From positions 1,798 through 65,797 of the forward strand of contig CAZRLO010000004.1 of NCBI GenBank assembly GCA_964600965.1: a DNA stretch of 64,000 nucleotides, written 5' to 3'. Under the pieces are notes generated by a model. The model was not told where the DNA came from, did not search any database, and saw only the letters and a list, made by a program, of their open reading frames with translations. Origin of the DNA: an uncultured Rhodobacter sp. Lineage in GTDB: Bacteria; Pseudomonadota; Alphaproteobacteria; Rhodobacterales; Rhodobacteraceae. This document shows, piece after piece, positions 1 through 64,000 of the stretch (its first letter is position 1; every line of letters starts with the position of its first letter). A program made the position numbers and the translations under genes.

Positions 1-1560
1 GTGGGTTTCGGCAAGACCGAGGTGGCGATGCGCGCGGCCTATGTCGCGGCGGCGAGCGGCCGTCAGATCGCGGTGATTGCCCCGACGACATTGCTGGCGC
101 GGCAGCATTACAATTCGTTTCGCGAACGCTTTCGCGGCCTGCCGATCACCGTGCGCAGCCTTTCGCGGTTCGTGTCGTCATCGCAGGCGGCCCAGACCCG
201 TCAGGGATTGGCCGAAGGGTCGGTCGATATCGTGATCGGCACCCACGCTGTGTTGGCGAAAAGCGTGAAATTTCAAAATCTTGGAATGCTGGTGATCGAC
301 GAGGAACAAAAATTCGGCGTCCGTCACAAGGAACGCCTGAAGGCGCTCAGAACCGATGTGCACGTGCTGACGCTGACGGCGACCCCGATCCCGCGCACGC
401 TGCAACTGTCGTTGTCCGGCGTGCGCGACCTTTCGATCATCGGCACACCCCCGATCGACCGGCTGGCCATCCGCACCTATGTCAGCCCCTTTGACAGCGT
501 GACCATCCGCGAGGCACTGCTGCGCGAACATTACCGCGGCGGCCAGTCCTTTTACGTGGTCCCACGCGTGTCCGATCTGCGCGAAATCCAGGACTTCCTG
601 ACCGATCAGATCCCCGAAATCAGCTTTGTGGTCGCCCACGGGCAGATGGCGGCGGGCGAGCTTGATCAACGCATGAACGATTTTTACGACGGCAGATATG
701 ACGTGCTGCTGGCGACCACCATCGTTGAATCGGGCCTTGATATTCCGGCGGCCAACACGATGGTCATTCACCGCGCCGACATGTTCGGTCTGGCGCAGCT
801 CTATCAGATCCGGGGCAGGGTCGGGCGGTCCAAGACCCGCGCCTATGCCTATCTGACCACGCGGCCCCGCAAGAAGCTGACACCGAACGCCGAAAAGCGT
901 TTGCGGGTTCTCGGGTCGCTCGATTCGCTGGGGGCGGGGTTCACGCTGGCATCGCAGGATCTGGACATAAGGGGGGCCGGGAACATTCTGGGGGACGCGC
1001 AATCCGGGCAGGTGCGCGAGGTCGGCTATGCACTTTACCAAACCATGCTGGAAGAGGCGATTGCCAGAATAAAGGCGGGCACCGCCGAGGGCCTGTCGGA
1101 GGCCGACGAAACCTGGGCGCCTTCGATCAATCTGGGGGTGCCGGTCCTCATCCCCGAAACCTATGTGCCCGATCTGGATGTGCGCCTTGGGCTTTACCGG
1201 CGTCTGTCCGGTCTCAGCGAAAAGGTGGAACTCGAGGGTTTTGCCGCCGAACTGATCGACCGGTTCGGCAGTCTGCCCAAAGAAGTGAATTCGTTGCTGA
1301 ACATCGTCCGGATCAAATCGGTCTGCAAACGCGCGGGCATCGCCCGGCTGGATGGCGGGCCAAAGGGTGCGACGATCCAGTTTCACGACGACAAATTCGC
1401 CAATCCGGCAGGTCTCGTGCAATTCATCAACGATCAGCGCGGTCTGGCCAAGGTGAAGAACAACAAGATCGTGGTGCGGCGCGACTGGAAAAAATCACGC
1501 GACAAGGTCAAGGGCGCCTATGCGATTGCCCGCGATCTGGCGGTGCTGGCGGCGGGGTAG
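1..1560 (+). CDS. mfd: transcription-repair coupling factor Mfd, C-terminal ~519 aa (5' end lies outside the window)
   Basis: The reading frame is open from base 1. Superfamily-2 helicase motifs are present: GFGKTEVA (Walker A), VIDEEQKFG (DExx) and TATPIPRTL. These are followed by the helicase C domain (QLYQIRGRVGRS) and a C-terminal TRCF-type domain. Confidence 0.93.
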   Translation: MGFGKTEVAMRAAYVAAASGRQIAVIAPTTLLARQHYNSFRERFRGLPITVRSLSRFVSSSQAAQTRQGLAEGSVDIVIGTHAVLAKSVKFQNLGMLVIDEEQKFGVRHKERLKALRTDVHVLTLTATPIPRTLQLSLSGVRDLSIIGTPPIDRLAIRTYVSPFDSVTIREALLREHYRGGQSFYVVPRVSDLREIQDFLTDQIPEISFVVAHGQMAAGELDQRMNDFYDGRYDVLLATTIVESGLDIPAANTMVIHRADMFGLAQLYQIRGRVGRSKTRAYAYLTTRPRKKLTPNAEKRLRVLGSLDSLGAGFTLASQDLDIRGAGNILGDAQSGQVREVGYALYQTMLEEAIARIKAGTAEGLSEADETWAPSINLGVPVLIPETYVPDLDVRLGLYRRLSGLSEKVELEGFAAELIDRFGSLPKEVNSLLNIVRIKSVCKRAGIARLDGGPKGATIQFHDDKFANPAGLVQFINDQRGLAKVKNNKIVVRRDWKKSRDKVKGAYAIARDLAVLAAG

Positions 1561-1620
1561 GCCGGGCGGGCGTCGGCCGGTAGATCTGGCGCTTTCCCGG
1601 CACCGCAAAGAGCTGAAAAT

Positions 1621-1735
1621 ACCAACGGACCCAAAGACCGTCCTTCCGCCATCAATGGGTTCAGACTCCCGCCGGACCTTATCTGGATGATTACGGCGCC
1701 GCCGATCGACGGACCGAGATCCGGTGAACGGGCGA
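1621..1735 (+). repeat. intergenic repeat family, copy 1 (partial, left-hand module)
   Basis: Shares ACGGACCC(G)AAAGACCG, GCCGGACCTT, ATCGACGG(A/G)CCG and TCCGG(T/C)GAACGGGC in the same order with 8253-8400. Lies in the mfd / MFS-transporter convergent spacer. Confidence 0.5.
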
Positions 1736-1744
1736 TGGTGACTT

Positions 1745-2956
1745 CTACGCGTCTCCCGATCCCTGCTTCGGATTCAAAAACATCAGCGCAAACCCCAGAC
1801 CGGTGCAGATCGTGAAACCCGACACCAGCGGCAGGACCGAGCCGTCGAACGCCAGCCCGATCGGCACCGCGATCAGCACGCCAAAGAGGGTGCTGACCGC
1901 GCCGATCACCGCGGCCGCCATTCCGGCGATATGCCCCATCGGTTCCATCGCCAGCGCATTTAGGTTGCCGAATGTCAGCCCCGGCACGATGAAGCTCTGG
2001 ATCGACCAGATCAGGAATATCGGAAAGAGACCCGCCGTCGAAAGATCCGAAAACAGCAGCAGCGCCAGCATCCCGAGATTGACGATCAGCGTCGCCCCCA
2101 GCGCGAATTTCGCCAGCGCCCGCATGCCCAGCCGCAGCACCAGCGCCCCGTTGATGAACCCCGAAACCCCGGAAATCAGCGCGATCAACGCGAAGTAGAG
2201 CGGAAAGCGGTGCCCCGCCCCGAAAACATCGACGAAAACCTGTTGGGCCGAACTGAGATAACCGAACAACGCGCCGTATCCCAGCGACATTACCAGCACA
2301 TAGATGAGGACCACGCGCGAGGACATGACCTCGACAATCGCGGCGCGATATGCGGTCCATTTCAGGGCGCGGCGATCTTTTGGGGCCAGCGTTTCGGGTT
2401 GGCGCAGATTCAGCCACAACAGCGCCAGCAACGCAAACAGGATGAAAGCGACAAAGATGCTGCGCCAGCCAAAGGCCAGAAACAGCGTCTGCCCGATCAG
2501 CGGCGCGACCGCCGGTACCAGCACGAAAACCGCCATCGCAAACGACATCACGCGGGCCATCATGCGCCCGGCATAAAGGTCGCGCACCATGGCGATGGTG
2601 ACCGTGCGCGGCGCGGAAACGCCGATCCCCTGAATGAACCGGGCCAGCAGCATCAGTTCAAGCGAGCGCACCCAGATCGCCATCAGGCACCCCGCGATAT
2701 AAAGCCCCAGCCCGGCCGAAATCACCACCTTGCGCCCCAATGTATCGGATATCGGTCCGCTGAATAGCTGGCCGATGCCGGTTCCCAGAACGAAACTGGT
2801 GATCACAAGCTGGGCGCGGTTGACTTCGGAAAGGTTCAGATCAACGGCGATCTCGGGCAATGCCGGCAGCATCGCGTCGGTGCCAAAGGCGATCATCGCG
2901 AAAAGGATGGCAATCAGAACGATGAATTCCGCGAAAGGCAGCGTTTTTGAGTTCAT
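1745..2956 (-). CDS. MFS transporter, Bcr/CflA drug-resistance subfamily
   Basis: Polytopic hydrophobic ORF. The N-terminal pattern GTDAMLPALPEIAVDL...GQLFSGPISDTLGRK is typical of Bcr/CflA. Start set at ATG 2956 (MNSKTLPF), which gives a 4-bp overlap with the upstream gene's stop. The ORF-track start at 3007 is an upstream extension. Confidence 0.85.
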   Translation of the reverse strand: MNSKTLPFAEFIVLIAILFAMIAFGTDAMLPALPEIAVDLNLSEVNRAQLVITSFVLGTGIGQLFSGPISDTLGRKVVISAGLGLYIAGCLMAIWVRSLELMLLARFIQGIGVSAPRTVTIAMVRDLYAGRMMARVMSFAMAVFVLVPAVAPLIGQTLFLAFGWRSIFVAFILFALLALLWLNLRQPETLAPKDRRALKWTAYRAAIVEVMSSRVVLIYVLVMSLGYGALFGYLSSAQQVFVDVFGAGHRFPLYFALIALISGVSGFINGALVLRLGMRALAKFALGATLIVNLGMLALLLFSDLSTAGLFPIFLIWSIQSFIVPGLTFGNLNALAMEPMGHIAGMAAAVIGAVSTLFGVLIAVPIGLAFDGSVLPLVSGFTICTGLGFALMFLNPKQGSGDA

Positions 2957-3600
2957 GTCGCCAGAGCTTGCGGCGCATGGCCGATCTCGTCGATCACCCG
3001 AAGCCATAACGAAGATGGTTGCGCGCCCTGCACCACATAGTGGTTGTCGGCGATGAAACAGGGCACGCCGCCGACACCACGCGCGCGGAAGTCACGGTCC
3101 AGTGCCTGAATTTCACCAACCATCGCATCGCTGGCCAGCAACCGGGCGACTGCCGGTGCATCCATGCCCGCGTCTTTGGCGATGCTGGTCAGGACATCAA
3201 GGTTCGAAATATCGCGCCCGTGCGAAAAATAGGCCTCAAACAGGGCGGTGGTCACCGTTTCCTGGCGGTCTTCCTGACCGGCCCAATAGATCAGGCGATG
3301 CGCATTCAGCGTGTTCGGCGTGCGCGTGATCGCCGCGAAATTGAACGTCAGACCGGCGTCCTGCGCCGCAGTCTCGATCTGGCTGTAAACCCTTACCGCG
3401 CCTTCCTTGCCGCCGAATTTCAGCGCCAGGTATTCGGCGCGGTCCATGCCCTCGGGCGGCATGTCGGGGTTGAGCTGGAACGGGTGCCAGAAAATATCCA
3501 GACCATGCCCGGGCCGCTGGCGCAGCGCGCCATCCAGATTGGCCTTGCCGATCGCACACCACGGGCAGATCGGATCAGAGATGATATCAAGCCGGGTCAT
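2953..3600 (-). CDS. DsbA-family oxidoreductase (FrnE / 2-hydroxychromene-2-carboxylate isomerase-like)
   Basis: 215-aa ORF with an N-terminal SDPICPWC thioredoxin-fold motif and a C-terminal GVGGVPCF motif. There is a 4-bp overlap with both neighbours, so an operon is likely. Confidence 0.85.
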   Translation of the reverse strand: MTRLDIISDPICPWCAIGKANLDGALRQRPGHGLDIFWHPFQLNPDMPPEGMDRAEYLALKFGGKEGAVRVYSQIETAAQDAGLTFNFAAITRTPNTLNAHRLIYWAGQEDRQETVTTALFEAYFSHGRDISNLDVLTSIAKDAGMDAPAVARLLASDAMVGEIQALDRDFRARGVGGVPCFIADNHYVVQGAQPSSLWLRVIDEIGHAPQALAT

Positions 3601-5150
3601 GTGTCATTCCATTCTGCGCGGTGCCGGGCCGCGTATTGCGCCCTGAGTGCGGCGCGTCTGAGCTTGCCGTTCGCGCTTTTGGGCAGCGTATCCACGCGGA
3701 TGAACAGGCGCGGACACTTATACCGCGCAAGACGGGCGCTGCAATATGCAAGCAGCGCGGCATCGTCCGGCGGCGACAGGGCCTGATAGAATGCGGCAAT
3801 GACGTGGGTACCGGGTTTCACCTCGACCGCCGCGGCGGCGGATTCCTCGATGGCCGGGTGGCGGTTCAGAACGGCCTCCACTTCGATGGGCGACACACGG
3901 AAACCACCGGCATTCATCATGTCGTCTTCGCGACCCAGATAGGTGATTTCCCCGTCCGGGCGCATGGCAACGATATCGCCGGTCAGAAACCAGTCGCCGC
4001 GAAACTGTGCCGCCGTGGCCGATGGATTGCGGAAATAACCCCGCATCAGGCCGGGGTCATCGCGCGAAACCGCAAGAATGCCCGGTTGATCAAACGGCAC
4101 CGGTGCGCCACGACCGGGGTCGATCACGGCCACATGGCGGCCATCCTGCGGGCGACCGATCGCGGGTTCGGCGGTCGGATTGGCCGGGCTTGAGGATATG
4201 AAGGTCGAGATTTCGCTCATCCCCAGGGCTTCGTAGATCGCGGTGCCGGTGCGGGCCTGCCAGCGGGCGCGGATTTCGGGTGGCAGTTTTTCGCCCGCCG
4301 ACAGCGCGTGGCGCAACTTCGGCATCGAAATATCGCCCGCATTGCCAAGAATGCGTCGGAAAATGCCCGGCGCGGCGGCAAACAGGCTGGCGCGGTGCGT
4401 GCCAAGCAGGCCCGGCAGGTCGTGGGCCTCGGTTCCTGGGGCGGCGATCAGGGCGGTCGCACCGATGGCCCATGGATCACAAAGACCGGTGCCCAGCGTA
4501 TATGTCCAGTTCATCGCGCCGGCATGCAGCAACCGGTCGTTCTTGCAGAGCCCGTACCAGCCCTGCCACATCATCCGCCGCGCCCAGACCGCGCGGTGGG
4601 CATGTTCAACCAGACGCGGCGCGCCCGCGGTGCCGGATGTCGGAATGACATAGGCCAGACGGTCGGGGTTGCCGGGCCGAAAGGACGCGGGCGCATGAAC
4701 CTGCAATGCCGCGATGTCGTCGGGCAAAAGGACGCGACACCCCGGGTTCTGCGGCGCGTCGATGCCGGTACCAACACAGATCAAGGCCGGTGCCAGCAGC
4801 CGGATCAGGTGATCGACCTCGGGCGCGGTCAGTTGCGCCGACGATGGCGACGGGACATATCCGGCGGCCACCGCGCCGAGAAACAGCAGCGGAAAGCTTA
4901 CCTCGTCGCCCACCCGCAGCAGGATGCGCGCGCCATCGGGCAGGCCCAGCGCGCGCAACCCGCCGGCGGTTGCCAGGACGGCGTGCTCGACCTCGCGATA
5001 GGTCCATCGCCGGGCCGTGGTTGACGACAAAATTTCGAGCGCCGGCTTTTCGGGCGTCGTCTTTGCGGCTGCCAGAACGTGGGCCGCGAGATTGAAATTG
5101 GGTGGGCAGGGCGCTTGGGGAGCGCTGTGGAAAATCGATCCGGCGTTCAT
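3597..5150 (-). CDS. AMP-dependent synthetase/ligase (acyl- or aryl-CoA ligase family)
   Basis: Carries AMP-binding motifs: YVIPTSGTAGAPRLV (the T-S-G-T-x-G-x-P-K-type P-loop), GEKL, YEALGMSE, WFLTGD and a C-terminal ANGKLRR. Start set at ATG 5150 (MNAGSIF). The 52 aa upstream in the ORF track are Arg-rich and non-homologous. Confidence 0.8.
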   Translation of the reverse strand: MNAGSIFHSAPQAPCPPNFNLAAHVLAAAKTTPEKPALEILSSTTARRWTYREVEHAVLATAGGLRALGLPDGARILLRVGDEVSFPLLFLGAVAAGYVPSPSSAQLTAPEVDHLIRLLAPALICVGTGIDAPQNPGCRVLLPDDIAALQVHAPASFRPGNPDRLAYVIPTSGTAGAPRLVEHAHRAVWARRMMWQGWYGLCKNDRLLHAGAMNWTYTLGTGLCDPWAIGATALIAAPGTEAHDLPGLLGTHRASLFAAAPGIFRRILGNAGDISMPKLRHALSAGEKLPPEIRARWQARTGTAIYEALGMSEISTFISSSPANPTAEPAIGRPQDGRHVAVIDPGRGAPVPFDQPGILAVSRDDPGLMRGYFRNPSATAAQFRGDWFLTGDIVAMRPDGEITYLGREDDMMNAGGFRVSPIEVEAVLNRHPAIEESAAAAVEVKPGTHVIAAFYQALSPPDDAALLAYCSARLARYKCPRLFIRVDTLPKSANGKLRRAALRAQYAARHRAEWNDT

Positions 5151-5329
5151 TCCGCTTGCTAGAGCATCCGGGGGCCTGACCGCAACCAACGAGATCAGAC
5201 AACCCGCGCCGCCGGGCCGTGACGCGGGACGTGCCACCCGGCGTATGGTGGTTAATCGCTGTCGTTTGATCTGGAAGATTGGCGACCTTTTTTTGTTTTG
5301 GGACAATGTGTTGCGATGGTTTCGCTTGC

Positions 5330-5346
5330 GTGACTAAAATATTTTA
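5330..5346. promoter_or_regulatory. AT-rich palindromic motif GTGACTAAAATATTTTA, site 1 (left arm and core only)
   Basis: A 17-nt string identical to 34618-34634 and 38461-38477. Located in the divergent promoter region between the AMP-ligase operon (start 5150, minus) and the XRE-cupin regulator (start 5497, plus). Confidence 0.6.
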
Positions 5347-5496
5347 ATGCTTTTCGCCCGCCACTGCTTTCCAACCCGCATTTTCACAAGACCCGGGCCA
5401 AACGCCGCGCATCACCCTCTTGCAATCGGCGCCTCCGCCGGTTGCAACCTGCCGTCCGTGGCGGTAAGGGCGTTGGCACGAACCCAGCAGGTGCCG

Positions 5497-6120
5497 ATGT
5501 CTCAAGCCAATGAACCCAGCCTGATCCGCATGGCGCGCGCCGACGGCAAAGAGGCCACGATTGCACCCCTGAAACTGGGCCACCGCGTTCGCGAATTGCG
5601 CAAGGCCCGTAACTGGACGCTGGAACAGGCCGCCAAAGAGGCCGGACTTGCACGCTCGACCCTTTCCAAGATCGAAAACGAACAGATGTCGCCGACATTC
5701 GATGCGGTCAAGAAACTGGCCGAGGGGCTGGGCATCTCGATCCCGCAGCTATTCACCCCGCCCAAACAGGAACGCGTGCTGGGGCGGATGGCGATCACCC
5801 GTCCGGGCGAGGGCAAACCCTATCTCACCGCCACATATGAACACGAATTGCTGGCCCCGAACCTGACGCGCAAGGCAATGCTGCCCTATCGGGCCCGCGT
5901 GCGCGCCCGCGATGCCGCCGAATTCAACGGCTGGGTCCGCCACGATGGCGAGGAATTTCTGTATGTCCTGTCCGGCGTGATCACCTTTTACAGCGAGTTT
6001 TATGAACCCGTCGAAATGCGCCGCGGCGACAGCGCCTATTACGACGCCGCGATGGGCCACAACGTGGTTTCCATCAGCCAGGAAGATGCGATCATCCTGT
6101 GGGTCACGTCGCTGCAATGA
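5497..6120 (+). CDS. XRE-family transcriptional regulator with C-terminal cupin domain
   Basis: Has an N-terminal HTH (LGHRVRELRKARNWTLEQAAKEAGLARSTLSKIENEQMSPT) and a C-terminal cupin-like segment (HDGEEFLYVLSG...YYDAAMGHN). Start set at ATG 5497 (MSQANEP). Confidence 0.85.
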   Translation: MSQANEPSLIRMARADGKEATIAPLKLGHRVRELRKARNWTLEQAAKEAGLARSTLSKIENEQMSPTFDAVKKLAEGLGISIPQLFTPPKQERVLGRMAITRPGEGKPYLTATYEHELLAPNLTRKAMLPYRARVRARDAAEFNGWVRHDGEEFLYVLSGVITFYSEFYEPVEMRRGDSAYYDAAMGHNVVSISQEDAIILWVTSLQ

Positions 6121-6212
6121 TCCCGTTGCTGGCGACCGCAGACCAAAACCCGAATTCCGGCGCTTTTTGAGGGCGTTACCGCGCGGCGTTCATTTTCCGG
6201 GATTCGACAAAA

Positions 6213-6242
6213 AAACGCCCGCACGAAGCGGGCGTTAAGTTA
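6213..6242 (+). terminator. hairpin downstream of the XRE-cupin gene (possible intrinsic terminator)
   Basis: AACGCCCGC-acgaa-GCGGGCGTT forms a 9-bp GC-rich stem. An A-run precedes it and AAGTTATT follows. The T-tract is weak, so efficiency is uncertain. Confidence 0.45.
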
Positions 6243-6396
6243 TTGAGGCAGGTTTCATACAGGCAAGAAACCTATCGAGCAGTGCAGTTGTTATACGAAA
6301 TCTGTACGGGTGCGCCAAGTTAAAATTTGAAAATTTTGTGGCAAGTCAGTAGGCTGGACCACGACCTGCCCCCATCATGACGGAAATGTTGCGCCG

Positions 6397-8205
6397 ATGA
6401 CACGAATGCTCTTGCCGATGCCGCGTGGCCTTGTGGCGCTGATATTGCTGCTGAATTTCGCGTATGGCGCATCTGCGCAGCCCCAACACGCCATAGCTAT
6501 GTACGGCGACCCGGCCTTGCCCCCAGATTTTGTGTCGCTGCCCTACGCCAACCCGGATGCGCCAAAGGGCGGGCGAATCGCTTTTGGCGAACGCGGCGGC
6601 TTTGACGGGTTCAATCCCTACATCCGCAAGGGCCGCGCGCCCTGGGGCGTGCGCGTCCATGTTTACGAGACATTAATGGGGCGAAATTGGGACGAACCGT
6701 TCTCGTTATACGGCCTTTTGGCCGAATCGGTCGAGACCGGGGCGAATCGCGAATGGGTCGAATTCACGCTGCGTCCCGAGGCCCGGTTTTCGGACGGCTC
6801 CCCCGTCACGGTCGAAGACGTGATCTGGTCGTTTGAGACCCTCGCCACCAAGGGCGTGCCGCGTTACGCCAACGCCTGGGCCAAGGTCGCGAGCGCCCGC
6901 GCTACCGGGCCACGCAGCGTCCGTTTCACCTTCAAGACGGTCGACCGGGAATTGCCGCTGATTCTGGGCCTGCGACCGGTCCTGAAAAAGGCCGATTGGG
7001 ACGGAAGGGATTTCGCGGAAAGTTCGCTCGATATTCCCACCGGCAGCGGCCCCTATCTGGTGTCCGAATTCGAGACGAACCGCTTTATCACCTTCCGGCG
7101 CAACCCGGATTACTGGGGTCGCGATCTGCCGTTCAATCGCGGGCGCCATAACCTTGACGAAATCCGGTACGAATATTTCAACGATGCTTCGGTGATATTC
7201 GAGGCATTCCGTGCCGGTGAAATATCGGTTTTTCGCGAACCGAACGCCCAGAAATGGCAGGACCAGTATGATTTTGCCGCCGTCCGGTCCGGCGAAATCG
7301 TCAAGTCCGAAATTCCGCACGGGCGGCCGTCGGGAATGCGGGGGTTCGTCTTCAACACAAGGCGGGCGATATTCGCCGATTGGCGGGTGCGCGATGCGCT
7401 GATCCACGCGTTCAATTTCGAGTTCATCAATCAGGTCATCAACAAGGGACGATCCCCGCGCGCCACCAGTTTTTTCTCGAATTCCGAACTTGGCATGCGC
7501 GAAGGTCCGGCCAGCGGGCGGGTGCTGGAATTCCTGACGCCGTTTGCCGACACGCTTCTGCCGGGGGCGCTGGACGTCTATGCGCTGCCGGTCTCGCCGG
7601 GCAACGAACGCAACCGCAAGAACCTGCGGTTCGCCGCCAGGCAGCTTGCGGCGGCGGGCTGGTCGGTGGACGATAGCGGCGTTCTTCGCAACGGTGAAGG
7701 GACCGCGTTCACCTTCGAGATCATGCTGCGTTCGTCGGCAAACGAGGCCATCGCCAATATTTTTGCCGATGCCCTCAAGCGGCTGGGGATCGAGGTGACG
7801 CTGAAGTTGATTGATAATTCCCAGCACAAGCAGCGGCGGGATGTTTACGATTTCGACATGATGTTCAACGTCTGGAGCCTGTCGCTGTCGCCCGGCAACG
7901 AGCAGACACTCTATTGGGGGTCAGGTGGGGTCACGTCAGAGAAAACCCGTAATTTCATGGGCATGAGCGCACCCGCCGCCGATGCGATGATCCAGCGGAT
8001 TCTGACCAGCGAAAGCCGCGAGGATTTCGTTGCCGCGACGCGCGCGCTTGACCGCGTGCTGACGACGGGCCGCTATGTGATCCCGATCTGGTACAATCGC
8101 GTCAGCCGTCTGGCGCATCGCCGCGAATTGCGGTTTTCCGCGCGATTGCCGGTCTATGGGGACTGGCTGGGCTTCCTGCCCGAAGTCTGGTGGTGGCAGG
8201 AATAA
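6397..8205 (+). CDS. ABC-transporter substrate-binding protein, family 5 (YejA/oligopeptide-like)
   Basis: 602-aa ORF with a signal peptide (LVALILLLNFAYGASAQ) and the length and motifs of SBP_bac_5 (DGSPVTVEDVIWSF, GSGPY, FRRNPDYWG). No permease or ATPase genes follow. Confidence 0.85.
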   Translation: MTRMLLPMPRGLVALILLLNFAYGASAQPQHAIAMYGDPALPPDFVSLPYANPDAPKGGRIAFGERGGFDGFNPYIRKGRAPWGVRVHVYETLMGRNWDEPFSLYGLLAESVETGANREWVEFTLRPEARFSDGSPVTVEDVIWSFETLATKGVPRYANAWAKVASARATGPRSVRFTFKTVDRELPLILGLRPVLKKADWDGRDFAESSLDIPTGSGPYLVSEFETNRFITFRRNPDYWGRDLPFNRGRHNLDEIRYEYFNDASVIFEAFRAGEISVFREPNAQKWQDQYDFAAVRSGEIVKSEIPHGRPSGMRGFVFNTRRAIFADWRVRDALIHAFNFEFINQVINKGRSPRATSFFSNSELGMREGPASGRVLEFLTPFADTLLPGALDVYALPVSPGNERNRKNLRFAARQLAAAGWSVDDSGVLRNGEGTAFTFEIMLRSSANEAIANIFADALKRLGIEVTLKLIDNSQHKQRRDVYDFDMMFNVWSLSLSPGNEQTLYWGSGGVTSEKTRNFMGMSAPAADAMIQRILTSESREDFVAATRALDRVLTTGRYVIPIWYNRVSRLAHRRELRFSARLPVYGDWLGFLPEVWWWQE

Positions 8206-8252
8206 TCCCGCCGCCACAACCACGCCCCGGTCGCCCGCAGGCCGGCGCCGGG

Positions 8253-8480
8253 ACCCACGGACCCGAAAGACCGACCATTCCTTAATGAACGGTTCAGCAA
8301 TCGCGGTGGTTCCAATCCTTCGGCTCGATCCCCTGCCGGACCTTGCTTCTATCGCCCACAGACCCGGGTATCGACGGGCCGTGGTCCGGCGAACGGGCAC
8401 CAATTTCTGCCACTTTATCCCGGCAAAACCTGCGCGACCTCAATTGTTTGCGCTTCCCTCGGCCAATTGCCGTGCCATGG
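8253..8480 (+). repeat. intergenic repeat family, copy 2 (longest copy, both modules)
   Basis: The left module matches 1621-1735. The right module (8358-8480) matches the reverse complement of about 27640-27790. Shared strings are ATCGACGGGCCGTGGT (8370-8385 vs rc 27737-27752), GCCACTTTATCCCGGCAAAA (8409-8428 vs rc 27694-27713), GCGCGACC, GGCCAAT and GCCGTGCC. Confidence 0.65.
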
Positions 8481-8696
8481 GAGGGTCCAATGAGGCGCGG
8501 CCGGCAGAAGCTCCGTCTTCGCATGCAGTCGGGAAAACTCATAAGACAAGCGTATTGCGTTCAATCTGACGCAAGCGTTTTCGCAAAACGCGAATGGGTG
8601 CCTGGGCAAACAGGGGTTTCAGGTACCACCGGCCGAACCAGGAAAAAAGCAATCCGCTTCGGGACCGCAAGCCCGGCGAACACGCCGCCGCGCGGC

Positions 8697-9329
8697 TCAT
8701 GCCCCGCCCGAAATTCCCGCCCTCAGTGGCCACAAAAGCCCGGCTGCGATCGTCCACATGGTCAGCCCGATCAACCCGTCGAAGATCCGCCACGCGCGCG
8801 CCGATTGCATGATCGGGGAAAGCAGCCGCGCGCCATAGCCCAGCGCGAAGAAAAACGTGAAGGACGCCGCCGCCGCCGCGACGCCAAAGACCAGTTTCTG
8901 ACCGCCTTCGGCAAATCCCGCCGAAACCGCGCCGATCAGGCCCAGCGTGTCCAGATAGACATGCGGGTTCAGCCATGTCAGCGCCAGCCCCGTCAGAATC
9001 ACCGGCCGCAGCCCGGTCGCGTTCGCCGTGGTTTGCCCGACGGCATTGCCCCGGATCGCCGCCTTGAACCGCAACCCTCCGTAAACGATCAGGAACCCGG
9101 CCCCGGCCAGCGCCATGAAGTGCGGAAATTGCGGGGAAAGCGTCACCAGCCAGCCAAACCCCAGCACACCCAGCGTGATCAGGGCCGCATCCGATACCGC
9201 GCAAAGCAGGCAAAGCACGAAAACATGCCGCCCCAACATCCCCTGGCGCAGCACAAAGGCGTTTTGCGCACCTATGGCCAGTATCAGCGAAAGGGCGGTG
9301 AAATACCCGGTCAGTGCCGCCGTGATCAT
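8697..9329 (-). CDS. LysE/ArgO-family amino-acid exporter
   Basis: 210-aa six-TM ORF. The N-terminus LSLILAIGAQNAFVLRQG is characteristic of LysE/ArgO. Confidence 0.85.
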   Translation of the reverse strand: MITAALTGYFTALSLILAIGAQNAFVLRQGMLGRHVFVLCLLCAVSDAALITLGVLGFGWLVTLSPQFPHFMALAGAGFLIVYGGLRFKAAIRGNAVGQTTANATGLRPVILTGLALTWLNPHVYLDTLGLIGAVSAGFAEGGQKLVFGVAAAAASFTFFFALGYGARLLSPIMQSARAWRIFDGLIGLTMWTIAAGLLWPLRAGISGGA

Positions 9330-10045
9330 TTTCCGGCGGGCGGATTGCCGGCATCAACCAGCGCTTTCATTTCCTCTTTGGACGGCGGGCTGACAAGCCC
9401 GGCCGAAATCACCAGCTTGGCGGCCGTTTCGACATCCATATCCAAGAGGATAACGTCCTTTTTCGGCACAAACAGCAAAAATCCCGAGGTCGGGTTCGGC
9501 GTGGTCGGCAGAAAGACCGACAGAAACGCCTCGTCGCCGGGCAACCGCTCCAGAACCTCGCCCTTTGTGGCGGTCGAGACAAACGCCACCGCCCAGATAC
9601 CCTTGCGCGGATATTCGACAAGGCAGGCGTGCTCGAACGAATTGTTCGACTGGCTCAGGATGGTTTCCGCGATCTGTTTCAGCCCGTTATAGATCGAACG
9701 AACCACCGGCATGCGGTCGACCACCCGCTCGGCGCGGTTCAGAATGGCGCGACCCAGCAGCCCCTTGGCCAGCGATCCCACGAATACCGTGAAGACCAGA
9801 AACACGATGACGCCGTAGCCTTTGACGTTGATGCCAAGATAGGGCCGCGGCTGATAGCGTTCGGGCACCAGTGGCAGAACCCAGCCGTCGATCAGTCCGA
9901 CGAACCACCAGATCAGATAGGCAGTCAAGAAAACCGGCGCGACCACGATGATGCCGGTCAGGAAATTCGCCCGCAACGTCCCGAACAGGCTGGCGCGGCG
10001 CACTTCTCGGCGGCGTCGTCGGGCTTTCTTGCGGTCGGTTGACAT
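9326..10045 (-). CDS. DUF502-domain membrane protein
   Basis: 239-aa ORF with a basic N-terminus followed by a TM segment (FLTGIIVVAPVFLTAYLIWW). The conserved core ...VRSIYNGLKQI...EYPRKGIWAVAFV...PTTPNPTSGF is typical of DUF502. There is a 4-bp overlap with the LysE gene. Confidence 0.8.
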   Translation of the reverse strand: MSTDRKKARRRRREVRRASLFGTLRANFLTGIIVVAPVFLTAYLIWWFVGLIDGWVLPLVPERYQPRPYLGINVKGYGVIVFLVFTVFVGSLAKGLLGRAILNRAERVVDRMPVVRSIYNGLKQIAETILSQSNNSFEHACLVEYPRKGIWAVAFVSTATKGEVLERLPGDEAFLSVFLPTTPNPTSGFLLFVPKKDVILLDMDVETAAKLVISAGLVSPPSKEEMKALVDAGNPPAGK

Positions 10046-10115
10046 GCCTGATCCGTCTCAAGGGTAGGGGCGTATGTAAAGACGCGGACGCCGCAGGGCA
10101 ATGGTGGCGGTCGAA

Positions 10116-11048
10116 TTAACCGCCTGAAGTTGTGCGCAATTGAACGAGTTCCTGCGCCACCCGCGCCGCAAGCCGCGCATTGTTGCGCACCAGTGCGATG
10201 TTGGCGGCAAGCGATCGCCCATCCGTCAGAGTGTGGATGCGCTCCAGCAGAAACGGCGTCACGGCCTTTTGCGCGATGTTCCGGGCATCGGCATCGGCCA
10301 GGGCCCTGTCGATGATCGGGTTGATGATCGCGGGCGGAATTTCATCGGGCTTAGGGATCGGGTTGGCCACAAGCTGACCGCCGGGCACACCAATTTCCGC
10401 GCGCAGGACATGCGCCCGGGCAATCGTCGCGGGATCGTCCATGCGCTGCGGTGAAATCAGCCCGGAATCGCGGCTCCAGAACGCGGGAAAGGCGTCTTGC
10501 CCGAAGGTGATGACCGGCACGCCCAGGGTTTCGAGCATTTCCAGCGTCTTGGGCAGGTCCAGAATCGCCTTGGCGCCCGCAGCGACCACCGTCACGGCGG
10601 ATTGCGACAATTCCTGAAGATCGGCGGAGATGTCGAAACTGTTGGCCGCGCCGCGATGCACCCCGCCGATGCCCCCGGTAGCAAAGACGTCGATGCCCGC
10701 CACCCGGGCGCAGATCATCGTCGCCGCGACCGTGGTGGCGCCGCTGCGCCCCTGTGCCATGCACACCGCCAGATCGGCGCGGCTGAGCTTGGCGACGTCG
10801 CGCGCCTTTGCCAGCGTCTCCAACTCGGCCATTTCCAGCCCGACATGAATGCGCCCGCCAAGCACCGCGATCGTCGCGGGCACCGCGCCTGCGTCGACCA
10901 CCTGTGCCTCGACGGCCTGTGCGGTTTGAAAATTGGCCGGAAACGGCATGCCGTGGGTGATGATCGTGCTTTCCAACGCCACCAGCGGTTCGCCGTTCCG
11001 CCGGGCGTTTTGCACCGCACCGGAATAGGTCACGCCCAGTTCTGTCAT
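10116..11048 (-). CDS. psuG: pseudouridine-5'-phosphate glycosidase
   Basis: 310 aa counted from ATG 11048 (MTELGVTY...). Conserved strings are ALESTIITHGMP, GATTVAATM, FATGGIGGVHRG, DISADL and VVAAGAKAILD. The 614-aa ORF in the track is a read-through artefact. Confidence 0.9.
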   Translation of the reverse strand: MTELGVTYSGAVQNARRNGEPLVALESTIITHGMPFPANFQTAQAVEAQVVDAGAVPATIAVLGGRIHVGLEMAELETLAKARDVAKLSRADLAVCMAQGRSGATTVAATMICARVAGIDVFATGGIGGVHRGAANSFDISADLQELSQSAVTVVAAGAKAILDLPKTLEMLETLGVPVITFGQDAFPAFWSRDSGLISPQRMDDPATIARAHVLRAEIGVPGGQLVANPIPKPDEIPPAIINPIIDRALADADARNIAQKAVTPFLLERIHTLTDGRSLAANIALVRNNARLAARVAQELVQLRTTSGG

Positions 11049-11932
11049 GCGACGCTCGCGATATGGCGCGCGGTGAAATCCAGCGCCGTTTGCAACGCCG
11101 CGGCACCGGTCTCGCCCCTGAATTCCGCCGCGATATGGGCCGCCATCAGGGCATCGCCCGACCCGGTAACCCGCGCCACCCGCACCTTGGCGGGCAGGCG
11201 GGTCTCGACCCGATCCGGGCAGGCGATGCTTGCGGCATTCGCGCCGTCGGTCACCAATGCGCGGCCCGCCCCGCCGGCCACCAGTGCCCGCGCGGCATCC
11301 GCCGTTGCCACATGCGCCGCCCCGCTCAGAAGGTTGGCTTCGATCAGGTTGACATAAAGCGTCACGCCGGGATGCGAAAGAAACGGGCGCAGCCGCACGG
11401 CCTTGCCGGGCGAGGCCGGCGCGATCCGCAGATCGGCCGCCGCAAGATGCGCCCCCCCGGCGATTTCGGCCAGCAGATCCGCCGTCAGATTGCCGTCCAG
11501 CGCCACCATCCCGGTCCAGGGGTTGTCGGGGCTTGCCAGCCTGCCATCGCGCAGCGGGTCCAGAATCGCGGCACCCGCGGCTTCCAGCGTGTGGGCATCG
11601 GCAATGGCCGCGATCAGGCCGTCGGGGGATTCGATGGCCATATAGCGGTCGGTCGGTCGGCTCTTGGCGACGTGAATGTCGTCGCCGATCAGCCCCATTT
11701 CGCGCAGGCGCGCGGCAAGTTCCGCGCCCTCGGCATCGTCGCCAAGCGCCGACAGCAGCGCCGGGCGCAGGCCCAGACCGCAAAGCGCCATGGCAACGTT
11801 CAAGGCCACCCCGCCGGGATGGCGCGAAATCCGGCCCGGAACATCGCTGCCGGCCGCCATTTCGCCCGCACTGTGCCCGATCACGTCCCACAGGACCGAG
11901 CCAATGCACAGGATATCCGGCTTTTTGGTCAT
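11045..11932 (-). CDS. psuK: PfkB-family carbohydrate kinase, pseudouridine kinase-like
   Basis: Start ATG 11932 ([17 protein letters not shown]). Carries the PfkB signature near the C-terminus ([14 protein letters not shown]). The ATGA overlap with psuG gives the classical psuK-psuG pairing. Confidence 0.8.
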
Positions 11933-12185
11933 GCCGCAACTTGTGCCCGGCGCGGCCCAAGTTGCAACCCCTGCATCATTGTTCCCGAAATACTCGCCCC
12001 AATTTGGCGCCACGCATGAATTCCCCGCACCAAAGGCCTTGCACCCGCCGGTGCTTTGCCCTAAATCACCGCGCATCAAATCCACAGGCGGGTCTTGCGG
12101 GTTTCGGGACAGACATCCCCGACGCTCCACCGGTTGGGCACATGCTCTTCTCCCGCTCAAGGTTCAAACCGGAAAGGAAACGACA

Positions 12186-12962
12186 ATGGCTCTGCCAGAG
12201 TTTACATTGCGCCAATTGCTTGAAGCAGGCGTACATTACGGCCACCAGACACATCGCTGGAACCCGCGCATGGATCAATACATCTATGGCGCCAAAGGCG
12301 GCATTCACATCATGGACCTGACACAGACGGTCCCGTTGCTGGATGCGGCCCTGAACGCGGTGCGTGAAACCGTCGCCAAGAACGGGCGCATTCTGTTCGT
12401 GGCCACCAAGCGGCAGGCGCAAAAGGCCATTGCCGATGCCGCCGAGCGTTCGGCGCAATATTACATGAATCACCGCTGGCTGGGCGGCACGCTGACCAAC
12501 TGGCAAACCGTCTCCAAATCGATTCAGCGCCTGAAAGCGATCGACGAACAGATGGTCGAGGGGGCGGACGGGCTGACCAAGAAGGAACGTCTGGGCATCG
12601 AGCGCGAGCAGAACAAATTACAGGCGTCCCTGGGCGGCATTCGCGAAATGGGCGGCGTGCCTGATCTGGTCGTGGTGATCGACACCAACAAAGAGGCGCT
12701 GGCCGTGGCCGAAGCCAACAAGCTGGGCATCCCGGTCGTCGCGGTTCTGGACAGCAATTCCTCGCCCGCGGGCATCGATTTTCCGATCCCCGGCAACGAT
12801 GACGCGGCGCGCGCCATCGCGCTTTACTGCGATCTGATTGCCCGCGCGGCGCTGGATGGCATGACCGCGCAGATGGGTTCGCGCGGGGTCGATGTCGGCG
12901 CGCTGAGCGAAGCCCCGGTCGAAGAGGCCGTGGCCGAAACGCCGGCGACCGCCGAAACCTGA
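12186..12962 (+). CDS. rpsB: 30S ribosomal protein S2
   Basis: [29 protein letters not shown]... is a canonical S2 N-terminus. ATG at 12186. Confidence 0.97.
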
Positions 12963-13054
12963 CCGGCCGCCGCTCAACGGCCATGAAACGGGGCAGGGGC
13001 GACCGGTGCCCCGCTCTAGCAATCAGACAAACCTCCCAATGAAGGAGAAACCAG

Positions 13055-13930
13055 ATGGCGATTACAGCTAAAATGGTGAAAGAGCTGCGTGACGTATCGG
13101 GCGCCGGCATGATGGACGCCAAGCGCGCCCTGACGGAGACCGAGGGCGAAATGGAGGCGGCGATCGACTGGCTCAGGACCAAGGGTCTGGCCAAGGCCGC
13201 GAAAAAATCGGGCCGCACCGCCGCCGAAGGGCTGGTAGGGGTCGCGACCGAAGGCGGCGTCGGGGTGGTGGTCGAGGTGAACTCGGAAACCGATTTCGTC
13301 GCCAAGAATTCGGAATTTCAGGAAATGGTGGCCGGCATTACCCAGGCCGCCCTTGGCGTCGACGATCTGGACGCGCTGATCGCGGCCGATCTGAACGGCA
13401 AACCGGTCGGCGATGCCGTCACCGAGAAAGTCGGCACCATCGGCGAAAACATGTCGGTGCGGCGCATGGCCCGGCTCGACGGGGATGCGGTGGCCAGCTA
13501 CGTTCACAACGCCGCCGCGCCCGGCATGGGCAAGATCGGCGTGCTGGTGGCGCTGAAAGGCACGGACAACGGCATCGGCAAGCAGATCGCCATGCACGTC
13601 GCGGCCGCCAACCCGGCATCGCTGTCGGAATCCGATCTCGATGCGGCGCTGGTCGAACGTGAAAAGGCAGTCCTGACCGAACAGGCGCGCGAAAGCGGCA
13701 AGCCCGACAACATCATCGAGAACATGATCAAGGGCCGGATGAAGAAGTATTTCGAGGAAGTCACCCTGCTGAACCAGAAATTCGTGATCAACCCCGATGT
13801 GACGGTCGCGCAGGCCGCGACCGAAGCCGGGGCCGAGGTTCTGGGCTTCGTACGGCTGGAAGTCGGCGAAGGGATCGAAAAAAAGACCGAAGATTTTGCC
13901 GCCGAAGTCGCGAAAACCATGGGCGGCTGA
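13055..13930 (+). CDS. tsf: translation elongation factor Ts
   Basis: [26 protein letters not shown]... is a canonical EF-Ts N-terminus. It lies immediately downstream of rpsB. Confidence 0.97.
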
Positions 13931-13952
13931 TCAACCCGGGCCTGTTACCGCG

Positions 13953-13983
13953 AAAAGCCCCGGTCGTGTCCGGGGCTTTTTTT
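13953..13983 (+). terminator. rho-independent terminator of rpsB-tsf
   Basis: AAAAGCCCCGG-tcgtgt-CCGGGGCTTTTTTT forms a 7-bp GC stem followed by a T7 run, 23 nt after the tsf stop. Confidence 0.85.
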
Positions 13984-14224
13984 GTTGGGTCCACACCACT
14001 TATTCCGCCCCAACAGCGCCGAAAGCACCGCCGCAAATCGTCTGCCCGCCCCGATGGGAAGGCATTTTGCGGTGGTGTGCATTTTCTAAGGCTCTTTCGG
14101 CGAAAGAGAGGTAAAGCGGCGATCATCAAAGGTGCATCGCCAAGTCGGCAGGCAGGCGATCTCCGGGTTTGCGCGTGGTCACAAGGCAATTCGGAAAAGT
14201 GGAAACTTCCACAGCTTACAGCAA

Positions 14225-14263
14225 CGAACAAAGGAAAACGGCGCCGGATCAACCGACGCCGTT
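14225..14263 (-). terminator. rho-independent terminator on the minus strand, ~245 nt downstream of the luxR-family gene
   Basis: The minus strand reads AACGGCGTCGG-ttgat-CCGGCGCCGTT followed by TTCCTTTGTT. The stem is 11 bp including one G-U pair. Confidence 0.55.
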
Positions 14264-14508
14264 ATCCCGTCTCAGCAATCGGTCTTTGAAGAGGGAACCT
14301 CAAAGCGACAGATCGACCAGGCGGGAGACCAAAAGAACTATTCATCCGGCGACCCCCGAAGCCCCCTGCAACCGGAAATTCCCGGTCTTGCAAAAAACTC
14401 CACGCTCCCTGGCATCAATAGCCACCACTCTTGGAACAGGGGCACCATGCCTTACGTAGCGTTAGGCGGAAAGTAACGGATACCCTACCTTTGCGCCAAA
14501 TGTCGGGG

Positions 14509-15312
14509 TCACGAAGTAGGGAATACCTTACCTTCGCCGGTTTTCTCGCGCTCAAATAGGAAAAACTGATTCTGGACCGACGCTTTCAGGACCGCCTGCG
14601 CGGTGGTGTCGGCGTTGAGGTTGGCGCGGGCCAGCCGCAGATGTTTTTCGATCGTCGCCTGATTGAGCCCCATGATCATGGCGATTTCCTGCGCGGTCTT
14701 GCCATCGGCCACCCATTGCAGCACTTCGCGCTGGCGCTCGGTCAGGGGCGTGCTCTGCCGTTCAAAGGGCAGGCTGGCGATCTTCTGGTCCATCACCAGG
14801 TTCAGGATTTCGATCTTCGCACCATGGCGCGCCCAGATCACCTCGACATCCGCCTGATCCAGACCGGCGCGGGCGCAAAGACCGATGGCGGATTTGCTGC
14901 GCTCGGTCGCCTGGGCAAAGCTGATCGAATAACCGGCATGCACGCCCATCCGTACGTTGAGATCAAGGATCTTGTTTTCGTTGTCGGTATTCCTGCCAGC
15001 CCTGCGCCGGTCTTCGGCCCATTGCCAGCTACAGGCCCCCACATGGCCCATGGACCAGATCGCCATTGGCGCGTGAATATAGAGCGCTTCGCCGAAAAAC
15101 AGATCGATATAGGATTTGTCGTGGTTGGTCAGCACGATCGAATCCGAGATGTCGCCGAACTTGCCTCGCGTGTGAAACCGGTTGGCCCCGTAGATCATCC
15201 GGTCAAAGCCGAATTCCGCCATCTTGGCGACATGCAGCGCCCAGACCTGTTCGATGCGCGTGCAGTTCAGCACTTCGCCGACATGATCGAGATCGGATTT
15301 CATAACAGGCAT
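14509..15312 (-). CDS. LuxR-family transcriptional regulator (autoinducer-binding-type N-domain plus C-terminal HTH), solo
   Basis: The C-terminal LuxR/FixJ HTH reads LTERQREVLQWVADGKTAQEIAMIMGLNQATIEKHLRLARANL. The ~170-aa N-terminal domain has the size and spacing of an AHL-binding domain. No luxI-type synthase is seen in the window. Confidence 0.8.
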   Translation of the reverse strand: MPVMKSDLDHVGEVLNCTRIEQVWALHVAKMAEFGFDRMIYGANRFHTRGKFGDISDSIVLTNHDKSYIDLFFGEALYIHAPMAIWSMGHVGACSWQWAEDRRRAGRNTDNENKILDLNVRMGVHAGYSISFAQATERSKSAIGLCARAGLDQADVEVIWARHGAKIEILNLVMDQKIASLPFERQSTPLTERQREVLQWVADGKTAQEIAMIMGLNQATIEKHLRLARANLNADTTAQAVLKASVQNQFFLFEREKTGEGKVFPTS

Positions 15313-15491
15313 CAGCAGACATTGACCAGAGCGGAACCAGTATCCTATCGGAGTTCACTCGCGATTGTCGAGCCGTTCTCGCAATCAAGACATGCCACGC
15401 CTAACGGCCGGTTTCGCGTACATTCCGCTGGCAACCCGATTTGTGGCTGTCTAACCTGCGCCAAAGACGAGCCGAAACATGGGATCAAAAT

Positions 15492-17132
15492 ATGCGGTCT
15501 GGTGGCAATATTCTGGTGGATTGCCTGCTTGAACAAGGGGTGAGCACCGCCTTTGGCGTGCCGGGGGAAAGCTATCTGGATGTGCTGGACGCGCTTTTTT
15601 CGGTGCAGAACAGGTTGCGCCTGATCGGTGCGCGGCACGAAAGCGGTGCGGCCTTCATGGCCGAGGCATATGGCAAACTGACCGGCGTACCCGGCATTTG
15701 TTTCGTGACACGCGGGCCCGGGGCCTGCAACGCGTCGATCGGGGTTCACACGGCGGCGCAGAATTCGTCGCCGATGATCCTGTTCGTCGGGCAGATCGCG
15801 CGGGACATGCGCCAGCGCGAGGCATTTCAGGAAATCGACTATCGCGGTTTCTTTGGCGGTATTGCCAAATGGGTGACCGAGATCGACCGCGTCGACCGCA
15901 TCCCCGAAACCATCGCCCGCGCCTTTGCCACCGCCTTGTCCGGCCGTCCCGGCCCGGTCGTGATCGCGCTGCCCGAGGATATGCTGCGCGAACAATGCGC
16001 CGCAAAAGCCGCCCAGCGCGTGGTCGTGCCGCTGGCGGTACCGGCGGCCACGGCCTTGGATGATGCTTCAGCTTTGCTCCGTAAGGCATTGAAACCGCTA
16101 ATTTTAGTTGGCGGTGGTGGGTGGAATGATGCGGCGCGGGCCGATTTGCGCACCTTCGCAGAAGCCAACCATCTGCCGGTGGCGGTGGCGTTCCGCTCGC
16201 AGGACCTGATCGACAATTCCAGCCCCAGCTATGTTGGCGACGCCGGTGTCGGCACGGCCGCCTATATGCCGGAACTGCTGCGCGAGGCCGATCTGATCCT
16301 TGCCATCAACATTCGGTTCGGGGAAACCGTCACCGATGGCTGGTCACTGTTTGACGTGCCGCGCATGGCCGCGACGCTGATCCATTCCCATGCCTCTGCG
16401 GCGGAGATCGGCAAGATCTATCAGCCTGACGTGGCGCTGCAATGCGGCCCGGCAGCGCTGCTGCAGGCGCTGGCACAGGGGCCGGTGCTGGGCGACTGGC
16501 GCGACTGGAGCCGCGCGGCGCGGGCATCGTTCGTGGCAATGCAGCGCACCACCAATCAGCGCGGTGCGGTCAACATGGCCGAGATCACCCGCTGGCTCGA
16601 CCGGGAACTGGCGGAGGATGTGATCGTCACCAACGGCGCGGGCAACTTTTCGGCGTGGCCGTCGAAATTCCTGACTTATTCCGCCCCCCGGCGCCTGCTG
16701 GCCCCGCAAAGCGGCGCGATGGGGGCCGGGCTGCCGGCGGCCATCGCCGCGCGGGCGGCGCATCCGGACCGACAGGTGGTGTGCTTTGCCGGTGACGGTG
16801 ATCTGCAAATGAGCCTGCCCGAACTTGGCGCGGCCATGCAGGAGGGCCTGCAACCGATAATCCTGTTACTGAACAACGGGCTCTATGGCACCATTCGTGC
16901 GCATCAGGCGCGGAATTACCCCGGTCGACGGCTCGCCACCACGATCCATAACCCCGATTTTGTGGCGCTGGCGCAATCCTATGGCTTTTTTGCCGCAAGG
17001 GTGACCCAGACCGCCGAATTCGCCCAAGCCTTCCGGCGCGCGGCCGCAAGCGGCTCGGGCGGCCTCGTGGAGCTGATGATCGACCCGCGCGACATCTCGG
17101 CCTTCAGCCGGATTGACGAGGGCGAAGGATGA
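15492..17132 (+). CDS. thiamine-pyrophosphate-binding enzyme (acetolactate-synthase large-subunit-like)
   Basis: The N-terminal TPP-Pyr domain contains GVPGESYLDVLDAL...HESGAAFMAEAYGKLTG...TRGPGACN. The C-terminal TPP-binding motif is GDGDLQM...NNG. Start ATG 15492. Confidence 0.85.
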   Translation: MRSGGNILVDCLLEQGVSTAFGVPGESYLDVLDALFSVQNRLRLIGARHESGAAFMAEAYGKLTGVPGICFVTRGPGACNASIGVHTAAQNSSPMILFVGQIARDMRQREAFQEIDYRGFFGGIAKWVTEIDRVDRIPETIARAFATALSGRPGPVVIALPEDMLREQCAAKAAQRVVVPLAVPAATALDDASALLRKALKPLILVGGGGWNDAARADLRTFAEANHLPVAVAFRSQDLIDNSSPSYVGDAGVGTAAYMPELLREADLILAINIRFGETVTDGWSLFDVPRMAATLIHSHASAAEIGKIYQPDVALQCGPAALLQALAQGPVLGDWRDWSRAARASFVAMQRTTNQRGAVNMAEITRWLDRELAEDVIVTNGAGNFSAWPSKFLTYSAPRRLLAPQSGAMGAGLPAAIAARAAHPDRQVVCFAGDGDLQMSLPELGAAMQEGLQPIILLLNNGLYGTIRAHQARNYPGRRLATTIHNPDFVALAQSYGFFAARVTQTAEFAQAFRRAAASGSGGLVELMIDPRDISAFSRIDEGEG

Positions 17133-17300
17133 ACGACGCAATCCGGGCGAAACCTTTCGTTAACCTTTGCAGTAATCCAACATTTCGGGTATTTGTATCC
17201 CTGAATTGCGCCGAAATCATTGAATTTTTCCGATATCCCGCCGAATTGTCCACATCGCGGCGCAAGCCGCAGGTGCCCCCGTGGCCCCGGCGATGACGTC

Positions 17301-18491
17301 GTGACGCGGCCTTCCAACCCGCAAATCCTGATCATCGGCGGCGGTGTGATCGGTAACGCCATCGCCTATTTTTTGTCGCTGGACCCCGGGCTGCGTGATC
17401 AGATCGTTGTGGTCGAGCGCGATCCGACGTTTCGAACCGCGTCGACCGCATTATCCGCCGCGTCCATCCGAACCCAGTTTTCCAACGCGCTGAACGTGCA
17501 AATCTCGAAATTCGGTGCCGAATTCATCCGCAATTTCAGCGGCTTGTTTTCACAAGCTGATCCCGGGCCGGATCTGGAATTTCGTGAAAACGGCTATCTG
17601 TTTCTGGCCGGGACCCAGGAGCAGGCGGCGCTGATCCGGGAAAACCACGCCATACAATCCGCCGCCGGGGCCGATGTGATCCTGCTGGAACCCGCTGCGA
17701 TCCGCGACCGGTTCGGATATCTGAATACCAGTGACCTGCGGCTTGGTGCGCTGGGCGTCCGGGGCGAGGGGTGGTTTGACAACATGGGGCTGCATGGCGG
17801 GCTCAGGCGGCTTGCCAAGGGGCAGGGCGCCCGTTTCGTGACCGACGAGGTGGTCGGGTTCGACATGGCCGACAGGCGGCTTGTGGCGGCGCGCATGGCC
17901 TCGGGCGAAAGGCTGGTCGCGGGCGAATTCATCAATGCCGCGGGTCCGCGGGCCGCTGCACTGGCCCGTCTGGCGGGCGTTGCGCTGCCGATTGAGGCCC
18001 GCAAGCGCACCACCTTCGCGTTTCAGACGCCCGAGCCGCCACCGCCCGACGCGCCCCTGATGGTGGACCCGACGGGATTTTATGTGCGCCCGGAGCGGGA
18101 TTTCTGGATCGGCGCGTGCCAGCCCGATCCGGACCCGATGGTGGATGCCGACGATTTCACCCCGACTTACGCCGAGTTTGACGAAACGCTCTGGCCGGGC
18201 CTTGCCGCGCGATCGCCGCTGTTTGAGGCGATGAAATTTCGCCGCGCCTGGGCCGGGCATTATGCCTATAACGTGTTGGACCAGAATGCCGTGCTGGGGC
18301 GGCATCCCGAAGTCGACAACCTGATATTTGCCAACGGCTTTTCCGGGCACGGTCTGCAGCAGGCACCGGCCGTCGGTCGCGGGATTGCCGAGCTCATCCG
18401 TTTCGGCCGTTACACCAGCCTGGACCTTGCACCGCTTGGATATGAACGAATCATAAGTGGCCGGCCTTTTAATGAACGCAACGTGGTATGA
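17301..18491 (+). CDS. FAD-dependent oxidoreductase (DAO family)
   Basis: Has a Rossmann dinucleotide motif ILIIGGGVIGNAIAYFL near the N-terminus and the length of the DAO family. The start is uncertain: GTG 17301 is chosen, while the ORF-track start is 17220. Confidence 0.75.
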   Translation: MTRPSNPQILIIGGGVIGNAIAYFLSLDPGLRDQIVVVERDPTFRTASTALSAASIRTQFSNALNVQISKFGAEFIRNFSGLFSQADPGPDLEFRENGYLFLAGTQEQAALIRENHAIQSAAGADVILLEPAAIRDRFGYLNTSDLRLGALGVRGEGWFDNMGLHGGLRRLAKGQGARFVTDEVVGFDMADRRLVAARMASGERLVAGEFINAAGPRAAALARLAGVALPIEARKRTTFAFQTPEPPPPDAPLMVDPTGFYVRPERDFWIGACQPDPDPMVDADDFTPTYAEFDETLWPGLAARSPLFEAMKFRRAWAGHYAYNVLDQNAVLGRHPEVDNLIFANGFSGHGLQQAPAVGRGIAELIRFGRYTSLDLAPLGYERIISGRPFNERNVV

Positions 18492-18576
18492 GGGTATTGC
18501 AAAGCTTTGATATATATGGGAATACACGATTTTACATAATATTCATTATGCGACTGATACCATGGTGCGAAATCCC

Positions 18577-19641
18577 CTAGAGCCGCCGTGCGACCAGGGC
18601 CCCTGCCAGAACCGTGCCGATGATTCTGAAAACATGCATCATCGTCACGAAGGCCGGATTGGCATCGAGGCTAAGCGCGATCAGCGCCGTCTCGGTCACG
18701 CCGCCCGGCGCAAACGAGATCAACAGCACGTCAAACGGTAACCCGGTCAACGGCGCCAGCAACAGAACCAGCGCCGCGTCCAGCGCCAGCATTGCCGTGA
18801 CCGACAGCACGGCAAGCCCGAACGTGCGCAACAGCAGACGCGGCGGAAACCCGGCGAATCTTCCGCCCAGCCCCGCGCCGACCACCACCTGCGCGGCGGC
18901 GACCAGCCATGCCGGCGGAACCGCAGCGGTCCACCCGCCCAGATGGCCCAGCGCGCTGAGGATCAACGGCCCGACCAGAATGCCGGCCGGCAACCGAAGC
19001 GCCCTGCCCCCGGCCTGTCCGAAAATCGCCGCCCCCAACAGGATCAGCGCGTCTGAGCCTGTAACGCCCGGGCGCGCACCCTCAAGGGTCATGCCCGCCG
19101 CACTTCCGACCTGTTCCCCGGTGAAAATCAAGAACAGGGTCGGCAGAACCGTAATCACCAGCGCGATGCGCGAGAATTGCTGAAGGCCAAGAATCCGCGC
19201 ATCGCAGCCGGCCCTTTCGCCCATGGCAATGCTTTCGATCAACCCGCCGGGCATGGCCGCAAAAAAAGCGGTCGGGCGGTCATAGCCGCCAATCCGGCGG
19301 AAAATCGCGAAATTGACCAGCAGCGCGGCCGCGACAAAAACCGGTATCCCCAGCACGGCAAACCGGTGATCCCACATGCGACCGGCAAACTCTGCGCTGA
19401 ACGCGGCGCCGATCGCGACTCCGATGACCGCGACGAACAGATTGCGCAGCCCCATTGGCAGGACCGGTGAAATCCCAACGACGGCGACGCGCCCCAGCGC
19501 CGCCATCGCCGATGCGCCAAAGGCTCCCAGCAGAAATGGCATCGGCGCCCCGAGCCGCGATGCCACCCCTGCACCCGCGGCACCGATCAAAACCGCAAAA
19601 CCGGTTTCGGCAAGTGTGGTCGGGGTCAGGCGCGCGCTCAT
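18577..19641 (-). CDS. AbrB-family membrane protein (putative ammonia-monooxygenase-like duplication)
   Basis: A highly hydrophobic internally duplicated ORF with the signatures PMPFLLGAF..., MPGGL.E and FAPGGVTE typical of the AbrB duplication family. Start ATG 19641 (MSARLTP). Confidence 0.8.
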   Translation of the reverse strand: MSARLTPTTLAETGFAVLIGAAGAGVASRLGAPMPFLLGAFGASAMAALGRVAVVGISPVLPMGLRNLFVAVIGVAIGAAFSAEFAGRMWDHRFAVLGIPVFVAAALLVNFAIFRRIGGYDRPTAFFAAMPGGLIESIAMGERAGCDARILGLQQFSRIALVITVLPTLFLIFTGEQVGSAAGMTLEGARPGVTGSDALILLGAAIFGQAGGRALRLPAGILVGPLILSALGHLGGWTAAVPPAWLVAAAQVVVGAGLGGRFAGFPPRLLLRTFGLAVLSVTAMLALDAALVLLLAPLTGLPFDVLLISFAPGGVTETALIALSLDANPAFVTMMHVFRIIGTVLAGALVARRL

Positions 19642-19883
19642 GCACCCCAGAATGGCACGATTGGCGCGAAAATCGGGCCTAAACCCGCTTTGAAGCGGCA
19701 TATTTCTTGAATTTGTAACAAAATGTTCAAATTTCCTGTTTACAGAGGCGAGCCTCGGTTTCTAAACTCAGGGTTGTTATAAAATGGGAACCGAAAGGCG
19801 ATTCCGGCAATTTTCCAGTTTGAGTCCGAGTTTTTTGTATTTTTGTGCAGCCGATTTTACCTGATCTTCAGGAAAGCGACACA

Positions 19884-20342
19884 ATGATCATCAACCACGA
19901 TTTCGGGGCCTCGGGCCGATTGTCCCGGCGACTGGCACAGGTCGGGTTCGGGGAATTTCGGGCCGAAAATGCAGCCGATACATTGATGGTGGGGTTTGAC
20001 GGCCCGACCAGTCTTGTCGGTTTTCGCAACGAACCCGATCACGCGATCTATCTTTCGGCGGCGCGATTTCTGGCGCTGACGGGGCCCGGGTTTCTTGGCC
20101 TGGATGCACAGGTCGTTTTGACACCGCTGGTTTCAAATGGCCACGACGTGCTTGATTTTGCCGCCGTTCTGGATCGTTTCGGATTTCGCGGCCGCTACCG
20201 CGCCGTGATCCGGCACCTGCCCGACCGCGATCTGGTGACACGCGAAGTTCGCGTCGCGTTTCCGAACCTCGACTTCGCCGTCGTGGAAATCGGCGACGGT
20301 GACGTTGGCCCGGTTGCCCGGAACGCGCCTTCAGGCGGCTGA
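19884..20342 (+). CDS. hypothetical protein (152 aa), no recognisable domain
   Basis: ATG 19884 is preceded by GGAAAG 9 nt upstream. G/C is enriched at third codon positions. I recognise no motif. The 3' end overlaps the convergent PLP-enzyme gene by 12 nt. Confidence 0.5.
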   Translation: MIINHDFGASGRLSRRLAQVGFGEFRAENAADTLMVGFDGPTSLVGFRNEPDHAIYLSAARFLALTGPGFLGLDAQVVLTPLVSNGHDVLDFAAVLDRFGFRGRYRAVIRHLPDRDLVTREVRVAFPNLDFAVVEIGDGDVGPVARNAPSGG

Positions 20343-21515
20343 TGCCGCGTCGATGGCGGCTTGCAGTTCACGCCATATCGTTGCGGCGTCCTCGATCCCG
20401 ACGGACAGGCGGAAAAATCCCTCGGTGATCCCAAAGGCAACGCGCGTTGCGGCGGGCAATGCGCGGTGCGATGACGATGCGGGATGCGACAGCGTCGTGC
20501 TGACATCGCCCAGGGTCGGGGCAAAGGCGATCCGGGGGGCTGCCCGTGTCAGCGCGTTTGCCGCCACGCGTCCGCCGCCTATACGAAAACTGACCATGTT
20601 GCCGCAGGTGGCGCCAAACAGCGCCTTGGCGCGGGCATGGTCGGGATGGTCGGCCCGGCCCGGGTAGAATACCGCCTCGACCCCGGCGTGATCCGCCAGC
20701 CGGTCCGCCAGAAACGCCGCGTTCCGGCACGCTTGATCGAACCGCAGGTCAAACGTGTAAAGCCCGCGTTCGGCCAGCCAGCATTCCTGTGGCGCGGGGC
20801 TAAGACCCCAGGTGGTGGCGATATCGCGCAGCCTTTCGCCATGCGCCGGGTCCCTTGCAGCCGCATAGCCCAGCGTGACATCGGCATGCCCCGCCAGCAA
20901 TTTGGTGACGGAATGCACCACGATATCGGCGCCCTGCCCCAGTGGCTGAAACGCGCGCGGCGTGGTAAAGGTATTGTCCACGATCAGCGTCAGGGCATGT
21001 TCCCGCGCGATCCTTGCAATGGCGGTGAAATCGGCGATGCGCAGGGTCGGGTTCGAGACGAGCTCGATCAGAATGGCGCGGGTCTTGCCGGTGACGGCGC
21101 GCCCGAACGCCGTGGCATCCGTCGGATCGGCCAGATCGGCCGCGATCCCGAGACGCGGAAAATCCGAGGTCAGCAGCCGCAGCGACCGGCCATAAAGCTG
21201 GTCCCCGGCAAGCACCCGGTCCCCGGCCCCAAGCGATGCCAGCAGCGCGGACGTTATTGCCGACATGCCCGACCCGGTGATGATGCCACCGGTCGTGCCT
21301 TCCATGCCGTCGATCAGCGTGGCCAGTTGGCTGGCGTTGGGATGGCCCTCGCGGGCGTAGGAATATCCGGCGCTGCGCCCCTCATAAAGATCATCCAGCG
21401 CGTCAGGGTCCGGCGTTCGATAGACCACCGACGGAAAGATCGGCGTCACCATCGGCCGGCTGGCGGACTCGGGCAATTGTTGTCGGCGCAGCGGGCGGCG
21501 GGTCTTGTCGGTCAT
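20331..21515 (-). CDS. Cys/Met-metabolism PLP-dependent enzyme (cystathionine gamma-synthase/beta-lyase family)
   Basis: 394-aa ORF with the PLP-lysine context HSVTKLLAGH and SNPTLRIAD.. / DNTFTTP motifs typical of trans-sulfuration enzymes. Confidence 0.85.
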   Translation of the reverse strand: MTDKTRRPLRRQQLPESASRPMVTPIFPSVVYRTPDPDALDDLYEGRSAGYSYAREGHPNASQLATLIDGMEGTTGGIITGSGMSAITSALLASLGAGDRVLAGDQLYGRSLRLLTSDFPRLGIAADLADPTDATAFGRAVTGKTRAILIELVSNPTLRIADFTAIARIAREHALTLIVDNTFTTPRAFQPLGQGADIVVHSVTKLLAGHADVTLGYAAARDPAHGERLRDIATTWGLSPAPQECWLAERGLYTFDLRFDQACRNAAFLADRLADHAGVEAVFYPGRADHPDHARAKALFGATCGNMVSFRIGGGRVAANALTRAAPRIAFAPTLGDVSTTLSHPASSSHRALPAATRVAFGITEGFFRLSVGIEDAATIWRELQAAIDAASAA

Positions 21516-21555
21516 GGGGTGGCCCCGTCATTGGATGGTGTGGATGTCCGAGGCG

Positions 21556-22104
21556 TCATATCCGGGCGGAATGCGCGGCCAGTTCGGCAATCGCATCCGC
21601 AAGATGCTGGTCGGTCACATTCATGTCCCCGGCAGCAAGACGCAATTTATGCGCGCCGACCAGAACGTCGGTATGGCTGTAGCCCCGGGGAGGTTCGAAT
21701 TTGAACACCGCAAGTTCGATCAGATGGCCCAGGGGTTCGCGAAAATAGAGCGAATCCATGAAGCCGCGATCGATATTGCCGGAATTCGCGTAACCCGCCG
21801 CCTTGAGCCGGGCCGCCGCCTGATTGTAGACGGCGCGCGATACGGTGAAGGCCAGATGATGCACGTTTCCGGGAACGCTCGGGTTGTTGGTATCGTCGGC
21901 GGCCCGGTCCTCGCGCGTGAAAACGGTGATCAGGCGGCCATCGCCGGGATCGAAGTAGAGGTGGTTGACCTCTGGCTGGTCGAGATTGGGTTGTTCGAGC
22001 ACCAGCGGCATTCCCAGAACCCCGTTCCAGAAATCGATCGAGGTCTGCCGGTCGGCCCCGTTGAGTGTAATGTGGTGTACGCCCTGTACCTGCAATAACG
22101 CCAT
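21556..22104 (-). CDS. VOC-family protein (glyoxalase/ring-cleaving dioxygenase fold)
   Basis: GVHHITLNG...FWNGVLGM...HLYF...HHLAF...SLYFREPLGHLIE shows the paired beta-alpha-beta-beta-beta module pattern of the VOC superfamily. Confidence 0.8.
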   Translation of the reverse strand: MALLQVQGVHHITLNGADRQTSIDFWNGVLGMPLVLEQPNLDQPEVNHLYFDPGDGRLITVFTREDRAADDTNNPSVPGNVHHLAFTVSRAVYNQAAARLKAAGYANSGNIDRGFMDSLYFREPLGHLIELAVFKFEPPRGYSHTDVLVGAHKLRLAAGDMNVTDQHLADAIAELAAHSARI

Positions 22105-22211
22105 GATCGCCCCCCTGTTGCGGATACCCTGATGGCGCTCAGGCTAGGCGTTTTTGCCGGTCGCAGAAACCTTGATTTTCAAACGCGGCGCCGGTTTGCT
22201 ATAGAACCGGC

Positions 22212-22961
22212 ATGGCCAAAGTTCTGCTATATGATTTTCTCGGCTCGATCTGTTCGCAGATGGCGCGGCTGGCGCTGGCCGAAAAGGGCGTGCGCTATAC
22301 CCGGCAGAATGTCGATATCATGGAAACGCACGCGCAGTTTGAACCGTGGTACGTGGCGCTGAATCCCAAGGCCGTGGTGCCGACATTGCGGATCGATGAT
22401 CAGATCGTCACCGACACCAAGGACATTGTCGCGCGGGTGGACAGCGATTTCGACGGGCCGCCGCTGACGCCGCAAGCGCCGGGACTGATGCGCCAAATGA
22501 TGAACGATATCATGGGATTGCATTACGGTGTTCTACTTTATTCCGGCGGGCTGGGCCCGGACCGGACATCGGACACCATCATCGCGCGCGGGGAAATGCT
22601 GGCGCGCCTGCTGCACGAGAACCCGGCAATGGCGACGCTGCTGCAGGGGCGGATCGACGGCAACCGGCGTTTTCAGGCAATACTGGCGGACGCGGATGCG
22701 GTTGAAGGCCATATCGAGGCCGCCCGGGCGCTGGTCGGCACCCTGAACCAGGCGCTGTGCCGCCACCAATTCGTGGCCGATGCCGCCTATTCGCTGGCCG
22801 ATACTTTCGCCACCGCGGCGCTGGCCCGGTTCCGGTTGCACGGGTTCAGCCATTGGTGGCAGAACGGGCAAAACCCCGCGGTCGCCGCCTATCTGGACGC
22901 CATGCGCGCGAGGCCAAGCTGGGAACAGGCGGGGGTCGTTGATTCGCGCGACCCGCGCTAG
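22212..22961 (+). CDS. glutathione S-transferase-family protein
   Basis: The N-terminal thioredoxin-like GST domain reads KVLLYDFLGSICSQMARLALAEKGV...NPKAVVPTL. It is followed by an alpha-helical C-domain. Confidence 0.8.
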   Translation: MAKVLLYDFLGSICSQMARLALAEKGVRYTRQNVDIMETHAQFEPWYVALNPKAVVPTLRIDDQIVTDTKDIVARVDSDFDGPPLTPQAPGLMRQMMNDIMGLHYGVLLYSGGLGPDRTSDTIIARGEMLARLLHENPAMATLLQGRIDGNRRFQAILADADAVEGHIEAARALVGTLNQALCRHQFVADAAYSLADTFATAALARFRLHGFSHWWQNGQNPAVAAYLDAMRARPSWEQAGVVDSRDPR

Positions 22962-23034
22962 GGGTTCGAATCCCCGGGTTGGATCCACGGGAAATTTGCT
23001 TTCAGGATCAAATTACCACGACATTCGACTTGCC

Positions 23035-23718
23035 CTAGCCGCCCGCGCGGATCGTCACCGACTTCATGTAATCGGGGTTCGCAACCAGCCCGTTCTGCGC
23101 GACCGATCCTTTCTTGATCGCGTCCACGACGTCCTGACCGGAAATGACGCGCCCGACGATGGTATAGTCGCGGTTCAGGTAATGCGCGGCGTCGAACATG
23201 ATGAAAAACTGGGAATTGGCCGAATTGACCTGCTGCGAGCGGGCCATGCCAACCATCCCCGCGTCAAATGCAAGGTCCGAGAATTCCGCCTGAAGATCGG
23301 GCATATCCGATCCCCCGCTGCCCGCCCGCGACGTGTCGTCTGCGTCGTGGTGGCCGTATCTGACGTCTCCGGTCTGGGCCATGAATCCGTCGATCACCCG
23401 GTGAAAAATCACGCCGTCGTATTTGCCCGCGAGCGCCAGCGCCTTGATGCGTGCGGCGTGATTTGGGGCCACGTCGGCCAAAAGCTCGATCTCGATGATG
23501 CCGCTGGATTGGCCGGCGACTTCGATCACCAGAATGTCGTTGGCGGGCGCGGCGATGGCCGCAACCGACGACGCGGCGGGTGCCGCCGGTTCCTGGATGG
23601 CGGCGACCGGCTGATCGGGCGTGGGTTCAGGGGTTGGCCAGGTCAGCCAGAACGCCGCGATGACCGCGACGGTCACCGCACCGACGATGGCCAGAACGAT
23701 GCTGCGAAGCGACATCAT
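23035..23718 (-). CDS. peptidyl-prolyl cis-trans isomerase, cyclophilin type, with N-terminal membrane anchor/signal
   Basis: Cyclophilin core motifs are FHRVIDGFMAQTGD and NSANSQFFIMF. An N-terminal hydrophobic segment (IVLAIVGAVTVAVIAAFWL) is followed by a Pro/Ala linker. Confidence 0.9.
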   Translation of the reverse strand: MMSLRSIVLAIVGAVTVAVIAAFWLTWPTPEPTPDQPVAAIQEPAAPAASSVAAIAAPANDILVIEVAGQSSGIIEIELLADVAPNHAARIKALALAGKYDGVIFHRVIDGFMAQTGDVRYGHHDADDTSRAGSGGSDMPDLQAEFSDLAFDAGMVGMARSQQVNSANSQFFIMFDAAHYLNRDYTIVGRVISGQDVVDAIKKGSVAQNGLVANPDYMKSVTIRAGG

Positions 23719-24257
23719 TCGGTGTCCGCGGCGACCCGGACCGCGATCATGCGGTCGGGGCTCATCGGCGGTTCGCCGCGCTGGATTTTGTCGACATGTT
23801 CCATGCCAGCCGTCACGCGCCCGAAAACCGTATATTGGCCGTTCAGGAAATGACCATCCGCGAACATGATGAAAAACTGCGAGTTGGCGGAGTTCGGGCT
23901 TTGCGAACGCGCCGCGCCCAACATGCCGCGATCAAACGGAATTTTCGAGAATTCCGCCGTCACATTCTCCAGATCGGACCCGCCGGTGCCGGCCATGCGC
24001 AGGTTGAAATCACGCTCCATATTGCCATTTTTGACATCCCCGGTCTGGGCCATGAAGCCGTCGATCACCCGGTGAAAGGCCACGTTGTCATAGGCACCGC
24101 CGCGCGCCAGTTCCTTGATCCGCGCGCAATGAAGCGGCGCGACATCGGGCAGCAATTCGATGGTCACCGGGCCATCCTTCAGTTCGATGACGACGGTGTT
24201 CTCGGGGTCTTTGGGATCGGCCATGGGTTTCCTCGTGGAATTGGATTCGCCGGACAT
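23715..24257 (-). CDS. ppiB: peptidyl-prolyl cis-trans isomerase, cyclophilin type, cytoplasmic
   Basis: Motifs FHRVIDGFMAQTGD, NSANSQFFIMF and YTVFGRV, with no signal peptide. There is a 4-bp overlap with the downstream paralogue. Confidence 0.9.
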   Translation of the reverse strand: MSGESNSTRKPMADPKDPENTVVIELKDGPVTIELLPDVAPLHCARIKELARGGAYDNVAFHRVIDGFMAQTGDVKNGNMERDFNLRMAGTGGSDLENVTAEFSKIPFDRGMLGAARSQSPNSANSQFFIMFADGHFLNGQYTVFGRVTAGMEHVDKIQRGEPPMSPDRMIAVRVAADTE

Positions 24258-24416
24258 TACCGCCTTTCACGTTCCATCCGCAACACAGAGGTTCGCCGAT
24301 TTCTCCACGCTTTCATGGGTTTGCGCCGGTCCGGGTTGCCGGCGGGCGCGGCAAACCCGCAAGGTGCGGCAAAGGGCGGAACCCGGCGTTTCCCGCAATC
24401 GCCGGGGTCGACCAGA

Positions 24417-24528
24417 CGTCTGGCTGTCCAGCCGTCTGGCCGTCTGGCCGTCTGGCTGTCTAGCCGCCTTGCCGTCTAACCGTCTGGCCGTCCAACCGTC
24501 TGTTCGTCTAGCCGACTAGACGAACGGA
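24417..24528. repeat. octanucleotide tandem array, 14 units of CGTCTGGC (5 perfect, 9 degenerate)
   Basis: Read directly: CGTCTGGC TGTCCAGC CGTCTGGC CGTCTGGC CGTCTGGC TGTCTAGC CGCCTTGC CGTCTAAC CGTCTGGC CGTCCAAC CGTCTGTT CGTCTAGC CGACTAGA CGAACGGA. It lies 160-270 nt upstream of the ppiB start and downstream of coaD. Confidence 0.9.
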
Positions 24529-24800
24529 TTCCCTCGCAGAGTGTTGGTATTTAAGAACAAATTCGGAAATTCAACTTTGACGCGCAACGGTGGACGGTTC
24601 GATATCGTGCGACAGGATTGGTTTCTGCGGGGCAGGCAAAGTGGTGCGCTTTGTGGCGAACCTTCAAAACTGCACCTTGTTGATTTCGCATATCCACTAA
24701 CGGCCAGGCGCAACAGATTTTCGGTGAATCGCTGCTGAATTCGCCAGACGTGCGCCGGAAAGCGCCGGAAAACGGCCCCGACGCACCGGGTTATCGCCGC

Positions 24801-25298
24801 TCAGCCCTGCGCGAATTTTTCCGCCAGCGCCATCCGCACCGATGCGGGGACGAACTTGCCGACATCGCCGTCCAGCCGTGCGATTTCCTTGACCAATCGC
24901 GAGGCGATGGCCTGGTGGCTGGCGTCGGCCATCAGAAACACGGTTTCCACATCGCTGTTCATCGCCCGGTTCATGCCGACCATCTGAAATTCGTACTCGA
25001 AATCCGACACCGCCCTGAGCCCGCGGATGATCACGCTGGCACCGACCTCTTCGGCACAGTGGATCAGCAGGTTTTCGAAGGGATGGGCCACGATCCTGAC
25101 GCCGGTTTCAGTGGCGACTGCCGCGCATTCGGACTCGATCATCGCCACCCGCTCTTCCAGCGTGAAAAGTGGGCCCTTGTCGCGATTGATCGCAACCCCG
25201 ATGACCAGACGGTCCACCAGCGAACAGGCGCGGCGGATGATGTCGATATGCCCGTGGGTGATCGGGTCGAACGTACCGGGATAGAGACCTGTGCGCAT
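24801..25298 (-). CDS. coaD: phosphopantetheine adenylyltransferase
   Basis: MRTGLYPGTFDPITHGHIDII... is the canonical CoaD N-terminus containing the (T/H)xGH motif. Start ATG 25298. Confidence 0.92.
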   Translation of the reverse strand: MRTGLYPGTFDPITHGHIDIIRRACSLVDRLVIGVAINRDKGPLFTLEERVAMIESECAAVATETGVRIVAHPFENLLIHCAEEVGASVIIRGLRAVSDFEYEFQMVGMNRAMNSDVETVFLMADASHQAIASRLVKEIARLDGDVGKFVPASVRMALAEKFAQG

Positions 25299-25409
25299 CG
25301 GCATTCCTGCTGTGATCTGGGCGGCCATGATCGGATGATAGGATGCGCTCAACCGGTCCGCAATTGCAATCGGGCGTGCCCGGTGTTGCGAATTTCGCGA
25401 TTCGATCCG

Positions 25410-25844
25410 CTAATAGCCCTTGATCATGCCCTCGAGCGCCTGATTTTCCATCGCCATTTCCGACAGGCGCGCCTGCACGACGTCGCCGATCGAGATCAGG
25501 CCGATCATGCTGTCGCCCTCCATGACCGGCAGGTGCCGAAACCGCCCCTCGGTCATTTTCCGCAGGATCGCGTCGGCCCGTTCGGCACTGGTACAGGTCA
25601 CGATGTTTCGGGTCATGATTTCCGAAACATGCCCGTGCAGGCATTCGGCCCCGCGTTTTCCCAACTCGCGCACGATGTCGCGCTCCGACAGCATGCCGTC
25701 CAGACGCTTGCCGTCATCCGAAACCACCAGCGCGCCGATTTTGCGGGCCGACAGGATTTCGGCGGCCTCCGACACGGTCGCGCCCGACGGAATGGTCGTC
25801 ACGTCGTGCTTTGGTTTGCCCTTCAGGATTTGCTGCACCAGCAT
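25410..25844 (-). CDS. CBS-domain pair protein
   Basis: 144-aa ORF with two CBS repeats (...IGALVVSDDGKRLDGMLSERDIV... and ...FRHLPVMEGDSMIGLISIGDVV...). Confidence 0.85.
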   Translation of the reverse strand: MLVQQILKGKPKHDVTTIPSGATVSEAAEILSARKIGALVVSDDGKRLDGMLSERDIVRELGKRGAECLHGHVSEIMTRNIVTCTSAERADAILRKMTEGRFRHLPVMEGDSMIGLISIGDVVQARLSEMAMENQALEGMIKGY

Positions 25845-26018
25845 TGCGGGTCACCTCTTGAAATATCATTGCGTCAAGCGTGCCTTAGGTGAATTTATCT
25901 GTCAAGCCAGAGGCCGCACGCCGGTCACCGTGCTTGCGGCGAAAATGGCCCTCTACAATGCCCGCGACCGCGACTAGAGTGCCACCAGATCCACCCGCTA
26001 TCAAAAAAGGTACGAGCG

Positions 26019-27518
26019 ATGCAGGAACTCACGCATTACATCAATGGCCAGCACATCAAAGGCACGTCCGGCCGGTTCGCCGATGTCTTCAACCCGGCCA
26101 CCGGCGAGGTGCAGGCGCGTGCCCCGCTTGCGGGCAAGGCCGAAATGGACGACGCGGTCGCCGTCGCCGCCGCCGCGCAACCGGCCTGGGCGGCAATGAA
26201 CCCGCAGCGGCGCGCGCGGGTGATGATGAAATATGTCGCCCTCCTGAACCGCGATATGGACAAACTGGCCGAGGCGCTCAGCCGCGAACACGGCAAGACA
26301 TTTCCCGACGCCAAGGGCGATGTGATGCGCGGGCTGGAAGTTTGTGAATACTGCATTGGCGCGCCGCAATTGCTGAAAGGCGATTTCACCGACAGCGCCG
26401 GAACCGGCATCGACATGTATTCCATGCGCCAGCCGCTTGGGGTTTGTGCCGGGATCACGCCGTTCAATTTCCCCGCGATGATCCCGATGTGGATGTTTGC
26501 ACCGTCGATTGTCTGCGGCAACGCGTTCATCCTGAAACCCAGCGAGCGCGACCCCTCGGTTCCCCTGATGCTGGCCGAACTGATGGAAGAGGCCGGTGCC
26601 CCCAGGGGCATTTTGCAGGTCGTGAACGGGGACAAGGCAGCGGTCGACGCCATTCTGGACAATCCGGTGATCCAGTCGGTCGGCTTTGTCGGCTCGACCC
26701 CGATCGCGCAATACATCTATTCGCGCGGTTGCGACAACGGCAAACGCGTTCAGTGTTTTGGCGGGGCCAAGAACCACATGATCATCATGCCCGATGCCGA
26801 CATGGATCAGGCGGCGGACGCCCTGATCGGTGCGGGCTTTGGCGCGGCGGGCGAACGCTGCATGGCGATCTCGGTTGCCGTGCCCGTGGGCGATGAAACC
26901 GCCGACCGGCTGATCGAAAAACTCGCGCCCCGCGTCGAGAGCCTGAAAATCGGGCCCTACACGGCGGGCGATGACGTAGATTTCGGCCCCGTGGTCACCG
27001 CCGCGGCCAAGGAAAAGATCCTGGGCCTGGTCGAAACCGGCGTGCAGCAGGGCGCGAAACTGGTGGTTGATGGCCGTGACTTCAAGATGCAGGGATACGA
27101 GAACGGGTTTTTCGTCGGCGCCTGTCTGTTTGACAACGTGACCCGCGACATGGACATCTATAAACAGGAGATTTTCGGCCCCGTCCTGTCCACCGTGCGC
27201 GCGCAGTCCTATGAAGAGGCGCTTGGCCTCGCGATGGACCACGAATACGGCAACGGCACCGCGATCTTCACCCGCGACGGCGACACGGCGCGCAATTTCG
27301 CCAACCGGATCAATATCGGTATGGTCGGGGTGAACGTGCCGATCCCGGTGCCGCTGGCCTATCATACCTTCGGCGGCTGGAAGAAATCTGCCTTTGGCGA
27401 TCTCAATCAGCACGGGCCCGATGCGTTCAAGTTCTACACCCGCACCAAGACCGTGACGGCGCGCTGGCCGTCGGGCACCAAGGAGGGTGCGGATTTCTCG
27501 ATCCCGACCATGGACTGA
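26019..27518 (+). CDS. mmsA: CoA-acylating methylmalonate-semialdehyde dehydrogenase
   Basis: 499-aa aldehyde dehydrogenase with MmsA-typical strings: GITPFNFPAMIP, FILKPSERDP, the catalytic-Cys context GERCMA, and a C-terminal FYT..K.VT.RW. Confidence 0.9.
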   Translation: MQELTHYINGQHIKGTSGRFADVFNPATGEVQARAPLAGKAEMDDAVAVAAAAQPAWAAMNPQRRARVMMKYVALLNRDMDKLAEALSREHGKTFPDAKGDVMRGLEVCEYCIGAPQLLKGDFTDSAGTGIDMYSMRQPLGVCAGITPFNFPAMIPMWMFAPSIVCGNAFILKPSERDPSVPLMLAELMEEAGAPRGILQVVNGDKAAVDAILDNPVIQSVGFVGSTPIAQYIYSRGCDNGKRVQCFGGAKNHMIIMPDADMDQAADALIGAGFGAAGERCMAISVAVPVGDETADRLIEKLAPRVESLKIGPYTAGDDVDFGPVVTAAAKEKILGLVETGVQQGAKLVVDGRDFKMQGYENGFFVGACLFDNVTRDMDIYKQEIFGPVLSTVRAQSYEEALGLAMDHEYGNGTAIFTRDGDTARNFANRINIGMVGVNVPIPVPLAYHTFGGWKKSAFGDLNQHGPDAFKFYTRTKTVTARWPSGTKEGADFSIPTMD

Positions 27519-27639
27519 TACCAATGGGCCGAACGATCGATCCACATCACGTGGCGGGTATCGGCCCTATACCCGGTGTTCGAGACCAGCCGATTGCGCG
27601 GGAACAAGGGCGCAGCCCGCCGTGCATCGCCGGGCCGTC

Positions 27640-27800
27640 CCCCGGCACGGCGATTGGCCAAGGCGGGCGCAACCAAATTTGGGGTCGCGCCGTTTTTGCC
27701 GGGATAAAGTGGCCGTAACTTGCGCCCGCTCGCCGCACCACGGCCCGTCGATGCGCGGCTCTGTGGGCCCAGGGATAGAGGATGACATCCTGACCCGTCG
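27640..27800 (-). repeat. intergenic repeat family, copy 3 (right-hand module, inverted orientation)
   Basis: The reverse complement aligns with 8358-8480 (see copy 2). Weaker similarity continues to about 27860. It sits immediately after the mmsA stop. Confidence 0.65.
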
Positions 27801-27874
27801 CGCACTCCCGATCGCACGGATTGACGGTTTCGGCTTGCCCCATGCCTCGCGCGCATCCGCCGTGTCGCGCCGGA

Positions 27875-28708
27875 TCACGAGGCCGGGGCGTGCAATCGGC
27901 GCAACTGGCGGCGCAGCGCCGGGTTGCGGATGATCCACATGGGTTGCGCCCGGTCCTGAAGATCGTCAAGCGTATCGGCCGCATTCGGCCAGTCCCGCCC
28001 CTGAAACAGGTCGATCCGTGCGCCCTTGATGTCGGTGCCGGTATCGACCGCCAGAAAATAACCGTCGTGGCGAAAAAAGCCGCCATCTGCGCCCCTCAGT
28101 CTGCGCCCCCGCACCGAAGGCAGGAAAACCAGCGTATTCGCCGCGACGAAACGCGGATCGACGGCAATCGAGCGATACGGCACCAGCCACTGTCCACGGG
28201 CACCCAAACCGAAAGGCGCGGCGGTGCGCAGAAAGCTCGTCCGCTCCATCTTGCGTATGATGCGGATATATCCGGGCCGCGCCGCAAGAATCTCGCGAAA
28301 GTAGGGCGCACAGTCGGTCTGCGGTGCAAGGCCCATGTCCTCGATGTTGAATGTCCGGGTCACGGTGGCGGATTTCACGCGCATGGTTCCCTCGTTGGCA
28401 CCGTGGCAGAAACTGCGTGGCGTCACCTTTGGGCCAAGGGCGCGCCCGCTGGTGTCGCGCAGGGCGACCCCCCGGGCCACCGCCGCCGTTTCGTGGATCC
28501 AGTACCGGGTAATTCCAACCGCCATCACTCTGCCGATCTGTCCCGCATCCGGAGGCGGATGACCGAATTCCCCGGACGTCGCCGGCCCGGTCGACATCAG
28601 CCAGACGATGACCAGCACCACCGCGCAAAGGCCCGCGATTGCCCCGCCGCCGGGCCGAACCCCGGTCGAAATGTTCCGTCGATCCCCGAACATCGTGCAA
28701 TCAGACAT
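27875..28708 (-). CDS. 3D-domain protein (MltA-like cell-wall hydrolase fold) with N-terminal TM segment
   Basis: The C-terminal strings SIAVDPRFV...LVFLP and [19 protein letters not shown] match the three-Asp '3D' domain. An N-terminal hydrophobic anchor reads [15 protein letters not shown]. The start (28708 or 28693) is uncertain. Confidence 0.65.
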
Positions 28709-28788
28709 CAGGCGGAGCCGCAAATCAATTGCCCTTGAGGCGCTTTCCCGCCTACCATCCACGCAACGAAACCGTCAGGCTGAACGAC

Positions 28789-29922
28789 ATGACCATCCCC
28801 GAACCCAGTTTTACCATCGGCATCGAAGAAGAGTATCTGCTGATCGACCGCGAAACGCTGGAACTGGCCGAGGCACCGCCGGCATTGATGGAGGAATGCG
28901 CGGCCGAGCTGGCCGATCAGGTCAGCCCCGAGTTCCTGCAATGCCAGATCGAAGTCGGGACCAAGGTCTGCCGCAATGTCACCGAGGCGCGCGACGACCT
29001 GCGCCGCCTGCGCGCCTGCATCCACCGGATCGCCGAAAACCACGGGCTGGCCCCGATTGCGGCCTCGTGCCACCCCTTTGCCGACTGGTCCAAACAGCAT
29101 CACACCGACCGCGACCGTTACAATGCGTTGCGCCGTGATCTGGGGGGGGTGGCGCGGCGGATGCTGATCTGCGGCCAGCACGTGCATGTTGGCATCGAAA
29201 GCAACGCGGCGCGCATCGATCTGATGAACCAGTTCACCTATTTTCTGCCACACCTCTTGGCGCTTTCGACCTCGTCGCCCTACTGGAAGGGCGACGATAC
29301 CGGGTTGGCCAGCTATCGGTTGACGGTTTTCGACAATCTGCCCCGCACGGGCCTGCCGCCCCGGTTTGATAGCTGGCCGGAATACGAACGCTCCGTCCAG
29401 ATGATCGTGGACACCGGGGCCATTCAGGACGCCTCGAAAATCTGGTGGGACATTCGCCCCTCCGTGCGGTTTCCGACGCTTGAAAACCGCATCTGCGATG
29501 TTTCGCCCCGGCTGGAGGACACGCTGACAATCGCGGCGCTGACCCAGTGCCTGATGCGGATGTTGTGGCGATTGCGCACGGCCAACCAGCGCTGGCGCAT
29601 CTATGACCGGTTCCTGATCGGCGAGAACCGCTGGCGCGCGCAGCGCTACGGCATGGGCGAGGGGCTGATCGATTTCGGCGCGGGCCGGGTTCTGCCTTTT
29701 GCCGACCTGATGGACGAGGTGGTGGACCTTTTGGCCGAAGACGCCCAGGCGATGGGATGCGAGGCCGAGATCGCGCGCGTCACCGAAATCGCCGCCAACG
29801 GCAGCAGCGCCGATCGGCAGCGCCGGGTTTATGACGGCACGATCAGCGCCGGCGGCGACCGGATGGCGGCCCTTCACGCCGTGGTCGATTCGCTGAGCGA
29901 CGAGTTCGCCGAAGGTCTGTGA
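28789..29922 (+). CDS. carboxylate-amine ligase, YbdK / glutamate-cysteine ligase family 2
   Basis: [13 protein letters not shown]..., [28 protein letters not shown] and WWDIRPS..FPTLE.R.CD are GCS2-family hallmarks. Start ATG 28789. Confidence 0.88.
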
Positions 29923-29930
29923 CGGCAGGT

Positions 29931-30797
29931 CTACGTCGCCTCCAGCAACCGTTTGACCGGCAGATAGAAATCGCGGTCCTGCCAATAATGGTTGTGCGAA
30001 AACAGGGTGGCCGAGACCGGGAAAACGCCGACATCGACCTCGGCATCGACCAGTTCGCCGCTGGCGGCCAGCGCCTCGTATCCGGGGCTGATCCGGGATA
30101 GCGGATAGCCCAGCACGTCGTTGCGGTCATAATAGTTCCACCACCAGGTGTCGTGCGCCTCGGCGGTGGGAATGCCGATGCCCGGCCGCCAGATCGGTTT
30201 GATATCCTCGCGCTTGTAGGCGAAGGTGAAAATCGGAATGTTGCAACCAAAGGTGACGAACCCGGCCAGCGTTTTCAAATTCAAGAAATCCGTCCCCTGC
30301 CCGCGTGGCTGCGGCGCGGTTGCGGGGGGGGTTGGCCGGTCGGGCCGGATGACGTCATAGATGTAGTTGGACATGATATGCCCGCCCAGCGAATGGGCAA
30401 TCACGACCAGACGCCCGTTTTCTCCAACCTCGTCTTGCAGATCCTGCAACGTCGCCTCGACCCGCTGGTGGATGCGTTCATAGGTGGTGTCCTTGTCATC
30501 CCCGGTCTTGCGGTAACCCGCCGCGTCGGCAAGCCGGTGCAGCACGAAATCCCGCAACCAGCCCGATGAAATCCTGCCCTTGTTTTCCCTCAGAAATCTT
30601 CCCTGTGGTTCCTGAAGGATGTCGGACCAGAAAACTTCGCGCCAGACGTAACGCTGGTCGAACTTCGCGGCCCCGATGCTTTTGCGCAGCTTGCGGTACA
30701 GCCCCTTGGAAAAGGTGGGTTTGGTTTTGTCACGGGGCGGCTCGTCGCCCTGACTGCCCATGCCATGAATGACGGCAATTGCGATTTTCTGTGGCAT
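29931..30797 (-). CDS. alpha/beta-hydrolase-fold protein of unknown function
   Basis: An N-terminal beta-strand plus oxyanion-type motif (IAIAVIHGMGSQ) and a nucleophile elbow (VIAHSLGG, GxSxG) are present. I recognise no specific family. Start ATG 30797. Confidence 0.6.
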   Translation of the reverse strand: MPQKIAIAVIHGMGSQGDEPPRDKTKPTFSKGLYRKLRKSIGAAKFDQRYVWREVFWSDILQEPQGRFLRENKGRISSGWLRDFVLHRLADAAGYRKTGDDKDTTYERIHQRVEATLQDLQDEVGENGRLVVIAHSLGGHIMSNYIYDVIRPDRPTPPATAPQPRGQGTDFLNLKTLAGFVTFGCNIPIFTFAYKREDIKPIWRPGIGIPTAEAHDTWWWNYYDRNDVLGYPLSRISPGYEALAASGELVDAEVDVGVFPVSATLFSHNHYWQDRDFYLPVKRLLEAT

Positions 30798-30983
30798 GAT
30801 CTCCCCCAAAATGATGTGCCGGTCGCCAAAGTCTGGCGTATCCTCGCATCAATTTCAACCGGAACGTGAAATGCGGCCGGGTAACATCGGCGCGCGAAGG
30901 TATCAAACCCGCCCGCCCCGCGCATCACGCCTGAAAAACTGGTGCAACAATTCGACATTAGCTAGCATGACAAACGCCACACC

Positions 30984-32147
30984 GTGCAGGGAGCCAAATT
31001 CTTGGATTTTTCGCTGACCCAGGAGCAGACCGCGATATTCGATATGGCCCGCGGGTTCGGACAGGACCATATCGCGCCCTTCGCGCGGGATTGGGAAAAG
31101 GCGGGCACGATTCCGCGCGATCTGTGGCCCGAGATCGGCGCGCTGGGGTTGGGCGGAATTTACGTGGCCGAGGAATTCGGCGGTTCCGGGCTTTCGCGGC
31201 TCGATGCGACACTGGTTTTCGAGGCGCTGGCGATGGCCTGCCCCTCGGTCGGCTCGTTTCTGTCGATCCATAACATGTGTGCCGGCATGATCGACAAGTT
31301 CGCAAGCGCGGAATTCAAGGCCGAATGGCTGCCGAAACTGTGCGCGATGGAAATCGTGGTCTCGTATTGCCTGACCGAACCGGGTTCCGGCAGCGATGCC
31401 GCGGCCCTGAAAACCCGCGCGGACCGCACCAACGAGGGGTACCGGCTGACCGGCACCAAGGCGTTCATTTCGGGCGGGGGCTATTCGGATGCCTATGTCG
31501 TGATGTGCCGCACGGGCGCGGATGGCCCCGGGGGGATTTCGACGATCATGGTGCCGGACGGCACGGCGGGGCTGTCCTTTGGCGCGCCGGAACAGAAGAT
31601 GGGGTGGCGCAGCCAGCCGACGACGCAGGTGCAGTTTGACGCGTGTCAGGTTCCCGCGGCCAATCTGATCGGTCAGGAAGGCCGGGGTTTTTCCTATGCG
31701 ATGGCCGGACTGGATGGCGGGCGGCTGAATATCTCGGCCGGCGCGTTGGGCGGGGCGCAGGCGGCGCTGGATGCGACCCTGCAATATATGGGCGAACGCC
31801 GCGCATTCGGGCGCACGATCGATCAGTTTCAGGCGTTGCAGTTCCGGCTTGCGGATATGGAAACCGAATTGCAGGCGGCGCGAATATTCCTGCGCCAGGC
31901 GGCCTGGAAGCTGGACCAGAATGCGGCCGACGCCACCCGGTTCTGCGCCATGGCAAAGCGGTTCGTCACCGACACCGCCTTCAAGGTTGCCAATGATTGC
32001 CTGCAAATGCATGGCGGCTACGGCTATCTGGCCGATTACGGGATCGAAAAGATCGTGCGCGATCTGCGTGTGCATCAGATTCTGGAAGGCACCAACGAGA
32101 TCATGCGCCTGATCACCGCGCGGGCGCTGCTGGCCGAGCGGGGCTGA
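30984..32147 (+). CDS. acyl-CoA dehydrogenase (isobutyryl-CoA dehydrogenase-like)
   Basis: Carries the ACAD N-terminus (DFSLTQEQTAIFDMARGF) and the motifs CLTEPGSGSD and QMHGGYGY. The start is ambiguous, either GTG 30984 or TTG 31002. The gene context is valine catabolism. Confidence 0.88.
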   Translation: MQGAKFLDFSLTQEQTAIFDMARGFGQDHIAPFARDWEKAGTIPRDLWPEIGALGLGGIYVAEEFGGSGLSRLDATLVFEALAMACPSVGSFLSIHNMCAGMIDKFASAEFKAEWLPKLCAMEIVVSYCLTEPGSGSDAAALKTRADRTNEGYRLTGTKAFISGGGYSDAYVVMCRTGADGPGGISTIMVPDGTAGLSFGAPEQKMGWRSQPTTQVQFDACQVPAANLIGQEGRGFSYAMAGLDGGRLNISAGALGGAQAALDATLQYMGERRAFGRTIDQFQALQFRLADMETELQAARIFLRQAAWKLDQNAADATRFCAMAKRFVTDTAFKVANDCLQMHGGYGYLADYGIEKIVRDLRVHQILEGTNEIMRLITARALLAERG

Positions 32148-33196
32148 TGGCAGATATCGACATTCGCATCAAAGGGTGCGCCGGTCGGATCACCCTGAAC
32201 CGGCCCGAGGCGCTGAATGCGCTGAGCTATGACATGTGTCTGGCGATCGAGGCGGCGCTGGAGCGGTGGCGGAACGACGACACGGTGGCGCTGGTGGTGA
32301 TCGACGCCGCAGGCGACCGCGCCTTTTGCGCGGGCGGCGACATTCAGGACATGTACGCGGCCGGCATGGCCGGCGATTACGGCTATGGCCGCCGGTTCTG
32401 GGCCGATGAATACCGCCTGAACGCAAAAATCGCGGAATATCCCAAACCCTATGTCGCCTTGATGCAGGGGTTCACCATGGGTGGCGGCGTCGGGATTTCG
32501 TGCCACGGTTCGCACCGGATCGTCGGCGACAGCAGCCGCATCGCCATGCCGGAATGCGGCATCGGGCTGGTGCCGGATGTCGGCGGATCGCTTCTGCTGG
32601 CGCGCGCGCCGGGGCATCTGGGCGAATTTCTGGGCCTGACGGCGGACCGCATGGGGCCGGGCGACGCGATCCATGCGGGATTTGCCGATCACTACCTGCC
32701 CGAGGCCGACTGGCCCTCGTTGATCGCCCGGTTGCAGCAAACCGGCGACGTCGGCCTGGTCGCGGCAGCGGTGAGGTCTGCTCCCGACAGCCCGCTCGCC
32801 GCGCAACAGGCCGCGATCGATACGCTGTTCGCCGCCGATACTTTGCGCGATATCTGGCGCGGCCTGCCGGGCGATGCCGGCGCGCTTGGCGGGTCTGCGC
32901 GCAAGGCGATTGCCCGGAACGCACCGCTTTCCATGGCGGTCACGGTGCAAATGCTCCATAACCTTCGCGCAGGGCGCCGCAATGTGCGCGCGGCGCTGGC
33001 GCAGGAATACCGCTTTACCGCCCGGTCCATGGAACTGGGCGATTTTATCGAGGGCATTCGCGCATCGATCATCGACAAGGACCGTTCCCCGCGCTGGCGG
33101 CACGGGTCGCCCGATGCGGTGCCCGATGCGGATGTCGAGGCGATGCTGGCCCCGCTGGGCGAAGACGAGTTGAAGCTTGAAGGAGAACAGCCATGA
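32147..33196 (+). CDS. enoyl-CoA hydratase/isomerase-family protein, 3-hydroxyisobutyryl-CoA hydrolase-like
   Basis: A crotonase fold (RITLNRPEALNALS, FCAGGDI, GFTMGGGVG) with the long C-terminal extension typical of HIBCH. The start overlaps the ACAD stop (TGATG). Confidence 0.85.
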   Translation: MADIDIRIKGCAGRITLNRPEALNALSYDMCLAIEAALERWRNDDTVALVVIDAAGDRAFCAGGDIQDMYAAGMAGDYGYGRRFWADEYRLNAKIAEYPKPYVALMQGFTMGGGVGISCHGSHRIVGDSSRIAMPECGIGLVPDVGGSLLLARAPGHLGEFLGLTADRMGPGDAIHAGFADHYLPEADWPSLIARLQQTGDVGLVAAAVRSAPDSPLAAQQAAIDTLFAADTLRDIWRGLPGDAGALGGSARKAIARNAPLSMAVTVQMLHNLRAGRRNVRAALAQEYRFTARSMELGDFIEGIRASIIDKDRSPRWRHGSPDAVPDADVEAMLAPLGEDELKLEGEQP

Positions 33197-34065
33197 AAAT
33201 CGGATTCATCGGACTTGGGAATATGGGGGCGCCGATGGCGGCCAATCTGGTGGCGGCGGGGCACGACGTGACCGGCTATGACACGGTGGCCCCCTGCCCC
33301 GAAGGTGTCGTGCCCGCCGACAGCGGGGCGGCGGCCGCCCGAGATCAGGCGGTCGTGATCACCATGCTGCCAAACGGTGACATCCTGCGGGCCGTCGCTA
33401 CCGAAATATTGCCGGCGATGGACCGGGGCGCGCTGTTTCTGGATTGCTCGACCGTGGACGTGGCAAGCGCGAGCGCCGTTGCAAACGACGCCCAGGCACA
33501 GGGGTTGATGGCGGCGGATGCGCCGGTCTCGGGCGGCATTGGCGGGGCACGGGCCGGTACGCTGACCTTCATGGCGGGCGGTGCGGACGCCGCGTTTGCC
33601 AAGGCGGCTCCGTTGTTTGACATCATGGGACAAAAGGCGGTGCATTGCGGACCGTCCGGCAACGGTCAGGCGGCGAAAATCTGCAACAACATGATTCTGG
33701 GCGCGACGATGATCGTGACCTGCGAGGCGTTTGCGCTGGCCGACAAGCTGGGCCTTGCGCGACAGAAGATGTTTGACGTCGTGTCCACATCGTCGGGCGC
33801 GAGCTGGACCATGAACGCCTATTGCCCGGCACCCGGCATCGGGCCGCAATCGCCCGCCGACAATGATTATCAGCCGGGTTTTGCCGCCGAACTGATGCTC
33901 AAGGACCTGCGGCTTTCCCAGCAGGCCGCGAAAACCGTCGATGCCGATACCCCGATGGGACAACACGCAACCGACCTCTACCGCGTCTTCGTGGAAGAGG
34001 AATCCGGGCTGGGCAGCGACTTTTCAGCGATGTTGCCCCGGTTTGAAAGCCGCCGGCGCGGCTAG
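33193..34065 (+). CDS. mmsB: 3-hydroxyisobutyrate dehydrogenase
   Basis: MKIGFIGLGNMGAPMAANL is the NAD-binding motif. G.GQAAKICNNM and the C-terminal LMLKDL are typical of the HIBADH family. Confidence 0.9.
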   Translation: MKIGFIGLGNMGAPMAANLVAAGHDVTGYDTVAPCPEGVVPADSGAAAARDQAVVITMLPNGDILRAVATEILPAMDRGALFLDCSTVDVASASAVANDAQAQGLMAADAPVSGGIGGARAGTLTFMAGGADAAFAKAAPLFDIMGQKAVHCGPSGNGQAAKICNNMILGATMIVTCEAFALADKLGLARQKMFDVVSTSSGASWTMNAYCPAPGIGPQSPADNDYQPGFAAELMLKDLRLSQQAAKTVDADTPMGQHATDLYRVFVEEESGLGSDFSAMLPRFESRRRG

Positions 34066-34071
34066 GACCGG

Positions 34072-34449
34072 TTAACCGGCATCTTCTTTCGTCGCGTTTT
34101 TCAGCCAGCCCAGATGGGTGTGCCCAAAGCTGTCGGGATATTTGAGGCCATAGCCCAGCAAACGGTCGAACCCGACATGGGCGATTTGCAGAAAAGCCGC
34201 CGCCAGCAACCAGCCCGGCATTTCCGGACCCAACCATGACAGGGCAACCAGACCCACGCCCAGCGCATAGACATGGGCCAGATTATAGGCCACCGCCCCA
34301 AGCCGCGTGCCCAGCAGATATCCGACCATCGCCATATCCGGCCAGAAAAACAGCAGCAGCCACCACCAACTGGGCTCGGCCAGTACGAAAAGCGCGAAAA
34401 TCGGCACCAGAAACAATGTCAGATGTTCCGCGTTCAGCCAGATTTTCAT
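34072..34449 (-). CDS. DUF4260-family membrane protein
   Basis: 125-aa hydrophobic ORF (start ATG 34449, MKIWLNAEH). The C-terminal HVGFDRLLGYGLKYP is the pattern I associate with DUF4260. Confidence 0.65.
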   Translation of the reverse strand: MKIWLNAEHLTLFLVPIFALFVLAEPSWWWLLLFFWPDMAMVGYLLGTRLGAVAYNLAHVYALGVGLVALSWLGPEMPGWLLAAAFLQIAHVGFDRLLGYGLKYPDSFGHTHLGWLKNATKEDAG

Positions 34450-34617
34450 GGTTCCCCCTGGTTTGCCGACCGATATTTTCTGCCCCCGACTACATTCGCG
34501 GCTTTGCGCCCGCAAGCCCGGCACCAGCCGGAAGATGGCGGGAGTTTGGGGGGGATTGGCGGGTTGTGGCGGCTGATATTCATCGGCAATCCGCCGTTTA
34601 TCGGGGCGGCATGTTGC

Positions 34618-34639
34618 GTGACTAAAATATTTTAGTCAC
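34618..34639. promoter_or_regulatory. AT-rich perfect palindrome GTGACTAAAATATTTTAGTCAC, site 2 (complete 22-mer)
   Basis: A perfect 22-bp inverted repeat read directly from the sequence. It lies 169 nt upstream of the DUF4260 start and 333 nt upstream of the DUF2892 start. Confidence 0.65.
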
Positions 34640-34971
34640 TTTTGGACTCCGCGATTACCACTCTGTTTATGCAGGATAAAATCGGGATTTCATGACGACG
34701 TAGATGCCGAATATTCGCCGGCGGGACAGCCCTGATCGGTGCTCACCGGCGCTGCTTCGCAACATTTTTCGCGGCCCCACATGGTCGCGGAAACGATCCG
34801 GCGAAAATTCGCCGATTACCGGGGTTCAGCGTGACGATGGCGATGAAATTGGCCGCATTTGTCGCCCGACCATCAACAATCCCTCAAATTTCCGCAATTT
34901 GGCCACAAACCGCCGCGAGGTTGACCGCACCAAGTCCGATCAACGGACACGTAACCGTGAGGGGAACAGAG

Positions 34972-35217
34972 ATGTTCAGAAATAATGTTGGCCCGAAAGA
35001 TCGGGTATATCGTGCAGTCGCCGCAATCATCCTGGTTTCGGTCTATTTTTCAGCACCGGAATTGTCGTGGAAATGGGTTGCCCTTTTCACCGGCCTTTAC
35101 CTGCTGTTCACTTCGATGATGTCTTCGTGCGCCATCTATTCCGTCACCGGTCGCAATACCAACGACGAAATGGAAGCAGAAGCCGAAGCCGAAGTCGAAA
35201 CCAAAGCCAAGGCGTGA
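34972..35217 (+). CDS. DUF2892 (YgaP-like) small membrane protein
   Basis: 81 aa. ATG 34972 is preceded by GAGGGGAACAG. The NVGPKDRVYRAVAAI...two-TM...SSCAIYSVTG layout matches DUF2892. Confidence 0.7.
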   Translation: MFRNNVGPKDRVYRAVAAIILVSVYFSAPELSWKWVALFTGLYLLFTSMMSSCAIYSVTGRNTNDEMEAEAEAEVETKAKA

Positions 35218-35224
35218 TTTTCCT

Positions 35225-35254
35225 GGCATCGCCTGATTTCGGTCAGGCGATGCC
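35225..35254. terminator. 12-bp perfect hairpin in the DUF2892 / uvrA convergent spacer (likely bidirectional terminator)
   Basis: GGCATCGCCTGA-tttcgg-TCAGGCGATGCC. There is no clean U-tract on either strand, so termination is inferred from position only. Confidence 0.5.
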
Positions 35255-35271
35255 GGAAACACATGGCGGGA

Positions 35272-38154
35272 TCATTCCGCCGCGACCGGCTTGGCCGCCA
35301 ATATTGCCTTGAGATAACGGCCGGTATGGCTGTTTTTGCTCAGCGACACATCTTCGGGTGTGCCCGTCGCCACGATCCGTCCGCCGCCATCGCCGCCCTC
35401 GGGGCCGATATCGATGATGTGGTCGGCGGTTTTGATCACGTCCAGATTATGTTCGATCACCAACACGGTGTTGCCCTGCGCCACCAGTTCGTGCAGCACC
35501 TCCATCAGTTTGCGAACATCCTCGAAATGCAGCCCCGTCGTCGGTTCATCGAGGATGTAGAGCGTGCGCCCGGTCGAGCGTTTGGAGAGTTCCTTGCTCA
35601 GCTTCACCCGCTGCGCCTCGCCGCCTGACAGCGTCGTCGCCTGCTGGCCGACCTTGATATAGCCCAGACCAACACGGCAAAGCGCCGTCATCTTTTCGCG
35701 AATGGACGGCACGGCCTTGAAGAATTGTTCGGCGTCTTCGACATTCATGTCCAGTATGTCGGCGATGCTTTTGCCCTTGAAGCGGATCTCCAGCGTCTCA
35801 CGGTTGTAACGTTTGCCCCGGCAACTTTCGCAGGTGACATAGACATCGGGCAGAAAGTGCATCTCGATCTTGATCAGCCCGTCGCCCTGACAGGCCTCGC
35901 ACCGCCCGCCCTTGACGTTGAACGAAAACCGACCGGGCTTGTAGCCGCGGGTTTTCGCCTCGGGCAGGCCCGCGAACCAATCGCGGATCGGCGTGAAAGC
36001 CCCGGTATAGGTGGCAGGATTTGATCGCGGGGTGCGGCCGATGGGGCGCTGGTCGATGTCGATCACCTTGTCGAGGTATTCCAGACCGGTGACGGAATCG
36101 CACGGTGCCGGGGTCTGCCGCGCCCCGTTCAGGCGCAGACTTGCGGTCTTGAACAGGGTTTCCACCGTCAGCGTGGATTTGCCACCGCCCGAAACGCCGG
36201 TGATGCAGGTAAAGGTGCCCAGTGGAAATTCAGCGGTCATGTTCTTGAGGTTGTTGCCCGTGGCGCCCCGCACCGTCAGAACCTTGCCATTGCCCTTGCG
36301 CCGCTCGCCCGGGATCGGGACCGCGCGGCGTCCGGTCAGGTATTGCCCGGTGATCGAGTCCCGGCTGGCGGCGATGTCGTCCGGCGTTCCGCAGGCAATG
36401 ATCCGCCCGCCATGCACGCCCGCACCGGGGCCGATATCCAGCACATGATCGGCGCAGCGGATCGCCTCTTCGTCGTGTTCGACCACGATCACGGTGTTGC
36501 CCTGATCGCGTAGGTTCTTCAATGTTTCCAACAACCTGCCATTGTCGCGCTGATGCAGCCCGATCGACGGTTCGTCCAGCACATAAAGCACGCCGGTCAG
36601 ACCCGAACCGATCTGGCTGGCCAGCCGTATCCGCTGGCTTTCGCCACCGCTCAGCGTGCCGGAATTGCGGCCCAGCGTCAGATAGTCCAGCCCGACATTG
36701 ACCAGGAATCCAAGGCGCTCCCGGATTTCCTTGAGGATCGCCTGGGCGATTTCGTTTTTCTGGGCCGACAGGCTGGCGGGTACGGAATCCACCCAGTCCA
36801 GCGCCTCGCGGATCGACATTTGCACCACCTGCCCCGCATGCAGCAAGTTTGCGCCGCCATCCCCGGCGGGGCCGATCCTGACCGCCAGCGCCTCGGCTCG
36901 CAGGCGGAAGCCGCCGCAGGCGCCACATTCGCGGTTGTTCTGGTAACGCTCGAATTCTTCGCGGATCCAGTTGCTGTCGGTCTCGCGATACCGGCGTTCC
37001 ATGTTGGGGATGACGCCCTCGAACGCGCGGGTCACCTCGTATACGCGCCCACCTTCGTCGTAACGAAAGCGGATTTCCTCGTCCCCGGAACCATAAAGCA
37101 TGACCTGCTGTGCAAAATCGGGCAAATCGCGCCAAGCCGCATCGCGTTCAAATCCGTAATGGCGCGCCAGCGCCTCGATGGTTTGCAGGAAGTAGGGCGA
37201 TTTCCCCTTGCGCCACGGGGCCAGCGCCCCGTCATAAAGCGCGATCGTCGGGTCGGGCACGACAAGGCGTTCGTCGAAAAACAGCTCCACCCCCAGCCCG
37301 TCGCAATCCGGGCAGGCGCCAAAGGGCGCGTTGAACGAAAAAAGCCGCGGTTCGATCTCCGGAATGGTGAAGCCGCTGACCGGGCAGGCGAATTTTTCGG
37401 AAAACGTGATCCGCTCGGGCGTGCCGTCGCCGGGCATCGTTTCCAGAATGGCGATACCGTCGGCCAGATTGAGCGCGGTGCGCAGACTGTCCGCCAACCG
37501 GGTCTCCAGCCCGTCGCGAACCGCGATCCGATCCACGACCACGTCGATGTCATGGCGCAGCTTCCGGTCGAGTTTGGGCGCGTCCTCCAGCTCGTAAAAG
37601 GCGCCGTCCACCTTGACGCGCTGGAAACCCTGTTTCTGCAAGTCCATGAATTCCTTGCGGTATTCCCCCTTGCGATCCCGAACGATCGGGGCAAGCAGAT
37701 AGGCGCGCGTGTCGGTCGGCATCGCCATGATCCGATCGACCATTTCGCTGACCTGCTGGGCCTGGATCGGCAGGCCGGTCGCAGGGCTGTAAGGGGTGCC
37801 GGCACGGGCGAACAGCAGCCGCAGATAGTCGTAAATCTCGGTCACGGTGCCGACGGTGGACCGGGGGTTCTTGCTGGTGGTCCGCTGTTCGATGGAAATC
37901 GCCGGCGAAAGGCCGCTGATATGATCGAGGTCGGGCTTTTGCATCATGTCAAGGAATTGCCGCGCATACGCGCTGAGACTTTCGACATAGCGCCGCTGGC
38001 CTTCGGCATAGATGGTGTCAAATGCCAGACTGGACTTGCCGGAGCCCGAAAGCCCGGTGATGACGACCAGACGATCCCGCGGAATATCGACGTCGATCGA
38101 TTTCAGGTTATGCTCGCGCGCGCCCCGGATTTCGATCTGTTTCAGTTCGGTCAT
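35272..38154 (-). CDS. uvrA: excinuclease ABC subunit A
   Basis: 960 aa. It begins [55 protein letters not shown] and has two ABC ATPase modules and zinc-finger cysteines. Confidence 0.97.
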
Positions 38155-38208
38155 TCCGGCCGTTTCCCTGATTGTACTTCACCGCCGGTTACCGGCGGGT
38201 TAACGATG

Positions 38209-38223
38209 GAACAAAACGTGATC
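38209..38223 (-). promoter_or_regulatory. imperfect alpha-type LexA box upstream of uvrA
   Basis: The plus strand reads GAAC-aaaacgt-GATC. One mismatch to GAAC-N7-GAAC. It lies 55-69 nt upstream of the uvrA ATG. Confidence 0.3.
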
Positions 38224-38460
38224 ATTCACAAGTCCTAACCGGATAGGTGATCGGGGAATTGCTGTTTATCAAGGGAGCCGATCGAATTCAGCCCCAATAT
38301 TGGGTACGGCACCAGAATTCTTGCACGGCGAGGGTCGAGACGGTGGCACGAATTCCACGCCGGATGCGGCACGCGCGGGTCGTGAAATTCGTGGTGGTTA
38401 ATGGTTTAAGAAATTGATGTATCCTGATGATCGTCATCAATAAAAATGGCCGCCGTTAGA

Positions 38461-38479
38461 GTGACTAAAATATTTTAGT
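38461..38479. promoter_or_regulatory. AT-rich palindromic motif GTGACTAAAATATTTTAGT, site 3
   Basis: 19 nt identical to site 2. It lies 307 nt upstream of the uvrA start and 92 nt downstream of the SLT-gene stop. Confidence 0.6.
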
Positions 38480-38570
38480 GGATTTGTCGGACCCCCGAAT
38501 TTCGTCCGCGAAAAACATTCGTGCGAAACCCGCCGAAACCATCGTTGAAAATCGTCGGAACCCCCGGGCG

Positions 38571-39113
38571 TTATCGCCCGAAAATCGTCAGAACATAGGC
38601 CTGGGTCTCGGCAAAGGGTGGGACATCGTCATATTTTTCCACCGCTTCCGGCCCGGCGTTATACGCGGCGACGGCCAGTTTCCAGCTTCGGAAACGCAGG
38701 AACTGCTTTTTGAGGTAAAGCGCGCCGCCCTCCAGATTGGCCTTGGGATCGGTCGGGTCGACCCCCAGCCGTGCGGCGGTTTCGGGCATCAGTTGCGCCA
38801 GACCGATGGCCCCCTTGTGCGACACCGCCCGTGGGTTCCAGTTGCTTTCCGCCTGTACCAGCCGCACGAACAGATCACGCGGCACGCCGAACTTGGCGGC
38901 GGCCTTTTCAGCCATGGGCAGGTAGACTCCGCGATAGGCGCCGGCATAGCGCGGGATGTGCCCGTTTTTGGGCAGCAACCGCTTTGAGCCCTCGTACTGC
39001 TTGGCAAGGCGCCCGTCCAACAGCTTTAGCTGCGCCTTTGACAGCCCCGAATGCGCCGGCTGCGCCAGGCTCACGGCCAACCCGGCCAAAACTGGTATTG
39101 TCGAAAATCGCAT
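38571..39113 (-). CDS. lytic transglycosylase (SLT-domain) protein, secreted
   Basis: A signal peptide ([22 protein letters not shown]) is followed by SLT motifs: [25 protein letters not shown] and AYNAGP. Start ATG 39113. Confidence 0.8.
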
Positions 39114-39150
39114 CCCACCACCAAAAAGCTCGGCACCGATCATACCAGAC

Positions 39151-39159
39151 TTATCCACA
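39151..39159 (+). promoter_or_regulatory. single consensus DnaA box TTATCCACA
   Basis: A perfect 9-mer read directly from the SLT/ssb divergent region. It is an isolated site, so its function is not implied. Confidence 0.25.
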
Positions 39160-39265
39160 TTCGGGAGTCCCTGATTGTCTCTTGCGCGGAAATACACCTT
39201 TTCTTCATCTTTGCAGGGTGGTCTAACAATTGTGGTTAATTTTCGGATTCGGGCAGGAGGCCAGA

Positions 39266-39712
39266 ATGGCAGGATCGGTCAACAAAGTCATCATCGTCGG
39301 CAATCTGGGCCGCGACCCCGAGGTGCGGACGTTCCAGAATGGCGGCAAGGTCTGCAATCTGCGCATCGCCACGTCGGAAAAGTGGCGCGACAAGAATTCG
39401 GGGGAAAACCGCGAAAAGACCGAGTGGCATTCGGTTGCGATCTTTCAGGAAGGGCTGGTGCGCGTTGCCGAACAGTATCTGAAGAAGGGCTCGACGGTCT
39501 ATATCGAGGGCAAGCTTCAGACCCGCAAATGGCAGGATCAGTCGGGCAACGACCGCTACTCGACCGAGGTGGTCTTGCAGGGATTCGACGGCAAGATGGT
39601 GATGCTGGGCGGGCGCGGCGGTGGCGGCGAACAGGGCGGCTACGACGGCGGATCATCGGGTGGCTTCGAACCGGGGCCCTCGGCTGATATGGACGACGAA
39701 ATTCCGTTCTGA
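39266..39712 (+). CDS. ssb: single-stranded DNA-binding protein
   Basis: [21 protein letters not shown]...TEWH..., a Gly-rich linker and the acidic tail [11 protein letters not shown] 39266 is preceded by GGAGG. Confidence 0.95.
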
Positions 39713-39909
39713 ATCTGATTTCAGGATTGGAATTGTTGTCGCGAAGTCCGGTAAGGCGAAGAATTTTCACGGAAAATATTCGGCCGCCGCTGGTGGTGGT
39801 CGTCAAATCGTTCGCGGATCGAACACGTCGTTTGCGCCCACTGGCAAGCGCAATGGGTTTGGCCCGGAAATCTAGAATATCGTGAATATTTGCGCCGCAG
39901 GGCAAATTT

Positions 39910-40179
39910 CTAGTGAATTCGAAACTCTTTCGTCACATGGCGCCACTCGCCGGGTTTGATCATTTTCTGATGCACGAAGCGCACCGAATGCAGCGGCCCC
40001 TCGACCTTTTCATGCCAGAACTCGATGAACTCGAACAGGCGCGGATAATCCGGCGCGATGTCCATGTCCTGCCACACAAAGGTCTGCAGGATGCTTTGGT
40101 GATCGGGCATGCGATAAAACATCTCGGCCGTGGTCAGGCCATAACCGTCCAGCATCCTTTCGAAATCTGATTTCTGCAT
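39910..40179 (-). CDS. usg: Usg-family protein
   Basis: 89 aa. GYGLTTAEMFYRMPDHQSILQTFVWQDMDIAPDYP...FW...GPLHSVRFVH matches the Usg-like family pattern known from alphaproteobacteria. Confidence 0.75.
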   Translation of the reverse strand: MQKSDFERMLDGYGLTTAEMFYRMPDHQSILQTFVWQDMDIAPDYPRLFEFIEFWHEKVEGPLHSVRFVHQKMIKPGEWRHVTKEFRIH

Positions 40180-40493
40180 CTTGCGCCCCTTTCGTGGCCT
40201 TCAGCATGGCGCGGGAATACGGCCAAACGGTGGACACGGCCCGGGCCGGAGGGGCATGCCTGATTCTGCGGGCAAAGCCGCTGGTGTGCGGCGGATTTCC
40301 GGCCGCTTTGGCGATCCTGGCCCAAATACGCGGATGCGGGTTTGCCTGTTCATCAGGTTACGCGATAGTGCCTTGATTTCAAAATCTTTTATTGGTGAGA
40401 ATTCCGGGCAAAATCCTCGTCCAAATTTGCTAATTGCCCACGGAATTGTTATACTGCGCGCAAAATCGGGCAACGACCGGAACGGGTGGGCAT

Positions 40494-43217
40494 TTGAGCG
40501 ACGAAACCGAGGATCAGGGCGGATCGGCCCCTGAAGCACCGGGCTATGATGGCCCGTCGATCACCATCGAAAGCGAGATGAAGACCTCGTATCTCGACTA
40601 CGCGATGAGCGTGATCGTCAGCCGCGCCATCCCCGATCTGCGCGACGGTCTGAAACCGGTGCACCGGCGCATTCTTTACGCGATGTACGAAAGCGGCAAC
40701 GGCCACGACAAGCCCTACCGTAAATCGGCGCGGCCCGTGGGCGATACAATGGGCAAATACCACCCCCACGGCGACAGCGCGATCTATGACGCGCTGGTGC
40801 GCATGGCGCAGCCGTTTTCGATGAGCCTGCCGCTGCTCGACGGACAGGGCAATTTCGGCTCGATGGACGGCGATAACCCGGCGGCCATGCGCTATACCGA
40901 GGTTCGGATGGACAAGCCGGCGGCCTCGCTTCTGGCGGATATCGAGAAGGATACCGTCGATTTTCTGGACAATTACGATGGCAAGGACCGCGAGCCGTCG
41001 GTCCTGCCGGCGCGGTTTCCAAACATGCTGGTCAATGGTGCCGGCGGCATCGCGGTCGGCATGGCCACCAATATTCCACCGCATAATCTGGGCGAAGTGA
41101 TCGATGCCACGCTGGCGCTGATCGAAAACCCCGATCTGGATTCCGTCCAGCTCATGGCGCATGTGCCCGCGCCCGATTTTCCCACCGGCGGCCTGATCCT
41201 GGGCCGGACCGGCGCGCGCAAAGCCTATACCGAGGGGCGCGGCAGCGTGATCATCCGCGCGCGCACCCGCATCGAGGAAATCCGCAAGGACCGGTTCGCC
41301 ATCATCATCGACGAAATCCCCTATCAGGTGAACAAGGCGTCGATGATCGAAAAGATCGCCGAGGTGGCGCGGGACAAAAAGATCGAGGGCATTGCCCATG
41401 TCCAGGACGAAAGCGACCGCGTCGGCGTGCGCGTGGTGATCGAGCTCAAACGCGACGCGACGCCAGATGTCGTTCTGAACCAATTGTTCCGGTTCACGCC
41501 GATGCAGACTTCGTTCGGGTGCAACATGCTGGCCCTGAACGGCGGGCGGCCGGAGCAACTGGACCTGCGCAAATTCCTGAGCGCGTTCATCGATTTTCGC
41601 GAACAGGTCGTGTCCCGGCGGACCGCCTTCGAACTGCGCCGCGCGCGCGAACGCAGTCATATCCTGTGTGGCCTTGCGGTGGCGGTGTCGAACGTGGACG
41701 AGGTGGTCGCCCTGATCCGGCAATCCAACGATCCGGCCCAGGCCCGCGAACGCCTGATGTCGCGGCGCTGGCCCGCGGGCGACATCGTGGATTTCATCCG
41801 CCTGATCGACGACCCCAGCCATGTCGTGAACGAGGATGGCACCTATAATCTGAGCGAGATTCAGGCCCGCGCCATCCTCGATTTGCGTCTGCAGCGCCTG
41901 ACAGCCCTTGGCGTCAAGGAGGTCACCGACGAATTGCAGGAACTGGCCGGAAAAATCACCGACTACCTGTCGATCCTGCGTTCGCGCGAACGCATTCAGG
42001 CCATCATCGCGGACGAATTGCACGACGTGCGCGAACAATTCGCGGTGCCGCGCCGCTCGGAGATCACCGAATATGTCGGCGATCTGGAAGACGAAGACCT
42101 GATCGAACGCGAGGACATGGTGGTGACCGTCACCCATTCGGGGTACATCAAGCGCACCAACCTGGCCGATTACCGCGCCCAGAAACGCGGCGGCAAGGGG
42201 TTGCAGGGCATGGCAACCAAGGACGAGGATTTCGTCACCAACCTGTTTGTCGCCAACACCCACACGCCGCTGCTGTTCTTTACGACCGATGGCATGGTCT
42301 ACAAGCTCAAGACCTGGCGCCTGCCGCCGGGCGGGCGCAACGCGCGGGGCAAGGCGATCATCAACATCCTGCCGATCCCCCAGGGTGTTTCCATCGCCGC
42401 GATCATGCCGGTCGACGCGCCCGAGGCCGATTGGGACGACCTGCACATCGTTTTCGCCACCTCGACCGGCGAGGTGCGCCGCAACGCGCTTGGCGATTTC
42501 ACCAACGTGATGAAGAACGGCAAGATCGCGATGAAACTGCCCGCCGATACCACCATCGTGAACGTGCGCATCGCCACTGAAATGGACGATTTCCTGCTGA
42601 CGACCACGCTGGGCAAGGTGATCCGGTTCCCGGTGACCGATGTACGGGTCTTCAAGGGGCGCGATTCAATCGGTGTGCGCGGCATCAGGCTGGCCGCCGG
42701 GGATCACGTCGTTTCAATGGCGGTTATCCTGCATGTCGAGGCGACGCCGGGCGAAAGGGCCGAATATTTCCGGATGCGCCGGGCGATCACCGGGGACGAG
42801 GCCGGCGAGATCGAGGAAAGCAGCACCGACGAGACCCTGAACCAGCAGCGCTATGCCGAACTTTCCGCACTCGAACAATGGATCCTGACGCTGACTTCGG
42901 GCGGGTTCGGCAAACGTTCCTCGGCCCATGAATACCGGGTTGCCGGGCGGGGCGGCCAGGGCATTGCCGCGGCCGATCTGGGGCGGCGGGGCGACAGCAT
43001 TGTTGCGTCCTTCACCGTCGAGGATGACGACCAGATCATGCTGGCAACCTCGACCGGGCAATCGATCCGCTGTCCGGTATCGGGCATCTCGCGCCAGGGG
43101 CGCACGTCGTCGGGGGTCAAGGTGTTTGACACGTCCGAAGGCGAAAGCGTGGTCTCGGTCGCGTGGATCGCCGAACAGGGCGAGGACGAACCGGACGAGG
43201 CCTCGGCACCGCAATAG
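40494..43217 (+). CDS. gyrA: DNA gyrase subunit A
   Basis: Contains [37 protein letters not shown] and the catalytic Tyr context AAMRYTE, plus C-terminal beta-pinwheel repeats. The start is probably TTG 40494. The ORF-track start at 40434 is not excluded. Confidence 0.95.
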
Positions 43218-43350
43218 CTCGAATTGTTTCTATGTAAGCAACAATCCTTCAGCCGCTGTTAATCCTCGCCTGCTGAACTGGGGGGTGCCGTCGGGAACAT
43301 ATCCGGCGACTGGAATTCCCTGCGGGGAAGTGGCAATCACGAGGAAAACC

Positions 43351-43794
43351 ATGAAGTTCTTACAATCCTATGCACATACCGGCGGACGCATCCTGCTTTC
43401 GCTCATCTTTCTTTCGGCGGGTCTGATCAAGCTTCAGGATCCGGCGGCCTTTGTTGCGGTTCTGGAAGGCGTGGGTCTGCCCGGCATGGCGGCCTATGCA
43501 GTGATCGCGGTTGAAATAATCGGTGGCGGCATGATTCTGATCGGCTATCAGACCAGAAATGCCGCCATCACGCTTGGATGCCTCTATCTGGCGGGCATGG
43601 TGCTTTTGAACCTGCGGATCGGCAGTCAGGACGAGATCATGCAATTTGTCCAGAAAATCGGTCTGGCGGGCGGATTCCTGATCCTGTTCGCCCAGGGCGC
43701 GGGCAGGATGTCGATGGATGCTCTGGCCGAGCCGGCCCCGCGGCGTCCCGCACCACCCAAGCCGCCCAAACCGGCCAAACCGGCCGTCGCCTGA
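43351..43794 (+). CDS. DoxX-family membrane protein with Pro/Lys-rich tail
   Basis: ATG 43351 is preceded by GAGGAAAA. There are four hydrophobic segments, the first being GRILLSLIFLSAGLIKL. Confidence 0.7.
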   Translation: MKFLQSYAHTGGRILLSLIFLSAGLIKLQDPAAFVAVLEGVGLPGMAAYAVIAVEIIGGGMILIGYQTRNAAITLGCLYLAGMVLLNLRIGSQDEIMQFVQKIGLAGGFLILFAQGAGRMSMDALAEPAPRRPAPPKPPKPAKPAVA

Positions 43795-43988
43795 ATTCGG
43801 CGCAATCGGGCATTCTTCCCGCGGCCCATCGCGGTCGCGGGAAAGATTTCAGGTCGAAACTGCGTCCGAATTTACCCAAATCTTTCCCAACTTATGCCCG
43901 AATTCACGCCGATTCTGGTTTGAATCGACGATCGGGTTTTCAGACGGGGGCCTAACTGTCAGCAGCGAGCACAGGAAAGGGCCGCCCG

Positions 43989-44462
43989 ATGAATGCGACG
44001 AAACAACAAGTCCGAATGCAGGAATATGCGCATGCCGCCGCGCGGATGCTGATTGCCTCGTATTTCATGGCCAAGGCGATCGGCCTGATCATCGACCCGA
44101 CCGGGATGGAACAATTCCTGTCGGTCAGCGCGGTGCCCGACTATCTGAAATTGCCAAACGCGGGCTTCGAACTGGTCGCGGCGATCGCGATCCTGGTCGG
44201 GTTTCAGACCCGCACCGCCGCCGCGTTGCTGGCGCTTTATCTGTTCTGGTCGAGCTTTATCCTCAACTACCGTCCGGGCGATCCTTATCTGATCGGCGCG
44301 TTCTGGCGCGATCTTGCGATGATCGGCGGCCTCTTGCTGCTGGTTTCGCATGGCCGTGGCCGCTATGCGCTGGACAACTGGTTCCAGCGTCGCCGCGACG
44401 CGCGCGACACCGGCGAAGACGCGACACCGCCCCGGGACGACCTTGAAGCCCAGCAAGCCTGA
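43989..44462 (+). CDS. DoxX-like membrane protein (paralogue of the preceding gene)
   Basis: 157 aa with the same four-TM layout (AARMLIASYFMAKAIGL...VAAIAILVGFQTRTAA...). The tail is charged. Confidence 0.6.
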   Translation: MNATKQQVRMQEYAHAAARMLIASYFMAKAIGLIIDPTGMEQFLSVSAVPDYLKLPNAGFELVAAIAILVGFQTRTAAALLALYLFWSSFILNYRPGDPYLIGAFWRDLAMIGGLLLLVSHGRGRYALDNWFQRRRDARDTGEDATPPRDDLEAQQA

Positions 44463-44483
44463 GCGACGGAAATTCGATGGATC

Positions 44484-44512
44484 GGCCCCCCGGCGCGGGG
44501 GCCTTTTCTTTT
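44484..44512 (+). terminator. rho-independent terminator after the second DoxX gene
   Basis: GGCCCCC-cggcgc-GGGGGCC followed by TTTTCTTTT. Confidence 0.8.
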
Positions 44513-44538
44513 GGGCCCAAACGCCATAAATCGCCGCC

Positions 44539-45906
44539 ATGAGCAAACCGATTCACATCGTCGGCGGCGGCATGGCCGGATGCGAGGCCGCGTGGCAGGC
44601 CGTGCAACATGGCGCGGCGGTCGTGCTGCATGAAATGCGCCCCGCCAAAAAGACCTTTGCCCACCAGACCGGCGAGCTGGCCGAAATGGTGTGCTCCAAT
44701 TCCTTCCGCTCGGACGATCACACCGCCAACGCGGTCGGCCTGTTGCACTGGGAAATGCGCGAGGCTGGCAGCCTGATCATGGAAATGGCCGACACCCACG
44801 CCCTGCCCGCCGGCAGTGCCCTGGCGGTCGACCGCGAAAACTTTGCCCGCGCGGTCAGCGACCGGCTGAAATCGCACCCCGGCGTTACCGTCCGCGAGGG
44901 TGAAATCACCGAACTTCCCGGCGCCGAGCAGGGCCAGACCATCGTCGCGACCGGGCCCCTGACATCGGATGCCCTGAGCCAGGCGATTCAGCGCACCACC
45001 GGCCAGGAAAGGCTGGCGTTCTTTGACGCGATTGCCCCGATTGTGCATGCCGACAGCGTGGACATGTCCAAGGCCTGGTTCCAGTCGCGATACGACAAGG
45101 GCGATACCGAGGCCGAGCGCCGCGCCTATCTGAACTGCCCGATGGACCGCGCGGATTACGAGGCATTCATCGACGCGCTGCTGGCCGCCGACAAGACCGA
45201 ATTTCGCGACGGCGAGACCGACACCCCCTATTTCGAAGGCTGCCTGCCGATCGAGGTGATGGCCGCGCGTGGGCGGGAAACGCTGCGCTTTGGGCCGATG
45301 AAGCCGGTCGGCCTGACCAACGCCAACGATCCCGCCACCAAGCCATATGCCGTGGTCCAGCTTCGGCGCGACAACGCACTGGGAACGCTTTTGAACATCG
45401 TCGGCTTTCAGACCAAGATGAAATACGGGGCCCAGATCGAGGTTTTTCGCCGCATTCCGGGGCTTGCGCAGGCCGAATTCGCGCGGCTTGGCGGTATTCA
45501 CCGCAACACGTTCCTGCAATCGCCGCTGTTGCTCGATGCGCAGCTCCGCCTGAAAACCGCGCCCCATATCCGGTTTGCCGGACAAATCACCGGGGTCGAA
45601 GGCTATGTCGAAAGCGCGGCGATGGGGTTGCTTGCGGGGCGAATGGCCGTGGCCTCGGCGCGGGGCCGCGATCTGCCGCCACCGGTCAACGAGACGGCTT
45701 CGGGCGCGCTGGTCCACCATATCACCGGCGGTGCCGACGCCAGCCGGTTCCAGCCCATGAACGTGAATTTCGGCCTGTTCCCCCCGCTTGGCGACGCACG
45801 CTCGGGGCGGCGCGCGCGAAAAGACCGCTACCGCGCCTATTGTGACCGGGCCAAGGACGCGTGGCACGGCTGGCTCGGGGCGCAATCGGACCTCTGGAAG
45901 TCCTGA
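44539..45906 (+). CDS. trmFO: methylenetetrahydrofolate--tRNA-(uracil54-C5)-methyltransferase
   Basis: The Gid/TrmFO-specific N-terminus reads [16 protein letters not shown]...HEMRP...H.T..LAE.VCSNS.RSDD. Confidence 0.93.
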
Positions 45907-45950
45907 GCATGGCTTGTTAACCTGATCCGGCACTTGCCGGGGGGGAATTG

Positions 45951-46574
45951 ATGACCGATCAACAGGGATTTTTGCAAAGCGCGTACCGGGCCGTCAGCCC
46001 GGACGAAACCCGGGAATTCTATCAGGACTGGGCCAGAACCTACGACGACGAGGTGCGCGAAAACGGCTATATCACGCCAAGCCGTTGCGCGGCAGCCCTG
46101 GCGGAACTGGTGCCGGACAAGGCGGCACCTGTGCTGGACATCGGCTGTGGCACCGGGCTGTCGGGGCTGGCGCTGCGCGATGCCGGGTTCCGCGTCATGG
46201 ATGGCAGCGATCTGAGCCCGGAAATGTTGAAGGGTGCGGCGGCCCACAAGGAACTCTACCGCAAATTATGGGAAGTCGATCTCAAGAACCCGTTTCCATT
46301 CGCGCCGGCAACCTATCAGAACGCTGCTGCGATGGGTGTTCTGGCCACCAGCCACGCGCCCGCCGGCACCATCGACGAAATCCTCGCAATTCTTCCGGCG
46401 GGCGGCATGTTCGTCTTTTCCCTGAACGATCACACGCTGAAAGACCCGGAATACGAGGCGCGGATCAACGAGAATGTGGATGCCGGGCGCGCGGCGGTCC
46501 GTTTTCGCGAACACGGGCCGCATCTGCCAGGGATCGGCATGCAAAGCCGGGTCTACGTGCTGCAGAAACGCTGA
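45951..46574 (+). CDS. class I SAM-dependent methyltransferase, substrate unknown
   Basis: SAM-binding motif I (VLDIGCGTGLSG) and an acidic post-I residue (GSDLS). 207 aa. The stop abuts the gluQ start (TGAATG). Confidence 0.8.
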   Translation: MTDQQGFLQSAYRAVSPDETREFYQDWARTYDDEVRENGYITPSRCAAALAELVPDKAAPVLDIGCGTGLSGLALRDAGFRVMDGSDLSPEMLKGAAAHKELYRKLWEVDLKNPFPFAPATYQNAAAMGVLATSHAPAGTIDEILAILPAGGMFVFSLNDHTLKDPEYEARINENVDAGRAAVRFREHGPHLPGIGMQSRVYVLQKR

Positions 46575-47432
46575 ATGCGGGCGCGGTTCGCCCCCTCGCC
46601 CACCGGGTTCCTGCATCTGGGGCATGCCTTTTCTGCGCTGACCGCCGCGCGGCTGGCGCGCGAGATGGGCGGCGAATTCCTGCTGCGGATCGAGGATATC
46701 GATACCGCCCGCGCCCGGCCCAAATTCGAGACCGCAATTCTGGAAGACCTCGGTTGGCTCGGGTTGTCATGGCCCCGCCCGGTCATGCGACAGTCAGCGC
46801 GCATGAAGGCCTATGGAAATGCGCTTGACGCATTGGCATCGTCGAATTTGATCTATCCCTGTTCGTGCAGCCGGCGCGATATCGTGACCGCGCTTTCCGC
46901 GCCACAGGCCGCGCGCGCACATGCCGGGCCGGACGGGCCGGTCTATCCCGGCACCTGCCGGGGCCGGGCCATCGCCAGCCGAAAGCCGGGCGATGCGCTG
47001 CGTTTCGATATGGCCGGGGCGGTTGAATTTCTGGGCGGCCATGGGGCCATTGCCCGGCTTGGATTTCTTGAGACCGGGGGGCAAAACCCGGGCTGGCGGG
47101 CGCTGAAGGCGCGCGAACTGATCACAAGTTGTGGCGATATCGTGCTGGCGCGGCGCGATATCCGCACCTCGTACCATCTGGCGGTCGTCATTGATGATGC
47201 GGCGCAGGACATCACCCATGTTTCGCGCGGGCTCGACCTGCAGCCCGCCACGCAAATTCATGTCGTGTTGCAGGCGGTGTTGGGCCTGGTGCATCCGGTC
47301 TATCATCACCACGTATTGATCCGGGATGCGGGCGGACAGCGTCTGGCGAAACGCGACGCCGCCCGGGCGTTGCAAAGCCTTCGCCGGGAGGGGAAGTCGC
47401 CCGATGAGGTTCGGGCGCTGGTTGGATTATGA
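46575..47432 (+). CDS. gluQ: tRNA glutamyl-Q(34) synthetase
   Basis: A truncated GluRS catalytic domain (RFAPSPTGFLHLGH, the HIGH motif) with a Zn-binding CxC...C pattern (YPCSCSR...YPGTC) and no anticodon-binding domain. Confidence 0.88.
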   Translation: MRARFAPSPTGFLHLGHAFSALTAARLAREMGGEFLLRIEDIDTARARPKFETAILEDLGWLGLSWPRPVMRQSARMKAYGNALDALASSNLIYPCSCSRRDIVTALSAPQAARAHAGPDGPVYPGTCRGRAIASRKPGDALRFDMAGAVEFLGGHGAIARLGFLETGGQNPGWRALKARELITSCGDIVLARRDIRTSYHLAVVIDDAAQDITHVSRGLDLQPATQIHVVLQAVLGLVHPVYHHHVLIRDAGGQRLAKRDAARALQSLRREGKSPDEVRALVGL

Positions 47433-47792
47433 CACCGGTTGGCTGATTTCCACTTCAATACCATCACGTACAGCGTTGTAAAAACACGATTTTCGATTGG
47501 TGTGGCAGGCCGGACCGGTCTGGCGGACCTGTAACAGCAGGCAATCGCGGTCGCAGTCGAACCGCAATTCGACCAATTCCTGCACATGTCCGCTGGTCGC
47601 GCCTTTTTCCCAGAATGCACCGCGCGAGCGCGACCAATAGGTGACGCGACGGGTCCGCAGACTGCGGGCAATGGATTGCGCGTTCATCCACGCCAGCATC
47701 AGGACCTCGCCCGAGACGCAATCCTGAGCGATGGCCGGGATCAGGCCGCGATCGTCAAATCTCAGGGTTTCCGGGTCAAATTCCATCGCCAT
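47427..47792 (-). CDS. hisI: phosphoribosyl-AMP cyclohydrolase
   Basis: Conserved strings are GLIPAIAQD...MLAWMN, YWSRSR...W.KG.TSGH and DCD.D.LL..V.Q.G.ACHT....CF. Confidence 0.92.
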   Translation of the reverse strand: MAMEFDPETLRFDDRGLIPAIAQDCVSGEVLMLAWMNAQSIARSLRTRRVTYWSRSRGAFWEKGATSGHVQELVELRFDCDRDCLLLQVRQTGPACHTNRKSCFYNAVRDGIEVEISQPVS

Positions 47793-47868
47793 GTCAGCAT
47801 GTCCTTTTCAAGCGCCCTCGCATCCCTTATCTAAAGCGCAACCAGACACAAGAAAAGGCGCGGTTGCC

Positions 47869-48321
47869 ATGCGCGGCGAAAGCGATCTCATCAAATTGTA
47901 TTCCGGCCGCATTCTGGCACTGGCCGCCGCGATTCCGCATACCGAACGGCTGGCAGGGCCGGTTGCAACCGCGCATCGGCGCTCGCCGGTTTGCGGGTCC
48001 GCCGTCACGGTGGATCTGGTGATCTGCGACGGGCGGATCGAGTCGTTTGGCCAGGACGTCAAGGCCTGTGCCCTCGGTCAGGCCGCCGCGTCGGTTCTGG
48101 GGGCGCATGTGATCGGGCGCAGCCTTGCCGAAATCACGGTCGCACGCGACCAGCTTGCCGCCATGCTGAAATCGGACGGTCCCGCGCCGGATGCGCCCTT
48201 TGAAGAGCTTGAAGTCCTGATGCCCGCCCGCGCCTATCCCAACCGCCACGCGTCGATCCTGCTGGCGATGGAGGCGACCATCGCCGCCCTGAACGTCGCG
48301 CCGAACACCGCCTGCGCCTAA
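47869..48321 (+). CDS. NifU/IscU-like iron-sulfur cluster scaffold-family protein
   Basis: 150 aa. LYSGRIL..A...PH...L and the spaced cysteines ...SPVCGS...C.LGQA... resemble the NifU N-terminal domain. The assignment is at family level only. Confidence 0.65.
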   Translation: MRGESDLIKLYSGRILALAAAIPHTERLAGPVATAHRRSPVCGSAVTVDLVICDGRIESFGQDVKACALGQAAASVLGAHVIGRSLAEITVARDQLAAMLKSDGPAPDAPFEELEVLMPARAYPNRHASILLAMEATIAALNVAPNTACA

Positions 48322-48355
48322 AAAAACGCCGCAGCTTCCAAATGGAAGTGCGGCG
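48320..48355 (-). terminator. strong rho-independent terminator on the minus strand (hairpin is also usable by the plus-strand NifU-like gene)
   Basis: The minus strand reads CGCCGCACTTCC-attt-GGAAGCTGCGGCG followed by TTTTTTT. The stem is ~12 bp with one bulged G. The T7 run overlaps the TAA stop of the plus-strand gene. Confidence 0.75.
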
Positions 48356-48493
48356 CCAAAGGTGCGGACCGTGGGTTTCCCGTTTGTGATCACAAAAGAT
48401 CAAACGCCCGGATCAGGCGAAATCGGGGCGTTGGCGCGCGCGATCAAGGGAAGAGACGCGCCGCCATCTTGCGGGAACGGACCGTGGGCAGTG

Positions 48494-48610
48494 TCACGCC
48501 ATGCCGGGCAGCGCCAGCCCGACCATCAGCACCACCAAAATGGCGGCCATGCCAATGGAATCTTCCAGAAAAGTACCGCGGGATACGATGCAACGGACCT
48601 GTTCGAGCAT
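48494..48610 (-). CDS. candidate 38-aa hydrophobic peptide in the SOS-box-controlled unit (MLEQVRCIVSRGTFLEDSIGMAAILVVLMVGLALPGMA)
   Basis: This is the first well-biased ORF downstream of the predicted LexA-controlled promoter. Third codon positions are G/C in 28 of 38 cases. The C-terminal ~20 residues are hydrophobic. The SD is weak (AGG 6 nt upstream). An overlapping 42-aa alternative frame (48526-48654) cannot be excluded. Confidence 0.3.
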   Translation of the reverse strand: MLEQVRCIVSRGTFLEDSIGMAAILVVLMVGLALPGMA

Positions 48611-48663
48611 GAGAAACCTGTAGATTGGAACACTGTGTTTCCGGTTTGTTCCATATCTCGGCA

Positions 48664-48707
48664 GAACTTGTAAAGAACTTTTTAAGAACATTTGTGAACT
48701 TTTGCAA
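48664..48707 (-). promoter_or_regulatory. sigma70-like promoter overlapped by tandem alpha-type LexA (SOS) boxes
   Basis: On the minus strand: TTGCAA (48707-48702), 17 nt, TAAAAA (48684-48679). GTTC tetramers sit at 48699-96, 48689-86, 48678-75 and 48667-64, with spacers of 6, 7 and 7 nt. That makes two perfect head-to-tail GTTC-N7-GTTC units covering the -10 element and the predicted start site. Confidence 0.65.
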
Positions 48708-48728
48708 TTAACAGTTGAAGAACGTCGT

Positions 48729-50819
48729 TCAACCCACTGAAATCATTTGGATAGACTTTTCCTGCTCCATCAAGTGCAGCAAGACCTGCGCCGCTTGCCC
48801 GCGCGCCGATGTCAGGTCCGGGTCGGTTGCCAGCAGCAGGCGTGCGTCATCCTGCGCCAGTTTCATCAGATCGGCCTGAATCTCCAGATCGGCAATCCGG
48901 AATTTTGGCAGCCCCGATTGCGCCACCCCCAGCACATCCCCGGCACCGCGCAGCTTCAGGTCCTGTTCCGCCAGATAAAAACCGTCGTCGCTGTCGCGCA
49001 ACGCCATCAACCGCTGATGGGCGGCATTGCCCAAGGGCGGAGAATAGATCAGCAGACACGACGATTGCGCCGCCCCCCGCCCGACGCGGCCCCGCAACTG
49101 ATGCAATTGCGCCAGACCAAAATTTTCGGCCTGCTCGATCACCATGATCGACGCCGCGGGCACGTCGACGCCGACCTCGATCACGGTGGTTGCGACCAGA
49201 ACGCGAACTTGCCCGGCAATGAATGCCGCCATGGCCGCGTCCTTTTCGGCCGTTTGCATCTGCCCATGAACCAGACCGACGTTTTCCTCGCCCAGGGCAT
49301 GGCGCAGCGCCTGATACCGATCGGCGGCGGCGGTCCATTCGACCAGCTCGCTCTCCTGAACCAGGGGACACACCCAATAGACCTGCCGGTCCTCGGCCAG
49401 CGCCGATTTCAGGTGCGCCACGACTTCATCGATGCGCCCGGCCGGCATCACGACCGTGCGCACCGGTTTTCTGCCGGGCGGTTTTTCGTCAAGCACCGAG
49501 ACATCCATGTCGCCATATTGTGCCAACGCCAGCGAACGCGGAATCGGGGTTGCGGTCATGACCAGAACATCGACCCCCGCGCCCTTGGCCCCCAGATCCA
49601 TGCGCTGGCGCACCCCGAAACGGTGCTGTTCGTCGATCACGGCAAGGCGCAAATCATTGAATTTGATGTCTTTTTGAAAAACCGCGTGGGTGCCCAGCAG
49701 AACATCGGTTGCCCCGTTGGCCAGACGTTGCAGCTTGGCGACCCGGCTTTTGCCGGTGTCGCGTCCCGTCAGGATCTCCAGCGTCAGGCCGGCGATCTCT
49801 GCAAGCGGCAGCAGCGTTTCCAGATGCTGGCGCGCCAAGATCTCGGTCGGGGCCATCATGACGCCCTGCCCGCCCGCCTCGACCGCGATCAGCAGCGCCA
49901 GCCACGCGACCAGCGTCTTGCCCGAGCCGACATCGCCCTGAAGCAATCGGTTCATCCGATGTTTGCCACCCATGTCCGCCGCAATTTCCGCGATGGCGCG
50001 ACTCTGCGCCTTGGTCGCCTTGAACGGCAACGATTTCAACACCTTGTCTTGCAACTTGCCGGTGGATTGGTTGGCCCGCCCCGGCGCGCGCCGTTGCCGC
50101 GACCGGGCCAACGCCAGCGTTAACTGGTGCGCAAACAATTCATCATACGCCAGACGCTCACGCGGCGGGGCGGCGGGCAACAGATCGCCCGACGATTGCG
50201 GTGCGTGGGCCGTTTGCAGGGCGGCGCGCCATCCGGGCCATTGGCACCGCGACCGGATACCGGGTTCGATCCATTCGGCCAGATCGGGCAATCGTTCGAG
50301 AGCCGAGGCCAGCGCCCGCTGTAACCCCTTTTGCGTCAGCCCGGCGCACAGCGGATAGACGGGTTCATAGACCGGAATGGCGCCCGCCTCGTCGGCGCGT
50401 AGAATATGGTCGGGATGCACCATCTGCGCGACCCCGTCGAACAGTTCCACCTTGCCCGAAACGATGCGCCGCTGGCCGGCGGGCAGATTGCGCCGCAGCC
50501 ATTCGGCGCGGGCGTGAAAAAACACCAGTTGAAAACTGGTCGCCGCATCCCGCACGGTCACGCGATACGGGCGGCCCTTGACGGCGTTCGGATGGTGCGT
50601 GCCGACTTCGACCTCGACCGTGGTGACCACGGGGGCGGTGACCTCGCGGATCGAGTTTTTCGGGTTCCGGTCGATCCCCGCATAGGGCAGCGTCATCACC
50701 AGATCGCGCGGGCGCGCGATGTCCATGGTCGCGAAATGCCGGGCGTTACGCGCGCCGATCCCGGCAAGGCCGGTCATGTCGGCGAAAAGCCCAAACAGCG
50801 ATTCCGGTCGGGGGCTCAT
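48729..50819 (-). CDS. recG: ATP-dependent DNA helicase RecG
   Basis: 696 aa with an N-terminal wedge domain and SF2 helicase motifs (LLQGDVGSGKT, DEQHRFG, MTATPIPR, QLHQLRGRVGRG). Confidence 0.95.
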   Translation of the reverse strand: MSPRPESLFGLFADMTGLAGIGARNARHFATMDIARPRDLVMTLPYAGIDRNPKNSIREVTAPVVTTVEVEVGTHHPNAVKGRPYRVTVRDAATSFQLVFFHARAEWLRRNLPAGQRRIVSGKVELFDGVAQMVHPDHILRADEAGAIPVYEPVYPLCAGLTQKGLQRALASALERLPDLAEWIEPGIRSRCQWPGWRAALQTAHAPQSSGDLLPAAPPRERLAYDELFAHQLTLALARSRQRRAPGRANQSTGKLQDKVLKSLPFKATKAQSRAIAEIAADMGGKHRMNRLLQGDVGSGKTLVAWLALLIAVEAGGQGVMMAPTEILARQHLETLLPLAEIAGLTLEILTGRDTGKSRVAKLQRLANGATDVLLGTHAVFQKDIKFNDLRLAVIDEQHRFGVRQRMDLGAKGAGVDVLVMTATPIPRSLALAQYGDMDVSVLDEKPPGRKPVRTVVMPAGRIDEVVAHLKSALAEDRQVYWVCPLVQESELVEWTAAADRYQALRHALGEENVGLVHGQMQTAEKDAAMAAFIAGQVRVLVATTVIEVGVDVPAASIMVIEQAENFGLAQLHQLRGRVGRGAAQSSCLLIYSPPLGNAAHQRLMALRDSDDGFYLAEQDLKLRGAGDVLGVAQSGLPKFRIADLEIQADLMKLAQDDARLLLATDPDLTSARGQAAQVLLHLMEQEKSIQMISVG

Positions 50820-50829
50820 GGTTGCGGGG

Positions 50830-53768
<2,939 letters not shown>

Positions 53769-53821
53769 GAAATCTCTCCGATGATGGCGGGTGTTTTCTA
53801 TGCGACTCTGGCGTACAATGG

Positions 53822-53836
53822 TTAATCGTTGGTTAC
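53822..53836. promoter_or_regulatory. CtrA-box-like site upstream of ctrA
   Basis: TTAA-tcgttgg-TTAC has one mismatch to TTAA-N7-TTAA(C). It lies 54-68 nt upstream of the ctrA ATG. Confidence 0.4.
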
Positions 53837-53863
53837 CCGTGGCCCAATCCATAGCATTTCAAC

Positions 53864-54142
53864 TTAAGGTTGTCTATACTTCTGTACCGCCGTGGCTCGC
53901 AGGGCCGTTTCGCCGTGTTCGCGGGCCCTTGAAATCCAGTCGTCCAGTTCCTCTGCCGTCAGGCCGTACAACGCGCATGCCTCATCCGCCGTCAGCAATC
54001 CGAATTCCACCGCGCGCACGACCGCACCCTTGCGGCTGGCCACCCAGCGGCGTGTGGCGGGCGGCGGCAGGTCGGCGCGGCTCATGGTCGTGCCGTCGTG
54101 CAATGTCACCAACAATGGTCCCCTGCCCTTTTTGATGTACAT
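53864..54142 (-). CDS. sciP: SciP-like small HTH protein (DUF1153), CtrA antagonist family
   Basis: 92 aa. ...MSRADLPPPATRRWVASRKGAVVRAVEFGLLTADEACALYGLTAEELDDW...GETALRATAVQKY closely follows the Caulobacter SciP pattern (LADLPP..T.RWV.RRKA.VV.AV..GLL...EAC..Y.L...E...W). It lies directly upstream of ctrA. Confidence 0.8.
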   Translation of the reverse strand: MYIKKGRGPLLVTLHDGTTMSRADLPPPATRRWVASRKGAVVRAVEFGLLTADEACALYGLTAEELDDWISRAREHGETALRATAVQKYRQP

Positions 54143-54259
54143 TTCCCCGGTCCTTTCGCGCAGCCAGACTGCACCCGGTTCCTTAAAATGCCGATAATGG
54201 CGGGTCTTGCGACTGCGTAAGATTTTCCTATATTGCGCGCGAAGCAAGGGTTTCCTGAA

Positions 54260-55402
54260 ATGAACGTCGCACAAACCGCCATCACGCCGAACTCGCTGGG
54301 ATTTGCCAAATCCCCGGCCGCCACCCGTGTGCTGGTGGCAATGTCGGGTGGCGTGGACAGTTCGGTGGTGGCGGCGATGCTGGCCGATCAGGGGTATGAT
54401 GTCGTCGGGGTGACGCTGCAACTATACGACCACGGCGCGGCGCTGGCGAAAAAAGGCGCGTGCTGCGCGGGGCGTGACATTCAGGATGCGGCGCGCGTGG
54501 CCCAGGAAATGGGGTTCCCGCATTACGTGCTGGATTACGAGAACCGGTTCCGCGAAAGCGTGATCGATGAATTTGCCGATGCCTATCTGGCGGGCGCGAC
54601 GCCGGTGCCCTGTATCCGCTGCAACGAGCGGGTCAAGTTTCGCGACCTGCTGGAAACCGCACGCGATCTGGCGGCCGACTGCATGGCGACCGGGCACTAT
54701 ATCCAGCGCTTTGACGGACCGCACGGGCCCGAATTGCACACCGCCGGCGATCCGGCGCGCGATCAGTCCTATTTCCTGTTTTCCACGACGCAAACCCAGC
54801 TCGACTACCTGCGATTTCCGCTGGGACACCTGACCAGCAAGGCGGAAACCCGGGCGCTGGCGCGCAGATACGGCCTGCCGGTGGCCGACAAGCCCGACAG
54901 CCAGGACATTTGTTTCGTGCCCAACGGCTCTTACGCCGCCGTGATCGAAAAACTGCGCCCCGGTGCTGCGGAACCGGGCGAGATCGTGCATCTGGATGGG
55001 CGGGTTCTGGGCGAACATCCCGGCGTCATCCATTACACGATCGGACAACGGCGCGGTTTGGGCATCGGTGGGGGCGAGCCGCTTTATGTGGTGAAGCTCG
55101 ATGCCGACGCGCGGCGCGTGATCGTGGGCGCAAAGGCCGATCTTGCGACCGGTAACATCGGGGTGGATCAGGTCAACTGGCTGGGCGACGGTGATTTTGC
55201 CGACGCGCGGGAACATCATGTGCGGGTGCGGGTGCGATCCACCCGGCCACCGCGCCCGGCGATACTGCGCCCGCAGGACGATACCCGGGGCGAGGTCGAA
55301 TTGCTGACCCCGGAAGAGGGGGTCGCCCCCGGTCAGGCCTGTGTCTTTTACGGCGCTGACGACACACGGGTATTGGGCGGCGGCTGGATCGCGCGGGCCT
55401 AG
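54260..55402 (+). CDS. mnmA: tRNA 2-thiouridine(34) synthase
   Basis: A PP-loop ([13 protein letters not shown]) with the conserved CCAGRD, PCIRCN and ATGHY strings. Confidence 0.93.
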
Positions 55403-56025
55403 TTCACGCTGACGACAACGCAGCCTTCGCCGCTGACTTTCGCCTTTTCCGCCTCGGCCCGGCAGGCGGCGAGGGCATTTTCCTCTGCGGCCTCGGGGGA
55501 TTCCGCCTTGATCGACGACCCCCAGAAACCAAGATCGGGTTCAATGGCAAAGGCCTTGGGCCTGCCACCCTTGCGGTAGGATTTGGTGAATTCCTCGGTC
55601 GCCGGATAGCTGAGGCTGAAAGCAGCCGGTTCCTCATAACCGCGCGGCAGAAATTCGGCCAGAACCACGCAGGGTTCGGACTGTTCCTTGCGTTTCTCGT
55701 CGCAATCCGCGATGGCGGCGGCATGGGCGGCGGCGGCGGAATGGTGTTTTACCGCGACCGTGGCCGAAGGCGACTGCATCCCCTCGTCCGGGCTGATGGC
55801 GATGGCCTCATAGTATTTCTGAACCGCGACCGCCGCTTGCAGCGCGGTGACCATGGCCTCGGGCACCAGTTCGGGCGCCAGAATCCGCACTTCGGTCGGG
55901 CGCTTGTTGATCTTGTAAAGCATTTTTGCCGCGATACGCGCGTTCGGCAATTCCTGCGCCATCGCTGGTTGGCAGGCGGCCAGAATTGCAGCAAGGGGCG
56001 CAGCGGACCGAAGGGTTGGTTTCAT
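55399..56025 (-). CDS. putative lipoprotein, function unknown
   Basis: 208 aa from ATG 56025. A signal peptide with a lipobox (LAAILAAC) is present. I recognise no domain. There is a 4-bp convergent overlap with mnmA. Confidence 0.55.
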
Positions 56026-56227
56026 CGATTTTCTCGCAGGCTGTTCAGGGACCGGGCCGAGCATAGCGCCCGCAAGCGTGCTGTGCATCCCGGAAATGCC
56101 GCGGATTGTCCGGCAATCGCGGAAAATCACGCCGCAACGGGCCGATTGCGCTACTCCCGCCGCGTTCGATTTGATCTGGACCTTCCGGCGGCGGGTGCTA
56201 GCCTCGCGCCCGGCCCAACCAAAGGAA

Positions 56228-57604
56228 ATGATGATGTCGCTTGAAAGAGTGCTTGCCCATATCGACGCCGATCTGAATGCCGCCACCGAGCGGCTGATGG
56301 AATTGCTGCGCATCCAGTCAATCTCGACCGACCCGGCCTATGCCGCGGATTGCGACAAGGCCGCCGACTGGCTGGTGGCCGATCTGCGCGGGCTGGGGTT
56401 TGACGCGGGCAAGCGCGAAACGCCGGGCCATCCGATGGTCGTTGGCCACGCGCCGGGGCCGGGACCGCATGTGATGTTCTATGGCCATTACGATGTGCAA
56501 CCCGTCGACCCGCTGGATTTGTGGGACCGCCCGCCGTTTGAACCCGCATTGGAAGAGACCCCGCGCGGCACGGTTCTGCGCGGGCGCGGTACCTCGGACG
56601 ACAAGGGCCAGTTGATGACCTTTGTCGAGGCCTGCCGGGCCTGGGTCGCGGTGACCGGTGCCCTGCCCGCCCGCATTTCGATGTTCTTTGAGGGCGAAGA
56701 GGAAAGCGGATCGCCCTCGCTGGTGCCGTTCATGCGTGAAAACGCCGAGGAACTCAGCGCCGACGTCGCCCTGATCTGCGACACCGGGCTGTTTCAGGAG
56801 ACCGTTCCCGCCATCGTGACCATGCTGCGCGGGCTGTTGGCCGAAGAATTGATCATCACCGGCCCCGACAAGGATCTGCATTCCGGCATGTTCGGCGGGG
56901 TGGCGATCAACCCGATCCGGGTGCTGTCGCGCATCATCGCGGGCCTGCATGACGATGACGGGCGCGTGACGCTGCCGGGGTTCTATGACGGTGTGCCGGA
57001 ATTGTCGGATGAAATCCGCAGCCAGTGGCAGAACCTGGCCTTTGATCATGCGCGGTTTCTGGGCGATGTCGGGCTGAGCCAGCCCGCCGGCGAAACCGAC
57101 CGCACCCCGCTGGAGATGATCTGGTCGCGTCCCACCTGCGAGGTGAACGGGATTTCGGGCGGGTATGAAGGCGATGGATTCAAGACCGTCCTGCCATCAA
57201 AGGCGATGGCCAAGATCAGCTTCCGGCTGGTCGGGGATCAGGACCCCGATGCGATCCATGCCAGTTTTGTCGAATACGTCAATGCGATGCTGCCACCGGA
57301 CTGTTCGGCGGAATTTCCGCTGGGTCATGGTGCGGGTGCCAGCCGGATGTCGACCGATCATCCGGCCTTTGAGGCCGCGCGCCGCGCGCTGTCCGAAGAG
57401 TGGTCGCGCCCCGCCGCCTATGTCGGTTGTGGGGGATCGATTCCCATTGCCGGGCATTTCAAGGATATTCTGGGGCTCGACGCCCTGCTGATCGGGTTTG
57501 GGCGCGATGACGACCAGATCCATTCGCCCAACGAAAAATATGATCTGGAGTGTTTCCACAAAGGCATTCGAAGCTGGGCGCGGATATTGGCGGCGCTTTC
57601 CTGA
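56228..57604 (+). CDS. M20/M25/M40-family metallopeptidase (dipeptidase/desuccinylase-like)
   Basis: Carries FYGHYDVQP, the GRG.SDDKGQ catalytic-Asp context and EGEEESGS metal ligands. There are three consecutive ATGs at 56228-56236. Confidence 0.85.
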   Translation: MMMSLERVLAHIDADLNAATERLMELLRIQSISTDPAYAADCDKAADWLVADLRGLGFDAGKRETPGHPMVVGHAPGPGPHVMFYGHYDVQPVDPLDLWDRPPFEPALEETPRGTVLRGRGTSDDKGQLMTFVEACRAWVAVTGALPARISMFFEGEEESGSPSLVPFMRENAEELSADVALICDTGLFQETVPAIVTMLRGLLAEELIITGPDKDLHSGMFGGVAINPIRVLSRIIAGLHDDDGRVTLPGFYDGVPELSDEIRSQWQNLAFDHARFLGDVGLSQPAGETDRTPLEMIWSRPTCEVNGISGGYEGDGFKTVLPSKAMAKISFRLVGDQDPDAIHASFVEYVNAMLPPDCSAEFPLGHGAGASRMSTDHPAFEAARRALSEEWSRPAAYVGCGGSIPIAGHFKDILGLDALLIGFGRDDDQIHSPNEKYDLECFHKGIRSWARILAALS

Positions 57605-57652
57605 CGTCGATGCGGTGCCGCCTTCGGCGAGAGTATTTTGGAACCATGAAGA

Positions 57653-58111
57653 TCAGGGTGCAGACAGCGACTTGATCCAGCCCAGAACCCGCCGTCGGTT
57701 GACGCCCCGGTCACCGTAACCAAAGCGCGCGCGTGAAAAGATCGCGACCGTGGCGCGGTCACTTGCGAGCGGGATGAATTTCACCGACACGTAGTCTGGA
57801 TATCCCATGACCGGGGTACGGGCCACATAGGTGGCCCACAATCCGTCCGGGGCACCGGCCAGTCTGGTCACGTGCCTTTCGCGCAGCACCAGATCATCAA
57901 AGGCCGCCGCCAGCGCCGTCGCGGAAACGGCAAATTCTGGGGCCGGATATTTGCCGGTGCCGGGGCGCAACAAAAAGGCATTGGGTGTCGCCGGTTTTTC
58001 GGCGGTCAGAGGATCGACATGCCAGACCTGCGGGTCGCTGGGCGCGAAACGGATATAGAGCACCACCGCGAGCGCAAGAAGGACCAGCAGCAGCAACGCG
58101 AGTTTCAGCAT
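57653..58111 (-). CDS. DUF1499-domain protein with N-terminal TM anchor
   Basis: 152 aa. MLKLALLLLVLLALAVVLY..., then ...GYPDYVSV.F..........SR.R.G..D.GVNR.R, the pattern of DUF1499. Confidence 0.7.
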   Translation of the reverse strand: MLKLALLLLVLLALAVVLYIRFAPSDPQVWHVDPLTAEKPATPNAFLLRPGTGKYPAPEFAVSATALAAAFDDLVLRERHVTRLAGAPDGLWATYVARTPVMGYPDYVSVKFIPLASDRATVAIFSRARFGYGDRGVNRRRVLGWIKSLSAP

Positions 58112-58114
58112 GGC

Positions 58115-59236
58115 CTATTGCGCCGCCTGCGCGGCGGCTTCGAGTTCCGTGGCTCTGGCCTCGACCGCCTCGACGATATGTTCGATCAGATCATCATTGG
58201 ACAATTTATGATCCTGCCGCCCGGCCAGATAAACCATGCCCGCGCCGGCCCCGCCGCCGGTGAACCCGATATCGGTCATCAGCGCCTCGCCGGGGCCGTT
58301 GACCACGCAACCGATGATCGAAAGCGAGATCGGCGTGCGGATATGAGCCAGCCGCTCTTCCAGAATGGCAACGGTCTTGATCACATCAAAACCCTGCCGC
58401 GCACAGGAGGGACAGGAAATGATCGTGACCCCGCGATGCCTGAGACCCAGCGATTTCAGAATCTCAAACCCGGCCTTCACCTCTTCGACCGGGTCCGCCG
58501 ACAGGCTGACGCGCAGCGTATCCCCGATCCCCGCCCATAGCAGGCTGCCAAGGCCGATGGCCGATTTGATGGTGCCGGAAACCAGGCCGCCGGCCTCGGT
58601 AATGCCCAGATGGATCGGCGCATCGGTCGCGTCGGCCAGCCCGTGATAGGCCGCCGCCGCCATGAACACGTCGGACGCTTTCACGCTGATCTTGAATTCA
58701 TGAAAATCGTTGTCCTGAAGAATGCGGATGTGGTCCAGCCCGCTTTCGATCATCGCATCCGGGCAGGGTTCGCCGTATTTTTCCAGCAGGTGTTTTTCGA
58801 GCGATCCCGCATTGACCCCGATCCGGATCGAACATTGATTGGCCCGCGCCGCCCGGATCACCTCGCGCACGCGGTCCGGTTTGCCGATATTGCCGGGATT
58901 GATCCTGAGACACGCGGCCCCGGCATCCGCCGCCTCGATCGCGCGGCGATAGTGAAAGTGGATGTCGGCCACCAGCGGCACCGGGCTTTCGCGCGCGATT
59001 TCCCGCATCGCGGCGGTCGAATCCTCGTCCGGGCAAGAGACGCGCGCGATATCGGCCCCCGCCTCGGCGCAGGCCTCGATCTGGCGGATGGTTGCACCGG
59101 CATCGGCTGTCGACGTGTTGGTCATGGTCTGGACGGTGATCGGCGAACCGTTGCCGACCGGGACATTTCCGACATGGATCAGGCGCGATTTGCGCCGCGC
59201 GATGTCGCGCCAGGGCCGGATGGGGTTATGAGGCAT
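58115..59236 (-). CDS. ispG: 4-hydroxy-3-methylbut-2-en-1-yl diphosphate synthase
   Basis: Carries [33 protein letters not shown] and C-terminal Fe-S cysteines (SCPSCAR...GCVVNGPGE). Confidence 0.95.
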
Positions 59237-59303
59237 GTCCGCACCAGATGCGTTGGGTCAGGGGATTGCTTACCGCAGACGGGTGCTGCTGGCAACGAGT
59301 CCG

Positions 59304-60434
59304 CTATTCGTTGAGCGGTGTTTCGTTGAGCGTGATCACGCGTGGGCTTTCCAGCTCCTTCAGCGCGGCATCGTCGCTGACGGCGGGATAACCGGCCAGG
59401 ATCTTCGCCGGGTCCAGGGCCACATTCTTGACCACCGACGTGCCGCCGCCAAGGGGGCCGAATATTTTCGCGCCCAGCGTCAGGTAGACCGCGCCGGAAT
59501 TCCCGGCCCTGAGCACGGTTCCGGTGGCCCCGACCGGAAGCCGGAAACTTTCGCCGCCATCGAGGATTTTTTCGAACAGGACGGTGCCATCGGCCTGCGA
59601 GACCCGCACCCAGGCGGCGCGACGCGCGACGATGGCGACGCGGGGCGCGGCGACCTCGGTCACGCGCGGGGGAATGCGTTCCAGCAAAGCGGCGGTTTCC
59701 GCGGCCTGATGGCCGCCATTGTTGGGCACCAGTGCCCCGATATCATCCGGATCCAGCCCCGCAATCGGCCCGTCGCGCGGGGTCATCACCGGTACGTCCA
59801 GTTCTTTGGGCCGGTAAAGCTGATCCAGCGCGGCAGATTTGCCGGCGGTGTCCGCGGGCAGGCTGGTCAGGGGCTGCTCGGTCTCGCTGATCGGCGCGAA
59901 TTCGACCCTCTGAATGTCCTGCAACACCATCCAGGCCCCGTAACCGATGCCCAGAATCAGCACCAGCAACACGAAAACCGATCCCAATGCCGCGGGCGAG
60001 ACCTGGGTCAGAAACCCGTCCTGCACCGGAACAAAGCGTGTGCCGGTCTGCGCCAGCGGGTCGGGTGCCGATGCGCCGCGCGGCGCAACGACGGGTTTCG
60101 GTTCCGTCGCGACCGGTTTCGGCATGTGCGTGATATTGGCGTGCACACCGTCAAACCCGGCTTCGACGCAAAAATGCGCGAACGTCGTTTCCGGATCGAG
60201 ATTCAGATAGCGTGCATAGGAGCGGACATAACCGGCGATGAAACCCGGTGTCTGAAATGCCGACGGATCGCAGCTTTCGATTGCCGCGATATAGGCGGCC
60301 TTGATCCTGAGATCGCGTTGAACGTCCAGAAGAGATTTGCCAAGGGTCGCGCGTTCACCGCGCATGAGGTCGCCCAGATGAACCGGGTAGGAATCATAGC
60401 CCCTGACCTCTGACATTTCGGCACTGTCGCTCAT
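59304..60434 (-). CDS. RodZ-like HTH / DUF4115 membrane protein
   Basis: An N-terminal XRE-type HTH (LGDLMRGERATLGKSLLDVQRDLRIKAAYIAAIE), a central TM segment (ALGSVFVLLVLILGIGYGAWMV) and a C-terminal beta-rich domain. Confidence 0.7.
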   Translation of the reverse strand: MSDSAEMSEVRGYDSYPVHLGDLMRGERATLGKSLLDVQRDLRIKAAYIAAIESCDPSAFQTPGFIAGYVRSYARYLNLDPETTFAHFCVEAGFDGVHANITHMPKPVATEPKPVVAPRGASAPDPLAQTGTRFVPVQDGFLTQVSPAALGSVFVLLVLILGIGYGAWMVLQDIQRVEFAPISETEQPLTSLPADTAGKSAALDQLYRPKELDVPVMTPRDGPIAGLDPDDIGALVPNNGGHQAAETAALLERIPPRVTEVAAPRVAIVARRAAWVRVSQADGTVLFEKILDGGESFRLPVGATGTVLRAGNSGAVYLTLGAKIFGPLGGGTSVVKNVALDPAKILAGYPAVSDDAALKELESPRVITLNETPLNE

Positions 60435-60550
60435 GCCCGCCCCAGATTGCGCACTCGGCAGCCCCCCCGCCGAAAGCCGATTCGTGATCGGCTGCTTGTT
60501 GCGTCGTCATGTTAGCACAAGATTTCGGAGCTTGCACCGGTTGGGTTGGG

Positions 60551-61774
60551 CTATGCGCTCAACTCGGCACGATTTAGCTCACATTTCTGCCAGAGCTGAT
60601 CCATGGCGTCGATCAGGCGGTTCATCAGTTCGGGCGTATGCACGGGCGATGGGGTGAACCGCAGGCGTTCGGTGCCGCGCGGCACCGTCGGGAAATTGAT
60701 CGGCTGCACGTAGATGCCGTGATCCTCCAGCAGCATGTCCGACAGCATCTTGCACTTGACCGGATTGCCGACATGGACCGGCACGATATGGCTGCCGTGA
60801 TCAGTGAACGGCAGGCCAAGCCCGCGCAGGCGCGATTTCAGAATCGCGGCGTTGGTCTGTTGCTGCACGCGCAGTGTGTCGTCCGCTTTCAGATGCCGGA
60901 TCGAGGCGGTCGCGCCCGCGGCAATTGCCGGTGGCAGTGATGTGGTGAAAATGAAGCCCGGTGCATAGGACCGGATGGCATCGACCATTTTTGCCGACGC
61001 GGCGACATAACCGCCGGTCACGCCATAGGCCTTGGCCAGCGTGCCGTTGATCAGATCAATGCGGTGGGCCAGATCGTCCCTTTCAGTGATGCCGCCCCCG
61101 CGCGGGCCGTACATGCCAACGGTGTGTACTTCGTCGATATAGGTCAGCGCGTCGAATTCATCGGCCAGATCGCAAATCGCGGCGACCGGCGCGAAATCGC
61201 CGTCCATCGAATAGAGCGATTCAAAGGCGATGACGATGGGACGTCCGGGTTCTACCGCCTCGAGCAATTCGCGCAGATGCGCCAGATCGTTGTGCCGGAA
61301 AATGTGTTTCTCGCAATTGCCGTGGCGGATGCCGGCGATCATCGAGGCATGGTTCAGTTCGTCGGACAGAATGACCAGCCCCGGAAACAGGCGCGGCAGC
61401 ACCGAAAGCGTGGCGTCATTGGCGATATAGGCCGAGGTGAAGACCAGTGCCGCCTCCTTGCCGTGCAGATCGGCAATCTCGGCCTCCAGCGCCTTGTGAT
61501 AAACCGTGGTGCCGGAAATATTTCGCGTGCCGCCGGAACCCGCGCCGGTGGCGTCAAGGGCTTCATGCATGGCGGCCAGCACATCGGGATGCTGGCCCAT
61601 GCCCAGATAATCGTTGCCGCACCAGACCGTTATGTCGCGCGTCGTACCGTCCGGCGCGTGCCAGATTGCATGGGGGAACTTGCCTCTGATCCGCTCAAGA
61701 TCGATGAAGGTACGATAGCGTCCCTCGTCGTGAAGGGCCTGCAATGCCCGGTCAAGTCGCGATGAATAGTCCAT
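60551..61774 (-). CDS. hemA: 5-aminolevulinate synthase
   Basis: 407 aa from ATG 61774 ([23 protein letters not shown]). Alpha-oxoamine synthase motifs are [23 protein letters not shown] and the PLP-Lys context GTLAKAYG. The ORF-track 5' extension is discarded. Confidence 0.93.
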
Positions 61775-62082
61775 GACATCCTCGTAGCAGTCGCCTTGGG
61801 TTATAGCAATCGGCGGGTCGGTTGCAGATACCAAATCGACGCAGCGGAGCAAGGCGCGGGCGGCGGTCAAGGCATGGGTTCGTTGCCGGTTTGGGGGTCG
61901 AGTTGGGTGCCCAACCGGCGTGTTGCCGGGTCCGGCGGATGGCGCGTGGCACCGGTCCGAGGGTGCCGCGCACGATTGTCCGGCATTGCAAGGTCGGCCG
62001 AACCCAAATTCGCGCGGCGCGACGGCGCCCCGCGGGGCCGACACGATCATGCGCGGACGGCCGCCGTATTTGACGCCGAAGC

Positions 62083-62184
62083 GTTGCCGTCGGCCCCAAA
62101 ACCGCCGGGATCACGACCGTGCATGTTGTCGTGTCCGTTACGCCGGCAGTTGCCGTCGGCCTCAAAACCGCCGGGATCACGACC
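62083..62184. repeat. 36-bp direct repeat, two copies 66 bp apart (35/36 identical)
   Basis: GTTGCCGTCGGCC(C/T)CAAAACCGCCGGGATCACGACC occurs at 62083-62118 and 62149-62184. It lies in the non-coding region upstream of hemA. Confidence 0.85.
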
Positions 62185-62439
62185 AAATGACCAAACCGGG
62201 TGCCGGCCCCGAGGCCGGTGGACAATCCCCGGTCCCTATCGGTTTCGGTCAAACCCCAGCCGGGCCAGCCAATTTTGCACGACGCATGGCGGCCACCGAT
62301 CCAGCGGGATTGCGCCGCAATGGCGAAACACACCTGATCCCACGGGAATGCCGCGAAAATATCCCCAGCCGCAATAATTCCCTTCCGATCAGACGATCAC
62401 GGTGGCCATATCCGTCGCGCCGGACACAAATTTCTACGG

Positions 62440-62517
62440 CGCCGGTATGACCCGGCTTTCACCAGCGCCGGTATGATCCTGCCTTCACCAGCACCGGTGC
62501 GATCCGTCGACTTTCAA
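62440..62517. repeat. 26-bp tandem repeat, three degenerate units
   Basis: The units are CGCCGGTATGACCCGGCTTTCACCAG, CGCCGGTATGATCCTGCCTTCACCAG and CACCGGTGCGATCCGTCGACTTTCAA. They lie immediately downstream of the MarR-like gene stop. Confidence 0.7.
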
Positions 62518-62523
62518 CAATCC

Positions 62524-63021
62524 CTAATAGATATACCGTATCTGGTCGGTCCAGAACCGTTCCAGTGTCTTCAGCGAACCGTTCAGATAGACCAGCGCGC
62601 CTTTTTCAAGGACCGACTTTTCGTCGAGCGTGCTGGCATGGCGCGCGAACAATTCCCCGACGATGGTCCGGATTTTCCGGCCCTTTTCCGTCAACTTCAC
62701 CCGGACCGCCCGGCGGTCGATCTGGCAGCGCTGGTGGTGCATGTATCCCGCATCCACCAGTTTCTTGAGATTGTACGAAACGTTGGACCCCTGATAATAG
62801 CCCCGCGTCTTGAGCTCGCCCGCCGTCACTTCGTTTTCGCCGATATTGAACAACAGCAGCGCCTGAACCGCGTTGATGTCCAGCAGGCTCAACCGCTCAA
62901 ACTCGTCCTTGATGACGTCGAGCAGCAGGCGATGCAGCCGCTCCAACATGCCCAGCATGTCCATGTAATCGCCAAGATATCCCCGCGGCACCATATGGGT
63001 GCCTGCCTGATGAACCGTCAT
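62524..63021 (-). CDS. MarR-like winged-helix transcriptional regulator
   Basis: 165 aa from ATG 63021, preceded by GAGAGGAA. The wHTH core reads ...INAVQALLLFNIGENEVTAGELKTRGYYQGSNVSYNLKKLVDAGYM...DRRAVRVKLTEKG. Confidence 0.7.
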   Translation of the reverse strand: MTVHQAGTHMVPRGYLGDYMDMLGMLERLHRLLLDVIKDEFERLSLLDINAVQALLLFNIGENEVTAGELKTRGYYQGSNVSYNLKKLVDAGYMHHQRCQIDRRAVRVKLTEKGRKIRTIVGELFARHASTLDEKSVLEKGALVYLNGSLKTLERFWTDQIRYIY

Positions 63022-63110
63022 ATTCCTCTCCGCCGAACAGATGCGGGGTTCAGAATTGCGGCAATTCCCCAAAAAGACGTTAAGCGTGGGCGGGTTTTGC
63101 AATTTTTTCG

Positions 63111-63371
63111 TCACGACCCGGTGTCGGCGGATATCCGTGCGATCAGGGGCGCGAATTTTCGCGGCGGCGCCATGCGCCCGGACACCCACGCATACAGATC
63201 GTGGTCGTTTTCGCTCAGAAGCGACTCGAACATGTCCAGTTCACCCGGTGCCAGCGCGCCCAGATGCCGCGCCGCAAAACCGCCAAGGATCAGGTCCATT
63301 TCGCGAATGCCCCGCCGCTGGCTGCGCATGTTCAGGCGTTTCAGGCGGATTTCGTGGGTTTCATCGGCCAT
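63111..63371 (-). CDS. sdhE: FAD assembly factor SdhE (succinate dehydrogenase assembly factor 2)
   Basis: 86 aa with the RGxxE motif (RRGIREMDLILGGF) and DxDLxxW (NDHDLYAW). The start overlaps the stop of the upstream ROK gene. Confidence 0.8.
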   Translation of the reverse strand: MADETHEIRLKRLNMRSQRRGIREMDLILGGFAARHLGALAPGELDMFESLLSENDHDLYAWVSGRMAPPRKFAPLIARISADTGS

Positions 63372-64000
63372 CACTGCGAACCTTCCCATAACCGGGCCGC
63401 GCCGCGAACGCCGGAACTGTCGCCCCACCGCGCGACCACGGGGCGAACCGCCGCCTGATCGCGTGGCGGCAGAAAGACATGGGGGGCGATGCAGGCGGCC
63501 AATTGATCCGCCAGACCCGGCAAATTCGACAATCCACCCCCCAGAACGATCGTTTCGGGGTCCAGAACGTTCACGATAATGCCCAGCGCGACGCCCAGCC
63601 GGTCGCCGAATTCGGCCAGAACCGCCTGCGCCACCGCATCCCCCCGGCCCGCACGAACGGCAATCTCGCGGGCATCCGCGACCGGAGCCCCGGCTTTGGC
63701 TGCATAGGCCCGGACCAGTGCCGGACCCGAAAGATAGGTCTCGACGCAGCCGCGCCGTCCGCAAAAACAATGCTCTCCCAAAGCGGTCGCCCCTGGCATC
63801 GGCATGTGGCCCCACTCGCCCGCGATGCCGCGCGCGCCGTGCATGATCCGGCCGTCGATCACCAGGCCGCCGCCGACCCCGGTACCCAGAATGACCGCAA
63901 AGACCGAAGCCGCGCCCGCGCCCGCGCCGTCGTGGCATTCCGACAAGGCCAGGCAATTCGCGTCGTTGCTGCACCGGACCGGGCGGCCCAGCGCCTGCGC
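63371..64000 (-). CDS. ROK-family sugar kinase (N-acetylglucosamine-kinase-like), 5' end outside the window
   Basis: Carries ILGTGVGGGLVIDG, GEWGH and the Zn-binding C.CGRRGC.E motif. The frame stays open to the window edge. Confidence 0.8.
   Translation of the reverse strand, partial: AQALGRPVRCSNDANCLALSECHDGAGAGAASVFAVILGTGVGGGLVIDGRIMHGARGIAGEWGHMPMPGATALGEHCFCGRRGCVETYLSGPALVRAYAAKAGAPVADAREIAVRAGRGDAVAQAVLAEFGDRLGVALGIIVNVLDPETIVLGGGLSNLPGLADQLAACIAPHVFLPPRDQAAVRPVVARWGDSSGVRGAARLWEGSQ

What the first reader, a model, noticed from the sequence alone, without database searches (positions are those of the whole stretch)
34618..34639. Identical AT-rich palindrome GTGACTAAAATATTTTA(GTCAC) in three separate intergenic regions: unassigned operator or structural site
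The sites. The 17-mer GTGACTAAAATATTTTA occurs without a single mismatch at 5330-5346, 34618-34634 and 38461-38477. Site 2 is a perfect 22-bp palindrome. Site 3 extends the match to 19 nt, and site 1 keeps the left arm and core only.

Why it is not chance. In a visibly GC-rich sequence, a 17-mer with only 4 G/C is not expected to occur three times by chance. All three copies avoid coding sequence.

Position. Each site lies upstream of a minus-strand gene start.
- Site 1 is 180 nt upstream of the AMP-ligase/DsbA/MFS operon.
- Site 2 is 169 nt upstream of the DUF4260 gene.
- Site 3 is 307 nt upstream of uvrA.
Sites 1 and 2 are also in divergent promoter regions (XRE-cupin regulator and DUF2892). 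Sites 2 and 3 bracket the DUF2892-uvrA segment.

Possible relatives. A looser relative (GTTAAAATTTGAAAATTTTGTGGC, 6319-6342) precedes the orphan SBP gene. A 6-3-6 inverted repeat, TGATGA-tcg-TCATCA (38425-38439), sits 21 nt from site 3.

No match to known operators. The motif does not match the operator classes I can recall with confidence for this group:
- LexA: GTTC-N7-GTTC
- CtrA: TTAA-N7-TTAA
- Fnr/Crp: TTGAT-N4-ATCAA
- Irr ICE: TTTAGAA-N3-TTCTAAA
- parS
- dif

Open question. The invariance of the AT core, and not only the arms, is unusual for a dimeric-repressor site. It leaves open a nucleoid-protein or architectural site, a specialised promoter element, or a repeat-element end.
Basis: seen in the sequence. 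Interest (0 to 1): 0.6.

Follow-up and report, generated by a model that had tools for sequence, protein, structure and literature searches.

The report
Dispersed palindrome repeat with cognate binder
The three identical AT-rich palindromes are copies of a 31-member, species-specific intergenic repeat (a bend-site-like motif plus a 30-bp palindrome) that is most likely the docking site of a small orphan ArsR-type DNA-binding protein encoded elsewhere in the genome, rather than the operator of an ordinary regulon.

Summary
In detail: the 17-mer is exact at 5330, 34618 and 38461, against 0.01 matches expected by chance.

**What it is**
- Genome-wide there are 31 copies, 8 of them perfect. All are intergenic, and there is no tail of decayed copies.
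- The real unit is about 70 bp: a 30-bp palindrome, (TTGC/AAA)-GTGACTAAAATATTTTAGTCAC-(GCAA/TTT), with an IHF-consensus-like motif at a fixed distance on one side.
- The copies fall in convergent, co-directional and divergent spacers in proportion to spacer length. Their orientation is random with respect to genes and GC skew.
- The neighbouring genes are functionally unrelated, so this is not a classical regulon.

**The likely binding protein**
- One bare copy sits 25 nt upstream of an orphan 118-aa sensor-less ArsR/NolR-fold gene (contig C95, outside the window).
- The closest homologue (40% identity) is in a sister species. It carries the co-varied palindrome CCACTAAACCGGTTTAGTAG upstream of its own gene.
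- That species holds at least 5 further dispersed copies with the same flanking motif, at non-orthologous places.

**Reading and limits**
- I read this as a dispersed repeat paired with a dedicated winged-helix binder.
- How the copies spread and what they do is unknown.
- This scan has flagged analogous ArsR-plus-palindrome pairs in other phyla (unchecked notes). I found no published description.

The parts
5326..5355 (.). Copy 1 of the 30-bp palindrome. The flank is TTGC and the 22-mer is GTGACTAAAATATTTTAATGCT. The distal half is degenerate (4 mismatches).
   Evidence: The same 4-mismatch variant, AATGCT, recurs at G000 C125:4811, which indicates that the copies descend from one another.
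5288..5325 (+). One-sided flanking motif of copy 1: an A/T-rich tract plus the IHF-like core GGACAATGTGTTG at 5301-5313.
   Evidence: Oriented position-weight analysis of all 31 copies. The core has 3 mismatches to WATCAANNNNTTR at the fixed offset -29.
34614..34643 (.). Copy 2: a perfect 22-bp palindrome, GTGACTAAAATATTTTAGTCAC, with flanks TTGC and TTTT.
   Evidence: As single-stranded DNA the 30-mer would fold at -13 kcal/mol.
34644..34683 (-). Flanking motif of copy 2, read on the minus strand. It holds the A/T-rich ATTTTATC tract and the core AAACAGAGTGGTA (34656-34668).
   Evidence: This copy points the opposite way to copies 1 and 3.
38457..38486 (.). Copy 3: GTGACTAAAATATTTTAGTGGA, with 3 mismatches, all in the distal half.
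   Evidence: It lies 88 nt beyond the stop of the SLT-domain gene (38571-39197, minus strand; Pfam) and 306 nt upstream of uvrA.
38419..38456 (+). Flanking motif of copy 3. It contains TGATGAtcgTCATCA (38425-38439) and an ATCAA-type core (38435-38447), shifted by 3 nt relative to the family register.

Best explanation
**The element.** The palindrome is the core of a composite repeat of about 70 bp that has been copied to about 31 non-coding places in this Rhodobacteraceae genome. Each dispersed copy has two parts:
- an A/T-rich tract plus a WATCAANNNNTTR-like motif, which is probably a binding and bending site for integration host factor;
- about 13 nt further on, a 30-bp inverted repeat.

**The inferred binder.** The inverted repeat is inferred to be the high-affinity site of a dimer of a small (118 aa), sensor-less ArsR/SmtB-fold winged-helix protein whose closest solved structure is NolR. 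The protein is encoded at G000 C95:3513-3869. A bare copy of the palindrome sits 25 nt before its start codon, which predicts autorepression.

**How it behaves.** The dispersed copies are not arranged as a regulon. They sit wherever non-coding DNA tolerates them, in either orientation. They would affect transcription only where they happen to overlap a promoter, for example between the AMP-ligase operon and the XRE-cupin gene, or upstream of the DUF4260 gene. Collectively they would load or titrate the protein at about 30 fixed, bent sites.

**Shown versus inferred.**
- Shown: the copy number, the architecture, the placement, the lineage restriction, the gene-to-site linkage in two species, and the fold of the protein.
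- Inferred: actual binding by the protein and by IHF, the copying mechanism (no transposase was found), and any cellular role.
For: **A real, sharply bounded family**
- There are 31 copies with at most 4 mismatches, 8 of them perfect.
- An HMM gives 31 hits at 25 bits or more. The next hit is a single half-site remnant at 10.7 bits, so there is no decay tail.

**Insertion-like placement**
- No copy lies in a gene, although my gene calls make 86% of the genome coding.
- The copies split 13 co-directional, 10 convergent and 7 divergent. The intergenic length shares are 51%, 23% and 26%.
- Orientation is random relative to genes (16 and 12 of 31 for the two possible promoter directions) and relative to GC skew.
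- The neighbouring genes are unrelated in function.
- G000 spacers that hold a copy are 146 to about 1050 nt longer than in relatives.

**Composite, polar unit**
- The one-sided motif has 2 or fewer mismatches to the IHF consensus at a fixed offset in 13 of 31 copies. The background rate is 0.0017 per position.
- The half of the palindrome next to the motif is four times better conserved than the distal half (8 versus 34 mismatches, p = 7e-5).
- IHF alpha and beta homologues are present in the genome.

**Descent by copying**
- Identical multi-substitution variants are shared between copies.

**DNA-level rather than RNA-level signal**
- The outer flanks, TTGC/AAA and GCAA/TTT, combine freely without covariation.

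**Link to the protein**
- Copy C95:3466 lies 25 nt from the ATG of a gene that hits Pfam HTH_5 at 26.1 bits (cut-off 22).
- An AlphaFold model (pLDDT 84.8) matches NolR, CzrA, SmtB and ArsR.
- The protein has no orthologue in the 18 other species of the genus. It has only 96 distant relatives among 1.84 billion representative proteins.

**Replication in a sister species**
- The nearest homologue (40% identity, genome G013) has the perfect palindrome CCACTAAACCGGTTTAGTAG 37-57 nt before its ATG. The ACTAAA-N4-TTTAGT half-sites and spacing are the same as here.
- A 35%-identical homologue in G016 has CGACTAGAAGAGTAGTCG upstream.
- ACTA-N4-12-TAGT occurs only 22 times in G000, and 16 of those are these sites. 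The chance of finding one in 300 nt is therefore about 6e-4.
- In 1.1 Mb of G013 there are 5 further dispersed copies of its own variant. All five carry the same one-sided ACAAC-N4-TTR motif 23-24 nt away.
- The G013 copies lie at positions not orthologous to the G000 copies.

**Wider family**
- Other family members also carry strong palindromes upstream of their own genes.
Against: - No binding data exist. The gene-to-site link rests on position in two or three genomes.
- The protein has no catalytic domain, and no transposase, RAYT, terminal inverted repeats or target-site duplications were found. The means of spread is therefore unexplained.
- The 'IHF site' is a consensus resemblance. It can also be read as an UP-element plus a -35 TTG placed 18 nt from a TAAAAT -10 inside the palindrome. 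In that reading, 16 of 31 copies do have a gene downstream.
- Four of those downstream genes are regulators. That is more than expected and hints at some regulatory use.
- The relatives are only about 80% identical, so insertion boundaries could not be defined.
- The genome is a 195-contig MAG (94.5% complete), so the map positions around the chromosome are unknown.
Confidence: 0.55

Rival explanations
1. Classical global regulon. The palindrome is the operator of a repressor (the C95 ArsR-like protein or another). It overlaps the -10/+1 region of about 30 promoters built as UP-like tract, -35 TTGnnn, 18 nt, then TAAAAT. The convergent-region copies would drive unannotated small RNAs or peptides.
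For: - A TTG sits 18 nt upstream of the TAAAAT inside the palindrome, and A/T tracts lie at about -41/-45 and -53/-58.
- 16 of 31 copies have a gene downstream at 25-396 nt. These include four regulators: ArsR-like, XRE-cupin, PhaR and Ada.
- Convergent spacers that hold a copy are unusually long (266-767 nt), which leaves room for unannotated transcripts.
Against: - 15 of 31 copies have no gene in that direction, and 10 lie between two gene 3' ends.
- The placement equals the length shares of the spacer classes.
- The neighbouring genes are functionally incoherent.
- There is no conservation at orthologous promoters.
- The sister-species variant keeps the flanking motif, but its palindrome (CTAAACCGGTTTAG) has no -10-like hexamer.
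- Thirty near-perfect 30-bp sites arising by point mutation in a single species is implausible.
Confidence: 0.17
2. Purely selfish miniature repeat (MITE-, REP- or Correia-like) with no dedicated protein. The copy in front of the ArsR-like gene would be one more random insertion.
For: The family is lineage-specific, multi-copy, intergenic only, randomly oriented and contains shared derived variants. It also carries an IHF-like site, as do Correia elements and BIME-1 (PMC2649163, PMC3184786).
Against: - The chance that a random copy lands within 60 nt upstream of this one gene is about 0.005 (31 copies x 60 nt over about 411 kb of non-coding DNA).
- The same arrangement recurs with a co-varied palindrome at the homologous gene of a second species.
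- There are no terminal inverted repeats, target-site duplications or RAYT.
- The palindrome is far better conserved than the rest of the unit, and there are no decayed copies. That argues for selection on the palindrome at each copy.
Confidence: 0.12
3. Chromosome-organising sites in the manner of matS/MatP, SBS/SlmA or NBS/Noc. A sequence-specific protein would mark about 30 places to structure the nucleoid or position division.
For: There are tens of dispersed, non-promoter palindromes with one candidate binder and an adjacent bend site. The GTGAC...GTCAC arms recall matS (from memory). Copy spacing is compatible with a uniform scatter (my estimate from contig positions).
Against: - Such sites normally also occur inside genes. 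Here none of 31 does.
- The system is confined to one or two species of the genus, which is odd for a core cell-cycle function.
- There is no polarity with GC skew.
- Regional clustering cannot be tested on a draft assembly.
Confidence: 0.08
4. Core sites of a site-specific (tyrosine) recombinase with an IHF accessory site (12-6-12 geometry, as in dif, lox or att cores), marking the joints of inserted gene cassettes.
For: - The 30-bp unit can be parsed as TTGCGTGACTAA-AATATT-TTAGTCACGCAA.
- An IHF-like site about 20 bp from a core is typical of att sites (established knowledge of lambda attP).
- Several copies sit at lineage-specific insertions or rearrangement joints: the DUF4260 gene, the C52 183-aa ORF and the C95 locus.
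Against: - Copies are single rather than paired around cassettes.
- Some insertions contain no gene (site 1 +230-260 nt, C13 +146 nt).
- No recombinase is linked to any copy examined.
- A fully symmetric spacer would give no directionality.
Confidence: 0.05
5. Bidirectional transcription terminator or RNA hairpin element.
For: A 13-bp stem is possible (-10 to -13 kcal/mol as single-stranded DNA). About a third of the copies have AAA...TTT flanks, and many copies lie at gene 3' ends.
Against: - The stem is A/T-rich.
- No terminator-like site was called at site 2.
- Most copies lack a U-tract.
- The outer flanks mix without covariation.
- Seven copies are in divergent promoter regions.
Confidence: 0.03

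Closest known systems
ArsR/SmtB-family autorepressors with inverted-repeat operators, especially the non-metal regulator NolR of Sinorhizobium
   Same: - The candidate binder has the HTH_5 signature and the alpha-alpha-alpha-alphaR-beta-beta winged-helix fold. NolR (4omz) is the top structural match.
- An A/T-rich inverted repeat lies just upstream of its own gene.
- Relatives carry the same arrangement.
   Different: - There are no metal or thiol ligands: the protein has zero cysteines, and the C-terminal alpha5 helix is replaced by a proline-rich tail.
- It has about 30 extra near-perfect sites that ignore promoters, each coupled to an IHF-like motif.
- The protein is an orphan with under 100 distant relatives in 1.84 billion representatives.
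- The NolR operator, (A/T)TTAG-N9-A(T/A) as I recall it, has the half-sites in the opposite arrangement.
Correia repeat-enclosed elements (CREE) of Neisseria
   Same: Both are small, lineage-specific, multi-copy intergenic elements that carry an IHF site and -10/-35-like sequences, and can alter the expression of whatever gene they land next to (PMC2649163, PMC3184786).
   Different: - CREE are 100-155 bp with 26-bp terminal inverted repeats and TA duplications, and occur in hundreds of copies.
- Here there is a single central palindrome beside the IHF-like motif, no terminal repeats or duplications, only 31 copies, and a candidate dedicated binding protein.
E. coli BIME-1 / RIP (RIB) elements
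   Same: Both are dispersed extragenic palindromes combined with an IHF site, and both are frequent at gene 3' ends (PMC3184786).
   Different: - In RIP the IHF site lies between two inverted G+C-rich REPs. Here it lies to one side of an A/T-cored palindrome.
- REPs are mobilised by RAYT transposases, and none is found here.
REP/REPIN populations with their single-copy RAYT gene
   Same: Both pair a species-specific repeat population with one dedicated gene that itself carries the repeat next to it. In both, protein and repeat co-vary between species.
   Different: The partner here is a 118-aa DNA binder with no catalytic domain, not a Y1 transposase. PF01797 is absent. Copy number is ten times lower.
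Iron-Rhodo-box (IscR) of Rhodobacteraceae
   Same: Both are palindromic sites in the same bacterial family, with TGA...TCA-type arms.
   Different: The Iron-Rhodo-box is 19 bp, conserved across the family and sits upstream of iron-uptake and iron-storage genes (PMC1698941, PMC4618611). The present site is 22-30 bp, species-specific and unrelated to iron genes.

Membership tests
ArsR/SmtB winged-helix family (candidate binder, G000 C95:3513-3869) | HTH_5 / ArsR-type sequence signature above the curated cut-off | tested here: met
   Pfam PF01022 scores 26.1 bits against a cut-off of 22. The NCBIfam HTH_metalloreg model scores 42.7 bits, below its cut-off of 55.
ArsR/SmtB winged-helix family (candidate binder, G000 C95:3513-3869) | Winged-helix fold matching solved family members | tested here: met
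   The AlphaFold model has pLDDT 84.8. The top 40 Foldseek hits are all ArsR/SmtB members (NolR, CzrA, SmtB, SrnR, ArsR, HlyU, SqrR), with probability 1.0 and target-normalised TM-scores of 0.6-0.8.
ArsR/SmtB winged-helix family (candidate binder, G000 C95:3513-3869) | Metal or thiol sensing ligands (alpha3N CXC, alpha5 His/Asp/Glu) | tested here: not met
   The sequence has no cysteine. After the wing there is only a short helix, then a disordered proline-rich tail. The protein is a sensor-less member.
ArsR/SmtB winged-helix family (candidate binder, G000 C95:3513-3869) | Inverted-repeat operator at its own promoter | tested here: met
   The palindrome, with 1 mismatch, ends 25 nt before the ATG. 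Homologues in G013 and G016 and in other genomes also have palindromes upstream. Binding itself is untested.
Transcription-factor regulon (operator sites) | Sites placed at promoters of the regulated genes | tested here: not met
   10 of 30 copies lie between convergent genes. The class distribution equals the intergenic length shares.
Transcription-factor regulon (operator sites) | Sites conserved upstream of orthologous genes in relatives, and functional coherence of the targets | tested here: not met
   There are no matches in 18 congeneric species. The G013 copies are at non-orthologous places. The neighbouring genes are unrelated in function.
REP/REPIN-RAYT | RAYT (Y1 transposase, PF01797) gene present and flanked by the repeat | tested here: not met
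   No PF01797 match in the 94.5%-complete genome. The control genomes did match.
MITE (e.g. Correia element) | Terminal inverted repeats and target-site duplication | tested here: not met
   The ends of the unit are not inverted repeats of each other. The mean longest flanking direct repeat is 3.5 nt, against 4.0 in controls. Isolated half-sites that could be IS ends are absent, with one remnant.
MITE (e.g. Correia element) | Short, multi-copy, non-coding, lineage-specific, with copies descending from one another | tested here: met
   The unit is about 70 bp, with 31 copies in this species only. Derived variants are shared between copies.
IHF binding site | WATCAANNNNTTR core with an upstream A/T tract, and IHF encoded in the genome | tested here: met
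   13 of 31 copies have 2 or fewer mismatches at a fixed offset, against a background of 0.0017 per position. The same motif flanks 5 of 5 dispersed G013 copies. IHF alpha and beta homologues are present. This is a consensus match only.
IHF binding site | Demonstrated IHF binding and bending | not testable with these tools
   Needs EMSA or footprinting.
Iron-Rhodo-box / IscR | 19-bp palindrome upstream of iron uptake and storage genes, conserved across Rhodobacteraceae | tested here: not met
   The definition comes from PMC1698941 and PMC4618611. The present site differs in length, gene context and phyletic range.
Intrinsic terminator | G+C-rich stem followed by a U-tract, with stem covariation | tested here: not met
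   No terminator-like site was called at site 2. The stem is A/T-rich and the flanks mix without covariation.
matS/SBS/NBS-type chromosome-organising sites | Regional distribution on the chromosome, with sites also inside genes | tested here: inconclusive
   No copy lies in a gene and there is no GC-skew polarity. Map positions are unknown because the assembly has 195 contigs.

The most novel reading that the evidence does not exclude
A previously undescribed kind of genome component: a dispersed non-coding repeat that exists as a co-evolving pair with a dedicated, sensor-less winged-helix protein and no transposase. The protein, together with IHF, would assemble at about 30 fixed bent sites. 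It could act as a chromosomal docking or titration platform, or as the recognition factor of a transposase-independent copying process. The pair has diversified independently in sister species, which links it to the ArsR-plus-palindrome pairs that this scan has flagged in unrelated phyla.
Probability: 0.3. Interest if true: 0.8.

Novelty: new variant of a known kind. Interest (0 to 1): 0.62.

Why it matters
If the inferred pairing is real, it shows that a small bacterial DNA-binding protein and a family of dispersed non-coding repeats can evolve as a matched set. The protein and its roughly 30 sites change specificity together between sister species.

Two things would follow:
- It would add a second type of 'repeat plus dedicated gene' system beside REP/RAYT, this one without a catalytic partner. 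That raises a tractable question: what copies the sites, and what the cell or the element gains.
- It warns annotators that identical palindromes in several promoter regions need not define a regulon.

For the three genes next to the window's copies the practical consequence is modest. The copies are lineage-specific insertions that may perturb the promoters of the AMP-ligase operon and XRE-cupin gene and of the DUF4260 gene. uvrA keeps its conserved LexA-type box far from copy 3.

Tried and rejected
**Hypotheses tested and rejected**
- tRNA/rRNA promoter idea. Only 3 copies lie within 1.5 kb of a tRNA.
- Known RNA families. Rfam gives no hit in the window.
- Wider distribution. The exact 22-mer is absent from 185k species genomes and from viral contigs. 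The relaxed 20-mer finds only single chance hits in A/T-rich genomes. The G+C-rich metagenome hits are the same organism at 99.8-99.9% identity.
- IS ends. There are no isolated half-sites except one remnant at C148:677.
- RAYT. Absent.
- Replication polarity. None.
- Target-site duplications. None.
- XRE-cupin as the binder. Rejected because it is conserved in relatives that lack the site.
- Iron-Rhodo-box/IscR. Rejected on length, context and range.
- Outward promoter in the flanking motif. It is seen at site 2 (TTACCA-16-TAAAAT) but is not a family feature.

**Analyses that gave nothing or had too little power**
- Aligning G000 spacers with those of relatives to find insertion boundaries. 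The sequences are too diverged, at about 80% identity in genes.
- Looking for extra copies of the homologues' palindromes in their 20-kb loci. None were found, but the power is low.
- Literature searches for the sequence and for ArsR-linked repeats. Nothing relevant came up.

I therefore could not count the G013-type palindrome across the genus, and sampled 1.1 Mb of G013 by region fetches instead.
Full report
**1. The observation**

The 17-mer GTGACTAAAATATTTTA is present without mismatch at 5330, 34618 (both strands, so a perfect 22-bp palindrome) and 38461. Dinucleotide-preserving shuffles predict 0.01 matches (sequences). The window is contig C4:1798-65797 of a 3.02-Mb, 195-contig, 61% G+C assembly.

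**2. Genome-wide picture**

- Allowing up to 5 mismatches to the 22-mer gives 31 sites on 27 contigs, none with more than 4. By mismatch count they split 8, 12, 5, 4 and 2 for 0 to 4 mismatches.
- The conserved block is really 30 bp. The left flank is TTGC or (T)AAA and the right flank is GCAA or TTT.
- The two flank flavours combine freely. There is therefore no stem covariation, and the signal is at the DNA level.
- An HMM built from the copies finds the same 31 at 25 bits or more. After that comes only one half-site remnant (C148:677, 10.7 bits) and then noise, so there is no tail of decayed copies.

**3. A one-sided flanking motif makes the unit polar**

- Orienting the copies with an iterative weight matrix shows that nearly all have the same motif on one side only. 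It reads ...ATTT(T)ATC..TTGA..A(T/A)CAA-N4-TT(G/A)..., followed by 13 nt and then the palindrome.
- At the fixed offset -29, 13 of 31 copies have 2 or fewer mismatches to the IHF consensus WATCAANNNNTTR. The background rate is 0.0017 per position. The other side of the palindrome shows nothing comparable.
- IHF alpha, IHF beta and HU homologues are encoded in the genome.
- The half of the palindrome next to the motif is much better conserved than the distal half: 8 versus 34 mismatches, p = 7e-5. The orientation was assigned from the flank alone, so this test is independent.
- The same stretch can also be read as a promoter: UP-like tracts, -35 TTG, an 18-nt spacer and -10 TAAAAT. I tested that reading against gene context in section 4.

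**4. It is not arranged like a regulon**

- I built a dicodon-based gene caller and applied it to the contigs holding copies and then to the whole genome. No copy lies in a gene, although my calls make 86% of the genome coding.
- The 30 classifiable copies fall in 13 co-directional, 10 convergent and 7 divergent spacers. The shares of intergenic length are 51%, 23% and 26%.
- A gene lies downstream in the 'promoter' direction for 16 of 31 copies, and in the opposite direction for 12 of 31. Both are close to a coin toss.
- Orientation is unrelated to local GC skew.
- The downstream genes include a luciferase-like monooxygenase, an alpha/beta hydrolase, PhaR, Ada, a sulfatase, MttB, a PLP enzyme, thymidine kinase, an SMR pump, DUF374, DUF1194, DUF4260 and an XRE-cupin regulator. 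They have no common theme.

**5. Lineage restriction and insertion**

- The motif is absent from 18 other species of the genus, even as TGACT-W10-AGTCA with one mismatch.
- It is also absent from 185,579 species genomes and from viral contigs. The only G+C-rich metagenome contigs carrying it are the same organism at 99.8-99.9% identity.
- The congeners are only about 80% identical in uvrA.
- Spacers with a copy are longer in G000 than in relatives:
  - site 1 is 230-260 nt longer than in five relatives;
  - site 2 belongs to an insertion of about 780 nt that also brought the DUF4260 gene between mmsB and the YgaP-like gene;
  - C52 is about 1.05 kb longer;
  - C13 is 146 nt longer.
- Exact boundaries could not be aligned.
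- Some copies share identical derived variants. AATGCT occurs at window site 1 and at C125, and TTTTAAT occurs in eight copies. This indicates descent by copying.
- I found no terminal inverted repeats, no target duplications, no IS-like half-sites and no RAYT.

**6. A candidate cognate protein**

- Copy C95:3466 has 1 mismatch and full TTGC/GCAA flanks, but lacks the flanking motif. It ends 25 nt before the ATG of a 118-aa gene with a GGGGGA ribosome-binding site.
- The product hits Pfam HTH_5 above the cut-off. PDB sequence hits are to ArsR, NolR, HlyU and SmtB.
- Modelled with a 42-sequence alignment, it gives a confident winged-helix model (pLDDT 84.8). The best structural matches are NolR, followed by CzrA, SmtB, SrnR, ArsR, HlyU and SqrR.
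- It has no cysteine and no alpha5 sensing helix, so it is sensor-less.
- C95 carries the genome's only rpsO, so it is not a contaminant contig.
- The gene has no orthologue in the other 18 species; the best match is 40% identity. A word-indexed search of 5.8 billion proteins finds only the protein itself. An exhaustive search of 1.84 billion representatives finds 96 relatives, the best at 45% identity.
- These relatives form a small subfamily with the signature A..F.ALSHxRR...STLxHHL..M..aGL..RR..G.

**7. Replication in a second species**

- The 40% homologue in genome G013 is a solitary, low-G+C gene between mfd and a glyoxalase gene.
- It has the perfect palindrome CCACTAAACCGGTTTAGTAG 37-57 nt before its ATG. 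The ACTAAA-N4-TTTAGT half-sites and spacing are the same as in G000, while the centre and outer arms are changed.
- A 35% homologue in G016 has CGACTAGAAGAGTAGTCG upstream.
- In G000, ACTA-N4-12-TAGT occurs only 22 times, and 16 of those are the present sites. A chance occurrence in 300 nt is therefore about 6e-4.
- The genome search had closed, so I fetched 1.1 Mb of G013 piecewise. This sample holds 5 further copies of aaaCCAYTAAACYRGTTTARTGGttt.
- All five are intergenic, one of them between convergent genes. All five carry the same one-sided A/T tract plus ACAA(C/A)-N4-TT motif 23-24 nt away.
- None lies at a position orthologous to a G000 copy. Neither genome holds the other's variant at 3 or fewer mismatches.
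- The composite unit and the protein thus occur together in two species, with matched changes, and have dispersed independently.
- In both species the copy at the protein's own promoter lacks the flanking motif.
- More distant family members are likewise solitary genes preceded by strong palindromes: 24 bp, 26 bp and a perfect 60 bp.

**8. Interpretation**

The best-supported reading is a dispersed composite repeat whose palindrome is the binding site of this orphan ArsR/NolR-fold protein. An IHF-type bend site lies alongside, and the protein is autoregulated through a bare copy of the palindrome.

What is shown is the architecture, statistics, placement, phyletic pattern, gene-to-site linkage and fold. 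What is inferred is binding, bending, the copying mechanism and any cellular role, such as titration, docking or incidental promoter effects.

The rivals are a true regulon with hidden small transcripts, a purely selfish repeat, chromosome-organising sites, recombinase core sites and terminators. They are weighed in the Rival explanations section. The regulon reading is the strongest rival, because half of the copies do face a gene and four of those genes are regulators.

**9. Comparison with known systems**

The element works most like two known things:
- IHF-bearing miniature repeats, namely Correia elements and BIME-1/RIP (PMC2649163, PMC3184786);
- ArsR-family autoregulatory operators.

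It fails the defining tests of MITEs (terminal repeats, target duplications) and of REP/RAYT (no Y1 transposase). It also fails those of the Iron-Rhodo-box (PMC1698941, PMC4618611) and of intrinsic terminators.

I found no publication describing a dispersed repeat paired with a sensor-less ArsR-type protein. Earlier AI notes of this scan describe similar pairs in Patescibacteria, PVC bacteria and others, and an IHF-core repeat in a Rhodobacteraceae-like genome. I reached the pairing before reading those notes and did not test them.

**10. The three window copies**

- Site 1 is a degenerate copy inserted between the divergent AMP-ligase operon and XRE-cupin promoters.
- Site 2 is a perfect copy that arrived with, or next to, the DUF4260 gene.
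- Site 3 lies just beyond the 3' end of the SLT gene. It is 230-250 nt upstream of uvrA's conserved LexA-type box at 38206-38232, which is 96-97% identical in three relatives. It is therefore unlikely to be needed for uvrA control.

**Limits**

- The genome is a draft MAG.
- No close relatives are available.

Noticed in passing
window 38206-38232: A 27-nt block upstream of uvrA containing GAAC-N7-GATC (LexA-type box) is 96-97% identical in three congeners whose genes are only about 80% identical. This is the conserved uvrA control element.
   Followed up: partly
window 34066-34860: In five relatives mmsB is followed within 36-160 nt by the YgaP-like (DUF2892) gene. G000 has about 780 extra nt carrying the DUF4260 gene (Pfam 1e-33) and palindrome copy 2, which is a lineage-specific insertion.
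   Followed up: partly
G000 C2:~50115-50230, C18:~2085-2165, C3:~64990-65085, C88:~8710-8810, starts of C11 and C125: Arrays of 8-nt tandem units (GACGGCYN / GGCTGGAC, and CCGGTAAA / CCAGTAAA / CCGGTATT). Two of them lie directly upstream of paralogous ArsR-like genes, and one array causes a contig break. Similar 8-nt arrays precede family members elsewhere: GGTATTCC x14 in L205 and GCTAGCGG x5 in L137.
   Followed up: no
L204 9876-9935 (GCA_038534155.1, upstream of P0122): A perfect 60-bp palindrome, AAGAAACATCAGGATTCCGGCATGCTAGAA|TTCTAGC..., lies 65-125 nt upstream of a family member. The same genome has a second paralogue (P0103) with its own 24-bp palindrome.
   Followed up: no
G000 C148:677-692: A single isolated half-site (GCGTGACTAAAATG) lies in the spacer upstream of an ABC-transporter binding-protein gene. 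It is the only decayed remnant of the family found.
   Followed up: partly
G013 sample (L164-L203): Other repeats in the sister species: a tandem CCAGAAGT-type array (14-mers seen 14-16 times), and a dispersed sequence of about 20 nt, GAGTATTTTTGCAAAGATGAA, in 6-8 copies per 0.77 Mb.
   Followed up: no
G000 C95:2564-4284: The ArsR-like gene sits between a RidA-like gene and rpsO. In five relatives those neighbours are on different contigs or tens of kb apart, so the locus is a rearrangement joint.
   Followed up: partly
G000 C20:19522-19806 and C183:3179-3451: There are two IHF-beta-like genes in the assembly. One may reflect the 4% contamination or be a true paralogue.
   Followed up: no

Follow-up and report, generated by a model that had tools for sequence, protein, structure and literature searches.

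Does the DNA behind recG in an uncultured Rhodobacter carry a damage-inducible gene of its own? A preliminary description of this locus, made from a single stretch of 64,000 nucleotides (the window), had placed LexA-type boxes, two candidate open reading frames (ORFs) and a terminator on the minus strand. We re-read the sequence, and every one of these elements is present at its coordinates. Our analysis suggests that positions 48320–48699 of the minus strand, on the same strand as recG and directly downstream of its stop codon (48729–48731), are probably a transcription unit in their own right, repressed by LexA, passed on vertically throughout the Rhodobacteraceae and giving rise to two products. 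The features are listed in Table 1.

Table 1. Features of the putative transcription unit downstream of recG.
Feature	Position	Strand	Comment
Upstream operator	48675–48699	−	Phased array of three GTTC half-sites, GTTC-N6-GTTC-N7-GTTC, with the family-wide box GTTCTTAAAAAGTTC at 48675–48689
Extra perfect GTTC-N7-GTTC, GTTCTTTACAAGTTC	48664–48678	−	Overlaps the −35
−35-like hexamer TTTACA	48669–48674	−	Conserved position; putative function
Downstream operator, GAACAAACCGGAAAC	48637–48651	−	Inverted LexA-like box over the putative −10 and start
Short 5′ UTR	48611–48636	−	Shine-Dalgarno-like CAGG (48617–48620), 6 nt before the ATG
38-aa ORF, MLEQVRCIVSRGTFLEDSIGMAAILVVLMVGLALPGMA	48494–48610	−	Stop codon included; predicted N-terminal helix and C-terminal transmembrane helix
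Structured 3′ RNA domain	48358–48493	−	Closing helix CGGUCCGUUCCCG with CGGGAAAC..ACGGUCCG around three hairpins
Intrinsic terminator	48320–48357	−	Hairpin (48327–48357) GGCGCCGCACUUCC-AUUU-GGAAGCUGCGGCG, then U7 (48320–48326)

The GTTC tetramers lie at 48699–96, 48689–86, 48678–75 and 48667–64, with spacers of 6, 7 and 7 nt. They form two perfect GTTC-N7-GTTC units, each an exact match, that overlap. Both proposed ORFs, of 38 and 42 codons, were found, and the hairpin folds as a strong terminator. The inverted LexA-like box, the TTTACA hexamer and the structured nature of the 3′ RNA are absent from the preliminary description.

Conservation downstream of recG

Taken alone, the GTTC boxes of the window are not statistically notable: 3 perfect GTTC-N7-GTTC sites occur in 64 kb, and 2.3 are expected. 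The comparison with relatives, conversely, provides very strong evidence that the arrangement is overwhelmingly beyond chance. A perfect box occurs within 700 nt after the recG stop codon at 74 of 80 Rhodobacteraceae recG loci, mostly within ~110 nt. We also searched both strands of 83 loci (the 80 related recG loci and 3 contigs carrying the window's own sequence) for the triple arrangement GTTC-N6/7-GTTC-N7-GTTC. There were 73 occurrences, 71 of them directly after recG. One of the other two is part of a copy of the unit that is complete but displaced. The remaining match (L051) falls within the beginning of a photolyase-like coding sequence, and was dismissed as a chance occurrence.

The preliminary description had raised the question of whether boxes, one of the two small frames and terminator are conserved together downstream of recG. 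This is what the relatives show, and the conserved frame is that of 38 aa. The neighbourhood is always sciP-ctrA-ligA-recG, and three further family members retrieved by protein search are all in the order ligA-recG-unit. Thus the unit is single-copy, syntenic and near-universal among the Rhodobacteraceae loci examined. In Dinoroseobacter shibae, the annotation leaves a 400-nt gap after recG (Dshi_1510) that is free of genes (PMC6473078).

Such close linkage could mean that there is no separate gene here, and that the region is the recG 3′ UTR and terminator with a fortuitous ORF. The boxes are on the recG strand, mostly close behind it, at 74 of the 80 loci, and the 30-nt gap between recG and the unit in the window holds no terminator. 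Hence, read-through from recG may contribute to expression. However, the complete unit is 2 kb downstream of recG in one relative (L056, a locus beyond the 74), which argues for an independent unit, and it lies 230–470 nt from recG in two others (L055 and L074). The promoter-like and operator elements are conserved, and the ORF, of fixed length, bears a coding signature (see below). We consider a mere recG 3′ UTR extremely improbable.

Putative promoter and LexA-type operators

The relatives share a promoter-like pattern, TTTACA-N17-GAACAA, in which a TG precedes GAACAA and the second, inverted operator overlaps. The −35 reads TTTACA, TTGACA or TTGCCA, a pattern of variation that is typical of this element, and the spacing between it and the downstream TG-GAACAA hardly varies. 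In the window, the putative TG-extended −10 (GAACAA) is at 48646–48651 and would place the transcription start at about 48638. The start site is uncertain because the proposed −10 is weak. The promoter had previously been assigned to TTGCAA (48707–48702) and TAAAAA (48684–48679), 17 nt apart. Both hexamers are present, but they are not a conserved −35/−10 pair; the equivalent spacing is 11 nt in most species. For the clade of the window alone, we keep them as a minor alternative. A consensus scan found no canonical σ70 promoter, and neither candidate passes it. Judged from the alignment, the TTTACA −35 with the inverted LexA-like box over the −10 fits better than TTGCAA/TAAAAA.

The upstream operator has the family consensus tttGTTC.c.aaTGTTCttAaAAAGTTC across 74 species. 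The fourth GTTC is confined to the sub-clade of the window (the window, L004 and L037). The downstream box, in its family form GAACAAAGnGGCAAC, is the most conserved stretch of the regulatory region. It is an inverted LexA-type box with 1 mismatch, and its second half-site is consistently CAAC, not GAAC.

The GTTC-N7-GTTC sequence is the LexA motif of Alphaproteobacteria (PMC9578287, PMC8565304, PMC3323433). Neither recA nor lexA is in the window or in any relative locus obtained and, hence, metagenomic uvrA served as the SOS reference. Perfect boxes number 40 in 20.2 kb upstream of uvrA and 3 in 152.5 kb of uvrA coding sequence. We built a LexA matrix solely from the 40 uvrA-upstream sites and scored the 64-kb window with it. 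The downstream operator (48637) ranked first with 15.5, the window's own uvrA site second with 14.9 and the upstream operator (48689) third with 12.8. Thus, the earlier identification of the GTTC boxes as a LexA-type operator agrees with a matrix derived independently of them. Furthermore, the uvrA promoters share the orientation and form of the downstream operator (e.g. GAACAAATCTGGAAC). On this sequence evidence, the GTTC-N7-GTTC box is an SOS operator in this lineage. At the unit, the motif is present, it is conserved in orthologous promoters and it resembles the uvrA sites. We infer that LexA binds the unit and that DNA damage induces it. The published in silico table of LexA sites in D. 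shibae (PMC6473078, supplement 3) is uninformative for the unit because it covers only sites upstream of annotated genes.

The repeats could instead be bound by another regulator, of the OmpR or CtrA type, that reads direct repeats 10–11 bp apart; the unit would then be outside the SOS response. The phased repeats and their AT-rich spacers are conserved beyond the needs of LexA (TTAAAAA here versus CnnnTTT at uvrA). In addition, a CtrA-like TTAA-N7-TTTAC phasing covers the promoter in 27 of 74 species, although these sites are degenerate. On the other hand, the matrix derived from uvrA picks out both operators of the unit, and the motif shows strong enrichment ahead of the canonical SOS gene uvrA. 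Moreover, we know of no regulator besides LexA that uses GTTC-N7-GTTC. Control by a different regulator is, in our estimation, very unlikely.

Coding sequence and 3′ RNA domain

Orthologues of the 38-aa protein are encoded at 75 of the 80 loci and 57 of them are exactly 40 aa long; start, stop and length of this ~40-aa protein are fixed in the family. A Shine-Dalgarno-like motif precedes the start codon in 67 of the 75 relatives. We analysed reading frames in the 57 species with an ORF of exactly 40 codons. Diversity at the three codon positions is 0.47/0.30/0.63, and pN/pS is 0.58 in frame versus 0.92 and 1.50 out of frame. The 38-aa frame thus shows the pattern of synonymous and non-synonymous change that had been put forward as a check on it. 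As reported before, 28 of its 38 codons end in G or C. From these comparisons the 38-aa frame is a real gene, belonging to a ~40-aa family under purifying selection.

The second candidate, the 42-aa Trp-rich frame (48654–48526), did not survive the comparison. It is +1 relative to the conserved ORF, stop codons close it in each of the 57 species, and its pN/pS of 0.92 is no coding signature. Its ATG is part of the conserved DNA motif TGAGAACA. The upstream reading frame differs even in close relatives, being in frame in L004 and L037 and out of frame in the window and L005. An in-frame extension of the conserved ORF to 65 aa, from an ATG at 48691, was also rejected; it starts inside the operator, it is not conserved and the database form of the protein has 38 aa.

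A single-sequence protein search with the window peptide retrieved only itself, and a profile built from the locus translations was needed to retrieve the family. It comprises 208 clusters at 90% identity and at least 569 at 50%, all of them stand-alone proteins of ~40 aa, and all named matches are from Rhodobacterales. No Pfam or NCBIfam model matches at the curated threshold, and we found no description of the family in the literature searched. The suggestion that this would be a new family therefore stands, since the unit also has no Rfam model.

Residues M1, D17, G20, L32 and P35 are invariant, within the motif T-L-x-x-D-A-x-G ... L-x-x-P. Residues 19–38 of the window protein are an uncharged aliphatic stretch. 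AlphaFold predicts two helices (pLDDT 83.6), one of which spans residues 13–37. The model points to a short cytoplasmic N-terminal helix followed by one C-terminal transmembrane helix. Hence, like SidA of Caulobacter, this would be a very small protein with one predicted transmembrane helix. Taken together, the strictly conserved residues, single copy and fixed position argue for a specific partner among membrane proteins and against general damage to the membrane.

The remainder of the transcript had been described as a long UTR. A region of this kind is present 3′ of the ORF, but it is an independently folding, covarying RNA domain and no plain UTR. This conserved domain is ~170 nt long. It consists of a closing helix, two to four hairpins (three in the window) and the terminator, with loops that are C-rich in most relatives. 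Alignment of 40 such 3′ regions with MAFFT and RNAalifold recovered the terminator alone; a subset of 11 sequences and a covariance model were needed to resolve the domain. The model matches the window at 48319–48502(−) with E = 1.4e-6. It finds one match per locus, always at the site of the unit, in 69 of 77 sources. In the alignment, which is fitted to the model, 93% of cells are paired, versus 34–54% when the partners are slid. Compensatory changes affect 24 of 29 pairs in the same model-fitted alignment, and the observed values were attained in 0 of 500 shuffles. The long-range helix is present in 67 of 67 minimum-energy folds. Conserved motifs occur in a fixed order: UUUCUGCCUGCG, CCUGUCCCCA, CUGCCUGUCC and CUGCCUCU. 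From its G-U pairs and T-run, the conserved structure belongs to the mRNA strand.

Of 75 relatives, 74 have a terminator in the corresponding position. In its lower stem, three pairs are identical throughout the 69 sequences and a further three in 65 to 68 of them, whilst the upper stem covaries. A simple terminator scan missed the window hairpin, which has a bulge. No Rfam family matches the 3′ domain at the curated threshold. The only Rfam model to touch the region is RF02883 (BcKCsr2, Burkholderia small RNA 2), which aligns over its full model length at 48321–48467(−). At 17.1 bits against a gathering threshold of 40 (E = 0.64), we regard this as a chance match; searches of 14 relatives at the gathering threshold and of L007 at E ≤ 10 did not find it again.

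Could the RNA be the main effector? On this reading, the unit would encode an SOS-induced regulatory RNA that targets mRNAs through its C-rich loops and 5′ single strand, and the ORF would be secondary, for instance affecting RNA stability or processing through translation. The 3′ domain folds alone, covaries, carries its motifs in order and has an almost invariant terminator base, and there is one copy per locus, always at the unit. However, purifying selection on the amino acids of the ORF, and its invariant residues, would be unexpected for a by-product. In addition, the window domain scores 33.5 bits, versus 120–170 for typical members; the loop motifs drifted in the window's clade while the protein was kept. 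This drift is a mild argument against the loops as essential seeds. We consider the RNA an unlikely main effector.

The same structure bears on the proposal that the unit encodes a type I toxin induced by the SOS response, comparable to TisB or DinQ. Its peptide would act on the inner membrane, by depolarisation or permeabilisation, and lead to dormancy, and RNA structure would keep the mRNA translationally inert or control its decay. The product is indeed a small hydrophobic single-helix peptide behind LexA boxes. Furthermore, the mRNA is highly structured (z = −3.5) and the translation start region is 57% base-paired locally on average. Pairing of the 3′ domain with the translation start has a mean probability of 0.06 and exceeds 0.5 in only 1 of 67 loci; hence, there is no conserved pairing of this kind and no hok-like fold-back. 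We found no conserved antisense gene, and the structure sits on the mRNA strand. Terminator-like matches on the opposite strand, at 35 of 67 loci, are weak (−9 to −18 kcal/mol), and mostly take their "T-run" from the AGAACAAA box read as its reverse complement. The operators, the ORF and the RNA domain on the same strand explain every conserved block. A patchy distribution and multiple copies are usual for type I toxins, whereas this unit is single-copy, strictly syntenic and near-universal in its family, with invariant polar and Gly/Pro residues that point to a specific partner. A type I toxin is, on balance, an improbable explanation.

The architecture of TisB, DinQ and SidA had been invoked for the locus. 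The boxes, the small ORF and the terminator agree with that comparison. Because the 3′ domain folds independently, the architecture is an mRNA plus a structured RNA, and not a plain copy of TisB or DinQ.

Proposed function and known systems

In undamaged cells, LexA dimers on the two operators would shut the promoter. Operator 1 would be the tandem GTTC half-sites over and upstream of the −35 (TTTACA), and operator 2 the inverted GAACA-N6-(G/C)AACA box over the −10 and start site. DNA damage leads to RecA-stimulated self-cleavage of LexA. Cleavage would derepress the unit and yield a transcript of ~320 nt with two conserved outputs. The first would be the ~40-aa membrane protein (38 aa here), acting on a specific membrane-protein partner. 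The second, the 3′ RNA domain, may stabilise or process the mRNA, or may be released as a 3′-derived regulatory RNA. If released, its C-rich loops could pair with G-rich ribosome-binding sites.

What might the partner be? By analogy, we tentatively suggest that the protein inhibits late cell division in the manner of SidA, with the FtsW/FtsI/FtsN machinery as its target, and we favour this over a type I toxin. The partner could also be a membrane protein outside the divisome, such as a sensor kinase like CckA, a transporter or a protease. The structural and conservation evidence for a division inhibitor applies equally here. In addition, the neighbourhood is constantly sciP-ctrA-ligA-recG, some promoters have the CtrA-like phasing noted above, and the CtrA and LexA regulons are reported to overlap in D. 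shibae and Rhodobacter capsulatus (PMC6473078). Against this, the CtrA-like sites are confined to a minority of species and the gene neighbourhood may be mere old synteny. A partner of this sort seems rather doubtful.

With a division inhibitor as the preferred reading, the unit is a good candidate for a damage-induced cell-cycle brake of the Rhodobacteraceae. Division arrest after DNA damage in Alphaproteobacteria is explained only in Caulobacter, by SidA and DidA (PMC4211646). The unit offers a well-defined candidate that is nearly universal in the Rhodobacteraceae. Among the members of this family are the roseobacters, which are dominant in coastal oceans, as well as Rhodobacter and Dinoroseobacter, genera with laboratory models. 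The architecture is unusual, with two oppositely oriented operators in front of a small protein and a folded RNA that are both conserved, and it falls into an annotation gap: the gene is unannotated in the window, and a family of at least 569 sequence clusters is without a Pfam, NCBIfam or Rfam model.

If both parts were active, the unit would be an SOS-regulated dual-function RNA. We can speculate that the transcript is both the mRNA for a protein that inhibits division after DNA damage in the Rhodobacteraceae, functionally analogous to SidA but with no known relationship to it, and the source of a trans-acting small RNA. Once released, this RNA would use several C-rich seed loops to reprogramme translation during the damage response, and the promoter may also read the cell cycle through its CtrA-like sites. 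We hold this combined scheme to be possible but unlikely in its entirety.

The TisB/IstR-1 and DinQ/AgrB systems of Escherichia coli combine LexA control, a hydrophobic peptide of fewer than 50 aa and a structured mRNA (PMC12648545). The unit would share all three, LexA control being predicted from its operators. It differs in that no antisense or divergent antitoxin RNA was found at its loci, in that the extra RNA structure is on the 3′ and not the 5′ side of the ORF, without pairing to the start, and in being single-copy and syntenic family-wide with strictly conserved polar residues.

A small ORF and a conserved structured RNA on one transcript are also found in SgrS/SgrT, RNAIII/hld, SR1/SR1P and, in Rhodobacter, SorX (see the review PMC12310071). 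As in dual-function and 3′-UTR-derived RNAs, exposed conserved loops and a Rho-independent terminator are predicted for the unit; unlike them, its 3′ domain is without an Rfam family. We know of no example of an SOS-controlled dual-function RNA in Alphaproteobacteria.

The closest parallel is SidA of Caulobacter crescentus, a 29-aa SOS-induced inner-membrane division inhibitor that acts on FtsW/FtsI/FtsN (PMC4211646). Both systems are alphaproteobacterial and have a GTTC-N7-GTTC promoter box, a very small single-pass membrane protein and a stand-alone short unit (PMC4211646, PMC9578287); the two are compared by description rather than by sequence, and neither has a Pfam model. The window family is longer (40 versus 29 aa) and has a conserved cytoplasmic helix. 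Its unit has two operators, whereas ~97% of Caulobacter SOS promoters are single-box, and it carries the conserved structured 3′ RNA of ~170 nt. The division inhibitor SulA is encoded by sulA, which is largely absent outside the γ-proteobacteria (PMC4211646). In Caulobacter, SidA fills the role that SulA has in γ-proteobacteria and, by analogy, the window protein may do the same in the Rhodobacteraceae.

A conserved small open reading frame after recG

Gene calls for a 38-aa product identical to that of the window exist on four metagenome-derived contigs (ENA, JGI, Logan), and an NCBI record is present in the protein collection too. For comparison, a genome scan with RecG provided 80 species-level Rhodobacteraceae loci (RecG identity 63-73%). 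An orthologous ORF was found in 75 of these, starting 16-68 nt past an inverted LexA-like box (the downstream box). The ORF is preceded by an SD-like motif in 67 of the 75 cases and is exactly 40 aa long in 57. Codon positions 1, 2 and 3 had nucleotide diversities of 0.47, 0.30 and 0.63. Uncorrected pN/pS, with synonymous sites near saturation, was 0.58 in the ORF frame versus 0.92 and 1.50 out of frame. Judged by its orthologues and coding substitution pattern, the 38-aa frame picked out in the preliminary description is a real, conserved gene. The 42-aa Trp-rich frame proposed alongside it is rejected; stops close it in all 57 species with an ORF of exactly 40 codons, and a coding signature is absent.

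The family consensus is MxxxIKxVxxRSxxTLLQDAxGAAALVVMLxVGLHLPGLx. Across 59 sequences, no change occurs at M1, D17, G20, L32 or P35 (numbered as in the window). AlphaFold (pLDDT 83.6) predicts two helices, a short one at residues 2-10 and, after a break, a long one at 13-37 into which the hydrophobic tail falls. A profile search returned 208 clusters at 90% identity, all 'hypothetical protein' or unnamed; the named ones are all from Rhodobacterales. An exhaustive HMM search gave 569 clusters at 50% identity, each ~40 aa long unless its N terminus is over-called, with a match that extends to the C terminus in every case. Family searches found no Pfam or NCBIfam entry for the protein.

The longest contig examined (25 kb) carries, in order, sciP-like (DUF1153), ctrA-like response regulator, ligA, recG and the small ORF. 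Three further family members, chosen from the protein search, all have the ligA-recG-ORF arrangement. The whole order from the sciP-like gene to the unit stands on the window's own contig; its ligA-recG-unit part is found again in the three distant members checked, and next come a NifU/SufU-like gene, hisI and a gluQ-type tRNA-synthetase paralogue (L001, L164-L167). The window has a convergent NifU/SufU-like gene, with weak SufU and NifU_N matches. Its stop codon falls within the T-run of the unit terminator; hence, a single hairpin is common to the two convergent genes, with a U-run for the minus-strand transcript only.

Features of the window discussed in the text
Feature	Position	Strand	Remarks
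uvrA	35272-38154	minus	box GATCACGTTTTGTTC at 38209-38223, 55 nt before ATG
ssb	39278-39577	plus	1.1-kb spacer to uvrA, unusually long
NifU/SufU-like gene	47731-48321	plus	stop codon 48319-48321
RNA covariance-model match	48319-48502	minus	E = 1.4e-6
Terminator T-run	48320-48326	minus	
Terminator	48327-48357	minus	lower-stem pairs are columns 419-425 with 447-453 of A5, the covariance-model alignment of 69 sequences
38-aa ORF	48494-48610	minus	
Leader inverted repeat	48626-48652	minus	extra GTTC at 48628-48631
Downstream LexA-like box	48637-48651		GAACAAACCGGAAAC; inverted relative to GTTC array; sequence match and conservation
TTAA-N7-TTTAC	48669-48689	minus	same place in relatives (L004-L083)
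Upstream GTTC array	48675-48699	minus	
recG stop codon	48729-48731	minus	
sciP-like to recG	~48729-54700	minus	

Predicted LexA operators and the promoter region

LexA of Rhodobacter sphaeroides binds a GTTC-N7-GTTC repeat. The same motif is described for alphaproteobacterial LexA (PMC9578287, PMC8565304, PMC3323433) and in a Caulobacter ChIP/RNA-seq preprint (10.1101/2025.01.26.634973). The minus-strand sequence directly after the recG stop reads ...TTGCAAAAGTTCACAAATGTTCTTAAAAAGTTCTTTACAAGTTCTGCCGAGATATGGAACAAACCGGAAAC... and contains four GTTC tetramers, with spacers of 6, 7 and 7 nt, and thus two overlapping perfect GTTC-N7-GTTC units. These lie where the preliminary description placed them; the same holds for the two small ORFs and for the terminator, a hairpin followed by T7. 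The number of such motifs in the window is unremarkable (3 observed, 2.3 expected), so the case depends on cross-genome comparison. A perfect box on the same strand, no more than 700 nt after the recG stop, is present in 74/80 Rhodobacteraceae loci. Mostly it is within ~110 nt of the stop, and the commonest form is GTTCTTAAAAAGTTC. The box is co-conserved after recG with the ORF (75/80) and a strong terminator (74/75). Counted over both strands of 83 loci (the 80 related recG loci and three contigs with the sequence of the window itself), there are 73 triple GTTC arrays, of which 71 are directly after recG. Tropicimonas marinistellae (L056) has a displaced complete unit, triple GTTC included, 2 kb downstream of recG. 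One off-site occurrence, inside a photolyase-like coding sequence, is a chance match.

As an independent SOS reference we used 80 metagenomic uvrA loci. With both orientations counted, there were 40 perfect boxes in 20.2 kb upstream of uvrA versus 3 in its coding sequence (152.5 kb). A LexA matrix was built from those 40 upstream sites (consensus TGTTCCnnnTTTGTTCT) and run over the whole window. The top score, 15.5 at 48637(+), is the unit's downstream box; uvrA's own site at 38223(-) is second (14.9), and the upstream box at 48689(-) third (12.8). Together these results give strong in silico evidence that the unit belongs to the SOS regulon, with two predicted operators bracketing the core promoter. 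The uvrA box of the window is imperfect, as noted previously; close relatives have perfect boxes ~80 nt before the uvrA start.

The regulatory consensus, from an anchored alignment of 74 species, is tttGTTC.c.aaTGTTCttAaAAAGTTCTTtaCa-N14-TGAGAACAAAg.gGCAACA. It holds three GTTC half-sites in phase, the third of which is joined to a -35-like TTTACA/TTGACA, and then a spacer of fixed length. The best-conserved block, after this spacer, is a GAACA-N6-(C/G)AACA direct repeat, in other words a LexA-type box that runs opposite to the upstream array. Given the 17-nt spacer from TTTACA/TTGACA, the -10 element would be GAACAA preceded by TG. A consensus scan of the region detected no canonical σ70 promoter, and the TTGCAA/TAAAAA pair originally proposed is not kept as a promoter in the 74 species.

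The conserved spacer and -35 element, TTAAAAAGTTCTTTAC, form TTAA-N7-TTTAC, a CtrA box with one mismatch; the table for the D. shibae lexA promoter accepts boxes of this type. Between -35 and -10, 15/74 species have a second CtrA-like sequence, TTNA-N7-TTAA(C) (often GTTAACCAT). Dual control by LexA and CtrA is possible. As a less likely possibility, the small protein may act on a membrane target other than the division machinery, perhaps one tied to the CtrA circuit: the unit is always near ctrA, and the TTAA-N7-TTTAC phasing over the promoter occurs in 27/74 species.

The window's 5' leader contains an inverted repeat, GGAACA-N14-TGTTCC, absent from relatives. It consists of the downstream box and an extra GTTC, and could be an additional half-site or a 5' hairpin. 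In two species the upstream boxes are degenerate, e.g. AAGTTGCCAAAAAGTTC (L062, ~6082-6260; L070, 6082-6203), and the downstream GAGAACAAA..GCAACA block is retained. The L062 ORF differs at its N terminus (MMQSEDREPPLLERLSETLVE...), and the RNA covariance model described below has no hit there. Here the unit may be undergoing decay or divergence.

The 3' RNA domain and terminator

The terminator lies 90-290 nt (mostly 120-190 nt) past the ORF stop. The stretch before it, previously considered a long UTR, is present; it is a conserved structured RNA instead of a plain UTR. The motif UUUCUGCCUGCG directly follows the stop, then CCUGUCCCCA, CUGCCUGUCC and CUGCCUCU in order. A long-range helix, in typical members GCGGUCUG with CAGAUACGC, was found in the minimum-energy structure of all 67 sequences folded singly. 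In the window, CGGUCCG..UUCCCG pairs with CGGGAA..CGGUCCG. Within the helix are 2-4 hairpins, whose loops display the C-rich motifs listed above.

A covariance model from 11 sequences matched exactly once per locus in 69/77 sources, always just 3' of the ORF, and nowhere else in 790 kb. In the resulting alignment, which as a caveat was fitted to this model, pairing holds in 93% of cells versus 34-54% with slid partners, compensatory changes occurred in 24/29 pairs, and 0/500 shuffles matched the observed values. The window copy (33.5 bits) keeps the helices; its loops have drifted. The G-U pairs and T-run assign the structure to the mRNA strand. Searches with the window and relatives found no Rfam family for the domain. 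A match to BcKCsr2 (Burkholderia small RNA 2) at 48321-48467 (-), of full model length (17.1 bits, E = 0.64), is sub-threshold, was not reproduced in relatives and is probably due to chance.

In the lower stem of the terminator (CCGCCGC with GCGGCGG; window CGCCGC with GCGGCG) three pairs are the same in 69/69 sequences and three others in 65 to 68; covariation is seen in the upper stem. To our knowledge, ordinary terminators lack sequence conservation at such evolutionary depth. Hence, the near-invariant lower stem may be a protein- or RNA-binding element.

Possible roles and comparison with known systems

The best supported reading is a self-contained, LexA-repressed unit, for which DNA damage would induce two outputs: a small single-pass membrane protein of ~40 aa and the folded 3' RNA domain. 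Purely by inference, the RNA domain might serve in mRNA stabilisation or processing, or its C-rich loops might let it work as a 3'-derived small RNA. For the protein, invariant polar and Gly/Pro residues, single copy and deep synteny suggest to us that it acts on a specific protein partner rather than by damaging the membrane at large. The type I toxin of the preliminary description is quite unlikely. We found no antitoxin RNA, the opposite strand giving weak terminator-like matches. Nor is the translation start sequestered over long range; it pairs with the 3' domain with a mean probability of 0.06, which argues against a hok-type fold-back. SidA is a 29-aa, SOS-induced protein that binds FtsW and FtsN (PMC4211646). 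By analogy, late-division inhibition would be the most likely role, which we propose tentatively.

No description of the unit was found in the literature searched, which covered a 2025 review on small membrane proteins in bacteria. The D. shibae expression table lists no gene in the 400 nt after recG (Dshi_1510) (PMC6473078; table alone). We consider the unit a new family among SOS-induced small membrane proteins. It differs from them by its paired operators of opposite orientation and by the conserved structured RNA on the same transcript.
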